NCBI GenBank assembly: GCA_964016885.1
Contig: OZ024741.1
Span: 379,006,001 to 379,070,000, forward strand
DNA from: Eledone cirrhosa
Taxonomy: Eukaryota
DNA length: 64,000 nt
Direction: 5' to 3'
In this document: piece by piece, positions 1 to 64,000 of the stretch
How the letters are laid out: each line of letters opens with the position of its first letter
Position numbering within the stretch: position 1 is the first letter of the stretch
Made by a program: the position numbers and the translations under genes
Notes under the pieces: generated by a model
Seen by the model: only the letters and a program-made list of their open reading frames with translations
Databases searched by the model: none
What the model was told of the DNA's origin: nothing

Positions 1-90
1 TCATTATACACTATGATAAATCTTTGATCATTCGGACCAATTAACGTAGATATTCAAAATATATATGTATATGTAATTATATAAAATATA

Positions 91-122
<32 letters not shown>

Positions 123-1679
123 ATTTAATGATTACAATTGTCATATATATCTGTGTTCTATCTGCTAAATGTGTTATTACATAATTACTAATATCTAATT
201 AAATGTGGTATGGTTATATGTATACTAATGTAATTAAGTAATTGTAATTAAGTTATATATTACATTTAAAAAGAAATATATATGTATTATATTAATATAA
301 CAAGGGTCAAAGGGAAGTAATCCCTTAAGCTAGATTGTTAATGATTAATATAAACCTTTCATACGAGTTATTGCATACATGTTTGTGTTGTGGATTTAAT
401 GGAATTAATATACTAAAACAATAAAACTAGTTAATACTCTTATATTATATGAAAGTGTGATTCAACCTGTATATTATTCCAATAAAAAGTAGTTGATGAG
501 TAGGTGAACAGTATCTGAATGAACTTTTATTTATATAGAGTATTGCCTTAATATCAATATATGCAATAGTGTACATAACTGATAGATTATTTGGTTATTA
601 TTTACATAGTATTGTTTCAATATAAATGCAGAAATAAACATAGAAAATATTCTAATTTAATTTATATTAGTCTATTATAATTTATTTAATAATTCTAACA
701 TTTTCTTTTATTTCAGAGATTATTTAGGTATTATTCTAATAGTTTTGATTCAAAATAAATACAGAAATAATAGTGGAAATTAATATAATTTAAATTATAT
801 TGAACTATTATTATATATCTACTAATTTACAAATAGTGTACTTCATAAAGTTATTAAAATTAAAGACAATAATTATCTATACTTGATTTTTATTATTATT
901 GATCATGAATTATTCAGTATTACAATTAAGCAAACTCAACCTATAAACAACAATTATGTGTATAATAAAAAATTGGGCATATTCATTATATATAGCAAAT
1001 TAACATTATTGGAGATTGAGAATTAGCAATTTCTTATATGAATTAGGATTAATTAATTTACGTTATTATTCATATAGTACTTAAATTGGAGCAAGTATTT
1101 AGAAGGACAAGTACATATAATTTCGAAACGCCTATTTAAATGGAGGCGCTAGAATTAATAATTAATTGACATTCAAGGAGGCAAAACCTACATATTGTAT
1201 TATTAGGTTTATATGCGGGGGATCTACCTAAAATTGTCCAAATTAAAATATATGGTATGTTCTTTTATTTCAAATCTCATACAAAGCTATCTAGTGATGT
1301 TACTTGTTTTAATTTGGGCTTTCTAAATGAGAGAGTATGGGAGCTGGATCTTGTTTCGACACTATCAGCTGTCGCTCCTATGTAGAGTTAAGAATGAATA
1401 GGTGTAATAACAACGCAACCATATAACACATTGTTGGCCAACCAGTTATCATTAAGCGGACATATTGCCTGGTATCTATAGTTACAATGTACACTATTAT
1501 TTGAATTATGGTGTGGTATATTATTTCTTACGATACTTATAATAAATGTATTATCAATGTTTCATTGTGTATGCATATAAATTGAAAAGTTAGTTGTAAT
1601 ATAGTGTGTCATAAAAATAGGTATTGTACTATTAGTATTATTAATTAAAGAGTTAATTTAGTTAGATGTATTCAATCAT

Positions 1680-1805
1680 TGTATCTTGCCATTCTGAGTT
1701 CAACTCCTGCCGAGGTTAACTTTGTCTTTCATCCTTATGGGGTCGATAAAATAAAGTACCAGTAATACACTGGGTATGGGCCAACAGTAGAAACAATTAT
1801 TATTA
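1680..1805 (+). mobile_element. tRNA-derived SINE, 5'-truncated
   Basis: B-box-like GAGTTCAACTCC followed by the family core TTTCATCCTTATGGGGTCGATAAAATAAAGTACCAGT shared by other copies in the window. Confidence 0.85.
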
Positions 1806-1939
1806 ATTATAGATGATCTCATTCATATGCTGTTATAATTTCATATTGTTACTAAAGGCTAAATGTTTGGTATGGTTAAGAAATATAGCATAATTGTATT
1901 GTTGTTAATAGACTAATTAACAAAAGAATCATTATCATT

Positions 1940-2020
1940 ATCTTCTTCTTCTTCTTCTTCTTCTTCTTCTTCTTCTTCTTCTTCTTCTTCTTCTTCTTCT
2001 TCTTCTTCTTCTTCTTCTTC
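1940..2020. repeat. (TTC)n microsatellite
   Basis: Perfect trinucleotide run; explains the poly-E ORF 1913..2113. Confidence 0.95.
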
Positions 2021-2740
2021 TGCCAATTGGATTTGCCCGTCAAATCTGTGCAGCGATTCTTTACTTAGACACTCTAACAGCATGCCCCTATTACGGAAGA
2101 TGTGAACTCTCACTTTGGAGAAGTAGCGGCTCTAGCTTATGTCTCGATAACGGTACGCCAACGACAATTCAGAGGAGTTCATTTCGGCCGCTTGTATTCG
2201 CGACCGTAATCATTTGGTCAGTATGCAATGTTCATGACCATATTTAACGTTTAGACTGAATACCGAATTGAAAGTAGCGAATTCTGCTTTTACACTTGCC
2301 CCCTTGTTCTCATTACTGATAGAGGAAGCTGGTAAATTACCGCACCAGCTCTTGCAATTCTTGCACTTAATTCAGCTTTCTACCTTCCATCACTCGTCAA
2401 ACCGCCCCCAAGATAATTGAACGTTTCTACCTGCTTTAGTGTAACTCTATTTAACTATAGAGTGCACTGCGCAGGCTTGCTTTAGAGGACAAGTATCTTC
2501 ATTGCAAATGGATGTCGGAGATCACGTTCTGTCGAGTTGAGAAATATCATGCCATATGTAAATTCCAGCCGAGTGATTTTATGCTTGGCAATCGTGATAC
2601 TATTTCCAATCTGGCTGTGCATGTCAATCCCACTCCTGAAAATTGTGAACAGGGGTGGTGACAGTACGAACAACTGGTGATGTCCAACTACCACATTGAA
2701 TCTTTTCGATTTACCATCTTTCATACGAACACAACCTTTT
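2021..2740 (-). mobile_element. Decayed RTE-clade LINE, RT C-terminal region
   Basis: Minus-strand frames give ETFNYLGAVLTSDG, ARIARAG, KYGHE and KLEPLLLQSE, resembling RTE/Expander ORF2; broken by stops and frameshifts. Confidence 0.7.
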
Positions 2741-3839
2741 TAGTAATATCAAAGTTATTATAATTATGTCATACCAATGTGTCAAAAGCTGTACATTAGC
2801 ATGGCCATGGCAGATATCTTTTATAAAGGGCCAAGGTGACATCTCTCGTTAATATACGTTAGTTGCTCCTTTTTGCCTAGTTCTGTACATCTTTGTATTA
2901 TCTAGTGTTGCAAATCATCCCACAATAATAACATTAATTCCTCTTCAATTCGAAATAAGCCTAGCCATGAACAAAAGAAGTAAAAGGCGCATGCTTGCTC
3001 ACTGGATGAATACTATCGTCTTAGAAACATTATTATGTAAAACCGTAAACATTTGCTTTGAGAATTTAGATCAAGGTATTATACTTCGCAGTTAATATCT
3101 GAACAATAGCTACAATATGTTCTGTAGTTCTACATGCTACACGGTGTTCAGATTTCTATACGTTCATCCTCATATATTATCATTGCCACTTTTAGCAATA
3201 CTATGCGTGTGTTATACACAACAAAATTCCCGATGATCTGAACATGAATTAAATAAAAGCTGTTGATACTTCCATTGATAGTCCATGTTGATACTTCTAA
3301 TTTTGTTATAAATCTGAGGCAAATACATTTGACACTAGAGCAATAAATTAAATAGTATTTGAATAATTATGTTTAATATAGGTTATTTGCAAACATGGCG
3401 ACTGATATTCCTTCAGAAATGTTCTTCTTTATCTCATATTATGAGATATATTTCTTTGAAATGTCGCTATATATTTCTTTTAATACAATTTCCTAACATT
3501 GACGTTCAGTCGCAATGTTTAGTTTTAATATAATTGGTTGATTTTATTCAAAACCAATTATATTAAAACTGTTTTGTTGAAGCCAATTACTAGCTTTTCA
3601 GCCTTTTGAAATTTGGCAGAGAACAATTTAAAACTGTACTCAGAAAAAAAAAAAAAAAATTCAAATGTCTGCATTAAATGAGGAAAAATTGAAATCAAAC
3701 AAATATTAAGGAAAACAAAATGAAAAGAAATTGTGTAGAACCATATAAAAGTAGAAAAAAACTGAATCAAACGAAAAAAGATACAAATAATTATCAGTAA
3801 AATATATATCAAATAAACCTAATACGAAATGTTCATAAC

Positions 3840-4183
3840 ATAATAATAATGATAATAATAACAATAATAATAATAATAATGATAATAATAGCAATAATGA
3901 TGATGATGACGTCAATAATAATAACAATGCTTTTAATGCTAATTCTCTGCTACTTTTAATGCTAATTCTACTGCTACTTCTACCCCCTCTATTAATACTA
4001 CAAAAAAAAGTGCATTTAAAATATATTGAAGTTATGACATTATGTTTAGAATAATAGTGATTCATTTTATTTGCTACGTGTGCCACAAATATTGGGGAAG
4101 AAATAATAACAATGGTAATAGTATTATTAATAATATTACATAACTACTACTACTACTACTACTAATACCACTACTACTATTAT

Positions 4184-4233
<50 letters not shown>

Positions 4234-4346
4234 TTATAACTACTACTACTAATACTACTAATAATAATACTGCTACTAATACTACTACTACTACTACTAC
4301 TAATGCTACTACTACTACTAATAATAATAATATTACTAATACTACC

Positions 4347-4416
<70 letters not shown>

Positions 4417-4560
4417 ATACTACAACCAACAATAATAACAGTAATAATAACACTAACAGAAGAAAAAGAAATAGAAGAAGAGAAAGGAGAAACGAGGAGA
4501 ACGAGGAGGAGAAGGAGGACGGGCAGGAACGAGGAAGAAGAAGAAAAGGAAACAGAATAT
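3840..4560. repeat. (AAT)n, (ACT)n and GAA/GGA-rich simple repeats
   Basis: Trinucleotide runs visible directly. Confidence 0.9.
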
Positions 4561-5199
4561 TAACAATAACAACCACAAACATATTACTTTATTTCTTTAT
4601 TTAATTATTTATTTATTGTCGGCAACAATAATTACAATAATAATAAGAATAATACTAATACATGTATATCACAAAATATCTGACGGCTCTTATCCTCAAT
4701 CAATGATATTATAAAAGTGAAAAAATGCCAAAATTATAGAAAAGATAAAAATGGAAACGGTTAAATTAATAAAGGAATAAGAACCATCTTATTTTGTTCT
4801 TTACTTTACTTCTATAATATCCCCCAACACAGATGAATTCCTCTGATATGTAAGATTAAATTAAATGGATGTAACTTCTGTAAACAAAATATTCTTATAC
4901 AAAAAAGCAATACTAGAGAAAACAAAATACACATAGGGAAAATACAAACGCCAAAAAAATATATTGAAATTATGACAAAGAATTTAGTTCGATGATGGGG
5001 AATATTCATACGTGTACACATATATAAACATATATATGAATATATATATATACACAATCTCTAAATACGTGCATACCTATTGTTATGTATTTAGTCTATA
5101 CAATGTGTACATATATATACATATATATATGTATAGCGTGAAACTAATAATAATAACATTTGTACTACCTCTTTGTTTTTCTGTTTTTTGTTCTGTTTA

Positions 5200-6270
<1,071 letters not shown>

Positions 6271-6805
6271 AGAGGGAGAAAGAGATTCATATTAGTGTTA
6301 ATGCACAAGATATATCACTCACATACCGATACACATTTAGATAAATATGCAACGCCATTTATTCTAAATCAATGGAAATCAAATGGTTATCTTTATTTAG
6401 ATACGCGACATCAATACAAAAAGTCTCCCTATAGTATTTTAACAATATTGAATACAGATTTCACTAAACATGTTCTTTTGTCTTACAAAATCTACTTTCC
6501 GAATAGATCGTGTTCCATTTTTTAAAGTGATTATCTAAACTAATCTCGGGTCCCAGTCTATATAAAGTAGGGGAAAAGGTTAGAATGTTACATAAAGATA
6601 TTTTGAGGATTCGGCTTGACCTATGAAGACTTGTAATACAAATATTTGTCTGTTTGTGCATGTGTACTTGTGCGTACGTATCACATATTAAATGACTGTG
6701 TATACAGAATTAAGACAAGATTTAAACGGAAAATTATAAATAAATTATCAATACATCTCAAATTCATATATATATCCGTGCGTATGTGTGTGTGTTGTGT
6801 ATATA

Positions 6806-7175
6806 TATCTATACATATATATAAAACTGTAGTTGTCTGTGTGTGTGTGTCCTCATTTTTGCAAAGTCTATACAAATCCACATTTCTACTCCGATTGACT
6901 TCAAACTTGCATATTAAGTGCGGTCTAAAGATATTAACTGCCGGTTTTATTTTCTATGTTCTGTTGTTAAAGGGATGTTAGGAGTCGGTTATCGATCTGT
7001 CTGTATGTGTGGCTGTCCGCATTATGACATTATGACAAACATTGAAAACGTTTTATGTTCGCTATTTTCCGTTCATTGCCAAGGAACGTCTTCACGAACC
7101 AAAGTATCGGCTTCCAGTTTTCCTTCGGTTGCAACGTTTTTCGAAATACTTACCTCTGCGTTCACAGATTGATTT
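6806..7175 (+). mobile_element. Probable non-autonomous Helitron-type 5' portion
   Basis: Starts TCTATACATATATATAAAACTGTAGTTGTCTGTGTG and contains CCGATTGACTTCAAACTT, typical of such elements; 7065-7175 recurs at ~21760-21870. Confidence 0.45.
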
Positions 7176-7911
7176 TGTTAGTTAACGGTGAAAGCAAGCC
7201 ACCACAGTTGCCATTTCTTGTCAACTATCATTAACCTTTCGTGCGCCATTCATCTAACTGTAGACCAACAAATACCAACTAAACGGAGCCTTGACAAGAA
7301 CGATGGCGAATAAATCTTCGAGGTAAGCAGTTTCTTCTCGAGCTGTTAGTTCACGCGGGATCCTCTGCTACACATTTTCGTAACAATACCGAACAAGGTA
7401 CTGCTAGTCACTCCTTCCTCCAAAAGCCGTACAAAGTGGACATGTGCATCGGGCAGATGGATCGGGTGCAAATCTACACCAGGCCTACGCGAGAAATTCG
7501 CAAGGAACTGCACCGAGAGGGATAGAGAGAAAGAGTAAATTAGTGGAAAGAGTGCGAATGAACTTTTGAGGTAAGTAGCATACGCCTTAATGCTATTGCA
7601 CTGGAACCTTCTGCCGACTTAACCTGTGACTTTCTCTATCACATTTACTCCAATAGGCCAAATCAGATAAGTATGAAAAGAAGGAGCTCAACAATATTGT
7701 TATGAACAATGCACGTAGACAGCTAAACTGTACATTCAACTTCTTAATTTTGTCCAAATAAAACAAGTTTCATGTCGGTATATTTTCGCGACATTTTCAC
7801 AGACACTCACAAATAAATGTTTCTCATTGGAGGTGCTATTACCAATGTTCTTATTTGTGCAACGCCGGGATACACTGGTAGTATATATATATATATGTGT
7901 GTATATATATA

Positions 7912-7988
<77 letters not shown>

Positions 7989-7989
7989 T

Positions 7990-8229
7990 ATGTAACAAAC
8001 AACATAAGGCAATTATTCCATTTACCAGTGGTTTCTTAAAAGTAAAATAATTTGCTTTCAATCCTCAGAATGAAAAAATCCTGGTTTGTTTATTGAATAT
8101 GGATTTTAAAAACAAAAATAAAATCTATATGAAAGTGAAGCTGGAGAAAGAAAAAGGAAAGGAAAAATAAAATAAAACCACACATGCAAACACACACACA
8201 AACATACACACACACACAAAAGCATACAT

Positions 8230-8288
<59 letters not shown>

Positions 8289-8488
8289 CACTCATACATA
8301 CACACACACATATACAGATATATATGTGTATATAAATACACAGGTACACATACATATACACATACATGAATACACATACATAGCCATACACACATACATA
8401 TATATACATACATACATGCACACAATCATACCTATATACACACGTACATACATACACACACATACATAAATGCGTACATATGCATGTA

Positions 8489-8541
<53 letters not shown>

Positions 8542-8648
8542 TTGTAAAACTCAATATTAGATAATTCATATGAACCTTAAATATACATATATATAGTAGT
8601 AATGTAATAAGCAACATAAGGCAATTATTCCATTCACCAGTGGTTTCT
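7990..8648 (-). repeat. Inverted PLE terminal repeat (pLTR) copy at the 5' junction of the truncated PLE
   Basis: Reverse complement of ~10320-10440 plus ~10950-11560; broken inside the HHR at ~8648 where PLE coding sequence begins. Confidence 0.8.
8016..8075 (-). ncRNA. Type I hammerhead ribozyme (pLTR family)
   Basis: Minus: TTTCATT-CTGAGGA-TTGAAAGCAAATTATTTTACTTTTAA-GAAA-CCACTGG-TA-AATGGAA; stems I-III form, GUA cleavage triplet. Confidence 0.8.
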
Positions 8649-9488
8649 AAAATTAGCCGTAGGATTTCTACCTTATCCCCATCTATAGACATTTTCAATA
8701 AAGCCGCCCCTTATGATAATAAAGCCCTTAAGAACAGCGGTTTTACAGAAAAAAAAATGATTACTCACCTACCCCCCCCACCCTAAAACTAACCACAATA
8801 ACAGGAAAAGGAAAATGATTTGGTTCACACAACCTTCGCTCTAACTGTCAAAACTAATGTAGGAAGGAAATTCCTTGAACTCTTAGACAAACATTTTCCT
8901 CCTAATCATAGACATTATAAGATATTTAATAGGAACGTAGTTAAGATCAGTTACTCTTGTTTCCCATCTATGAAGTCCAAGATCACTAGTTCAAATCATA
9001 CGAGAACAAATCCAGGATGCAGTTGCAGGAAGCCGGATGAATGCCCATTGCAGGGTAAATGTAACACCAAATCTGTTGTTTATGAGGCTAAAATAACACC
9101 GCTAATCAACAACCAGCCAGCCAGGAGTGAGCGATATGTCGGTATGACCCAGGACAGTTTTAAAACCAGATTTTACTCACATGTCGCTTCTTTTAAGCAC
9201 TCCGATAAACGAACATCAACGGCCCTCGCAAGTAAGGTGTGGGAATTCAAGGATAGTAACATCCCGTACTCTATCGATTGGTCTATCTGAGACCATTCGA
9301 GGGAGTACCAAAGGGGCACAGAGAATTGTTCTTTGTGTACCACAGAAAAATATAGGATTTTGCTAAACTGAAGATCCGCTTCTGCTTGCCATATCTCAAA
9401 GACTGAGATCTTCAGATATTGTCCTCATCTGAAATCACATCTGATCTGCAACTGGATTGACACTCCTATGATAAATCAACCGCCTTGA
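8645..9488 (+). pseudogene. Penelope-like element (Naiad-like) RT thumb, linker and GIY-YIG endonuclease, 5'-truncated
   Basis: SRRISTLS...ALKNSGF, KTNVGRKFLELLDKHFP, IFNRNVVKISYSC, CSCRKPDECPLQGKC, VVYEA...YVGMT...FKTRFYSH; continues past TGA 9288 as CSLCTTEK...CPH. Confidence 0.9.
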
Positions 9489-9664
9489 ACTCCTTCTATG
9501 CTCTTTACTTCTGCTACGTTTTTTTTATTTGCTGATTCCACGTTCTGTACTCTTGTATTCTTTTTCTCCCTTATCTCCCCTTATATTTCACCTTATCCTA
9601 TGTCTCCCCCCCACCCATATATTCTTTTTGCCTTACCCTTCACATAGCAAAATGTATGTGTATG

Positions 9665-9771
<107 letters not shown>

Positions 9772-9807
9772 GTGTGTGTGTGTATATATATATGTATATG
9801 TAGATAG

Positions 9808-10260
9808 GGCAAAGGAGCTCTTAAGAGTCAATGGCCATCCAAAATCACCGGGAGAGATGACCCCTTAGTCTTTGTCAAGGCAGAATTCTAGGAGGAGGAA
9901 AACTCTGATATAACACCTGCAACCCTGATGGTATCCAATGATGTTGACTTGTTCTTCTTTTTGGTAAATATCATCTTGTTTAAGAGAGTGGGACTGGCTT
10001 TGTGCAGTGCCTTTGCTCACTATAAAAGCTTCACGGCACAGGCATTGCTTTATATCTGGAGATCTCTCTGCACTTGTCGTCACATGGTTCCATGGGCCCA
10101 GCACTATGTGTCAATAATTGTGACAAGTGTAGTGTTTGTACCAGAGTTTTCAAGTCGCTGGCTGGACTAAAAAGTCACACTCTTTCAGCGCATCGGTAGG
10201 GGTTCTCCTACATGGATATAAAGTAGTGGCCGTACTGGAAAACGAGTTGGCAGCCACCAC
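9808..10260. mobile_element. Short LINE (RTE-like) 3' fragment with 10-bp target site duplication
   Basis: ATGTAGATAG at 9798-9807 and 10261-10270; plus-strand CSVCTRVFKSLAGLKSH..H zinc-finger-like terminus at ~10135-10200. Confidence 0.6.
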
Positions 10261-10270
10261 ATGTAGATAG

Positions 10271-10434
10271 ACCAGGTTTTTTCATTCTGAGGATTGAAGG
10301 CAACATTCTTTTGCTTTTATAAAACCACTGGTGAATGGAATAATTGCCTTATGTTGCTTATTACATTACTACTATATATATGTATATGTAACGTTCATAA
10401 GAATTATATAAGATTGAGTTTTACACACACACAC

Positions 10435-10469
<35 letters not shown>

Positions 10470-11560
10470 TAAATATATATGTATGTGTGTGTGTGGGTTT
10501 GTATTTGGTTGTGCGTGTTTACGACATGTACATATTTGTATGTGTATAATTGTATAGCTATGTATGTATGTGTGTGTATGTATATATATATATATATATA
10601 TGTGTGTATGTGTGTGTGTGTATTTTTATATATATATATATATATATGTGTGTATATGTGTGTGTATATATGTATAATAGTGTGTGCGCGTGTTTGTGTA
10701 TGTATTTGTGTATGTGTATGTATGTGTTTATGTATTTGTATATGTATATTTATGTGTGAGAGTGTGTGTATATTTTTACTTTTTCGTACGTATGTGTACG
10801 TGCATTTGTGTGTATTACTTACTACGCGTGTATGTTCATCTACTCGTCGTTTGTATCGCTGTCAACTGTATCTAGTCTTTATTATTATTTTATTTTTTTA
10901 TATATATTTTTCCTCATATTTATTTGCGTGTGTGAATATGTAGAGGTGTGTATATTTTTCTAATTTTGTACATGCATATGTACGCATTTATGTATGTGTA
11001 TGTATGTACGTGTGTATATAGGTATGATTGTGTGCATATATGTTGGTATGTATATGTAGGTGTGTATGGCTATATATGTGTATGTGTATGCATGTATGTA
11101 TATATATATATATATAAAGGTATATATAAATATATATATATATATATTTATATTTCTCTATATATATGTGTGTGTGGTTGTATATATGTATGTGTATGTA
11201 TGGATGCGTTGATATTTATGTGCGTATGTATGTATGTGTATATGTATGTGTACGTGTGTATTTATATACACATATATATGTGTATATGTGTGTGTGTATG
11301 TATGAGTGTATGTATATATATATATATATATATAAATGTGTGTGTGTGTGTATGCTTTTGTGTGTGTGTGTTTGCATGTGTGGTTTATTTTATTTTTCCT
11401 TTCTTTCTTCTTTCTCCAGCCTCACGTTCATATAGATTGGATTTTTGTTTTTATAATCCAAATTCAATAAACAGACCAGGATTATTTTCATTCTGAGGAT
11501 TGAAAGCAAAATGTTTTGCTTTTAAGAAACCACTGGTAAATGGAAAAATTGCCTTATGGT
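10271..11560 (+). repeat. PLE pLTR unit (~1.2 kb, microsatellite-filled) bounded by two HHR-containing direct repeats
   Basis: Direct repeat ~10270-10355 / ~11473-11560; the first HHR is mutated (AAAA for GAAA, GUG triplet), the second intact. Confidence 0.75.
11485..11546 (+). ncRNA. Type I hammerhead ribozyme (pLTR family), intact
   Basis: TTTTCATT-CTGAGGA-TTGAAAGCAAAATGTTTTGCTTTTAA-GAAA-CCACTGG-TA-AATGGAAA. Confidence 0.85.
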
Positions 11561-12241
11561 GTTTATTACATAGCTATTAAGCTCTGTTACCTACATAGAG
11601 CACTCTTTTTTACTGGACTTTTCCGACGGAATTACTTCATTTATATATATATATATACATATATATGTGTGTGGGTTGGTATATATACATGTATGTATAA
11701 TATATATATATATATATATGATATATACATATAAATACATAAATATATATGTTAGAACAGGCGATGATCATGTGAAATGTTCACAGAGGCATGGGATGAA
11801 TGCATAGACGAGCCTTCATCAAGGGTCCAGATTGGAGGTACTGTTAACAATTTAAAATCGAAATATTGGTAAATAGACACAATACTTCCTCTTCCATGCA
11901 TTTTAGTACATTAAATACGAAAGAGTAACTGTCAGCAGACAAGGTCAAATATCCCCATATGTTTATTTATGTATATCTAACTTAAACAATCTTGTTTCAT
12001 TTTAAATAGATAATTTCAGCTGCAAACATCTGCTAATAACGAACTTTACTGCGATCCCCAACATTATATCATCCTCGTACATTATTCCTCTATTATATCG
12101 ATTTAAATTATCAATACATTATATGGTAAAAAGGTAAGACGAAACTAATGTTCATTTAATATCTCCGATTTAAGACTCTTGTGTGTGTGTAGGTAGGTGT
12201 GTGTATGTTTGTGTAGGTGTGTATGTGTGTGTGTGTGTGTG

Positions 12242-12289
<48 letters not shown>

Positions 12290-12537
12290 TGTGTGTGTGT
12301 GTGTGTGTGTGCGTGTGTGTGCGTGTGAAAGTATATATACATTATATATATACTTTTCATATTGTGTGCTAACCAATGAGTAGAAATGGGCATTCTGGCA
12401 AGTTAATTTGGATGTAATACATTAAAGCACTCGGCGATGTGCAAATCAGTCCTTGTGTATGCACATAGTATGCCGTGGCTTGTGCAGGAACGGAGTTAAA
12501 TATTCATTTAAAAACAATAATATATATATATATATAT

Positions 12538-14170
12538 CAAAATGAAAATCCGAAGGCAAGGTAAAATTCCAATCATTTAATCACGACACATGTTTAAATA
12601 AGAGATAGATTGATTGTGAAGCCATGATCGATTATCACTGATCTCATCAGGTTAATATGAATTGTCTTCAAATTCTTGATATGAGGGAGAAAAATAACGA
12701 TGTTCTCTCACAGATTTCATTGCCCCATATGAAGACACACCAGTCAGAGACATGGCGAAGGCTATTAACTCCAGTTGAGGTCATAAACAATTACATATTT
12801 AGTATACCCAGTTAGTAATTGATTGCACACTCAGACATGACCGATTACGCGCACATACCTTTACTTTGAGATAACCTAACCATTGAGTTCTCTCAGTTGG
12901 GATATAGCTTGTCGTATTACACATTTAGTTAGGACCGATTACGCACTCTATACATAACTCTACACACAGTACCTGACATCGAGCTCCCATAATTACGACC
13001 GTCACGTTCCTACCGACTGAATATTGCACCAGGTTTTGATCCGTGATCATCTAACCATGGAGGAATGACTGTTACGGATTGAACAATAATACTGACAAAC
13101 CATTAATGGGCCTACACACATGCTTTGGATTTTACTATCCTGTGTTTTTTTTTACTTCAGCTTATGTGTTGGATAACACACCTCCACCACTCAAACAACT
13201 ATCTTAAAAGCTCATTGGCCCATATGACGGGAAATCGCACTTACGGACGCATTTACCCAATAACCAATGCTACACGGAGCTCTTTGCTGGCCTACATTGC
13301 GGTTGCTTGCACGCACGGATTTGGTGACTCGGATTCTGAATTGGACAGCGGTACATACTGAGTTCGATATTAGCTGATTGCTTGCTCTTCACATGGTTGT
13401 GTATATACCCGGACATACCCTTTTTTGGACGATTCGGATGTGTATATACCATAACATACACTTGAAGATGTGGATGTTACAATTCAATCTATACACGTAT
13501 AGCAGAACAATACACTGAACTTACTTGCTTGTGTGTGTGTGCTGTATGGGCGTTGGTTAACCCAATATTTCCAATATACATCGTCAAATTGAGATTTAAC
13601 CAATATAACTTCTGTTGTTTTGTGAACTAACATTCAGTGAGTGCTGTGTTGGTACATTCTTATATTTGTTTCCTTATATTTGTTTTTTCTCGGTCATCGC
13701 TTCAGTGTCTGTGAGAGCGTGTGTGTACCCACCCACACTAACTCTACAGGTTTAATAGTGTGTTGATGTGTGTGTATCTATGTATATATTTTTCTTTGAC
13801 CTCGAGCCGGTGAATGTGGGTGTGGAGTGTGTGTGTACCCACTCACATTAACTGTGACTGACTGTATCCCTACAGATTTGATGTCCAGCGTCTTTTGCAG
13901 CGATAGAAATCTGAAAACTTGTATGACCTCAACTGAAGTTAATAGCCGTCGTCGTGTTTCTGACTGGTGTGTCTTCATAGGAGGGAATGAATTCTGTAAG
14001 AGAACATCGTTATTTTTCTCCCTCATATCAAGAATTTGAAGACTATTCATTTTCACCTGATGAGATCAGTGATAATCGATCATGGCTTCACAATCGATCT
14101 ATATCTTATTGAAACATGTGTCGTGATTAAATGATTGGAATTTTACCTTGCCTTCGGATTTTCATTTTTA
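12538..14170. mobile_element. Element with ~245-bp inverted terminal repeats, each carrying an outward-facing HHR motif (PLE-type inverted pLTRs)
   Basis: 12538-12785 is the diverged reverse complement of 13921-14170. Confidence 0.75.
14053..14126 (+). ncRNA. Type I hammerhead ribozyme with enlarged stem II
   Basis: TCAC-CTGATGA-(47 nt)-GAAA-CATGTG-TC-GTGA; GUC triplet; the inverted copy near 12580-12655 has TAAA instead of GAAA. Confidence 0.6.
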
Positions 14171-14309
14171 TACTTATACTCCGTTTTACATCATCTAGTT
14201 GTTCCCTTGAATGGAATTGGAGATATACAAAAGCCTGGAGAACTTAGTATCGCTAACATAACGTTATTGGACAGTTTTACACAACCAACAATGCACCTTA
14301 CTATATAAC

Positions 14310-14377
<68 letters not shown>

Positions 14378-14609
14378 AGGTGCATTATTGGTTGTGTAAA
14401 AAGATCCAATAACTTTTTGTTACAAATATTAAGTTCTCCAGACTTTGTATACAGACGTACAGTATTATGTATATATATATACATACATGCACACATATAT
14501 ATATATATGTACGTATGGATTCACAGAACATTTATTATAATGCTTGGTGTGTTTGTAAACAAACATCCCTAATTAAGCCCTACAGTGTCTAGCAACCATC
14601 GTTGCTCAT

Positions 14610-17600
14610 TTGGAAAAATTAGAACATTGTCGCCTCAAATGGACGCGCAATAATCAAGCCATGATTCGAGCTGAACAGTATGAGGGTTTGTATGATGCTG
14701 CGGCTGAAGGAGATTCAGTAAATGCCGGCCGGAGAATTGTTCTTCCTCCTTCAATCTATGGTTCACCTCGCTTCTACAGTGAGTGCTTTCAGAATTCGAG
14801 GAATGTGTTCGACACATGGGAAAGCCATCTTATTTCATCACGGTAACAACTAACCCTAACTAGGATGAAATAAAAAAATAATTTTCAACCTAGAAACCGT
14901 CGTGATATTTGCGCCAGTATCTTCAAGATCAAGTATGACAGCATCATGGAGGATATACTGAAAATAAATGTCCTAGGAAAAGTTGTGGCTCATTCTGCTA
15001 CAATAGAGTGGCAGAAACGAGGCCTCACTCATGCTCATATTCTGCTGATAATGGCTGAAAATAGCAAACCCAAAACTGCTGATGCCATTGATCAGGAAGT
15101 GTACTGTGAGATTCCTGATAAAGAGACCAATCCAATTCTGTATAAGATCATCACATCCTGCAACATTCATGGCCCATGTGGACAAGTTAATATGATGTGC
15201 CCATGTATGAAAGGGCTAGGACAACAACGCCATTGCTCAAAAAGTTATCCGAAGTCATTCAGACAAACCACATTTCTTGCCAAAAATTCCTTTCCGGAGT
15301 ATAGAAGGGATAGACAGCATGGTGGTCACACCCATACAATCCAACTTAAAGGTCAAGAATTTACTGTTGATAATCGTTGGATTGTTCCATACAACCCTTT
15401 CCTTCATTGAGATATCAGTGCCACAGCAATTTGAGGTTGTCCACAGTGTCAAGTCTGTTAAGTACTTATTTAAGTACACAATGAAAAGATCAGACAAGAT
15501 CACTTACACTATTAAGGATGATCAAAGAAATTGTGTCCATGCCCAAAATGAGATTGAGACCTATATCAATGCATAGAGAATCTATAAATTCCAATTACAT
15601 GATCGACAACTGCCAGTTGGAAATTTGCCTTGCCATTTACCTGGGGAGCAAATGGTCGTGTATGAGCGAGGGCAGGAAGAAAGTAATGTTTCTAGGGGAC
15701 AGCCAATGACTAAGTTGACGGAATATTTTCAACTGAATATTAGAGATCCACTGGCACAAAACATATTGTATATTTATATTTCTAAATATTTCACTTGGAC
15801 AAACAAAAAGTGGCAAAGAAGAAAAGAGGGACATCTGGATGGTGATCAACATTTTATGACTGAATCTCTTGGACGCATTCCAACAGTATCTCTCACTAGA
15901 CATCAATCTAAATTATATTACCTCAGAATGACCCTACATCACAAGACTGGATCAACTTCTTACAAAGAATTGAGGACAATTGAAGGAGTTGAAGTTCCAA
16001 AATTCCAAGAAGCATGCAGGAAAATTGTCTGTTAGATGAAGATGAAGAAAAAGACAAAGCTATGGAAGAGGCCTCATCCATTACGCTTGGTCCTCAGCTG
16101 CGAGAGATCTTCTGCACCATTTTATTGTACTGCATGCCAAATGTCCCTCTGCAGTTCTGGGAGAAATGGAAGATTTGTCTTGCAGAGGATATCATGCATG
16201 AACGTCGTGAACAAATCATGTCCATGCAAACCGTTCAGATTGTTCTACAGAAGAATCAACAAAGACTTCAGCATGATGGTTATTTTTCACAAAGTTATCA
16301 CCTCTGTAAATGAAAATGAAGGCAGAATTTTCTGCTTGAATGCAAGTGCAGGTACAGGAAAGACCTATGTCATAAACATCCTATTGGATTACCTCCGATC
16401 TAAAAAAAAATCGCACTTGCCGCTGCCATATCTGGAATAGCAGCCACTTTGCTTCACAAAGTTATAACTCTTCATTGCATGTGCAAGATTCCTATCAATG
16501 CGACTGCTGTATCAACTTGCTTCTTCACAAAGAGGGATGCCACAGGGACACTTATGCAGCAAGTTGACCTGCTAATCATTGATGAAATGTGTATGGGACA
16601 TAAGCATATATTTGAATGCCTTGACAGTAGCTTAAAATATGTTCAAGATTGCAAAAAACGATTTGGTGGTCTAACTGTATTACTATCTGGTGACTGGAAG
16701 CAAATTCTTCTAGTTGTACGTCATGGTGCTAGACCACAAATAGTTGACGAAACCATCAAGAGATCCTATCTCTGGGACTATGTGGAAACCATGGAGATGA
16801 CAACAAATCAACGGTTAATTAATACAGAGGATTCTTATGAAAGACTGTTTGCAAACTACCTTCTTGGTGTAGGAAATGGTAGCATTCCAACTGTTCCAAA
16901 TGCAGGTGCATTCACAATTCTTCTGCTAAATTAACTTTGTCTGGAATATGGTAATGTGTCTGGCCTGTGTGATTTTGTGTATACAAATCGTCCAGGAAAC
17001 TACACAAACTCACTATGTCTTGCAAATAGAGCCATTATCACTCCAACATATGATGCAGCAAGTTCCCTGGTCATGAAATAATCGACAGAAGCTCTGATAC
17101 CGTAAATAATGACTGCAATATCCAATTGATTTCATCAACAAACTTTCCCCATCAGGATTCCCAACACACATACTTAAACTGAAGAAAGGCAGTTGCATCA
17201 TGTTTCTGAGAAAACTGGATCCTCTAAACGGGCATTGCAATGGTACACGCTACATCATCATCATTAGTTTACAGAATCATGTAATTGAAGCTGAAGTGGG
17301 TCTCAATGCTGGAACAAGGTTGCTAATCCCAAGGATACCACATGTATCTCAAGAACTTGATTTCCATTTCACCTTTACACGCAAGCAATTTCCTGTCAAA
17401 CCAGCCTTTGCCTTTACATGCAACACGACACAATGGCAGACATTTGAAAAGATAGGTGTATATCTACTAACACAATTCTTTTCACATGTTCCAATTTATG
17501 TTGAATTTCACGAGGAACAAAAAAGAAAATATTAAAATATTAAGTGAAAGGGGTCTGTTTGCTGACAACTGTCTACAAAGAAATTCTACAGTGATGGGAA
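14610..17600 (+). pseudogene. Helitron Rep/PIF1-helicase (RepHel), fragmented
   Basis: GSPRFY, EWQKRGLTHAHILL (HUH motif), HGPCG, DNRWIVPYNP, KYLFKY, ASAGTGKTY (Walker A), IIDE, GDWKQIL, CNGTR, RKQFPVKPAFA; many frameshifts. Confidence 0.95.
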
Positions 17601-18018
17601 ACAGCTATCACTCTCTTTTAGTTGAAATGCATTTCAGTTTCTTTTTTAACTGCTAGAAAAGGGACACTAGAAAAACTTAAAAAGTATATATGTGAATACA
17701 GTAAAACAACAATGTAGCGAGGGTCAACTCTTCATATTGGTAAATGTAATTCATTCATACCAGCAGCATCTATTTTCAAATTCACTGATTGAAGCTTCCC
17801 ATCGACATTCTCAAGTGAAGATTCATGAATGTTTTCCATCAACGGTTTCATCGCTTTTCCATCTTTGTTATCGCTGTTTTTGAAATATATCATGGATTAC
17901 TGTACTGATTACAGAATAAAGTGTAACACAGTCTTTGTTCAGTATATGTGCATATTTTCAATGTACGTATTATATCTATGTGCATATATATATTTGGGTA
18001 TATCAATATATACATGCT

Positions 18019-18055
18019 AGCAGGAAAGAGCCCGAAGGGCTGTTCTTCTGCTTGT
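18019..18055 (+). other. Probable Helitron 3' subterminal hairpin and terminus
   Basis: AGCAGGAAAGAGCCC-GAA-GGGCTGTTCTTCTGCT followed by a CTAG-like end (CTTGT), ~450 bp after the helicase. Confidence 0.5.
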
Positions 18056-18073
18056 AACATTAATACAGATGCT

Positions 18074-18301
18074 GATGTTACATAAATCGTTTATTCATTA
18101 TAATTATTTCAATGGGTCCTAAAAGGGTCTCTCAGCCGTCGTGTTTACTCCATTAAACACGACGGCTGATAGACCCTTTTAGAAACTCATATGTCTGCTG
18201 GATGCACGAGCAGAAGACGTGTTTTTCTTGCCGGCGGCGTCATATCAGAGTATCGAGAACCATTCAAATAATTAGAAGGAATAAACGATTTCTGTAACAT
18301 C
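18074..18301. repeat. Nested inverted repeats (foldback)
   Basis: Outer arms 18074-18115/18260-18301; inner near-perfect hairpin 18119-18182. Confidence 0.85.
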
Positions 18302-18445
18302 AACAAATTTATTAGTGTTATTATTATATTGAATCTCCCTCATACCTACAAACTACGATGTTGAGAGCTTTCTCCTGCTTGCTCATATTTATACCAAAAC
18401 AATCTCTTCAGAACATATAAATATATATATATATATAACTCACCT

Positions 18446-18571
<126 letters not shown>

Positions 18572-18587
18572 TAGGAGGTGAGTTAAA

Positions 18588-18629
<42 letters not shown>

Positions 18630-18641
18630 AGGTGAGTTAAA

Positions 18642-18688
<47 letters not shown>

Positions 18689-18796
18689 AGGTGAGTTAAA
18701 AAAAAAAAATATATATATATATATATATAGGAGGTGAGTTTTATTGTAGCACAATACCCCATCTTTCTACATTATTTCAGTATATTTTATTAGCCA

Positions 18797-18992
18797 ATTG
18801 GTGGATTGGCAGTATCGGCAGAGGGTCGGACGCCATGCTTTGACGCATAGAGTTACGGCCCTTGCGATTCTGAGTTCAAATCCACCCTAGCTTAACTTTG
18901 CCTTTCATCCTTACGGGGTCGATAAAATAAAGTACCAGTAATGCACTGGGTAATTGCTGGCCTGGTGCCAAAATTAGAAACAAATATATTAT
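18797..18992 (+). mobile_element. tRNA-derived SINE, full length
   Basis: A box TGGCAGTATCGG, B box GTTCAAATCC, core GCCTTTCATCCTTACGGGGTCGATAAAATAAAGTACCAG (Meta/MESC-domain-like), ATT tail. Confidence 0.9.
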
Positions 18993-19139
18993 TCAATTTA
19001 CCCATTCTATGTCGTTAGCGGTCCACTATTTTTCTTCTTTTTTATCCTTTTTCCTTTCTTCCTTTTTTCTTTTTTAATTTCTAATCTTTAATCTGTAACT
19101 TTTACTTCTCAATTACTTCTTAATTCATATTATTACTCA

Positions 19140-20012
19140 GTATACACTGGGTAATTGCTGGCCTTGTGCCTAAAGTAGAAACAATTATTACACAGTATAG
19201 CATTTTCCTTATATTCTTGGCCATACAAACTATATTTTTAATATATACTAATATTACCATTAGTAAATTTTGTAAACATATATATTTTTTGACGTTATAT
19301 TTTTTCTTCCTTAAATTTTCTTCTTTCTTCTCTCCTTCCGTGCTCGTATTAAACCTATTATTTACTTTTACACATTACAATAAATAAAAACAAACTTAAA
19401 CCCTGACTAATTCCTCTAAGTTCATAATTCATTCAATCTCTTCTTCATTCACCTTATATCCTTAATATCTTTATTTTAATAATACATATTAATAAATTCC
19501 TTTTCGCACATATTATTAAACCCTTTAATATATAAACCTTAAATAAATACTATTCTTAATTCCTTTTTCTTTAATCATAAACATCACCATTCATAAACCT
19601 CATTAACTTTTAATTTCCAAATTTTTTTTTTTTAAATTATCTATTATCTTACAACGGTTTCTTTTCATTTCTCTATGTGAGACACTGTTTCTTAGTAATA
19701 AAAGGCTATCTGTATCTGTCTCTCACTCATTTCTCCTCACCTCGCATCCATCCTTCTTATACTCCACCCCCTGTCATCCTTTATTTTCTTTCTTACTATT
19801 CCTTACCTTTTCCTCCCCACCTCCTTTTTTTCCCAATCTCATATATCCATGTTACTTTATTTTTCATATGTTGATTTAACACTTCACTGCTCGCAAGTGT
19901 TTTTTAAGCTTCATATCATGTCTCCCCATTGTATCTGATGAAAACGCATGAAATTTGTTTTTAAAATGCGCATAATAAAATACATGGAACTCGTTTAATA
20001 ATCTTTTGATAT
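19140..20012 (+). mobile_element. PLE 3' UTR/pLTR remnant with degenerate HHR
   Basis: Homologous to ~52200-53175; CTGATGA at 19935, GAAA mutated. Confidence 0.6.
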
Positions 20013-20045
<33 letters not shown>

Positions 20046-20252
20046 AGTATGAAACACGTACATACATATATGTATACCGACGTACAGTAGTATGTATATA
20101 TATATATACATACATGCACACATATATATATGCACGTATGGATTCACCGAATATTTATTATAATGCTCGGTGTGTTTGTAAACAAACATCCCATATTAAG
20201 CCGTAGTGTCTAGCAACCACCGTTGCTCGTTTGTTCAACACTGACAAAGGAA

Positions 20253-20293
20253 TGCTGTACTAGTTTCAAGCTTGTTAGCTATCGTCAGCAACG
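20253..20293 (-). ncRNA. Type I hammerhead ribozyme, 424-bp family, copy 1
   Basis: Minus: CGTTG-CTGACGA-TAGCT-AACA-AGCTT-GAAA-CTAG-TA-CAGCA. Confidence 0.85.
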
Positions 20294-20677
20294 TATACCT
20301 TCCTGCCAGATTGTTGAACGTATATACTTACCTTATGCATATTAACGGCTGAGTAGCCCAATTTGCATATCGAGTGGGTTAATCGGCCGGGTGCACCGAA
20401 AACGATAAACGGAAAAAAATGAAACGATATTTCATTTCCCACTCTTAGTACGGCTGTTACTTAAATATAAGTATGTACACGTACATACATATATGTATAC
20501 CGACGTACAGTAGTATGTATATATATATATATACATACATGCACACATATATATATGCATGTATGGATTCACCGAATATTTATTATAATGATCGGTGTGT
20601 TTGTAAACAAACATCCCGTATTAAGCCGTAGTGTCTAGCAACCACCGTTGCTCGTTTGTTCAACACTGACAAAGGAA

Positions 20678-20718
20678 CGCTGTACTAGTTTCAAGCTTGT
20701 TAGCTATCGTCAGCAATG
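20678..20718 (-). ncRNA. Type I hammerhead ribozyme, 424-bp family, copy 2
   Basis: Minus: CATTG-CTGACGA-TAGCT-AACA-AGCTT-GAAA-CTAG-TA-CAGCG. Confidence 0.85.
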
Positions 20719-21099
20719 TATACCTTCCTGCCAGATTGTTGAACGTATATACTTACCTTATGCATATTAACGGCTGAGTAGCCCAATTTGTATATCGAGT
20801 GGGTTAATCGGCCGGGTGCACCGAAAACGATAAACGGAAAAAATGAAAAGATATTTCATTTCCCACTCTTAGTACGGCTGTTACTTAAATATAACTATGT
20901 ACACGTACATGCATATATGTATACCGACGTACAGTAGTATGTATATATATATATACATACATGCACACATATATATATGCACGTATGGATTCACCGAATA
21001 TTTATTATAATGATCGGTGTGTTTGTAAACAAACATCCCGTATTAAGCCGTAGTGTCTAGCAACCACCGTTGCTCGTTTGTTCAACACTGACAAAGGAA

Positions 21100-21140
21100 C
21101 GCTGTACTAGTTTCAAACTTGTTAGCTATCGTCAGCAACG
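21100..21140 (-). ncRNA. Type I hammerhead ribozyme, 424-bp family, copy 3
   Basis: Minus: CGTTG-CTGACGA-TAGCT-AACA-AGTTT-GAAA-CTAG-TA-CAGCG (G-U wobble in stem II). Confidence 0.85.
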
Positions 21141-21492
21141 TATACCTTCCTGCCAGATTGTTGAACGTATATACTTACCTTATGCATATTAACGGCTGAG
21201 TAGCCCAATTTGCATATCGAGTGGGTTAATCGGCCGGGTGCACCGAAAACGATAAACGGAAAAAAATGACACTACGGCTTAATACGGGATGTTCGTTTAC
21301 AAACAAACCGAGCATTATAATAAATATTCGGTGAATCCATACGTGCATATATATATGTGTGCATGTATGTATATATATATATATACATACTACTGTACGT
21401 CGGTATACATATATGTATGTACATGTACATACTTATATTTAAGTAACAGCCGTAGTAAGAGTGGGAAATGAAATATCGTTTCATTTTTTTCC

Positions 21493-21534
<42 letters not shown>

Positions 21535-21541
21535 ATATATG

Positions 21542-21745
21542 TGGAGCGATGAAAACAATTACACGCTAAGACAAAACTAATATTCTAATGTTCTTAACGC
21601 TCCACATAATGACGTATTTTCTTCGTTTTTTTCCGTTCCTTGAAGGGAACGTCTCCACGAACCACCTAATAGAATATTAGTCTACTACTTCATGTATCCC
21701 ATGAACGCGGTTTTGTCTTTGCGTGTAATTGTTTTCATCGCTCCA
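21542..21745. repeat. 36-bp inverted repeat pair
   Basis: TGGAGCGATGAAAACAATTACACGCTAAGACAAAAC (21542-21577) vs reverse complement at 21710-21745, one mismatch. Confidence 0.85.
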
Positions 21746-22038
21746 AATAATGACGGTTTTTTTTCGTTCATTGCCAAGGTACCTTTCCACGAACTAAAGT
21801 ATCGTCTTCCTGTCTTCCTTCGGTTGTAATGTACTTCTAAATATTTACTTCTGCGTTCACAGATTGATTTTTTTTTTGTTTCAGAAGATCCCGTTAAGTG
21901 TGAAAGCAGCGATTCTTTGCTTAAACTTTAATCTGTTATTTTCATAAATATTTTCTCTACGGTTCTTATATATTTGATATATATATAATCCTTGTCGAGC
22001 CCTCTTTGGATTTTAGTATTCAAATTTATTATTAGTAT

Positions 22039-22167
<129 letters not shown>

Positions 22168-23069
22168 TATGTGCGTGTGTGTGTGTGTGTATGTGTGTGT
22201 GTGTTTGCGTGTGACTGTGGCTGTGTCTATGTACTTATTTATTTAAACACAACACGATACTGGACTGGAGATATTCCTTGGAAGTTGTAATGTTTTAAAG
22301 TTCTAAAATCGTCATAAACATTTCGTATAGTTACAACTTTAAAATAATATCTCTCGTTCGGCCTATAAGTATATAAATTTTATAACAAAATTTAAAAAAC
22401 AAACAGCACAGTACATAAAGGAAATATATTAGTTTAAGGCTTGAAATGACAGGAAGGGAATCTTACCGTTTCAGTCACTTCTTTTTCATCAGAATTAGAA
22501 ATACAAGACAAATAGAAAGTAAAGATTGATGAGAGGAATGAAACGGGAAAAATGAGAAAAGGAAAGTGGAGAGAAAAATCACACGTGTGTAATCAGTCGG
22601 CCATATATATAAAACAAAGTTTAGGGTGCCGACCCAAATGTAATCAATCGCAGGTTCCATTCAATGAATATGTGCTACGCGTTCAAATACTGTACAATCG
22701 TGTCGCGTAGGTGTTTCTGTCTACCACACGATATTGAACGTAGTCTCAAAGCATGCTAAAAATAGAGCGACAAGCAGAGAATTTTATTCAGTATTTAATC
22801 ACGACCGCCTAAATAAAATGGCACAGATCTATAATATAAAACTGAATGTTTGTCGCTCAGATTCAGAAACGCTGAGAATTGAAGAAATATAATAGAAACA
22901 TTGAAATTTACAAAGAAATTGGTGTGTAAAATTGAGCTCTATGCGTGCTGCAAAAAGAATTATTCGTTTTTCTAAATAATTAAATAATACAATATGTTTC
23001 ATTCTTCTAATTTACATGGACCATTTCCTTTTTGTCTCACTTAAGCATTCTCATTTTACTATCATTCTA

Positions 23070-23590
23070 GGGAGGAGTAGTGGCAGTATTAGTAAAACGT
23101 CAGACACCATGCTTTGCAGCATAGAGTTACGTTCTACGTTCAAATCCCACCGATGTTACCTTTGCCGTTCATCCTTACGTGGTCGATAAAATAAAGTAGT
23201 GGTGTCTATTTTATCATCCCCCCCCCCCCCCAAAAAAAAAATAATTACTGAACTGAACTTGTGACTATACTAGAAATTATTCTCGCAAATATTAACTCAT
23301 CATTTCTTTCTTTCTACAACTCATTATTTTTTCTTTCACTGTACTGGGTAATTGCTGGCCTTGTGCCAACAGTAGAAACAATTATTTTTTCTTTCACTTT
23401 CGGTGAATTGGCAGTATCGGTAGAGGTTCGGACACCATGCTTTCCAGCATAGTTACGGCTCTTTACGGTCTGAGTTCAAATCCCATCGAGGTTAAATTTA
23501 CCTTTCATCCTTACGGAATCGATAAAATAAAGTACCAGTAATGCACTATGTAATTTACTGTCCTTGTGTCAAAAGCAGAAACAATTATGT
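23070..23590 (+). mobile_element. Two adjacent tRNA-derived SINE copies plus a tail fragment
   Basis: A/B boxes and GTCGATAAAATAAAGT core at ~23070-23280 and ~23400-23590. Confidence 0.85.
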
Positions 23591-24364
23591 TTTCTCCCAC
23601 TTTCTGTGTTTTTCACGTTTTCAATACCTAATTTTTACCCAGGCTCTCCTCAACATATCTGTACCCATACGTCTATACATCGATGTATAGGCATAATCAG
23701 CAAAGGCATGAGGTATATATGCATGCGTGTTGTATGCACACACACGCACATCAACTATTTCCCGTTCTCTTTTTCTCTCCTTTCCTCTCTCTCTCCCTCT
23801 CACGTATACGCTCTTTCGCCAGCTCCTCTACTACTTCCGTTTCTCTCGTCTCTGCCTCTTTTCGCCTACTCCCGCCGAGGTTAGATTTGTTATTCTTCGC
23901 TCTCCCTATCTCGCTGTCAATAAAGCCTCGGACTTATATTCAGTAGCTGGTTTGAATTATCTCTATCTCTCTCGCTCTCTCTCTCCCTCTCTCTCTTAAT
24001 CTATCTATCTCTAACTCTCTCTCCCTGTTACTTACATACATGCGCTCCTGCCCCCCCCCCCGTATTCCGTATGTTCACTGCGTTTTATTTTCCCTTTTGT
24101 TTAATATTTTCTTCTCTCGCCTTTTTTCCTTCCCTCACATTTTCACAAGTTATTGACACACTGGAGTTAGATATATTGTCTTTAATGCGTTGAAATGAAA
24201 TATCTCTGATATCCAGCAGACAATTGAAGAAGGGATTGACCCGATTCCATCAAAACAATTACAATAGGGTGCCATAATCCCTATTCTCTAGTATGGTGAC
24301 ATGAGAAATTGTTTTAATTATAGGAGTTTTACCAGTAATATCTTCGCTTTCCTAACACAGAATA

Positions 24365-24546
24365 AAATAATTGTTTCTACTTTAGGCACAAGGCCAGCAA
24401 TTACCCAGTGCATTACTGGTACTTTATTTTATCGACCCCGTACGGATGAAAGGCAAAGTCAACCTCGGCGGGATTTGAACTCAGATCGTAAAGGGACGTA
24501 ACTATGCTGGAAAGCATGGCGTCCGACCCTCTACCGATACTGCCAA
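24365..24546 (-). mobile_element. tRNA-derived SINE
   Basis: Reverse complement of the 18797 family, A and B boxes present. Confidence 0.9.
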
Positions 24547-25844
24547 AAATAATGCAAATGTACCGCAGATGTGGAATTATCACTCGATAAGGAAAATCGA
24601 CAATCCAAGATTTGGTTATGTATATACACATGAAATTATGGATGCATCTAGGTTTCGATTGTTGCCGTCCAGGTGACACGAAAATAATTGTTTTCTTTTC
24701 AAGGATTTAGATTCTCTTATTTATATGCTGCAACGAAAGATTGAGCAAACGGCCACGCTAAGGCAAATTAGTCGTAAGTTATTTAGATCAAGGGAGGCCT
24801 GTTGTTTGAAGTTTTTTCATAAGGAATAAAGGTCATGCATTGGACTATCGCACACTCAGAACGACGGCGACGGGCATCCAAATAGAACAGGTGAAACTCC
24901 TTGGCTTCTATCAAGTCATATATTTTAAATCAGCTTTCTTTTTCCTAGAAGATGCCCTAACCATAAGTAAGGGTTTCTCGCTCCTGATGTGCTAACCTGG
25001 TATCTTCCGAGTAACAAACTCAGTATGTCTATGTGTACGCACATACATATAAACATATATACATACATAATACTTACATGCCTACATACATACATGCATA
25101 TATATGTATATACATACATATCAGTCATAACGAATATGAAGCGAAACATCATTGTTCGATAATAAATTCGTCAATATTCCATGTGGCATGAGAAACGAAT
25201 ATAATGGTATGCAGTGTGTTATAAGTTGTTTTTACTTTTTTCTACAATGCAAAAGCAGGTGAGACATAAATAATAGGCATAGATATTTGCATAAATTGAA
25301 TAAGAAAGAAATAAGAATGACAAAAATAATAACTTGAGAGGTTGGTATATATTTTTTATATGAGTAGTGTTATAAAAATATAAATATAATGCTACGTATT
25401 GTTCGTAACAACCCTCGCGGCGTGCTACGCAATGAGGAATCCACAGGTAATATGAGTTACACTTTATATTTTAGGTCTAAAATACACTCTATGTTAAAAG
25501 GATGTAGAGGTGATGAGAAAATAACGATATAATGATAGAGAAAAATATGTAGCTAAGATTATCTGAGATACGCTTTAACTCAACAAGTTAGACCAATTTA
25601 GATTATCACAGCAAATGTGAGCAGCTAATAATTTGTCTAAATTCTGTTTAATAGCTTTATAACATTTTTATATTATTAACATATATATTATCTTTAGTGA
25701 GTCATATTCACTCCTTATACTGAACTAAATATCCCCTGTTAGCTAAATACACCCCCCCCCCCCACACACATATATATATATATTAGGAAAATGCGACGTT
25801 TGTAGTAGATGTTAAGGCGTACTTTATAAATGTTTTTTGATTTA

Positions 25845-25935
25845 GACACAAGGCCAGAAATTACTGGTACTTTATTTTATCGACCACGTAAGGATGAAAG
25901 CAAAGTTAACCTTGGCGGGATTTGAACTCAGAGTC
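25845..25935 (-). mobile_element. SINE fragment
   Basis: ACTGGTACTTTATTTTATCGACC...GGATTTGAACTCAG. Confidence 0.8.
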
Positions 25936-26269
25936 ATTTAATAATAAAGCCGTGTTACATATTTCATTGACGATCGTGGCCATTTGATTTTATGTTTGAC
26001 CAAAACACCCACTGCACTGTGAATGTAACTGAAATCAATATAATTAGTCTCCTCTACTCTATTTCCATTTCGACCAATTTCACATATTCTTTCCTTGTAT
26101 TTCTTTATTACATTTTGAATCTATATATAGTCTTATTTGTAATTATTAATTTGATTCACTGGGATATAAACCACTTGATTATATAATTATTACGTTCTAT
26201 AGTTTAAATATATCTGCTATTCATCATTACGCTGCCTGTATTTTCCAGTCTGGCTTCATAGTAAGCTGA

Positions 26270-29200
26270 TTAATACATTCCTGTACCCTATTTAAGATAT
26301 ATCGCATGAGGTGGAGGTTAAAGAGTATGGGACTGGTCGGGATTAAGCAAATCTACTCCTCCCAAACCATATCCCCGACGACAAGCGTCAACCTCTTCGC
26401 TAACACCTTCGCTAAAATCTTAAACTCTGTGTTGGGCAGATTTATGGGCCAGAAATTATCTAAAGTATCCCTCTTGTTCTCCTCTTTTCTCATCAGCGTC
26501 ATTACATCCTGGCTGACAGGACTGGGAGTACTATGTTTAGTGGCTAGTTGCAGTAGAGTGCTTCGTGGAAATCAGACAACAAGTCTGGCATGTCTATGCA
26601 AAGCTCCGGTGACCTGCCCCTCACGGCCGGAAGAGACGCGGTAGGCCGTTGAGGAAGGAACTGAAATCCACCACCGCCTCCGACGCAACGCTTCCCCTGA
26701 ACAGCCGGGCAAAGTGCTTTTGACTTGCCTCAGGCATCTGCCTGGAATCGCTCAACTCACGACCGTCTGTCTTCGTCAGAGACCGAATTGTGGTTTCGTT
26801 ACCACGGTGCGCATCCGCTACTCGAGCCCATTGAACATCTTTCATTCCCCCGTTTCTTAGAGCAAGTGCCTTAGCTCTGACAATGCAGCCTTCGTGTTTC
26901 GCATTGAAAAAATGGTCTACTGCCATTCTCGCAGCTAGTATGTCGGCTGCAATGCCACTCCTAATCACCTGATCTAATTTATTTTTTTCCTATCACTACT
27001 TCTGTTCTGAATGCTATGGATTCTATTCTAATCGCTCACTTGAGGGTGCCCCACCACCTGTTGTTGACCATGTCCCCTGTCACCAGCAGCTTAAATAATT
27101 TGCTAATCCCGACTTTACGCACCGGGAATGACAGTAAAACATCCAGTAACCGCGTCTTTGCCTACCTGTTCTATCTAAATCAACCATGAAGATCACAAAC
27201 ATGCTGTCTGAATAGGCGACCGTATGTAAGTGTGGTAACTCTATACTATCTTTATCCACTAATCTAATGAGAAACCTGCGTAAACGGTTTGTTCAGGCCC
27301 CTATGGCGCATTAAGGAAATCTAGTTGGCAACTGTCAGACAGTTGAAAATTGTTGATCAGCCTTTGAAGCTTTTGCATCACCGAATTATATCGGTTACTC
27401 CCACGCTCCCAAGATGCTGTAGAGGTCCCCCGGTCACACCAAAGGGCGAGACTTTCCTAGATGGTCTTCCATGGCGGTCCTGCCGAAGTCGGAACGTAGA
27501 CAGCCGCCAGTCTAAAAGCAGCACATTCACAATTGTTCACATCTAGAATCACCAGCTTACCGTGATGGTCGAGAAAGATCATCCGTACTTCGAGGCCCAG
27601 GATTTCATAAACAGCACTGCCAACCCGCATTCCATTACAGCCCGACTAAGAGATGCGTTGAGCTCAATGTCGTCAAGAATAGGGGCTAGTATATGCGTGT
27701 CGGAAATCCTGGTCTCACAGCCGGCTGTCACATCCACGCCGGGTGATTCTACTTCCCTGCCTGGTTGGTGGGGATCCATTGGAAATCCTCTAAACGCCTA
27801 CTTTAATCCTTTACACTGGTTGTTCATACGTCGTTGGGGAAGCTCTACCTAATTGTTTCATAATTGTCTAATTACATCCGCAAAACTGCATGAGGCAGTT
27901 TGAAGGTGCAGGTGCTAATTGCTTCCCACTCTTTCTCTCTTTCCTTCCTTCGTGTTATGAGGTTTTGTAATTGTTCGTTCGGTTTTCTAACAAACACGAA
28001 GTTAGCTGTTGTGGTTGTGAGTCTTTGCTGTGTGTGTTCTTTTTAGTTGTTTGTGTTAAAGCTTGTGTTGTTGGTGGAGGGGGTTTTGTGTATATGGTTG
28101 TGTTGTTGGGGGTATGTGTTTGTAGTGTGTGCCTCTGTTTGGTACAAGTGTGACTTCTCTGATTGCTGTTGTTTGTGTTTTTGTGTGAGATTTCTTCATG
28201 TGATTTGTTGTTGTTTTTTAGGGTTTTGGTGTTCCTCCCGTCATTGCTCAGTGATGAAGAGTTTGCTGTGTTTGTGTCAGACGTGAGTGGGAGGGTATAT
28301 ATGGGTGTGTGTGTTTTAATGTGTGTGCGTTGGTGTTCATGAGGGTGGGGCGTTTTTGGAATGGCCCCAGAGTGTCCTTTGTGGCTTTTGCAGTTGTGTT
28401 TGTTGTTGGTTGCGGTGGATCTGTGGCCGTTGTCCATGGAGTTGTTAGTTTTGTTGATGCTGTCACTCTTGCTGCTGCTGCTGGTGCTGGTATTGTTAGT
28501 GGTTGCAGTTGTTCTTGAGGCACCTGCGTCGGCAGCAGTGTAGACTTTCGATCCCTTGCATTTTTCTAGAGCCTAGGGCAGAAGGTTCGCAAGTGAGTTG
28601 TTTCGCTTTCAATCATTACTTGTAGAGCCATTCCGTTTTGGAGATGGATCTCCTCCGGGATTTTCCTCAGTTCTTCAGGTTTGATCTGGAAAAGTATCTC
28701 GGGTTCAACCCCGGACCAATCCTCACTGGCTGTCATGGTTATCTATATCGAGATGGCATTTATCCCCTCCACAATAACGCATCCCAACAGCCAGCACAGA
28801 TCTTGTCCTGGTGGAATCCTGGGAATACGGACTCTAAGAATTATTTTTCCCCTGTGGGAGGGGTACATTATAACTTTGCTTGATTTGCAAGGGGTCATTG
28901 CGTGCTTCAAATCTAAGGCTTCTGACTCAAATAGCATCGAGATGATGCCGTATTGTCTACTCCTCACTATGTATTCTGTATCGTCTCTGATGCACATCAG
29001 TGTAGCCTCGACATTTGCTTGGGTGTGTTGGTGGCTTCTTTGTCTCAGCTGAGATACATCTAAAGACCACAGTTCTCCTTTCTACCACTTATGTGGCCTC
29101 TGCCGGGACAGTTAAGTTGGCGCAGGCCTCCTTCTGTTCATGAGTTTCCATTCCTGGGCCAATTAAGTCCATGCTAAAGCATAGCATTTCTTGGCTGTTG

Positions 29201-29670
29201 CGGCGAAATAATTTCTCTCTTTGTTGTCTTTGCTGTTGTTGTTGGTGTTGATGTCATGTGTTGCTGTTGTTGGTGGTGTTATTCTTGTTGTTGATGTTCT
29301 CGGTGCAGTTGGTGTTGTTGATTTCTTCCTTTGTTTCTTAGTTGCTATTGGTAATGTCGCTATTCATGTTCTTGTTAGTGGTGGTGTTAATTTCGTGGTT
29401 GTTTTTGTTATCCTTTTTTCTATTGTCTATGTTTGGGTTGTCGTTGTTACAGCTGTTAGTGTTATCAGAGTTGCTATCATTGCTGTAGTTTTTCATGTTG
29501 TTTGTGGTGGTGTTGTTAATTTGCTGTTGCATCCTGTGTCTGTATTAATTATTTTTTTTACTGGTGTTAGCAATGGGGTAAGTTATGTCTGCCGCATCCG
29601 TCCTGTCAACGTTTAAGCCGGTGTCACACGACATCAGACTCAAAGTTGAGGGGCGTGGATCACTCACGTT
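26270..29670 (-). mobile_element. Tx1-clade LINE, decayed (ORF1, APE endonuclease, RT N-terminal part)
   Basis: RPINLPNTEFKILAKV near 26400-26450, KHEGCIVRAK linker, VTAGCETRI endonuclease start, ORF1 LRVRIPRIPP; low-complexity Asn/Thr ORF1 regions. Confidence 0.85.
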
Positions 29671-32600
29671 ATTTTTTGGAAGAAAATATTTTCTTTTAAA
29701 GAAAGTTCAATAATGTGGGGTCAAAAGGGCCCAATATTATAGTTTCCCATTCACAGGGCACATTCCCTTTCATGACAACAAAAATTAACAAATGATTTCT
29801 TTATTTGCCACAGGCAAGTAAAGAAATATAATTCATAACAAATTCCCGAAAGGCGAATTGATTATAAGGGTCATTCGTGTAGAAATGGCACAAAAATCAC
29901 GGTCACTCTGTCCGCTAGGGCAAATAGTCCCCTCGCAGTCTATCTACTCCAAGCTACAGGTGTATGCTCAAGGCAGGCCCATGCACACCGACCAAACTCA
30001 CCATTCTCATCGTCCATTCAGCAAATTGGTTGGAAGGCAGCATTTCCGATTCTATCCTGATTTTCTTCTTAGATGAAATCTGACAAAGTTAATGAGGGCA
30101 TAGCCAAAGAGGAAGATGGCTGCCTTCAAACCTTTCAAACGCATTCACAACACAACTTCTTTCACCATGGCAGCTGACAGACGAAAATTGACTGTCCTTC
30201 CCCTCTAAAGGATGACGGTGGGATGATCTTCACAATGGATTTAGTTGATAATCGGTCCGCCCTATACGTGACTGCACTTGCTCGTCATGAAACCCACAGG
30301 TCAGCAATACTCAGACACTGGACGAGTGCATGCAGAACGATTTCGTCGTCCAGCGCGTACCTCGGACAGGCCCGATTGACGGCACTTCCATACCTGTAGA
30401 GTTTATCCCGAAATAGCAAAGCTCCTTGGTTGCACTACCAGGGAAGCAATTTCTGTAAGTTGTCCATGGGTCATGGCCAGAGTGCTCTCCCGAAGAGATT
30501 CGCTTGTTGATTTTCATTGACTCCCAGATTCTTCCAACGATGTCATCGCACTTTCCCTCCAATGCCTCTCTATATGACGCCAAGCTGGAGTTTCAACCAA
30601 TCGCAGTACCCCACTGGTCGAGGTCTGTGAGCGCCTGAAGAGATTCCTCTACCCAAGCGCACACGCTCGGTCTTTTCTTCAGCCAGGACTGCAGCTCCAC
30701 CAAGGAGATGAGCTGGGAAAAACGTGTCTAGCATACACCGCCCACACCAAGGACGAGATGGAGATGCCGTAGACTCAACACTTGACTATGCATCATCACC
30801 TATCTGGGCATCATCTACCTCGGTAAGCCCCGCCCTTTTATTGATCTATATTTATCAGAGCCCTACCCGTGCCAGGTTCCTTAGCCACGCTCTCTATGAC
30901 GTATTGCATGAGCTCTATGACGTATTGCAAGACTCGTTGCTAATACTTTGGCCAACATTTTAAACTCTGCTTTTAGTATATTTTTGGGTCTGTAATTGTC
31001 TACATTTTTCGGGTCCTTTCTAAGCAGCGCTACCACCTTTTGAGCAACAAAACCGGGAATTCTCTCGTTTTACGACCTGTTGTCATACACAACCACTAAG
31101 ATGTCGCCGAACATTTCTGGCATGTTTACATAGAACTCGTATGGTAGAGCGTCTAAGCCAGGCGATTTGCTCCTGGTGGAGCTTGCCTTTGCGTAGCATA
31201 TTTCCTCGGTTGTTATCAGTTTTCCGCAACACTCCGCCTCCCTCGCAGAGATCCGTGGTAAGTAATCTTGAATTCCATCTTTCGGTCCGATCCACCACCG
31301 CTCTCGAACATTTGAACGAAGTGGTGTTGAAAGACCTCGCACATCTACTTGGGATCAAGTACAATGCGCCCATCGTGCTCCTCCAAAGATCGGATTGTGG
31401 CTTTGTTGCCACGCCCCGCCTCCGACACTTGGGCACATTGGACGACTCCTTTCCCAACGTGTCTAAGATCACGCGCTTTTGCTCTGACAAAACAGCCTTC
31501 ATGCTTAGCCTTGAAGATTTGATAAAGGGTCAATCTCGCCGCGAGCAAGTTGGCTGTGATGCCTTTTGTAAGTGCCTCTTCTTGTTTTCCAACTAGATCA
31601 CCCTCTACGCTAGTTTTCTCAATCATTTCAGCCTTCCTAAATGTTATTAATTCTGCTCTCATAATCCTTTTTAGGGCGAACCACCATTTCTTGTTGACGA
31701 TTGCTCCCGTCAATGTTCACCTGACTAGTATACTGATCCCGTCTTTGTAGTTTTCGCGGGTCCGAAATGACGCGTTTAGCTTCCAGTTCCCAACTCTCTT
31801 TTTATGATGCCTATCTAGATTGACCACATAGAATACGATGTATGGACTGTGTAATCGACTACTTTAAATTGTGAATAACTTAGTCATTTCCTTACGAAAT
31901 AACCTATCGAGATACGATTAGGAAAACCCGACGCTGTTTGTCCATATCCACATTGGCACATTCGGGAAATCCAGTCGGTATCTGTCAGAGAGTTGGAAGC
32001 GTCTGAGCAAGTTTGCAAGCCTTTTGCACCCTCCTCCCCCATCTGTTACTCCAACACCGTCCCAGCGTGCATTCAAGATTCTGTTCCCGTCCCCCATTAA
32101 CACTAAAAAGCGTGACATTCCTAGAAAGTACTCAAGGCGTCTGAAGAAATCAGGCTGTTCCACCCTATGGGGTCATAAGCAGCAACTAGCCTGAAATCAT
32201 AACCTTCGCTGCTAGTCACGTTCAGTCCCACCAGTTTACCTTCTGGATCAAGGAAGATCATCCGTATTGCAAGATCCTTTCCGAAATAGCACAGCGACTC
32301 CGCCCCCAGATGGGGGACAGCTTGAAGATGTGTACACCACATAGCCGCCGAAGATGGCTGCACATTTTCGTGCGATGGAAATTCTGGTCTCACTGATGGC
32401 CCCCACCTCTACGATTAGTGACCTGAGATTTTTGAGCAGGTAACCGTGCTTCCAAGGCGATCACAGACCACGTCCATTTGCACTGCCATCTTTAATGAAG
32501 AAAAAGTGGGAAAGGACACCTACCTTTGGCTTTTGCGGGAAAGATGGTTGTTCCGTCCCCCTCGTGAGATGCGGGTTCGTTTGCAAGTATGGCTCCATAT

Positions 32601-34440
32601 ATCGTTCTGGAGAGTGTCCGTCGGTATTCACCAATTACCTCAGGGGAAATTTGTTTTTAAATTTGTGTAACTTTTTTTTATCTATATTTATAATGTGTAT
32701 GTGTGTTTGTGCGTGGTGTGATTTTTTTAGGTGTTATGTGATGTATTTCTGAAATGCTTGTGTTATGTTTTATGCAGTCGATTAAATTTTGGTTGTTCAG
32801 GATTATTGATGTATAGTGTGTGTAGGTTTTACCTTTGTGTTGCATTTGCTTTTGTTGTTATGGATTTGGATTTTGTTGAGTTTTGGATGTTTTTGGTGTT
32901 TGCGTTGTCTGTTGTGGTGTTACTGATTCTGATTGTCGTTTTGATAGTAGTGCTGGTGTGTGTTGTGATGGTGGTGCTAGTGCTGTTGGTGTAGGTGTTG
33001 GTAATACTTGCCTCAGGGCTTTAGCTTTTTCTTTCTTTTTTACAGGGTGGAGTCAAAGATCTTTTTCTCTATTTCTTTTTGTGATAGACGGTTTCCTACT
33101 CCTCAGCTTCGTGAGAATTTGTATCCAATTATTTGACGTCGGGAGGGACATATTTTCCACGCCCATCTATGCTGATGTTGGTGGTGGTGCTGCAGATTCA
33201 GTCTTGTCGTCTTTGTTGCTATTGCTGTTGTTCCTGCCTCTTTTTCTTGCTATCCTTGTAAATGTGTTTGCTATTGTTGGTGTTCTTGATACTGCATACT
33301 GGTTGTTGGTAATACTGCATATTTACGTTCTTTTTTTCCCTGCTTAGGGCAGAAATTCCTTAAATAAGTGTTTGCATCGAATATATGACATCTAGGCCGC
33401 CACCATTCCACAGTTATGAACAGTTGTGTGCCATTTGGCTACTCGATGATATCAGGAATCTTTATATGCCTTCCCTGATTCATTTGCGACAGAAGTTCCA
33501 TCCCAAAACCGCTCCAGCTCTCCTGGCATGGTATTTGAATTTGGAGGACGTTTTCAATATACTCTTCTTCCTCCAGGATGGATGTTATTAGCCAGGGTAT
33601 TTTTTTAATCTCGGGTGGAACGTTTTTTATTGTAACCTTTGTAACATATTTGCACATGTATATTGGGATCAGCAGAAAATTCTCACTCTTTAAAGGGTTG
33701 GCAGAGTGACCCTTGGCTTCAATTTCGTCCCGTACTCTCTACCTCTCGAGACAAGGGTTTATTTTCTCATATCTTATTTAATATATGTTGCGAATCGTGC
33801 ATTAAGAGTCGCTCCAGGAATTTTCTGCGGAGATATACACATTTATAGATAATTATACATTTCTGTACATTGGCAATTATCTCTTTCCGCGTTTCTCTGT
33901 ATACGTTGCTGCCGTTTCTTTGAATAAGAAGCTTCACTTCTCTGAATGTAGCTAAGTCCAGCTTGCTTATTGCGGCTGTCATTGCTGCGACGCTGTATTT
34001 ACTTTTTTCCCTCTTGTAGCAATGCTGTTGTTGTTGTTTTGTCGCAATAATTGTCGTTGGAGGCAGTGGTGGTGTTGGAGTTGTTAATGTAAGTGCTGGG
34101 CATAGATGGAACACCATCAAATATGTAGCTAAATTTTCGTCGTTGTTGTTCTCTTTGTAATCGTCGTCGTTAGTAGTACAGTTGTCAGCAGCTTTATTGA
34201 CGGCTACTAACACTGCTGTGTCGTCTACTTTATTTTTTTCAGCAGATTCTAAAAATTATGACTCATTCTATTTGCCAGAGAATAAAAATAGAATTTTTGG
34301 GGGAAATGTTAAGAAAATTCCTCATTGGAACGCGTTATAACGCTCGTTCTACGATGGTTACTAAAAATATTTTTTCAGCAGATAGAACACAGCCTTATGT
34401 CATCGGTTGTGTCGAAATCTTGTTACGATTGTTGTTAAAG
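29671..34440 (-). mobile_element. Second Tx1-clade LINE, near full length, decayed and internally deleted
   Basis: KSPGLDALPYEFY, KHEGCFVRAK, LVLMGDGN, MWIWTNS, ORF1 VTIKNVPPEI; C-terminal region ~29900-30800. Confidence 0.85.
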
Positions 34441-34509
34441 TAGAAACAAAATTTAAAATACTTACCAGCGGAAAGATAACATGGCATTATCCGTCGTGTC
34501 AATAATAAT

Positions 34510-34835
34510 AATAATAATTGTTTCTTCTTTAGGCACAAAGCCAGCAATTTGAGAGTAAGGGAAAATCGATTAAATCGACTCTAGTGCATTAATGGTGCTT
34601 TATTTATCGACCCCTTACGGATGAAAGACAAAGCTAACCTCGTAATAATAATATTAACAAGAATAATAATGTTTCTACTTTTGGCACAAGGCCAGCAATT
34701 ACACCAGTACATTACTGGTGCTTTATTTTATCGACCCCGTAAATATGAAAGGCGAAGTTAACTTCCACTGGATTTGAACTCGGAAGGTAACGGGCAATAA
34801 CTCTACGTTACAAAGCATGTTTTCTGACACCAAAA
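34510..34835 (-). mobile_element. Two SINE copies
   Basis: TTTATCGACCCC...ATGAAAG cores at ~34605 and ~34730; B box GGATTTGAACTC. Confidence 0.8.
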
Positions 34836-34859
34836 AATAATAATATCAATATAAACAGT

Positions 34860-35620
34860 ATAACCGAATCATTCTGGAAAACTGTTCCAACAATCACAAA
34901 AGCTTGAGTAGTGCTTGGCTTGACATAAACAAAAATATTTGATCGGATTCCCCAATCATAGATTGTGCAGAATGTTCTGAAAATGTCCCCTGTAATAGTA
35001 AACTTTCAGAAATACAGCATGTCTACACTGAATGCAAATCTACCACTACACTATCACACAGCGATGGAACTATAACTTCTAGAAGGATAAACATGTTCTG
35101 TGGTGTTTTTCAAGGTGATTTGTTTTCTTTTCTGATATTTAATATTGCACTCTCACAACCGGTGTTAGTGCTCACCAAAAGAAAACGTGGCAACAAATTC
35201 GACGGCAAAACCATAAATCAATTTGTTTATATGGTTGACGTGAAGCTCTATACCAAAAATGGCAACGAAAAAATGCGCCAAAACTGTATCCAAGAAAATC
35301 CTAATGACAAACACAAGCTTATTGGAAATGGGTGTGAATACAGTAATTAAGTAACTGGAAAACGAACAAGCTAACAGATGTCTAGGTATCAATGAAGGTC
35401 AGCGGATTCATAAAGCCAGCATGAAAGAGAGAATCGAGAAAGACTGCTACCAGAGAATACGTGCACTCTTGGAAGATGAGCCTATTTCGAGGAAAAACTA
35501 TCTGTTATAAATGCTATTGCAGTCACAGTTGTCACCTACAGTTTCAATATGATAAATTATAACGTTAATGAAATTAACAAGACTGACAACAAAATCAGGA
35601 AGCATATGACTTGTAATAAA
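34860..35620 (+). mobile_element. R4/Dong-like non-LTR retrotransposon RT fragment
   Basis: GVFQGDLFSFLIFNIAL, NQFVYMVDVKLY (YMDD-like), INAIAVTVVTYSF, DNKIRKHMT. Confidence 0.7.
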
Positions 35621-36790
35621 GTGATTCGGGCGGGATGTCTGGAAATCCATATCTGCAAGTGATGAGGAAAATAGTGCTGAATCGCACTCTCCACGTCCTG
35701 GCAATTTCATTAATATTTTAAAACCCTTGCAAATATATTTACTGTTTATCGTGCCCCTGTTGCTTTATTTATATGACAATTCATTGTAAAAAGCGTGTAT
35801 TATCAAATGTTGCCCCTGGTGTAAGTTTAACATTGTTTGACGTGATCCTCCAAAGAACGGATCGTGGGTTTTTTGTAATGATGATCCCCCACCTCTCAGG
35901 CCCATCGGAAAGCTTTCATCCTCTCGCGTCTGCAATCATGCGCCCTGTCTCTAAAAACGTAGCTTTCGTGCGTTGCGTTGAAAAGTTGGTCGAAAGCCAA
36001 TTTCGCCGCAAATATGTCGGTCGCGGTGCCTTTACTGAACACCTCGTCCAATAATCTAACTAGTTCTCCCTTTCCTCTATTTTTGTATATTGCTAAAGAT
36101 TTACTGGAACTAATAGATTCTATTCTAATCTACCTATTCAGGTGGAACCAGCAATTGTTGGATAATGCCCCCATCAACGCCAGCTTAGCTAATTCGCTAA
36201 TCCATCATGAGCGATGTGTTTAGCTTGCAGTTACGGGGTTCCTGACTATGAATCATATCTCAGTCGACCACATATATCATGAATTTGTTGTCTTTGCAGT
36301 CAATAATCTTGAATTGTGGACAATCTATTCTTGAACAAATTATTTCCTTATAAAATACCCTATCTAGATACGATCTGGATGACCCGATGCTAATTGTCCA
36401 CGTCCACATTGGCACATTCTGGAATTCCAGTCGGTACCTGTGGGACATTCCAGAATTCCAGTCGCTGCCTGTCAGACATTCGGGAATTCCAGTGACTACC
36501 GGTCAGAGAGTTAAAAAATGCTGCGCAGACTTGTAAGGCTTTATACCCTTCTCCACTATCCGCTAGTCCCACACAGTCCCAGCCTGCCCAATATTCTGTT
36601 CCAATTACCCGCTAAATTTAAAGCGCGAGACATTACTAGAAAAGTGTCTACTCACCTGAATAAATCAGCACTTCCTGCTTCCTGCTTCTGTCGAGGCATA
36701 GCCTGCGTTGCTGATCACGTGCAGCACCACAGCCTCACCTGCAGTCACCAGGAAGATTGTCCATATCGCGGCTACCAGGCCTTTCTGTAA
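35620..36790 (-). mobile_element. Third Tx1-clade LINE fragment (endonuclease and linker)
   Basis: NVPMWTWTISIGSSRSYLDRVF, homologous to the 31900 region. Confidence 0.75.
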
Positions 36791-36799
36791 CAACACAGG

Positions 36800-37610
36800 G
36801 ACTCAGTTTCTAGCGTGTTCATATGGTACCGAACCGTCTTTCTTTTCCTTTTTCTTCCCCCATTGTTGGTCTGTGATGACACACATATCAGGGGACATTT
36901 GAATTATTGGGCGTATAATCGTAGAGAGGAAGTAGGAGATCCTGTAGTTACTGGCGATATTCGCTTCGCATACAGGTCTTGTTGGTGGTCCAGCTGTAGA
37001 GTTGTTAATTGTCTTATGGTCTTTGCGGAGTCCATATAAGTGTGGTATGTCATTGTTAGAGGCTTGGAAATGATTGGCTGTGCGTCCACTTGGTTTTAGG
37101 ATGTCGCTCCACATCATCATGTGAGCATTGAGGATCTTTTCTCTTTCCTCATATGCCTGTAGTGTTCTTTCACTCGTCTTGACATTGTGGGGTTGCATAG
37201 CCTTGATGTAGTTTGGCATGCTGTCTATTGACATCCTACAGTATTGTCTGTTGGTAGACAAACTACCTCACCATCCCTCTGCCCTGCATGAGGCTAAATA
37301 GGTCTTCTGGAGTTTTTCTTCCAATTTGTTGATTCCTGGTCTGTTTTGTCTCCTAGTGTATTGTTCTATTACGTGTCAAATTTTCTTTCTGCTTATGGTA
37401 AACTGAGCCACCGGTTGTAAGTTTATATGTTGTGGCATAAAACCCCTTTTATTAAATGGTAATTTGGTGGCGAGAATGTTGTTCATCTTGAATGATTTGT
37501 CAGCTGGGATTAAGAACAGGTTCTCTAATAGGATGCCATTAAACCTACCGTTAAAATTGTGTGTACGATTATTATTGTCATTATAGGTGTTGTTTTCGCT
37601 ACTGTTAACG
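36800..37610 (-). pseudogene. Penelope-like element RT N-terminal fragment
   Basis: IPHLYGLRKDHK...GPPTRPVC...ISYFLSTIIRP (PLE K.HK/RP motifs). Confidence 0.75.
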
Positions 37611-37618
37611 TTATATAT

Positions 37619-37678
<60 letters not shown>

Positions 37679-37733
37679 CGTTAACAGTAGCGACAGAAAC
37701 ATCTATAATGAAAATAATATATATATATATATA

Positions 37734-37768
<35 letters not shown>

Positions 37769-38017
37769 GAAAGGTATAGAAAACATTGTAGCAAAAAGCC
37801 AACAGTATTCCATAATATATAAGTGACTATAGCGTCAAAATGGGAAAAATAGTTAACGTAAGATGTGGGAAAAATAAATCAAACTCATCTCAACGAGAAT
37901 CGGGATATAGATTCATCCACAGAATTTAGTGAAATCCAGGGAAAAATCAATAGAGCATTAACTCATGATAAAATAAAGTTTAAAATACTCATCCATCAAT
38001 TTGGAAAAACCTCAAAT

Positions 38018-38097
38018 GCTCTGTATAGTCTTACAGACTATTTCACGAAAACTTTCAGTGGAGATGGTCACGGTTAGAATCCGATCCTCAGCAGAGC
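38018..38097 (-). ncRNA. Type I hammerhead ribozyme, 640-bp family, copy 1
   Basis: Minus: GCTCTG-CTGAGGA-TCGGA...TTCGT-GAAA-TAGTC-TGTAA-GACTA-TA-CAGAGC; 6-bp stem I, stable stem III, AUA triplet. Confidence 0.8.
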
Positions 38098-38657
38098 TCA
38101 ACTCGATAACGAAAATTCTCACAGATTAATATACCAAAAAGGGAATTTAAAACCGGCTAGTTCACCATCATGCGTGATTATGAAAAATAAAACGCACATG
38201 TGGAAGGACAGGGCTGGTGACGTCAGAATGAGACGAATGTTTGTTTACAAGAAACAACAGTCAAAAAACATTCCGAAAAAAAACTCTACAATAAGGAGTC
38301 CAGCAAAAAGCAATATTATCGCGGTTTTTTATAAAAAAAAAATAAACGGGATTAGGCACAAATAATTTATGCACTCTAGGAAAGAAATCCGAGTAAAAAT
38401 ATATAAATGAAAGGTATAGAAAACAATGTAGTAAAAAGCCAACAGTATTCCATAATATATAAATGATTATAGCCTCAAAATGTGAAAAATAGTTAACGCA
38501 AGACGTGGGAAAAATAAATCAAACTCATCTCAAAGAGAATCAGGATATAGATTCATCCAAAGAATTTAGTGAAATCCAGGGAAAAATCAATAGAGCCTTA
38601 ACTCATGATAAAATAAAGTTTAAAATACTCATCCTTCAATTTGGAAAAACTTCAAAT

Positions 38658-38737
38658 GCTCTGTATAGTCTTAAAGACTATTTCACGAAAACTTTCAGTG
38701 GAGATTGTCACGGTTGGAATTCGATCCTCAGGAGAGC
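38658..38737 (-). ncRNA. Type I hammerhead ribozyme, 640-bp family, copy 2
   Basis: Same core; C-C mismatch at the first pair of stem I. Confidence 0.65.
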
Positions 38738-39296
38738 TCAACTCGATAACCAAAATGCTCACAGATTAATATGCCACAAAGGGAATTTAAAACTGGCTAG
38801 TTCACCATCTTGCGTGATTATGAAAAATAAAACCCATATGTGGAAGGACAGGTCTGGTGACGTCAGAATGAGACGAGTGTTTGTTTACAAGAAACAACAG
38901 TCAAAAAACATTCCGAAAAAGAACTCTACAATAAGGGGTTCAGCAAAAAGCAATATTATCGCGGTTTTTTATTTAAAAAATATACCGGGATTAGTCACAA
39001 ATAATTTAAGCACTCTAGGAAAGAAATCCGAGTAAAAAAATATAAATGAAAGCTATAGAAAACATTGTAGCAAAAAGCCAACAGTATTCCATAATCTATA
39101 AGTGATTATAGCGTCAAAATGGGAAAAATAGTTAACGTAAGACGTGGGAAAAATAAATCAAACTCATCTCAAAGAGAATCAGGATATAGATTCATCCACA
39201 GAATTTAATGAAATCCAGGGAAAAATCAATAGAGCCTTAACTCATGATAAAATAAAGTTTAAAATACTCATCCTTCAATTTGGAAAAACTTCAAAT

Positions 39297-39376
39297 GTTC
39301 TGTATAGTCTTAAAGACTATTTCACGTAAACTTTCAGTGGAGATGGTCACGGTTCGAATTCGATCCTCAGGAGAGC
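39297..39376 (-). ncRNA. Type I hammerhead ribozyme, 640-bp family, copy 3
   Basis: Same core; additional stem I and II mismatches. Confidence 0.55.
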
Positions 39377-39752
39377 TTAACTCGATAACCAAAATTCTCA
39401 CAGATTAATTTGCAGCAAAGGGAATTTAAAACAGGCTAGTTCACTATCATGCCTGATTATGAAAAATAAAACCCACATGTGGAAGGACAGGTCTGGTGAC
39501 GTAAGAATGAGACGAACGTTTGTTTACAAGAAACAACAGTCAAAAAACATTCCGAAAAAGAACTCTACAATAAGGAGTTCAGCAAAAAGCAATATTATCG
39601 CGGTTTTTTATAAGAAAAATGCCGGGATTAGTCACAAATAATTTAAGCACTCTAGGAAAAAAATTCGAGTATAAATATATAAATGAAAGGTCTAGAAAAC
39701 ATTGTAGCAAAAAGCCAACAGTATTCCATAATATATAAGTGACTATAGCGTC

Positions 39753-39786
<34 letters not shown>

Positions 39787-40870
39787 CGTGTGTGTGTGTG
39801 GTTAGGGCGGATATATTTTGAATATTGCAATGACTGCATTTCTGATTATTTAGGAGATTTCTTTATTATTATGGTTTTATAATTTTGTTTATTTCTAACC
39901 AGTTTTAGCTGTTTTATTAAATATTATAAATGTTGCTTTGACAACGTAGTGTAACATGTTCTTCAATACGTAATCTATAAGTTTTAACGAAGACTTGCTC
40001 AACATTCTGAGCAGTGGGATGAATCCTGTCCACACATGATTTTAACGTGATATATTTAAACACTCCGCGATTTCTACAGGAGCGTTCTAGGAACGTAAAA
40101 ACACCATATAAACTATCACATATCTCCGCCCGACTAATAAATATAAATATCGCTTGCGTTAAACTTCATGTGTGTGTGTGTTTCTGTATTATTTGCGTGT
40201 GTATGAATACATGTCTATATGCATGTATGTGTTCGCTTGTGTGGCGTGCGATACCACTCCCAGAGATATACATATTGCTTTTGTGTGTGTTGCTATTCAC
40301 ATTTCTCTTCTGCATAAATATAGGATGTATATGATAAAGTTGTAACCCATGACATTATGATCTCACAGGTCATTAGTATATCAGCTGAAGTCAGACTTAA
40401 CGTATAACCTCATTATTATAAAGCAAACTACAATTGAGTAAATATTCAAAGTTAATTGTTAATCCTGTAAACCAACCAGAACACATTACCATTGAACCAG
40501 CTAAACGTTAAATCCATCCATCACCATTCAGCACCCATCGGAATCTGCAGCGTCTTTCAAACGAAAGGAGTAAAATGATGGGAAATACTAACGTCTGAAA
40601 TGACCATTAAATAAGAAATAATTTCAAGGATTTTCCAATAAATTGAGCAATAGTTGATAAAAATGTTCAGATTGATTTAATGGTTTCAGAGCCTCATGGA
40701 AAGATATACTTAGTCCCCATAAACTATTAATGATACTGTTGTTTCATGCTGTCTGGTTAGTATTGTCTGTATATAATCCCATTTCAGAAATGATTAAAAA
40801 ATGTGATTAAATATGTTCAATCCATTATCAGCTCTTCTTCTTACCCCGTCCACAGCGAAGTAAGGAACCT

Positions 40871-41017
40871 TTAGCTAATAAGCTTGACACTAGTACAACG
40901 TTCCTTTGTCAGTGTTGAACAAACGAGCAACGATGGTTGCTAGACACTACGGCTTAATACGGGATGTTTGTTTACAAACACACCGAGCATTATAACAAAT
41001 GTTAGGTAAATCAATAC

Positions 41018-41064
<47 letters not shown>

Positions 41065-41492
41065 CATGTATGTATATATATATATACATACTACTGTACG
41101 TCTGTATACATATATGTGTGTACGTGTGCATACTTATATTTAAGTAACAGCCGTACTAAGAGTGGGAAATGAAATTTCGTTTCATTTTTTCCGTTTATCG
41201 TTTTCGGTGCACCCGGCCGATTAACCCGCTCGATATGCAAATTGGGCTACTCAGCCGTTAATATGCATAAGGTAAGTATATACGTTCAACAATCTGGCAG
41301 GAAGGTATACGTTGCTGACGATAGCTAATAAGCTTGACACTAGTACAGCGTTCCTTTGTCAGTGTTGAACAAACGAGCAACGATGGTTACTAGACACTAC
41401 GGCTTAATACGGGATGTTTGTTATAATTCTCGGTGTGTTTGTTTACAAACACACCGAGCATTATAACAAATCTTCGGTGAATCCATACGTAC
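40871..41492 (+). mobile_element. 424-bp family retrozyme-like copy (~1.4 units) with inactivated HHRs
   Basis: Reverse complement of the 20047 array; CTGACGA at 41315 but GACA replaces GAAA in both units. Confidence 0.85.
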
Positions 41493-41511
41493 AAAGTAAT
41501 TTGGAGATAAT

Positions 41512-42017
41512 TATAAAGAATTAGTATATCTGCCAACTAGTTCATAGTAACAGTCCGGCTGCTGTCTTCTTAAGAAACGACTCTACACTGATTGACTTCG
41601 ATGTCACGTGATTGATTCTTTTGAATTTACCACCGACGCAGTAGGCAGTGATTTTGTCAATGGCTTGGAACTTAGTCCACGCTTTGCTTCTTTCCATCCA
41701 CTGAATTATTTTTGTATAAGTTCCCTGTGTCCACGTATTGCCTGGAAACTTAGCTGAAAATAGACTTCCCTGGTGACGAAAGGCTTCTCCGTACGTTTCT
41801 TCGAAAACTATGTTTATTCCCTTTCAGAAACTAATTAGTTGGAGTGAAATTTTAGTAAGTAAGTTAATTTTTATAATTTTCTTATTTTACGTCTCTCATA
41901 TTATTGTTCTGCATCCCCATGCATTGAACCACAAAGTTACTAAGACAAAACCTATATATTTGCTGGCATAGGTATGCATCTGTATATATATGTTGGCAGA
42001 TATACTAATTCTTTATA
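41512..42017. repeat. ~500-bp segment bounded by perfect 26-bp inverted repeats
   Basis: TATAAAGAATTAGTATATCTGCCAAC (41512-41537) and reverse complement (41992-42017). Confidence 0.8.
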
Positions 42018-42029
42018 TATATATATACA

Positions 42030-43725
42030 ACTCGCCCTGAAGAACCTACGGAATTGGGAACTTATATACTTACCATCCGACAAAGGTAAAGAGTCTTGCG
42101 TCATCTCTCAAGCCACATACAATAACCTAGCCTTAAAACGCCTAAGCGACAATGAATTATACACAGAGATCCCGGACATGACTGCAGCCCAGATCGAAAA
42201 ACAGAACAACTCCATTTGGTTCGATATCTGTAGGAGAAGACAACTCCCAAATAAAATTAAGCTCAACTACACCACTAGAAATAGCAGACTGCCCACTTTC
42301 TACCACCTCATCAAGACCCACAAGAATAGTACTAAGACGCAAATAAGACCCATCGTCTCTAGCATAGAAGGACCCCTATACACAATTTCCTGGCTCCTCT
42401 CCCAGGTCCTCAAGCCTCTACTCTCCACCTTTCCCGCGCATGTCAGTAGCTCCGACGAAGTTATACGTAGACTACACCAACTCTAGCCAGAACAACTTAA
42501 ACTAAATAAATACGCTTTTAGCCTAGACGTTGTTTCCCCCTACACGACAGTACCCGCTCATCCAGCTGTCGATTTATTGACGGACTGCGTGGTCGCAGAG
42601 GACATCCACTGCTACGGCCTCCACCCGACGGACATACACCAGCTTTTGTCCTTCACAGTAGACAACAGGTACTTCACCTTCCACCATCACACATACAGAC
42701 AGACAACAGGATTACCCATGGGATCCAGCCTATCGGGCCTGCTGGCCATCACCTACATGAACCAGCTAGAATGCCGAACCCTCAACACCTGCCATTCCCA
42801 TGCCTTCTTCACCCGATATGTAGATTACATACGCATCCTTACATCATCCCGTGAGGAGGCAGATAAAATATACACAACATTCTCCAGCATGGACGCCAGT
42901 ATAAAGTTCAGCATGGAACACCCCGATGACCGGGGATCCCTATCCCTACTGGACTTCCAACTCAGGGTAACAGAGGAAGGCAACATCCACACTTGCTTCA
43001 ATAAAAAAGCCGCCAGCAGGGACCTGTTCGTACATTTCAGATCGGCCCTCCCACTCGGGGCCAAGTTCGGATACATAAGGAACGAACTGGCACGTATCCG
43101 GAACAAATGCACCGACGCTAGAGACCGAGACGCACACACCACACATTTCCTGGAAGTACTCAAACTGAACGGATACACGAGATCCACCACAAACCGTGCC
43201 AGAAAGAACAGAGGACACCACACCCGAGGCACTAACACTTGCTTCCTGAAGCTCCCACACTTCAGTGAAGAAACAACAACAGCCATCTGCAGAGCCATCA
43301 GACGAGAGGGACTAGATATCCAACTGGCCCACTCAGGTCCTTCTCTACGCGGACAGCTAACCAAAAGACACTCCACCAGACATGGCAACTGCTGCAGACT
43401 AGCCAACTGCCCCATCAACGACACAGACCTCTGCCACCAGGCTTACGTCGTATACAGGCTGGAGTGTGACAAATGCAACAACTTCTACGTAGGTAGCACC
43501 ATCTGACCACTCCACATAAGAATAAAAGAACACCTCAATACTAACGCTTCCTCATTTAAGAAACACCTAGTTAAATGCAAAAACACCGACAAAACCATAA
43601 CAGTTAGGATAGAAACTAAGGAAAGAAACCTCGGCAAACTTAGAATTAAGGAAGCACTAATTATAGATAAAACACAACCACCAATCAATAATAGACTAGA
43701 AGTCAACACCCAATTTATAACCTGA
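42030..43725 (+). pseudogene. Penelope-like element (Nematis-like) RT and GIY-YIG, 5'-truncated
   Basis: LPSDKG, FYHLIKTHK...IRPIVS, SLDVVS, GLPMGSSLSG, TRYVDY, VVYRLECDKCNNFYVGSTI*PLHIRIKEH...IKEALII...IN. Confidence 0.92.
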
Positions 43726-44123
43726 TAGGGCTTCTAGCCCCATATTTACACACACCCCACACATACACACGCACGCGCACACACACGCACGCTTACACCT
43801 CCACTTATTCTCTCTCACACATACACACACAAAACCAGTTCTAACACCAGTTAACACCTATCCCCCACATTTACGAATAGACTTATCTTCTCATACTCAC
43901 ACACACACACACTCACATACTTACACTTTCATGCATTCTCCCACACACTTAAACAGGCATGTATATAAAAAAAACAAAAAAACCCTAAACAAACCCCTTT
44001 TAAAGGGAGACTACTCTTTATCCACCTAATTTTAACTCTTTGACATTAGAGATAGAACAGATACTCTATACTATTTCCTGTCAGCATGGCTTGGCAAGAT
44101 ATTTAGAACGCTGGTTTGAGACC

Positions 44124-44179
44124 TTTATTTCACTCTGAAGAAGAGATATTATCTCGAAAATTTAGGACATTTAAATAAA
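44124..44179 (+). ncRNA. Probable hammerhead ribozyme in the pLTR of the upstream PLE
   Basis: CTGAAGA-A-GAGAT-ATT-ATCTC-GAAA with good stem II; stems I and III weak. Confidence 0.5.
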
Positions 44180-44286
44180 TCTAAGGTAAAAGACGATTTG
44201 TCAACAATATCTTTTGCAATTGCATTCTTTTTTTTTTATCTCTGTCCATACCTGCATTGTTTTGGCTTTATTATACATATTCAAAC

Positions 44287-44331
<45 letters not shown>

Positions 44332-44432
44332 AAATTAGGATAATCAAAATTATGGGTGTCATGCCAGAAAGATATGCGCTATATCACCCGCAAAATAAGC
44401 TCTAAGATTCTAACGAATAGGTCCGAGCATTT

Positions 44433-45000
44433 TATAATAACTAGAAATTGATTAACATATAAATAAACATGAATAATCACAGGAGATAATGTTTACAAGT
44501 GTGTCAGCACACATAGCTAGGTAGGTAACTAAATAAATTTTGATTATCTTAATTTTGGATATAGATATATAAATACGGCTCCTTAATTGTAGATCTAACT
44601 CTGTTGAAAGGATTTGACTGCTCTCTCTAGTTGTCGATAACCCTATTCACGCCACTGTGACTAAGCTGGTATGATGTGTGTATTTCCAGTAGATACAGCA
44701 CGTGTTGCTGGCCAGTCGCTGATTTGAACTTGAAGTGTAAACATAGATCGCTGGACTTCTTCCTTGTTGAAAATACAAGTACCGGCCTCCACGGTTTACC
44801 ATTCGATTAAATGGTTAAATATATATTTTTTAATGGAATATATACAGGGAAGATTAATCATATTATAAGGTATCTATTTTTGAAGTTCTGGTTAACTTTA
44901 TTTAGTTACCTACCTAGCTATGTGTGCTTACACACTTGGAAAAATTATCTCCTGTGATTATTCATGTTTATTTATATGTTAATCAATTTCTAGTTATTAT
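44433..45000. repeat. ~105-bp inverted repeats
   Basis: 44433-44537 vs 44897-45000; a second short IR at 44325-44351/44536-44562. Confidence 0.85.
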
Positions 45001-45006
45001 ATATAT

Positions 45007-45071
<65 letters not shown>

Positions 45072-46598
45072 TATATATATTATATATATAATTTTATATA
45101 TATTATATTATATATATATGTTTATACATATTATATATTTTTCAAGCCAAAACCTTAAAAAAGTTTTTTAAATGTTTAATTTTCAATTTTCTGTTTGTTC
45201 AATTCTCAATCTTCTTACTCTTTAATTTTATAATGTTATTCTGAAATCTTTCAACTTCATCCTATAAATTTAAACAATATTTTAACGTTCCAACATTCTG
45301 TCGGACTGTTGGGTTGGTTTTCCTGGCGGCGGGACCGGCTCCCTAGCGCATAGGCCTACCTTGAGTGCCTGGAAATAAAAATGTCCCCTTCTTTCGGTAA
45401 ATGAAACTACTCGGAGAGGCTTCATTCGCCCCAGGACCCGGCTCGCAGCCGGCTTTTTTAACCGCCATATAGTACCTTTAAATTACAGATATAATCATAA
45501 CTATTAGATGTATCACGCCTCCCTCTACTTAAGCAAATCCCTCTCCTGGGTAAAGGAATAGTACTGGTTTTGTACAAGAATGGCCTAACGATGCGGGCTG
45601 ATTCCTGCTGGCGCAACTGAAGCCTGTTATACATTCCTAGAGTGCTCGGAAAAATCGATTTCCATAGATTTCGCTAGGCGATATCACTCGGAGTGATGGG
45701 CTGCCCAAGCTTGTAGTCGCCGCATGCTGTTTGACGGCTAAACAAAGACATAATCTTTACTCTATAATAAAATGTAAGTGTCTTCATAAAAGTCTCTTTC
45801 TTTGCTTAAACCTCGCGACCTTAAAACTGTTAAACTGTTTAACTTTATATTTTCTAATTTCTTTAATTTTATAATGTTAATATTAAATATAAATTTTTTA
45901 ACTTCATCCTATAAGTCTAAAAAAAAGTAACGTTCCAATCTTCTGGTCACGCATTATAACACACTGACCCCCAATATATTTACCTCTGCTAAGATACGGG
46001 TCCCTTTGAACATTTTTTTCGCGCCATTCCTGGCCTGACTATAGTCTGACATTAATATCGACCTTTCTTCCTCTTTCTTTCTATCTTTCTTCTTGTAGCC
46101 ATCAACCCTGACTTTTCTTCTTCTTCCTTTTCTTCCTTCTCTTCTCCCTTCTTTCTGTCTTCCTCCCGCTGACTTATCTTCCTTCCCCTTTTTGTTTGCC
46201 TATGTTTGACCGGTAGTAGTTGTTAAGATACGGGTCCCTTAGACTAAACATTTTTTCGCGACATTCCTGGGCTGACTGTAATACCGACCTTTCCTCCTCT
46301 TTCTTTCTGTCTTTCTTCTTATAGCCGACATTAACCCGGGCTTCTTTTCTTCTTCCTTCCCCCTTCTTCTCTATTCTTTCTTTCTGTCTATTTTCTTGTG
46401 GCATGATATTAACGCTAACTTATGTTCCTATCCCTTTCTATTTTCCTTTATTTGACCGGTAGTAGCACACTGTAAGCTTTAGCCATGTCAGTCGAGGGCG
46501 ACCGGCAAAGCTAGAAGATGATGGATGGCGGTCGCCCTCGGTTCTTTGATTTTCAGCCCCATGGATTTTATCTATTACATTCACGTATTATATTTCGA

Positions 46599-46656
46599 AT
46601 ACCTGATGATATCACCGGATTCATACGGAACCCGTTCATTGAAATGATCATAGTAT
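46599..46656 (+). ncRNA. Type I hammerhead ribozyme
   Basis: ATAC-CTGATGA-(31 nt incl. CGGATTC/GAACCCG)-GAAA-TGATCA-TA-GTAT; palindromic stem III ATGATCAT; AATAAA follows, then TA tract. Confidence 0.7.
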
Positions 46657-46709
46657 AATAAACCTTTCAAGGAGTTACACAAATCCAGCCTCCTGTCATT
46701 TCATTATAA

Positions 46710-46822
46710 TATGTTTATATATATATATATTTATCTATATAAATATACATATGTGTGTGTGTATATATATATATGGTGAATTTCTTTTAAGTCGTTTGGA
46801 TAAATATATATATATATATAAT

Positions 46823-46867
<45 letters not shown>

Positions 46868-46868
46868 T

Positions 46869-46910
<42 letters not shown>

Positions 46911-46962
46911 AAGTAATATATATATATATATATTTATATTAATATATATATATATATAATAA

Positions 46963-47000
<38 letters not shown>

Positions 47001-47008
47001 ATATATTA

Positions 47009-47039
<31 letters not shown>

Positions 47040-47160
47040 AATATATATATATTAATATTAATATATATATATATATATTAATATTAATATATATATATAT
47101 ATATTAATATATATATATATATATATATTAATATTAATATATATATATATATATATATTA

Positions 47161-47191
<31 letters not shown>

Positions 47192-47198
47192 AATATAT

Positions 47199-47229
<31 letters not shown>

Positions 47230-47547
47230 TAATATTAATATATATATATATATATTAATATATATATATATTATATATATATAATTGTTTCTACTTTAGG
47301 CACAAGGCCACCAATTACCCAGTGCATTACTGGTACTTTATTTTATCGACCCCGTAATGATGAAAGGCAAAGTCAACCTCGGCGGGATTTGAACTCAGAT
47401 AGTAAAGGGACGTAACTATGCTGGAAAACATGGCGTCCGACCCTCTACCGATACTGCCAATCCACTGCCATATATTATATATATATATAATATATATATA
47501 TATATATAATATATACATATATAATATATATATATATAATATATATT

Positions 47548-47579
<32 letters not shown>

Positions 47580-47650
47580 ATATATATTTATATATATATA
47601 TAATATATATTTATATATATATATATATTTATATATATATAATATATATT

Positions 47651-47686
<36 letters not shown>

Positions 47687-47695
47687 ATATATATT

Positions 47696-47746
<51 letters not shown>

Positions 47747-47773
47747 ATATATAATATATATTTATTTATATTT

Positions 47774-47830
<57 letters not shown>

Positions 47831-47836
47831 ATATAT

Positions 47837-47900
<64 letters not shown>
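46710..47900. repeat. Degenerate (TA)n block
   Basis: Visible directly; interrupted by a SINE. Confidence 0.95.
47283..47470 (-). mobile_element. tRNA-derived SINE, full length, inserted in TA tract
   Basis: Near-identical to the 24365 copy. Confidence 0.9.
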
Positions 47901-47902
<2 letters not shown>

Positions 47903-50900
47903 TGGAATAAATGCTCTGAAATAGCGATATATATGTGAATATAGACATAGAATATTCGAAAATATTCTGTATGTTTATAATAAACATTTTGAAGACCTAA
48001 TCGCTATAGAATAGAATACGTCACGTATTACAATTAGATTCTCGATAAAAGCAAGGGAAGTAATCTACGCGTTTCATTCTTGTTAGAAATCATCAGGACT
48101 ACATATCCAGTGCTTTTATCGAGAATGACACAGCTAGAGACTTATAGAATACTTAGCTGTGTACAGGAACTGGTTTGAAAGAGCGGTTGCCGGTCCGGCA
48201 GAAATTAGAAATTGGAATAAATGCTCTGAAATAGCGATATATATGTGAATATAGACATAGAATATTCGAAAATATTCTGTATGTTTATAATAAACATTTT
48301 GAAGACCTAATCGCTATAGAATAGAATACGTCACGTATTACAATTAGATTCTCGATAAAAGCAAGGGAAGTAATCTACGCGTTTCATTCTTGTTAGAAAT
48401 CATCAGGACTACATATCCAGTGCTTTTATCGAGAATGACACAGCTAGAGACTTATAGAATACTTAGCTGTGTACAGGAACTGGTTTGAAAGAGCGGTTGC
48501 CGGTCCGGCAGAAATTAGAAATTGGAATAAATGCTCTGAAATAGCGATATATATGTGAATATAGACATAGAATATTCGAAAATATTCTGTATGTTTATAA
48601 TAAACATTTTGAAGACCTAATCGCTATAGAATAGAATACGTCACGTATTACAATTAGATTCTCGATAAAAGCAAGGGAAGTAATCTACGCGTTTCATTCT
48701 TGTTAGAAATCATCAGGACTACATATCCAGTGCTTTTATCGAGAATGACACAGCTAGAGACTTATAGAATACTTAGCTGTGTACAGGAACTGGTTTGAAA
48801 GAGCGGTTGCCGGTCCGGCAGAAATTAGAAATTGGAATAAATGCTCTGAAATAGCGATATATATGTGAATATAGACATAGAATATTCGAAAATATTCTGT
48901 ATGTTTATAATAAACATTTTGAAGACCTAATCGCTATAGAATAGAATACGTCACGTATTACAATTAGATTCTCGATAAAAGCAAGGGAAGTAATCTACGC
49001 GTTTCATTCTTGTTAGAAATCATCAGGACTACATATCCAGTGCTTTTATCGAGAATGACACAGCTAGAGACTTATAGAATACTTAGCTGTGTACAGGAAC
49101 TGGTTTGAAAGAGCGGTTGCCGGTCCGGCAGAAATTAGAAATTGGAATAAATGCTCTGAAATAGCGATATATATGTGAATATAGACATAGAATATTCGAA
49201 AATATTCTGTATGTTTATAATAAACATTTTGAAGACCTAATCGCTATAGAATAGAATACGTCACGTATTACAATTAGATTCTCGATAAAAGCAAGGGAAG
49301 TAATCTACGCGTTTCATTCTTGTTAGAAATCATCAGGACTACATATCCAGTGCTTTTATCGAGAATGACACAGCTAGAGACTTATAGAATACTTAGCTGT
49401 GTACAGGAACTGGTTTGAAAGAGCGGTTGCCGGTCCGGCAGAAATTAGAAATTGGAATAAATGCTCTGAAATAGCGATATATATGTGAATATAGACATAG
49501 AATATTCGAAAATATTCTGTATGTTTATAATAAACATTTTGAAGACCTAATCGCTATAGAATAGAATACGTCACGTATTACAATTAGATTCTCGATGAAA
49601 GCAAGGGAAGTAATCTACGCGTTTCATTCTTGTTAGAAATCATCAGGACTACATATCCAGTGCTTTTATCGAGAATGACACAGCTAGAGACTTATAGAAT
49701 ACTTAGCTGTGTACAGGAACTGGTTTGAAAGAGCGGTTGCCGGTCCGGCAGAAATTAGAAATTGGAATAAATGCTCTGAAATAGCGATATATATGTGAAT
49801 ATAGACATAGAATATTCGAAAATATTCTGTATGTTTATAATAAACATTTTGAAGACCTAATCGCTATAGAATAGAATACGTCACGTATTACAATTAGATT
49901 CTCGATAAAAGCAAGGGAAGTAATCTACGCGTTTCATTCTTGTTAGAAATCATCAGGAACATATCCAGTGCTTTTATCGAGAATGACACAGCTAGAGACT
50001 TATAGAATACTTAGCTGTGTACAGGAACTGGTTTGAAAGAGCGGTTGCCGGTCCGGCAGAAATTAGAAATTGGAATAAATGCTCTTAAATAGCGATATAT
50101 ATGTGAATATAGACATAGAATATTCGAAAATATTCTGTATGTTTATAATAAACATTTTGAAGACCTAATCGCTATAGAATAGAATACGTCACGTATTACA
50201 ATTAGATTCTCGATAAAAGCAAGGGAAGTAATCTACGCGTTTCATTCTTGTTAGAAATCATCAGGACTACATATCCAGTGCTTTTATCGAGAATGACACA
50301 GCTAGAGACTTATAGAATACTTAGCTGTGTACAGGAACTGGTTTGAAAGAGCGGTTGCCGGTCCGGCAGAAATTAGAAATTGGAATAAATGCTCTGAAAT
50401 AGCGATATATATGTGAATATAGACATAGAATATTCGAAAATATTCTGTATGTTTATAATAAACATTTTGAAGACCTAATCGCTATAGAATAGAATACGTC
50501 ACGTATTACAATTAGATTCTCGATAAAAGCAAGGGAAGTAATCTACGCGTTTCATTCTTGTTAGAAATCATCAGGACTACATATCCAGTGCTTTTATCGA
50601 GAATGACACAGCTAGAGACTTATAGAATACTTAGCTGTGTACAGGAACTGGTTTGAAAGAGCGGTTGCCGGTCCGGCAGAAATTAGAAATTGGAATAAAT
50701 GCTCTGAAATAGCGATATATATGTGAATATAGACATAGAATATTCGAAAACTTTCTGTATGTTTATAATAAACATTTTGAAGACCTAATCGCTATAGAAT
50801 AGAATACGTCACGTATTACAATTAGATTCTCGATGAAAGCAAGGGAAGTAATCTACGCGTTTCATTCTTGTTAGAAATCATCAGGACTACATATCCAGTG

Positions 50901-51416
50901 CTTTTATCGAGAATGACACAGCTAGAGACTTATAGAATACTTAGCTGTGTCCAGGAACTGGTTTGAAAGAGCGGTTGCCGGTCCGGCAGAAATTAGAAAT
51001 TGGAATAAATGCTCTGAAATAGCGATATATATGTGAATATAGACATAGAATATTCGAAAATATTCTGTATGTTTATAATAAACATTTTGAAGACCTAATC
51101 GCTATAGAATAGAATACGTCACGTATTACAATTAGATTCTCGATAAAAGCAAGGGAAGTAATCTACGCGTTTCATTCTTGTTAGAAATCATCAGGACTAC
51201 ATATCCAGTGCTTTTATCGAGAATGACACAGCTAGAGACTTATAGAATACTTAGCTGTGTACAGGAACTGGTTTGAAAGAGCGGTTGCCGGTCCGGCAGA
51301 AATTAGAAATTGGAATAAATGCTCTGAAATAGCGATATATATGTGAATATAGACATAGAATATTCGAAAATATTCTGTATGTTTATAATAAACATTTTGA
51401 AGACCTAATCGCTATA
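47901..51416 (-). mobile_element. Retrozyme-like tandem array, 310-bp unit, 11 full copies plus ~107-bp partial
   Basis: Unit starts 47901, 48211, 48521, 48831, 49141, 49451, 49761, 50069, 50379, 50689, 50999, 51309; near-identical; one minus-strand HHR per unit; no ORF. Confidence 0.9.
48038..48126 (-). ncRNA. Type I hammerhead ribozyme, 310-bp family (first of 11 copies)
   Basis: Minus core 48102-48060: GTAGTC-CTGATGA-TTTCT-AACA-AGAAT-GAAA-CGCG-TA-GATTAC; stem I extended by 16-bp ATTCTCGATAAAAGCA/TGCTTTTATCGAGAAT. Confidence 0.9.
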
Positions 51417-51468
51417 TATATATATATATATTATATATATATATTATATATATATTATATATATATTA

Positions 51469-51522
<54 letters not shown>

Positions 51523-51531
51523 TATATATAT

Positions 51532-51581
<50 letters not shown>

Positions 51582-51621
51582 TATATATATTGATATATAT
51601 ATATAATATATATATATATAT

Positions 51622-51659
<38 letters not shown>

Positions 51660-51697
51660 TATATATTGATATATATATATAATATATATATATATAT

Positions 51698-51741
<44 letters not shown>

Positions 51742-51781
51742 TATATATATTGATATATATATATAATATATATATATATAT

Positions 51782-52066
51782 AATCATCATTCATCTTTTA
51801 AATGCAAACTTAAAAGAACTAACACTGCTCTCTCAGAACTCATATGGTCCTTAAAAGACAAAAACATTAAATATACCATCTTTTGGAAGAAGATTTCTGC
51901 TGCATCCTCATACTTGGACAGCTCTCTATCTAAAATCTGTAATCTCTGCCTAAATGAAAAATTTACCATTATCTCTAACCTAGATTCTATAATAAATAGA
52001 CGCTCAGATTTGTTTTCTATCTGCCTGCATAAATTCCATAGAACTTTTCACAAAGTATACAGTTAA
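51782..52066 (+). pseudogene. PLE (Naiad-like) GIY-YIG C-terminal fragment, absent from the ORF track
   Basis: Open frame [35 protein letters not shown]...CNLCLNEKFTI...NRRSDLFSICLH...*, aligning with the 9180-9488 translation. Confidence 0.85.
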
Positions 52067-54213
<2,147 letters not shown>

Positions 54214-54299
54214 GGAAAGTTATACTTAAATTTTTGGGTTACAACTAGTAAATATTTATAACTGATATAAAAGCACTCGACAAGTATTTGGAGTATATT

Positions 54300-54662
54300 T
54301 ACAATATTAAATAAATGGAAACTATATTTATATAACCATATGTATTTCATTATATATATTTCAGGGATATCATATTAACAATATGCTATGCCTTCCTCAG
54401 ACAAAATACAATATAAACAGTTTTATAGATAAATAGATTTGACATACCGTAACAACATCGACTTGTATTTGACTTGCCAATTCAACTTTTCAAATACAAG
54501 TCGATGTTGTTACGGTATGTCAAATCTATTTATCTATAAAACTGTTTATATTGTATTTTGTCTGAGGAAGGCATAGCATATTGTTAATATGATATCCCTG
54601 AAATATATATAAGGAAATAAATATGGTTTTATAAATATATTTTCCGTTTATTTAATATTGTA
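54300..54662. repeat. Long palindrome (173-bp arms, 17-bp spacer) with an HHR in each arm
   Basis: Arms 54300-54472 / 54490-54662. Confidence 0.9.
54341..54410 (-). ncRNA. Type I hammerhead ribozyme, palindrome family
   Basis: Minus: TGTATTTTGT-CTGAGGA-AGGCATAGCATATTGTTAATATGATATCCCT-GAAA-TATATA-TA-ATGAAATACA; mirror copy on plus at 54552-54621. Confidence 0.8.
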
Positions 54663-54686
54663 TTTATATATATATATATTTATATT

Positions 54687-54721
<35 letters not shown>

Positions 54722-54724
54722 ATT

Positions 54725-54799
<75 letters not shown>

Positions 54800-54898
54800 A
54801 TATATATATATGCAAAGTTTTATTTAAATTGTTGGGTTAACAACGAGTAAATATTTATAACTGATATAAAAGCACTCAACAAGTATTTGGAATATATT

Positions 54899-57565
<2,667 letters not shown>

Positions 57566-57566
<1 letters not shown>

Positions 57567-57995
57567 CTGTGGTTGTCTGTCTGTCTATCGATTTTTGGCA
57601 CACATCTCCTCTTAGAATCTCTGACGGAATAGCACCGAAATTGCTATACCTGTACATTGAGCCCTAGCGAAGACATCGGAAAAAAAACATTTCAAATCGA
57701 CCCACCCTATGTGACGAAATCGTATCTAATGTATCGATTTTTGATCGTAAGTGACGAGTTATTTCCCTTTGTTCTATATATATAATGCTGTGGTTGACTG
57801 TCTGTCTATCGATTTTTGGCACACATCTCCTCTTAGAATCTCTGACGGAATTGCACCGAAATTGCTATACTTGTACATTGAGCCCTAGCGAAGACATCGG
57901 AAAAAAATATTTCAAATTGACCCACCCTATGTGACGAAATCGAATCTAATGTATCGATTTTTAAGCGTAAGTGACGAGTTATTTCCCTTTGTTCT
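57566..57995 (+). mobile_element. Tandem duplication (221-bp period) of a probable non-autonomous Helitron-type 5' end
   Basis: Units at 57566 and 57787; junction TCTATATATATAATGCTGTGGTTGACTGTCTGTCT. Confidence 0.55.
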
Positions 57996-59124
57996 GTTTA
58001 TATTGAGCGTCTTACGTTCTGTTTACATTTTCTGCGTGCAAAAATAAAAAAAATTACGCTGGCTTTCTCAGCGTTTAAAATGACATTAACACAATACACG
58101 AACAGTTGTCGAGCCAGCAAAATTTTGACCTGCAAAATTCATCAGTTCGAACACTAAGCGTCCGTTTTGCTTCATTTCCATTTAAAAGCCTTTTAAAACA
58201 ATATTTTTACTTGAAAACAAGTCTATTTAAAGACTACGTAAAACAAGAAAATATTTCGTAAAAAAAAAACAAAAATTATATAAGTTTATTTAAAATATAT
58301 GTATCTGTAAATTTCGTTAGGCGTGAAGACAGACCGTCGTGCAGACAGACTTTAAGCCAAAAAAGAAACTTAACGTTGTAACTTTAACACAGCTACTGAG
58401 CGACACCGAGGAAAAATAAATTATATAATACTCACTGTCAGGCTTTGCTTACACATCCACATATGTTTGTCTACTAACCTTGTAATTATAAGTATTATTT
58501 TATGTCAATTTATAATATATTATATTGTATTGTAATATTGATCATTATTACTTACTGTTCATTATATGTAACATTATGACATTTAAACTTTATATATCAT
58601 GTAAGATGTCTGTATTTTTTGTAATATTGTAATATTGATCCTTATTACTTACTGTTCATTATATGTAACATTATGATATTTAGACTTTACATATCATGTA
58701 AGATGTCTGTATATATTTTTTTCTGTACCATCATAATTTTTACAGTACCATTATAGTGGTTTTTTGAGTATTATATAATTTATTTTTCCTCATTTACTCT
58801 GTAACCCAGTATGAATCGATTTGTATACATTGTTTATGGTAAATGTTAGTACATTGTTTACGTATTATCATTGTATTTTATTGTGACATCTATATTGTTT
58901 CTGTAAATTAACCGGGGATTATCTATTTTATTATATTATATTGAATTATATAATGTTATTGTTTATTATTTATTATATGTGTCTCTTGTAATTATATCAT
59001 ATTATTGCCTCATGTATATTGGGTAGATGTATTGGTATTATTTTCACTCTTATCATGCTTATTTTTATATTCAAACTTCTAATAGGGCTTAATTTGTGTA
59101 GTTGATCATAGATGTGTGTATTGT

Positions 59125-59162
<38 letters not shown>

Positions 59163-59484
59163 CATATATACATGTATATATTGTACCTTTTGATTTTTAA
59201 TTTGTAATTTTAATGTTGGTAAAGGTATATTATTATAATGTATTATGTTTATTGCATTGTGTTATATATAATTTGTTTAGATTTAGGTTAGTTGTTTTGG
59301 ACTATATTTGTAATATGGTTCTTAATGTTATCTACATCCTTAGTTATTCTTATTATTATATATTTTTATTATTTTTATTTTTATTTTCATTTTTATTATC
59401 ATATATTTTTGTAAGACTTTAGTGTATGCACACTCCATATTCTTCAGAGTTTCCGGCTTGTATCTGCTGATATTACTTCTTGTT

Positions 59485-59541
59485 GTTTTGATTTCCCTGA
59501 TGAGTCCTTAATAGGACGAAACATTGTCGGCTAATAAAAAC
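59485..59541 (+). ncRNA. Type I hammerhead ribozyme, canonical core
   Basis: GTTTTGATTTCC-CTGATGA-GTCCT-TAAT-AGGAC-GAAA-CATTG-TC-GGCTAATAAAAAC; GUC triplet. Confidence 0.85.
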
Positions 59542-59711
59542 TTTTGATGTATTAAAGGATTCTTTGTTTTACTCTCTTAATATATATAATATATATATAT
59601 ATTTATAAATAATATATATATATAATAGAAACATTTGAACAGGAACAAAACAGAGAGGCAGTACAACGAATGTTTATTAATTTCACGCTCTGGAGAGTTG
59701 GGTGGTGGTAG

Positions 59712-59749
59712 GGAACGACGTTTCGGGCATAAGCCCTTCCTCAGGTGAG
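59712..59749 (-). ncRNA. Minimal type I hammerhead ribozyme in Neptune-like pLTR
   Basis: Minus: AC-CTGAGGA-A-GGGC-TTAT-GCCC-GAAA-CG-TC-GT; palindromic ACGT stem III; stem I weak. Confidence 0.75.
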
Positions 59750-61178
59750 AAGTGTGTGGGAACAGAGTTCAAAGGGTGTGTAGGGGAGTGGTGGAGAGAC
59801 ATATAGCGAAAGGTAACGGTGCAAATGAAATTAAAAATAAAAATAAAGCATGATCAAAATAAAAGGAATGAAATAAAAATAAATATAAAGGCATGATCAA
59901 AATAAACTGAAATTAAAAAGGGGTAAAACAGGTGGTGGAAGGGTGTGGGGTGTATAGGGGTGGTGGCGGGTGGAGTGGGGAGAGGGAGACGGGGTGTCCG
60001 AGCGGGGAGGGCTGAAGATGGTGTGTGTGTGTATGTGAAAGTAAGGGTTGGGGGAAGAACGGGGTTGCACGTTCAGGAAGAGGTGTGTGGGGGGGGGGGG
60101 GTTTGTAGGTCGGAGTGTCTGTGGGTGTGTGGTTAGAGGGGTGGGCGGAGAGGAATCAGGAGGCGGAGGGTGTAAATATGTGATGGAAAGCACGTGTGTG
60201 TGGGGTTTAAGCGTGTTGTGGGTGTAGGTGGCGTGTGGGAGAAAAAACATTTTTGGGGTGTGTGTGTGGGTGAGTTATATAGGTGATTCCGTAAGAGGAT
60301 GGTTGAAATGTTGGTAAATTCCTATGATGTTTAGTAGATTCCGTGGTGGTCAAGTTCCACATACGAGTATTCCATGAAGAGATGGTAGGAAGAGGAGAGA
60401 TGTGGGGTGCGCGCGCAACAGGAAGTGGTCAAGCGGTGGGAGTGATGTGTGTCTGTTTGTGCTGGGAGGTGGTCAGTGGGCATAGCAGCAGTCAGGTTGA
60501 ATGGTAAAGGGGCGAGGATGGCTAGGTGTGTAAGTTGGAGTGAGGAGGGTGTGTGTGTGTATTAGTAGAGGTGTTAGTGGGATGAGTGAGTGTGAAGCGA
60601 GGGTGTGGGTGGAGCGGGGAGAGAAGGGTGTGTGTAGTTATATGGAGGGAGTGGGGTGTACTGGTGTGTGTGTAGTTTGATGAAAGGGGTGTTAGTATAC
60701 GGGAGGTGGGGAAAGTTTTGAATGCAGGTGTGAGTGGGGGTTAGTGGTGGTAGGGTGTGTAGAGTTGGTGGTGTACGAGGGTGTGTGGGTACGTGTGCGT
60801 GGGGTTGGGGGTGTTAGTGATGTTAGTTGAGTGTGGGGTTGGTGGTGTAAGTGTGTTCCTGTGCTAGGGGTCAGGGGGTGTTAGTGGGGTTAGTTGCGGG
60901 GTGGTGGGATGGAGGTTTGGGGGTAAGGGTTAGTGGTGGTAGTTGGGTGTGTGTTTAGTGTGAGCGCGTGTATATATGTGCCGTGGGTGTGTGCGTGTGA
61001 TGAGGATGGGGGGGGGGAGAAGAAGGGAGGGATGTTAGTATGTTAGTTGGGGAAGGGTGGTCGGATGAGGGGTGGAGTGGAGGTGTTAGTATTGTTAGTT
61101 GTCGGGTGGGCGGTGAAAAGGAGGGGTGTGTTAGTGGTTTTAGTGGGTGATAAGTGTGTGGGAGGGGGCGGTCGAAGG

Positions 61179-63930
61179 CTAAAGGAATAAGGGTGGGGAG
61201 TTCAGGCCAGGGGGAGTGTGGGTCTGAAAGATGAAGATAGTTCTTTCTTCAACTCTAAGGCGATTGGCGGGTGCTCCGTGGCATTGGAGTAGGCCACAGA
61301 CTGTGAGATGGCGTGCGGAATGTCCAGGGCCACCAAAGTGGCGGGCGATGGGGGAACTACCACCGAGACGAATATCCCTGAGGTGCTCAGTAAATCGGTC
61401 CCGCGGGCGACGTCGCGTCTGTCCGACATAAGTCGTAGACGAAGTCCGTAGACTAGGTTGGAGGAGGTGCAGCGGAAGGCATGCCGGACAGAGAGAGAGT
61501 GACCGTTGGGACCCTGGAAGGTGGTGGTGTTGGTGATGTGGGGACAGGTGTTGCAGCGGGGCCTAGAACAGGGAAAGGAACCGGGGGGGGGGGGGGGGGG
61601 CACAGAGCGTGGATTGGGGGGTAGGGAGCTGTGGACGAGGAGGGTGCAGAGATTGCGTGCGCGTTTGAAGGAGGGGAGTGGTGGGGTTGGGAAGATGTGG
61701 AAGGTGGAGTGGTCGGACTGGAGGCGTCGGAAGAGGCGGCGGATGGTGCGGTGGAGGAGTAAGGTGGAGGGGTGGTAGGTGCTGGGGAAGGGGAGACGGT
61801 GGGTGGGTGTGCGGTGGCGTGGGCTGAGGTTGGTGGAGCGGTGGACAGCACGGGCGCGGGTGAGAGCGGTGTGGACGGGGGGGGGGTAACCTCTGCTGAT
61901 GAGATGAAATGGCCAACTAGGGAAAGGGCCTGGGACTCGAAGTCACCATCTTCGCTACAGAGGCGGCGGATCCTGAGGAGTTGGGAGTAGGGAATGGAGT
62001 GTTTAGTGTGGGTGGGGTGGGAAGAGGTGAAGTCGAGGTAAGAGTGGGAGTCGGTGGGTTTGAAGAAGGCGGAGGTGACGAGGGAGTGGTGGGAGGGGTC
62101 GAAGGAGATGTCTAAGAATTGGACGTGGGTGGTGGAGATAGAGGTGGTGAAGTGGAGGGTGGGGTGGAAGGAGCAGAAGAAGGAGAGAAAGGAGTCGAGC
62201 TGTTCTCAGGTGAGGGTCGTGGCTCCGATACAGTCGTCAATGTAACGACCGTACAGTCCGGGCGTGGGGCCGGTGTATTGGGCAAATATTTGGGCATCAA
62301 CATGGCCAACAAAAAGGTTGGCAAAGTTCGGGCCCATTCTTGTACCCATGGCTAACCCCGTGACCTGTTGGTAAAACTCACCCGAGAAGGAGAAACAATT
62401 GAGGGTGAGGACCAGCTCGGCGAGGCGAAGGAGGGTGGGGGTGGATGGAATGGGGGAGGGGCTAAGGTCGAGGTAGTGTTTGAGGGCGCGTAGGCCGTCG
62501 GCGTGGGGGATGACGGTATAGAGGGATTTGATGTCTAGGGTGAAGAGGAAGGGCTGTGGGCCGGGTGGGTAGGTGAAGGAGTCGAAAAGGCGCAGGGCGT
62601 GGTTGGTGTCGGAGATGTGGGAGGGGAGGAAGGTGACAACGGGGGCGAGGATAGAGTCGAGAAAGGCGGAGATGAGTTCGGTGGGACAGTTGCAAGCGGA
62701 GACGATGGGGCGGCCGGGGTTGTCGGGTTTGTGGAGTTTGGGGAGGAAGTAGATGGTGGGGGTGCAGGGGGTGCGGACGATGAGGTGGGAAGCTGTGGGG
62801 GGAGGGAGGGAGGAGGCGATAAGGTCTTGGTTGGTGGAGGAGACTTGTTGTGGGTAGAGGTGGGTGGGATCAGAGGGAAGAGGGCGGTAGAAGAGGGGGT
62901 TACAGAGCTGCCTGAGGGCTTCGGCCGTGTAGAGGTCCGCGCGCCACACCACCACGGCGCCTCCCTTGTCCGCCGGTTTGATGACGATGTCATCCCGGCT
63001 ACGGAGGGATCGGAGAGCGAGGAGTTCGCCCCGTGAGATATTGTACCGTTTGGAACGGTGGCGAAAGTCGAAACGATTTACTGCGCTATGGCTGGCATCG
63101 ACGAACGCGTCCATGGTGCTAAATTGCCCTGGGGCCGGCGTCGAAGAACATAGTCGTCGGCCCAGGGCGAGAAACGGGTCTGGGGCGTCCGGAGCCGGTG
63201 GCGTTCGGCCGAAATGTGCCTGTAGCTTAGTGCGTCGCACGAATCGCTCGACTTCCGTTCGGGTGCGGAACTCGTCGCTGTGCGGAGTGTGAGGTATGAA
63301 GCGAAGGCCTCTACTAAGGAGTGAGCGCTCAGGTGCGGAGAGAGGGAGGTCAGGGGGTATGGTGACAACACGTGGTGGGGTTTGGCTGTGTGGGGGGAAG
63401 GGAGGCGTTGTGAGGGGTGAGGTGGAGGGTGGAGATTGGGTAGGGGTGTGGGTCGAGGGATGGGTGGAGAGTGGTGGGCGTATGGGGATAGGCGGGTGGT
63501 GGTGGATGGGGGTGGTTGGTAGGAGTGAGTGTAGATTGCGGGCCTTGGTGGAGCTGAGGAAGGAGAAGACGTTGTGGTTGAGGTTTTGGATGAAGGAGAG
63601 GATGGCTTGGGCGAGGAGGGGGTGGCAGCTGGAGTTAAGGCGGAGGAGGGTGGGGGTCAGTTGGTGGTCAAGTTGGCGGAGGGTGGAACGGGAGGCGCGG
63701 ATGGAGTTGCGTATCAGGAGGCGTAAGGATCGGGTGAGGATACGTTGCGTGGAGGGTGAAGCGGCGGGGGAAGGGTGGAAGTGTAGACGGAAGCCGAGGG
63801 GGATAAGGTGGAGGCGGAGGCAGTGGCTAAGGAAATGGATGTGGCTGGAGTGCCGAGATTTGGCGAAGAGACGGTAGGAGAGTTGAAGGGCAGAGTGGGA
63901 GGAGGGGGGTGAGGAAAAGTTTGAAGCGAT
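61179..63930 (-). pseudogene. Neptune-like PLE RT and GIY-YIG polyprotein, frameshifted
   Basis: VIKPADKGGAVVVW, IYFLPKLHK...PGRPIVS, LDIKSLYT, GLAMGTRMGPNFANLF, YGRYIDD, GSFPCSRPRCNTCPHI, FRCTSSNLVY, TPPGLN. Confidence 0.92.
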
Positions 63931-64000
63931 TATATAGTTGGTGGAGAAAGGATGTCAGGCTGGGCATGAGGGGCGTTGGTTGAAAGCAGGGGGAGGGATG

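What the first reader, a model, noticed from the sequence alone, without database searches (positions are those of the whole stretch)
37761..39754. Third HHR tandem family (~640 bp) with stable stem III and enlarged stem II
Seen: each unit has minus-strand CUGAGGA...GAAA with a 6-7 bp stem III hairpin (AUAGUC/GACUAU), AUA site and a 40-nt stem II region; array ends in a partial terminal redundancy with TA tracts on both sides. The stable stem III should allow monomeric cleavage, unlike the other two families, and the unit is longer than typical animal retrozymes (roughly 150-400 nt). Only unit 1 has a perfect stem I. The plus-strand ORFs are not conserved between units.
Basis: partly seen in the sequence, partly recalled or inferred. 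Interest (0 to 1): 0.8.

Follow-up and report, generated by a model that had tools for sequence, protein, structure and literature searches.

The report
Hammerhead retrozyme with built-in off-switch helix
This 635-base non-coding repeat sits in over a thousand copies in the TA microsatellites of an animal genome and carries a conserved hammerhead RNA motif that is predicted to cut itself; it was likely spread by Penelope-like retrotransposon enzymes, and such elements (retrozymes) are known, but here the motif's long loop can pair with the sequence just upstream, which would switch cutting off or tune it.

Summary
In detail: 3.1 head-to-tail ~637-bp units on the minus strand, each with a type I hammerhead motif, between TA tracts. 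The family has at least 1,200 units genome-wide in six subfamilies, a fixed 3' end (TTCATTT|ATAT), variable 5' truncation and occasional 5' inversions. This is the Penelope-like (PLE) insertion pattern. An intact Hydra-clade PLE in the genome shares that 3' terminus only. The ribozyme looks selected: N7 is the only freely varying core base, and stem I has a compensatory G-C to A-U change. The 'enlarged stem II' is a 3-5 bp helix with a ~30-nt loop that is complementary to the ~27 nt upstream of stem I in all six subfamilies. That helix is predicted to out-compete the active fold; no subfamily-level double-sided covariation supports it. Three independent deletions end at the predicted cleavage site (two exactly), including a ribozyme-less unit found at two loci. 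This is indirect evidence of in vivo cleavage and rejoining. No RNA data. Verdict: a new structural variant of metazoan non-LTR retrozymes. This scan noted long-stem-II retrozymes in other genomes earlier.

The parts
37765..39757 (-). Whole insertion: 3 full units plus a ~80-bp 5'-truncated partial unit; RNA sense is the minus strand, fixed 3' end at 37765
37765..38401 (-). Unit 1 (3'-most), the only one with all six stem I pairs; 20 substitutions from the subfamily consensus
38405..39040 (-). Unit 2; C.C at the first pair of stem I; shares 5 locus-private substitutions with unit 3
39044..39677 (-). Unit 3; stem I and stem II further damaged
39681..39757 (-). 5'-truncated partial unit (the terminal redundancy)
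38018..38097 (-). Type I hammerhead of unit 1: stem I 38097-38092 with 38023-38018, core CUGAGGA 38091-38085, stem II region 38084-38045, GAAA 38044-38041, stem III 38041-38025, predicted cut between 38024 and 38023
38098..38124 (-). 5' tail of stem I, complementary to the loop of stem II (helix P; predicted off-conformer or pseudoknot)
38658..38764 (-). Hammerhead plus tail of unit 2 (predicted cut 38664/38663)
39297..39403 (-). Hammerhead plus tail of unit 3 (predicted cut 39303/39302)
37719..37764 (.). TA tract at the fixed 3' end (target microsatellite)
39756..39783 (.). TA tract at the truncated 5' end

Best explanation
The array is one insertion of a non-coding repeat family of over a thousand copies whose conserved type I hammerhead likely cuts tandem transcripts into monomers that are likely joined into circles and likely copied into TA microsatellites by a Penelope-like (probably Hydra-clade) reverse transcriptase/endonuclease. 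Shown: copy number, fixed 3' end, variable 5' truncation, more-than-unit insertions, and conservation of core and stems. Inferred steps: (1) read-through transcription of an array; (2) cleavage at AUA, leaving 5'-CAGAGC; (3) ligation to a ~635-nt circle, by RtcB as shown in vitro for other retrozymes; (4) in the circle, loop II pairs with the 5' tail of stem I (helix P) and holds the ribozyme off, while a shorter part of P may serve as the stem I-stem II pseudoknot in the active fold; (5) the PLE protein nicks (TA)n and starts reverse transcription internally at UUCAUUU-AUA, 259 nt downstream of the cut site, running past the ligated site to give 1.0 to 3 or more units. Odds by step: selected ribozyme 0.9, PLE mobilisation 0.9, Hydra partner 0.6, circle as main template 0.55, functional helix P 0.45.
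For: Copies: 3,321 first-look candidates; 1,202 exact matches to a 16-nt stem I-core pattern; 1,298 to a 27-nt pattern; reversed-pattern controls 0. Polarity: 30 of 32 partial matches end at the same terminus; 100 of 116 distinct downstream ends lie in the last 10 nt of the consensus, 97 of those before an AT run; 5' inversions in L004 and L048. Selection: in 121 units N7 is G 55, U 60, C 5, A 1, while the other 11 core bases are kept in at least 114; the first stem I pair is G-C in subfamilies A and C and A-U in 50 of 52 B copies; stem III is 100% paired in 25 sequences of six subfamilies. Cleavage-site fossils: a 62-nt deletion joins the core's CU directly to CAGAGC with no microhomology, in three units at two loci; a 4-nt blunt deletion ends at the same base (L163); a 35-nt deletion is compatible with it (L025, 2-nt microhomology). 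About 0.14 blunt events were expected, and a control site had 0 internal deletions among 4 hits. 5' ends do not pile up at the cut site (5 of 24 listed loci, 3 of them by TATA microhomology), as they would with a linear cleaved template. Partner: 714-715 aa Hydra-like ORFs without stops (named by eye against Hydra-1_Obim), and several of their pLTR copies end in TTCATTT followed by an AT or AC run. Helix P: -17.9 to -21.5 kcal/mol in six subfamilies, reached by 0-3 of 300 shuffles, best site in the unit; paired tail columns 94% identical against 68% for unpaired.
Against: No RNA evidence was obtainable. The active fold is not the predicted minimum in context: stem I probability is 0.05 or less in the circular monomer (pseudoknots and tertiary contacts are not modelled). 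The 10.1-11.1 pair is U.U, A-U or A.C depending on subfamily. Helix P has no double-sided change across subfamilies and is broken at one pair each in A, E and G, so it may be the relic of an inverted duplication. Units 2 and 3 of this locus share 5 private substitutions that unit 1 lacks, which one pass round one circle cannot give. A ribozyme-less unit reached two loci. No significant alignment exists between the unit and the Hydra pLTR (best score reached by 18-156 of 200 shuffles). For an Anolis PLE, cleavage was not needed for insertion in vitro (PMC11167929), and only 1 of 9 Xenopus retrozyme dimers cleaved in vitro. The 62-nt deletion was noticed before the test was designed.
Confidence: 0.7

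Rival explanations
1. It is a non-autonomous PLE whose template is mainly the uncleaved read-through transcript of older tandem arrays. The hammerhead is real but is a low-activity passenger inherited from a pLTR, and circles are rare by-products.
For: Hierarchical sharing of private substitutions inside arrays (window units 2 and 3; L011; L016). In two of these arrays the shared changes damage the ribozyme. The ribozyme-less unit spread to two loci. Helix P is predicted to suppress the active fold. Unprocessed RNA was the dominant substrate for an Anolis PLE.
Against: Core and stems stayed intact, with a compensatory change, over 9-16% divergence between subfamily consensuses, so master lineages need the ribozyme. 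Deletions end at the cut site. Later local duplication can also explain the shared substitutions.
Confidence: 0.22
2. It is a DNA-level repeat (satellite or Helitron-like rolling-circle element), and the hammerhead-like motif is chance or a dead relic.
For: Rfam does not score it; the isolated fold is not unusual; Helitron-type elements also give fixed 3' ends and tandems (recalled); some arrays grew locally.
Against: The variation pattern follows hammerhead rules. There is no CTRR 3' end (recalled Helitron hallmark; the end is CATTT). Copies show 5' inversions and TA targeting, and share a terminus with a PLE.
Confidence: 0.05
3. The plus strand is the functional one and encodes, or descends from, a small protein such as a GIY-YIG fragment.
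For: A 143-codon stop-free frame in the subfamily A consensus.
Against: It has no early start codon. There are 15 stop variants and a non-synonymous/synonymous ratio of 0.71 among copies. Pfam gave no match. The only hit among 1.84 billion representatives is a 16-fold repetitive protein matched over 27 residues. Insertion polarity marks the minus strand as the RNA.
Confidence: 0.03

Closest known systems
Metazoan non-LTR retrozymes (Cervera and de la Pena 2020, PMC7229834, passages read; Li, Clavereau and Pollet 2026, bioRxiv 10.64898/2026.07.22.740005, parts 1-3 of 5 read)
   Same: Non-coding, low-GC head-to-tail repeats with one type I hammerhead per unit, dispersed as monomers to multimers, proposed to be moved by PLEs; a U.U base of helix II is described for axolotl HHR_Amex2; length falls in the 51-972 bp range.
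   Different: 6-7 bp stem III instead of the 1-2 bp palindromic one; a ~30-nt loop II complementary to the 5' tail of stem I; genomic deletions ending at the cut site; no expression or cleavage shown here.
Hydra-clade Penelope-like elements (Craig et al. 2021, PMC8557442, passages and supplement look-ups)
   Same: (TA)n targets, fixed 3' end with 5' truncation and inversion; a U-CG...CG-U-GAAA stem II base is seen in two Hydra sequences of the supplement; the 3' terminus TTCATTT is shared with the Hydra-like PLE of this genome.
   Different: No ORF; no significant alignment to that PLE's pLTR; its hammerhead has a self-contained 26-nt stem II hairpin and a short stem III.
Hammerheads stabilised by a stem I-stem II pseudoknot (Perreault et al. 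2011, PMC3088659, passages read)
   Same: Base pairing between the loop of one stem and the tail of the other; U10.1-U11.1 tolerated.
   Different: The pseudoknots in the passages read are 4-6 bp. Here the complementarity runs to 15-19 bp, which by geometry (my inference) cannot all form together with stem II, so it looks like an alternative conformer as well.
'HHR_half_core' motifs in Naiad PLE 3' UTRs (Craig et al. 2021)
   Same: Core halves 35-50 nt apart, missed by standard descriptors.
   Different: Short motifs of this family were not found in that supplement; here all three stems can be assigned.

Membership tests
Type I hammerhead ribozyme | Core CUGANGA, GAAA and NUH, with only N7 free | tested here: met
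   11 core bases kept in at least 114 of 121 units; N7 takes all four bases
Type I hammerhead ribozyme | Three helices, stem I open | tested here: met
   stem I 98% paired with one compensatory pair, stem III 100%, stem II 3-5 bp
Type I hammerhead ribozyme | Usual purine-pyrimidine pair 10.1-11.1 | tested here: inconclusive
   U.U in subfamilies A, E, F; A-U in B, C; A.C in G. U.U is a published, active variant
Type I hammerhead ribozyme | Stem I-stem II tertiary contact | tested here: inconclusive
   tail-loop complementarity conserved, without double-sided covariation
Type I hammerhead ribozyme | Site-specific self-cleavage | not testable with these tools
   only indirect: deletions ending at the site
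Metazoan non-LTR retrozyme | Non-coding tandem units, each with a type I hammerhead | tested here: met
Metazoan non-LTR retrozyme | Dispersed, many-copy family without LTR, PBS or PPT architecture | tested here: met
   ends are a fixed 3' terminus and variable 5' truncation; PBS and PPT were not searched for separately
Metazoan non-LTR retrozyme | Expressed as linear and circular monomers | not testable with these tools
   no RNA holder listed
Non-autonomous PLE | Fixed 3' end, 5' truncation, partial tandems, 5' inversions, microsatellite target | tested here: met
Non-autonomous PLE | Sequence homology to the pLTR of an autonomous PLE | tested here: inconclusive
   only a 7-10 nt shared terminus with one Hydra-like family; the wider alignment is not significant; other PLE families of the genome were not surveyed
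Helitron-like element | 3' CTRR terminus (recalled) | tested here: not met
   3' end is CATTT before the TA run

The most novel reading that the evidence does not exclude
A retrozyme whose hammerhead carries its own conformational switch: the enlarged loop II pairs with the 5' tail of stem I, partly as an activating pseudoknot and fully as an off state that protects the circle. The genome keeps fossils of cleaved, 3'-trimmed and re-joined RNAs, among them a 566-nt ribozyme-less unit copied to two loci. This would be direct genomic evidence that cleaved and ligated retrozyme RNA is the template of Hydra-clade PLE reverse transcription.
Probability: 0.35. Interest if true: 0.72.

Novelty: new variant of a known kind. 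Interest (0 to 1): 0.52.

Why it matters
Whether hammerhead cleavage and circles are really part of PLE and retrozyme transposition is open: in vitro an Anolis PLE inserts uncleaved RNA, and most tested frog retrozymes did not cleave. This family offers two handles. Deletion junctions at the cut site can be counted genome-wide as a fossil record of cleavage and rejoining. A monomer-type hammerhead with a candidate inhibitory helix can be tested with simple mutants and would explain how a circle avoids cutting itself. Standard hammerhead models miss the motif, so such families are probably under-counted. The class itself is known, which caps the interest.

Tried and rejected
Rfam scan at gathering threshold: one hit elsewhere in the window, none here. 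An alternative parse using the first GAAA gives poor stems I and II. An inner GUG/CAC hairpin in loop II was first taken as conserved structure; it is 3 bp and overlaps helix P, so it was dropped. The plus-strand ORF was rejected. Sequencing runs: no RNA holder listed; the three contig sets laid are one sample and gave only DNA-type variation and the lead to the 62-nt deletion; their depths were not used as copy numbers. Metagenome pattern scan: 0 hits. Short family motifs are absent from the Craig 2021 supplement. A possible vestige of the Hydra pLTR near unit positions 149-220 is not significant. A 5' truncation pile-up at the cut site was looked for and not found. The 'B fully intact 0 of 52' line is an artefact of a 1-nt gap and was not used; 8 B-like copies were misfiled under A in that call. 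Literature searches for an alternative conformation, a pseudoknot, or cut-site deletions in retrozymes returned 0, 1 (not read) and 0 papers. A hammerhead-cephalopod-Penelope search listed 2. The library lacks most subscription papers, bioRxiv supplements were closed and the supplements of PMC7229834 were not opened, so similar motifs may be in print.

Full report
Observation. The window holds three head-to-tail units of about 637 bp (37765-39677) and a 5'-truncated fourth piece to 39757, 93-94% identical, between TA tracts. On the minus strand each unit has CUGAGGA, 40 nt, GAAA, a 6-7 bp stem III and an AUA triplet. Only unit 1 has all six stem I pairs. Rfam does not score the motif and the isolated fold is unremarkable against shuffles, so the case rests on the family.

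Family and polarity. The host is an animal genome of 3.0 Gb; I did not identify it. A DNA search gave 3,321 first-look candidates, of which 39 were scored. Exact patterns count 1,202 and 1,298 units, with 0 in reversed controls. Of 32 partial matches, 30 end at the same terminus. In a census of fetched loci, 100 of 116 distinct downstream ends lie in the last 10 nt of the consensus and 97 of those are followed by an AT run; 8 more stop within about 30 nt. 5' ends vary, and two loci have 5' inversions. This is the pattern described for Penelope-like elements (Craig et al. 2021, passages) and marks the minus strand as the RNA. Fetched loci were the best-scoring ones, so they lean to long, young copies.

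The ribozyme is selected. The consensus of 39 subfamily A units has a perfect stem I and copies are about 2% from it. Further searches gave subfamilies B and C (consensus identities A/B 85%, A/C 91%, B/C 84%). Forty loci picked from the listing added E, F and G (labels are mine, from the hammerhead flanks; 10 of 110 segments were left unassigned). In 121 distinct units N7 is G 55, U 60, C 5, A 1, and each of the other 11 core bases is kept in at least 114. The first pair of stem I is G-C in A and C and A-U in 50 of 52 B copies. In an alignment of 26 copies chosen from the six groups, stem III is 100% paired and stem I 98%. Pair 10.1-11.1 is U.U, A-U or A.C. A U.U base is a published, active variant (axolotl HHR_Amex2, PMC7229834 passages; Perreault et al. 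2011 passages), and the two other tandem families of this window have it too.

What the enlarged stem II is. It folds on itself to only -4.2 kcal/mol: a 3-5 bp helix with a loop of about 30 nt. With 30 nt or more of native flank, stems I and II lose their predicted probability because loop II pairs with the ~27 nt upstream of stem I, in three blocks (helix P). The duplex is -17.9 to -21.5 kcal/mol in all six subfamily consensuses, is reached by 0-3 of 300 shuffled tails, and is the best site for that loop in the whole unit. The free fold lies 2.6-9.8 kcal/mol below the enforced active fold. In circular monomers of A and C the middle block has probability 0.80 and 0.62 and stem I 0.05 or less. 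Paired tail columns are 94% identical against 68% for unpaired ones. Against it: no pair of P changes on both sides across subfamilies. Compatible one-sided changes (G-C to G.U in B, U.G to C-G in C) stand beside one broken pair each in A, E and G; one copy, L180, has A-U at the G-C/G.U pair. Stem I-stem II pseudoknots are common in hammerheads, but the full helix could not coexist with stem II, since only about 5 nt link its far end back (my geometric inference). I read the proximal blocks as a possible pseudoknot and the full helix as an off state. An origin by inverted duplication without function is not excluded.

Traces of cleavage. Contigs laid on the array showed a joint across the ribozyme. 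It comes from a subfamily C variant in which the core's first two bases are joined to the first base after the predicted cut, with no microhomology. It occurs twice in a 1.7-mer on C1 and once in a 1.2-mer on C4; the two loci share no private substitutions. A genome-wide pattern for altered sequence just before the cut gave 5 hits: these three units, one 5' truncation, and an independent 4-nt blunt deletion ending at the same base. A 35-nt deletion in L025 is compatible with the site within a 2-nt microhomology, and a unit in L011 stutters over the ~15 nt just after it. The background of 13 distinct blunt deletions in 67,296 aligned bases predicts about 0.14 such events among 1,298 units. One control position gave 4 hits and no internal deletion. 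The first event was seen before the test and only one control was run, so this is suggestive. It fits a monomer cut at this site, trimmed at its 3' end and rejoined by a ligase or a template jump. 5' ends do not pile up at the cut: 5 of 24 loci in the 100 of 229 rows listed, 3 of them explained by TATA microhomology, against 3-4 at other microhomology sites (counted by eye). The usual template is therefore continuous across the site: a circle or an uncleaved multimer.

Circle or multimer. The circular consensus folds better than shuffles (z -4.2, 40 shuffles). However, units 2 and 3 of this locus share 5 private substitutions absent from unit 1, including the stem I break, and L011 and L016 show similar nesting. 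This needs a multimeric template or later local duplication. Frangieh et al. 2024 (part 1 of 4 and passages) found internal initiation of reverse transcription, which explains a fixed end 259 nt from the cut site, but also that cleavage was not needed in vitro. Li et al. 2026 (parts 1-3 of 5) saw cleavage in 1 of 9 dimers. RtcB circularised other retrozyme monomers in vitro. No RNA could be examined.

Partner. A PLE endonuclease fragment at window 8802-9450 belongs to a large family (50,539 candidates) with stop-free frames of 714-715 aa in five of six fetched loci. It resembles Hydra-1_Obim in the Craig supplement by eye. Several of its pLTR copies end in TTCATTT followed by an AT or AC run, the same terminus as this family, whereas three other elements seen here end differently. 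Beyond this there is no significant alignment. A relaxed pattern found 770 further hammerheads with the same stem II base (7 in controls). Among them are a pLTR-like family with a 40-nt self-contained hairpin, related to the Hydra pLTR, and a 526-bp tandem family with a 50-nt stem II. Long stems II are thus common in this genome; the tail-pairing loop is what sets this family apart (tail duplexes of those families are -4 to -10 kcal/mol in 4 copies).

Coding. The plus strand of the A consensus has a 143-codon open frame without an early start. Variants among copies include 15 stops, Pfam is blank, and the one remote hit is a repeat artefact.

Verdict. It is a real member of the metazoan non-LTR retrozyme class on every feature that could be tested, with cleavage and circles untested. 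Length and U.U base are not new. The loop II-tail helix and the cut-site deletions were not found in my literature searches, which cover open papers only; Cervera and de la Pena 2014 was read in parts 1-2 of 4. Earlier notes of this scan describe long-stem-II retrozymes in other genomes and Hydra-type hammerheads in this one; no look-alike of this unit was on record. Novelty: new variant of a known kind. Interest 0.52.

Noticed in passing
window 20041-21269 and 47901-51416: The other two tandem families (422 and 310 bp) have minus-strand hammerheads with a U.U-based short stem II and palindromic stem III (dimer type), resembling Hydra-clade motifs.
   Followed up: partly
window 8802-9450 (+); hammerheads at 8068 (-) and 11493 (+): Hydra-like PLE endonuclease fragment; the family has intact 714-715 aa ORFs elsewhere and a hammerhead with a 26-nt stem II.
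   Followed up: yes
L164, L167-L169, L171, L172, L174 and others: Abundant short elements related to the Hydra pLTR, with a 40-nt hairpin stem II, mostly inserted as head-to-head inverted pairs in TA tracts.
   Followed up: partly
L165, L166, L170, L181: A 526-bp tandem family with a 50-nt stem II, U.U base and palindromic stem III; another candidate retrozyme.
   Followed up: no
window 41944-44290 (+) and 59625-63954 (-): Two further degenerate PLE-like copies with their own hammerheads (cores near 44136 and 59745); clade names not tested.
   Followed up: no
window 54400, 54562, 55121: Hammerheads with a 31-nt stem II in inverted arrangement inside long TA tracts.
   Followed up: no
window 59491-59535 (+): Canonical type I hammerhead, the only Rfam hit in the window.
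   Followed up: no
window 14874-16934 (+): Broken ORFs resembling a Helitron Rep/helicase (recalled resemblance, not tested).
   Followed up: no
window 36803-37720: RT-like fragment (36803-37267, minus; no Pfam hit) and two facing copies of a short terminus around the TA/CA tract at 37595-37720, next to the array but a different element.
   Followed up: no
unit positions ~149-183 (window ~38219-38250): GTAAACA and TGACGTCA motifs (recalled as forkhead- and CRE-type sites), largely kept in subfamilies A-C; a possible internal promoter, untested.
   Followed up: no

Follow-up and report, generated by a model that had tools for sequence, protein, structure and literature searches.

The tandem array of 310-bp units in the stretch of Eledone cirrhosa DNA analysed here (64,000 nucleotides, hereafter the window) is probably a recent insertion of a non-LTR retrozyme, for which the reverse transcriptase and endonuclease of a Penelope-like element (PLE) likely copied one, likely circular, 310-nt RNA about 11 times into a (TA)n tract. 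Judged by every genomic feature tested, its family appears almost certain to be a non-LTR retrozyme. That insertion is PLE-driven seems highly likely, and the template was probably, in the main, a circular monomer. Retrozymes of this kind were already known; the value of this family lies in its insertion footprint, which consists of two arms, fixed starts and putative editing marks.

TRF resolves the array (Table 1) as a 310-bp period repeated 11.3 times with 99% matches. Spacing is 310 bp per unit except in unit 7 (308 bp), and the twelfth unit has 108 bp, in agreement with the 11 near-identical non-coding units and a partial one, inside a TA tract, described in an earlier note made from the window's letters. 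The window's list of open reading frames holds no long frame in the array, and the non-coding unit lacks the reverse transcriptase and GIY-YIG frame of an autonomous PLE. Unit length and GC content (0.34-0.35) lie within the ranges for retrozymes (150-450 bp, GC below 50%), with no LTR architecture. About six variants had been seen at first reading, and six events were counted: one substitution in unit 6, a 2-bp deletion in unit 7, which does fall in stem I as first noted, one event in unit 8 and three in unit 10. Units 6 and 10 have one substitution in common, which the circular-monomer reading does not account for; a four-unit circle behind it was rejected, since unit 2 is without the change. 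Unit positions are numbered on the RNA strand from the first base past the cut. A short interspersed repeat, presumably an octopus-type SINE, breaks the left TA tract (47285-47470), and an Rfam match to Pestivirus in the window is a TA-repeat artefact.

Table 1. Coordinates of the 310-bp array, its flanks and its predicted ribozyme elements in the window.
Feature	Position	Strand	Basis or remark
One-armed tandem array	47901..51416	RNA sense on (-)	11 full 310-bp units + 108 bp
Left (TA)n target tract	47470..47900		Sequence and TRF
Right (TA)n target tract	51417..51782		Sequence and TRF
Outer end at position 165 ("tail" site T), abutting (TA)n	47901..47903	(-)	1,068 exact junction matches genome-wide
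Proximal site P: AU run of the unit itself, positions 130-139	47927..47936	(-)	Not an end in the window array
Inner (RNA 5') end at position 58	51413..51416		TATA common to unit and flank (microhomology)
Predicted 310-nt monomer, cut to cut	48066..48375	(-)	Identical to family majority sequence
Segment of positions 131-196	48180..48245	(-)	Best kept against 321-bp sister family with matching end sites
2-bp deletion, stem I of unit 7 (5' strand)	49958..49959	(-)	Unit alignment
Hammerhead core, stem II and palindromic stem III, unit 1	48066..48096	(-)	Motif, Rfam and covariation
Core repeats, units 2-6	48376-48406, 48686-48716, 48996-49026, 49306-49336, 49616-49646	(-)
Core repeats, units 7-11	49926-49956, 50234-50264, 50544-50574, 50854-50884, 51164-51194	(-)
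Stem I strands, 48097-48102 with 48060-48065 (GUAGUC/GAUUAC)	48060..48102	(-)
16-bp helix, 48038-48053 with 48111-48126, closing the monomer rod	48038..48126	(-)

The motif GUAGUC-CUGAUGA-U-UUCU-AACA-AGAA-U-GAAA-CGCGUA-GAUUAC is found on the minus strand of 11/11 full units, bearing out the claim of a type I hammerhead in each. The core of unit 1 (48096-48066) places the predicted cut between 48066 and 48065, where the earlier note had put it, and the palindromic stem III that it named (ACGCGU) is present; the loop of stem II is AACA. Overlooked at first was position 10.1-11.1, at the base of stem II, which is U.U instead of the usual G-C. A 16-bp extension of stem I had also been proposed; the helix exists, but two internal loops lie between it and stem I. 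A scan with hammerhead models, suggested as a check, was likewise divided in its outcome, the Rfam motif match (HH9) occurring in 10/11 units, but at 19.2 bits (E 0.54) and short of the gathering score of 52.

Other genomic copies lend support to the predicted cleavage of dimer type. When 10 motifs belonging to three families of this genome are aligned without gaps, the core is unchanged and 10/14 pairs differ on both sides, among them those of the stem III palindrome (ACGCGU versus ACUAGU); the covariation score was reached by 0/500 shuffles, with slid controls at 0.12 or below, in an alignment whose rows are related and were chosen by hammerhead pattern, so that it leans toward structure. 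This covariation would back a real ribozyme, short of proof. The 31-nt core in the window's allele has 4,587 exact copies genome-wide, and its reversed control has 0. Within the family, ribozyme variants are commonest at N7, loop II and 10.1, and U>A at 10.1 restores a pair in 26 arrays. Of the fixed substitution types, 0/36 lie at the 16 positions that make up the core and stem III, against 1.9 expected, which is not significant alone.

Folding predictions give a stable self-paired monomer, with z-scores of -4.6 (monomer circle) and -5.0 across both strands against 100 shuffles, the two strands being alike. For a nascent RNA running from a cut site to the next core, a complete hammerhead is predicted, with a 6-bp stem III between two palindromes, pair probabilities of 0.90-1.0 and a weak stem II (0.54-0.70). 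The probability of stem III pairs in the monomer circle is 0.0. At equilibrium, a 696-nt stretch folds a local stem I without stem III, so cutting would depend on co-transcriptional folding. A precedent for U.U in this place is axolotl HHR_Amex2, whose dimer cuts well (PMC7229834); among frog dimers, 8/9 tested did not cut (10.64898/2026.07.22.740005).

The family was counted by exact patterns: genome-wide, 19,121 sites match a 15-nt core pattern exactly, against 1 for its control. Dispersed arrays, for which a genome-wide search had been proposed, were found: within the first 31 Mb of contig C1 there are 17 separate ones, of which 12 are two-armed, 4 are one-armed and 1 is interrupted by a gap. 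Their total number is estimated at about 1,600 by scaling from the 31 Mb, or at about 2,000 from the core matches (19,121 / 9.4 units per array). Together with the covariation across three families, the dispersed copies uphold the retrozyme identity put forward in the earlier note. So does its claim of youth hold, because sporadic change amounts to 0.12 substitutions per unit, which makes the family very young. Classical satellites form large clustered arrays by DNA recombination; the arrays here are short and scattered, with fixed ends and inversions. Of four runs of undefined kind, three gave a single 340-nt contig that joins to itself and the other gave 606 pieces; since a collapsed tandem array would look just like a circle, these contigs do not bear on the question of circles.

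The geometry of insertion was studied in 131 parsed arrays (1,232 units), all but the window array lying in the first 261 Mb of C1 of one assembly. They comprise the window array, 10 found by core pattern, 94 by the position-165 junction (which with 6 of the core-pattern 10 are the first 100 listed of 1,068 matches) and 26 by the position-130 junction only (26/34 among the matches listed). Six arm segments duplicating arrays in overlapping loci and 4 short sister-family matches were left out of the counts. Complete two-armed arrays number 116/131, nine are one-armed, and 6 are cut by gaps or by the edge of the fetched stretch. The arms of all 116 stand head-to-head, the RNA 3' end of each arm lying at an outer junction. 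The array described in the earlier note is thus a less common, one-armed form of a family whose members are mostly two-armed inversions (116/125 complete arrays, and 12/16 in the unselected 31 Mb).

The outer ends fall into two classes. In 115/116 two-armed arrays one end lies at 157-172 (mode 165) and the other at 118-139 (modes 130 and 139, in site P); the remaining array pairs ends 154 and 130, and 0/116 have both ends in one class. Since 120/131 arrays were chosen via one junction pattern, only the class of the opposite end is a free test. Junctions between the cut site and TA number 3 genome-wide, against 1,068 at position 165. Inner ends are scattered over the unit (10 bins, p 0.058), and 6/228 lie within 3 nt of the cut, where about 5 are expected. 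Priming at the ribozyme cut was rejected, given the rarity of cut-site/TA junctions. The data support the view that reverse transcription begins at two fixed internal sites, away from the cut, and the outer end at 165 in the window array would mark its start there.

The arms overlap by 1-5 bp at 56 of 114 inversion points and by more at 5; at 36 there are extra bases between them, and at 17 they meet bluntly. TA-rich sequence flanks 67/86 arrays on both sides. Target duplication is not resolvable in pure TA tracts, that of the window included; an array in a non-TA site (L034) has one clear 15-bp duplication. Complex inversions occur in L041 and L059. The arms of L037 enclose 272 bp of another retroelement (L037:2599-2870), as expected from a template switch. 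The captured piece is non-LTR-like, with zinc-finger-like and reverse transcriptase frames nearby; its 39 best other matches are all at C25 19-24 Mb, and Rfam has no match around it. The link to PLEs is drawn because AT-rich targets, a tail at one end, two start sites and inverted truncated arms are all found in the family.

The variants within arrays bear on the nature of the template. Length changes private to a unit number 0 in 1,203 cut-site spans, and there is no run-off at the cut, which argues for a continuous template. A 1-nt insertion after position 2 was rejected as a scar, being a haplotype trait of whole arrays. The two arms carry the same haplotype in 94/96 arrays (shuffled mean 16.4, maximum 29). 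Private variants fixed through whole arrays number 20 in about 123 arrays, close to the load of about 0.12 sporadic variants per unit, and this agreement points to a single-unit bottleneck. Read on the RNA strand, fixed changes include 12 A>G and 6 T>C, against 14 and 24 among sporadic ones (p 0.048). A20G occurs on 3 haplotype backgrounds and A276G on 5 in the first 91 arrays. The A>G lean of the fixed variants would fit A-to-I editing of the template RNA, a reading that invokes the preference of the editing enzyme. Selection for structure as the sole cause is weakened by the paired sites, where fixed A>G and C>T number 10 and 1 against 9 and 14 among sporadic changes (p 0.008), both changes being equally pair-keeping.

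A closed monomer circle is compatible with continuity, arm identity, the single-unit bottleneck and the A>G lean together. Copying of one circular RNA on both sides of a break is favoured over crossing-over of the satellite type because of the agreement between arms, the absence of scars and the lean of the fixed changes. The earlier note had proposed an origin by rolling-circle reverse transcription; arm haplotypes and intact cut sites agree with it, and three arrays call for something more. In L067, L086 and L113 the two arms share a variant in units of equal rank, counted from the outer end. Such sharing is impossible with a monomer circle, so some templates were multimers. In our reading, most templates of the family were probably circles and a smaller share were multimers. 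Both arms of L086 change haplotype beyond their second unit. In L059, position 276 goes from A to G along one arm, and the other arm is nearly all G. L036 has a variant pattern of period 7, and L071 is an irregular mosaic.

The strongest alternative extends what holds in these three arrays to most of the family. The same enzyme would use the same two start sites, with a template that is mostly an uncut linear multimer transcribed from an existing array, the ribozyme being slow or idle. The same-rank variants are as expected under such copying, the U.U mismatch could explain a slow ribozyme, uncut RNA is the main substrate of a PLE in vitro (PMC11167929), and scar-free cut sites are predicted equally well. 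We nevertheless consider it unlikely. Over 335 unit-equivalents of same-rank overlap there are 3 shared events and 86 unshared differences, where about 37 shared events would be expected, an estimate made at 0.11 variants per source unit and assuming that the sources resemble present arrays. Editing of a multimer would yield mosaics, whereas A>G changes stand fixed from end to end of an array and recur on several backgrounds; private variants present in all units require a bottleneck of one unit.

A cut linear monomer would provide that bottleneck equally well, if the enzyme jumped from its 5' end to its 3' end, held near by stem I. Template switching does occur, as in the L037 capture and the complex inversions of L041 and L059. 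Such jumps leave scars with other non-LTR enzymes, and none were found in 1,203 crossings; inner ends do not pile up at the cut. This template is very unlikely. Still less credence is given to insertion of a short PLE-derived end piece once, followed by satellite growth through unequal crossing-over, the model of a 2026 preprint. Local mosaics in the long arrays L036, L050 and L071 indicate that later change at the DNA level happens, but such growth gives no account of haplotype identity across inverted arms with sporadic variants unspread, of strand-biased A>G fixation, or of the uniform near-identity of scattered arrays. It is hardly credible that the second arm was made by fold-back of the first cDNA, or that the arrays are assembly artefacts: palindromes can come from fold-back and arm lengths correlate weakly (rho 0.26, 76 arrays), but the two classes of arm show no consistent difference in length (Wilcoxon p 0.30; 3.2 versus 19.0 units in L036 and, the opposite way, 22.9 versus 1.1 in L119), and each array has its own haplotype and flanks.

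With the circular monomer as the preferred main template, a mechanism can be outlined. Arrays would be transcribed on the ribozyme strand, and a nascent core would pair with the upstream cut site via the 6-bp palindrome and then cut. The resulting 310-nt monomer would be ligated, and the circle, unable to form stem III by itself, would be stable. The enzyme would then nick both strands of a (TA)n tract and start at the internal sites 165 and 130-139. Each primer would circle the RNA, and the two cDNAs would join head-to-head. For the window array, only the 165 primer would have run, its end annealing to the target through TATA. More specifically, we lean, if only slightly, towards a PLE-type dimer that holds one closed 310-nt RNA, with one start site for each strand of the break and two reverse transcriptases making up to 20-27 turns, so that an insertion is the record of one edited RNA. 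If so, the family gives a direct view of the entry of animal ribozyme circles into genomes and of the origin of the Penelope tail and 5' inversion, and the recognition region and ribozyme are modules exchangeable between families.

Related families carry similar ribozymes. A sister family, whose 321-bp unit shows 65% identity, has ends at matching sites and keeps positions 131-196 best, a segment that is a candidate recognition region for the mobilising enzyme. Its hammerhead differs (long stem III, U3/A8 or C3/G8), which suggests that ribozyme modules may be exchanged between families. It is found at L095:4650-5450, L046:280-810 and L151-L180 and is likewise two-armed. A 422-bp family has a closely similar hammerhead (U.U, AACA loop, ACUAGU palindrome) on a different body. 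Its copies in the window lie at 20040-21498, which is two-armed with an inversion near 21268, and at 40872-41488, an older one with about 87% identity. At L082 and L085, a third hammerhead family that is also related (G10.1-C11.1, GUU site) stands in tandem near 310-bp arrays, and several ribozyme repeat families have TA tracts in common.

A search for the coding partner gave negative results. One Neptune-like family (30 loci), which has another hammerhead, shows no clear pLTR homology to the unit, and no partner reading frame stands beside the off-family hammerhead motifs in 30 examined of 37 hits to a pattern excluding the main families. A 24-nt match in L126 was rejected as a chance match. 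Two fragments in the window, 51785-52063 and 8802-9287, are labelled Neptune-like Penelope endonuclease fragments on motifs that we take to be diagnostic, with no Pfam match. The first was rejected as part of the array, with which it only shares a TA tract; the second is a member of a large family that has a hammerhead of its own (8023-8068 minus, 11493 plus). Further Penelope-like coding remnants lie at 42487-43503 (+), 61182-63954 (-) and 36806-37267 (-), the first two with RVT_1 matches. Hammerhead-like motifs occur at 59497 (+) and 59717-59744 (-), and 54355-55166 holds three copies of another (one minus, two plus) within a long TA tract. Broken frames at 14874-17532 are presumably Helitron Rep/helicase-like.

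For the multiplication of animal retrozymes there are two accounts: circles reverse-transcribed by an unspecified enzyme, as proposed in one paper, and growth in place at the DNA level, as discussed in a 2026 preprint. The circle-copying route was thus proposed earlier, not shown. In the present family, very young and high in copy, an estimated 1,600-2,000 insertions record the event. It would provide target-primed rolling-circle reverse transcription with an example from nature, and it is relevant to the tail and inversion of Penelope elements, which still lack an explanation. The predictions are exact, namely a circular template on which one strand starts at 130-139 and the other at 165, and suit the existing in vitro Penelope system. 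In that system, purified PLE protein cuts and extends both strands of AT-rich DNA, starting at two internal RNA sites whose spacing equals the 30-40-bp tail; ribozyme cutting is not needed for insertion (PMC11167929). In genomes, PLEs are marked by inverted 5'-truncated copies, a tail at one end and a (TA)n bias (PMC8557442). The 310-bp family is like EN+ PLEs in its AT-rich targets, ends 26-35 nt apart, one-end tail, head-to-head inversion and starts well downstream of the ribozyme cut. It is unlike them in having no reading frame and in arms of up to 27 or more near-identical units. Start sites are alike on both strands in vitro (PMC11167929), whereas the family strictly pairs one tail end with one proximal end.

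Among ribozymes, the closest likeness is to dimeric type I hammerheads with a two-pair helix III and a palindromic loop (PMC4209133), which, like those of newt satellite repeats (PMC7229834), cut in multimers and avoid cutting in monomer circles. Their conserved G10.1-C11.1 is here U.U, or A-U in 26 arrays. With metazoan non-LTR retrozymes (PMC7229834) the family shares a non-coding tandem unit of 150-450 bp, GC below 50%, a type I hammerhead in each unit, a self-paired fold and a target duplication of more than 4 bp. Expression, cleavage and circles have been shown for those retrozymes and are predicted for the 310-bp family. Two-armed arrays, fixed internal starts and editing marks are not described for them in the available text of that paper, whose Supplementary Figure S9 holds its authors' model and may bear on novelty; nor were they found in the literature searched, which covers few subscription journals. 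According to a review, retrozyme repeats show no motif indicating the mobilising element (PMC7761336). The vertebrate non-LTR retrozymes of Li, Clavereau, Pollet 2026 (10.64898/2026.07.22.740005) are similar in their tandem hammerhead units, PLE-holding genomes and proposed PLE enzymes, and local growth by unequal crossover is discussed there. In that preprint the tie between retrozymes and PLEs comes from co-occurrence and pLTR homology; for the 310-bp family it comes from the insertion footprint.
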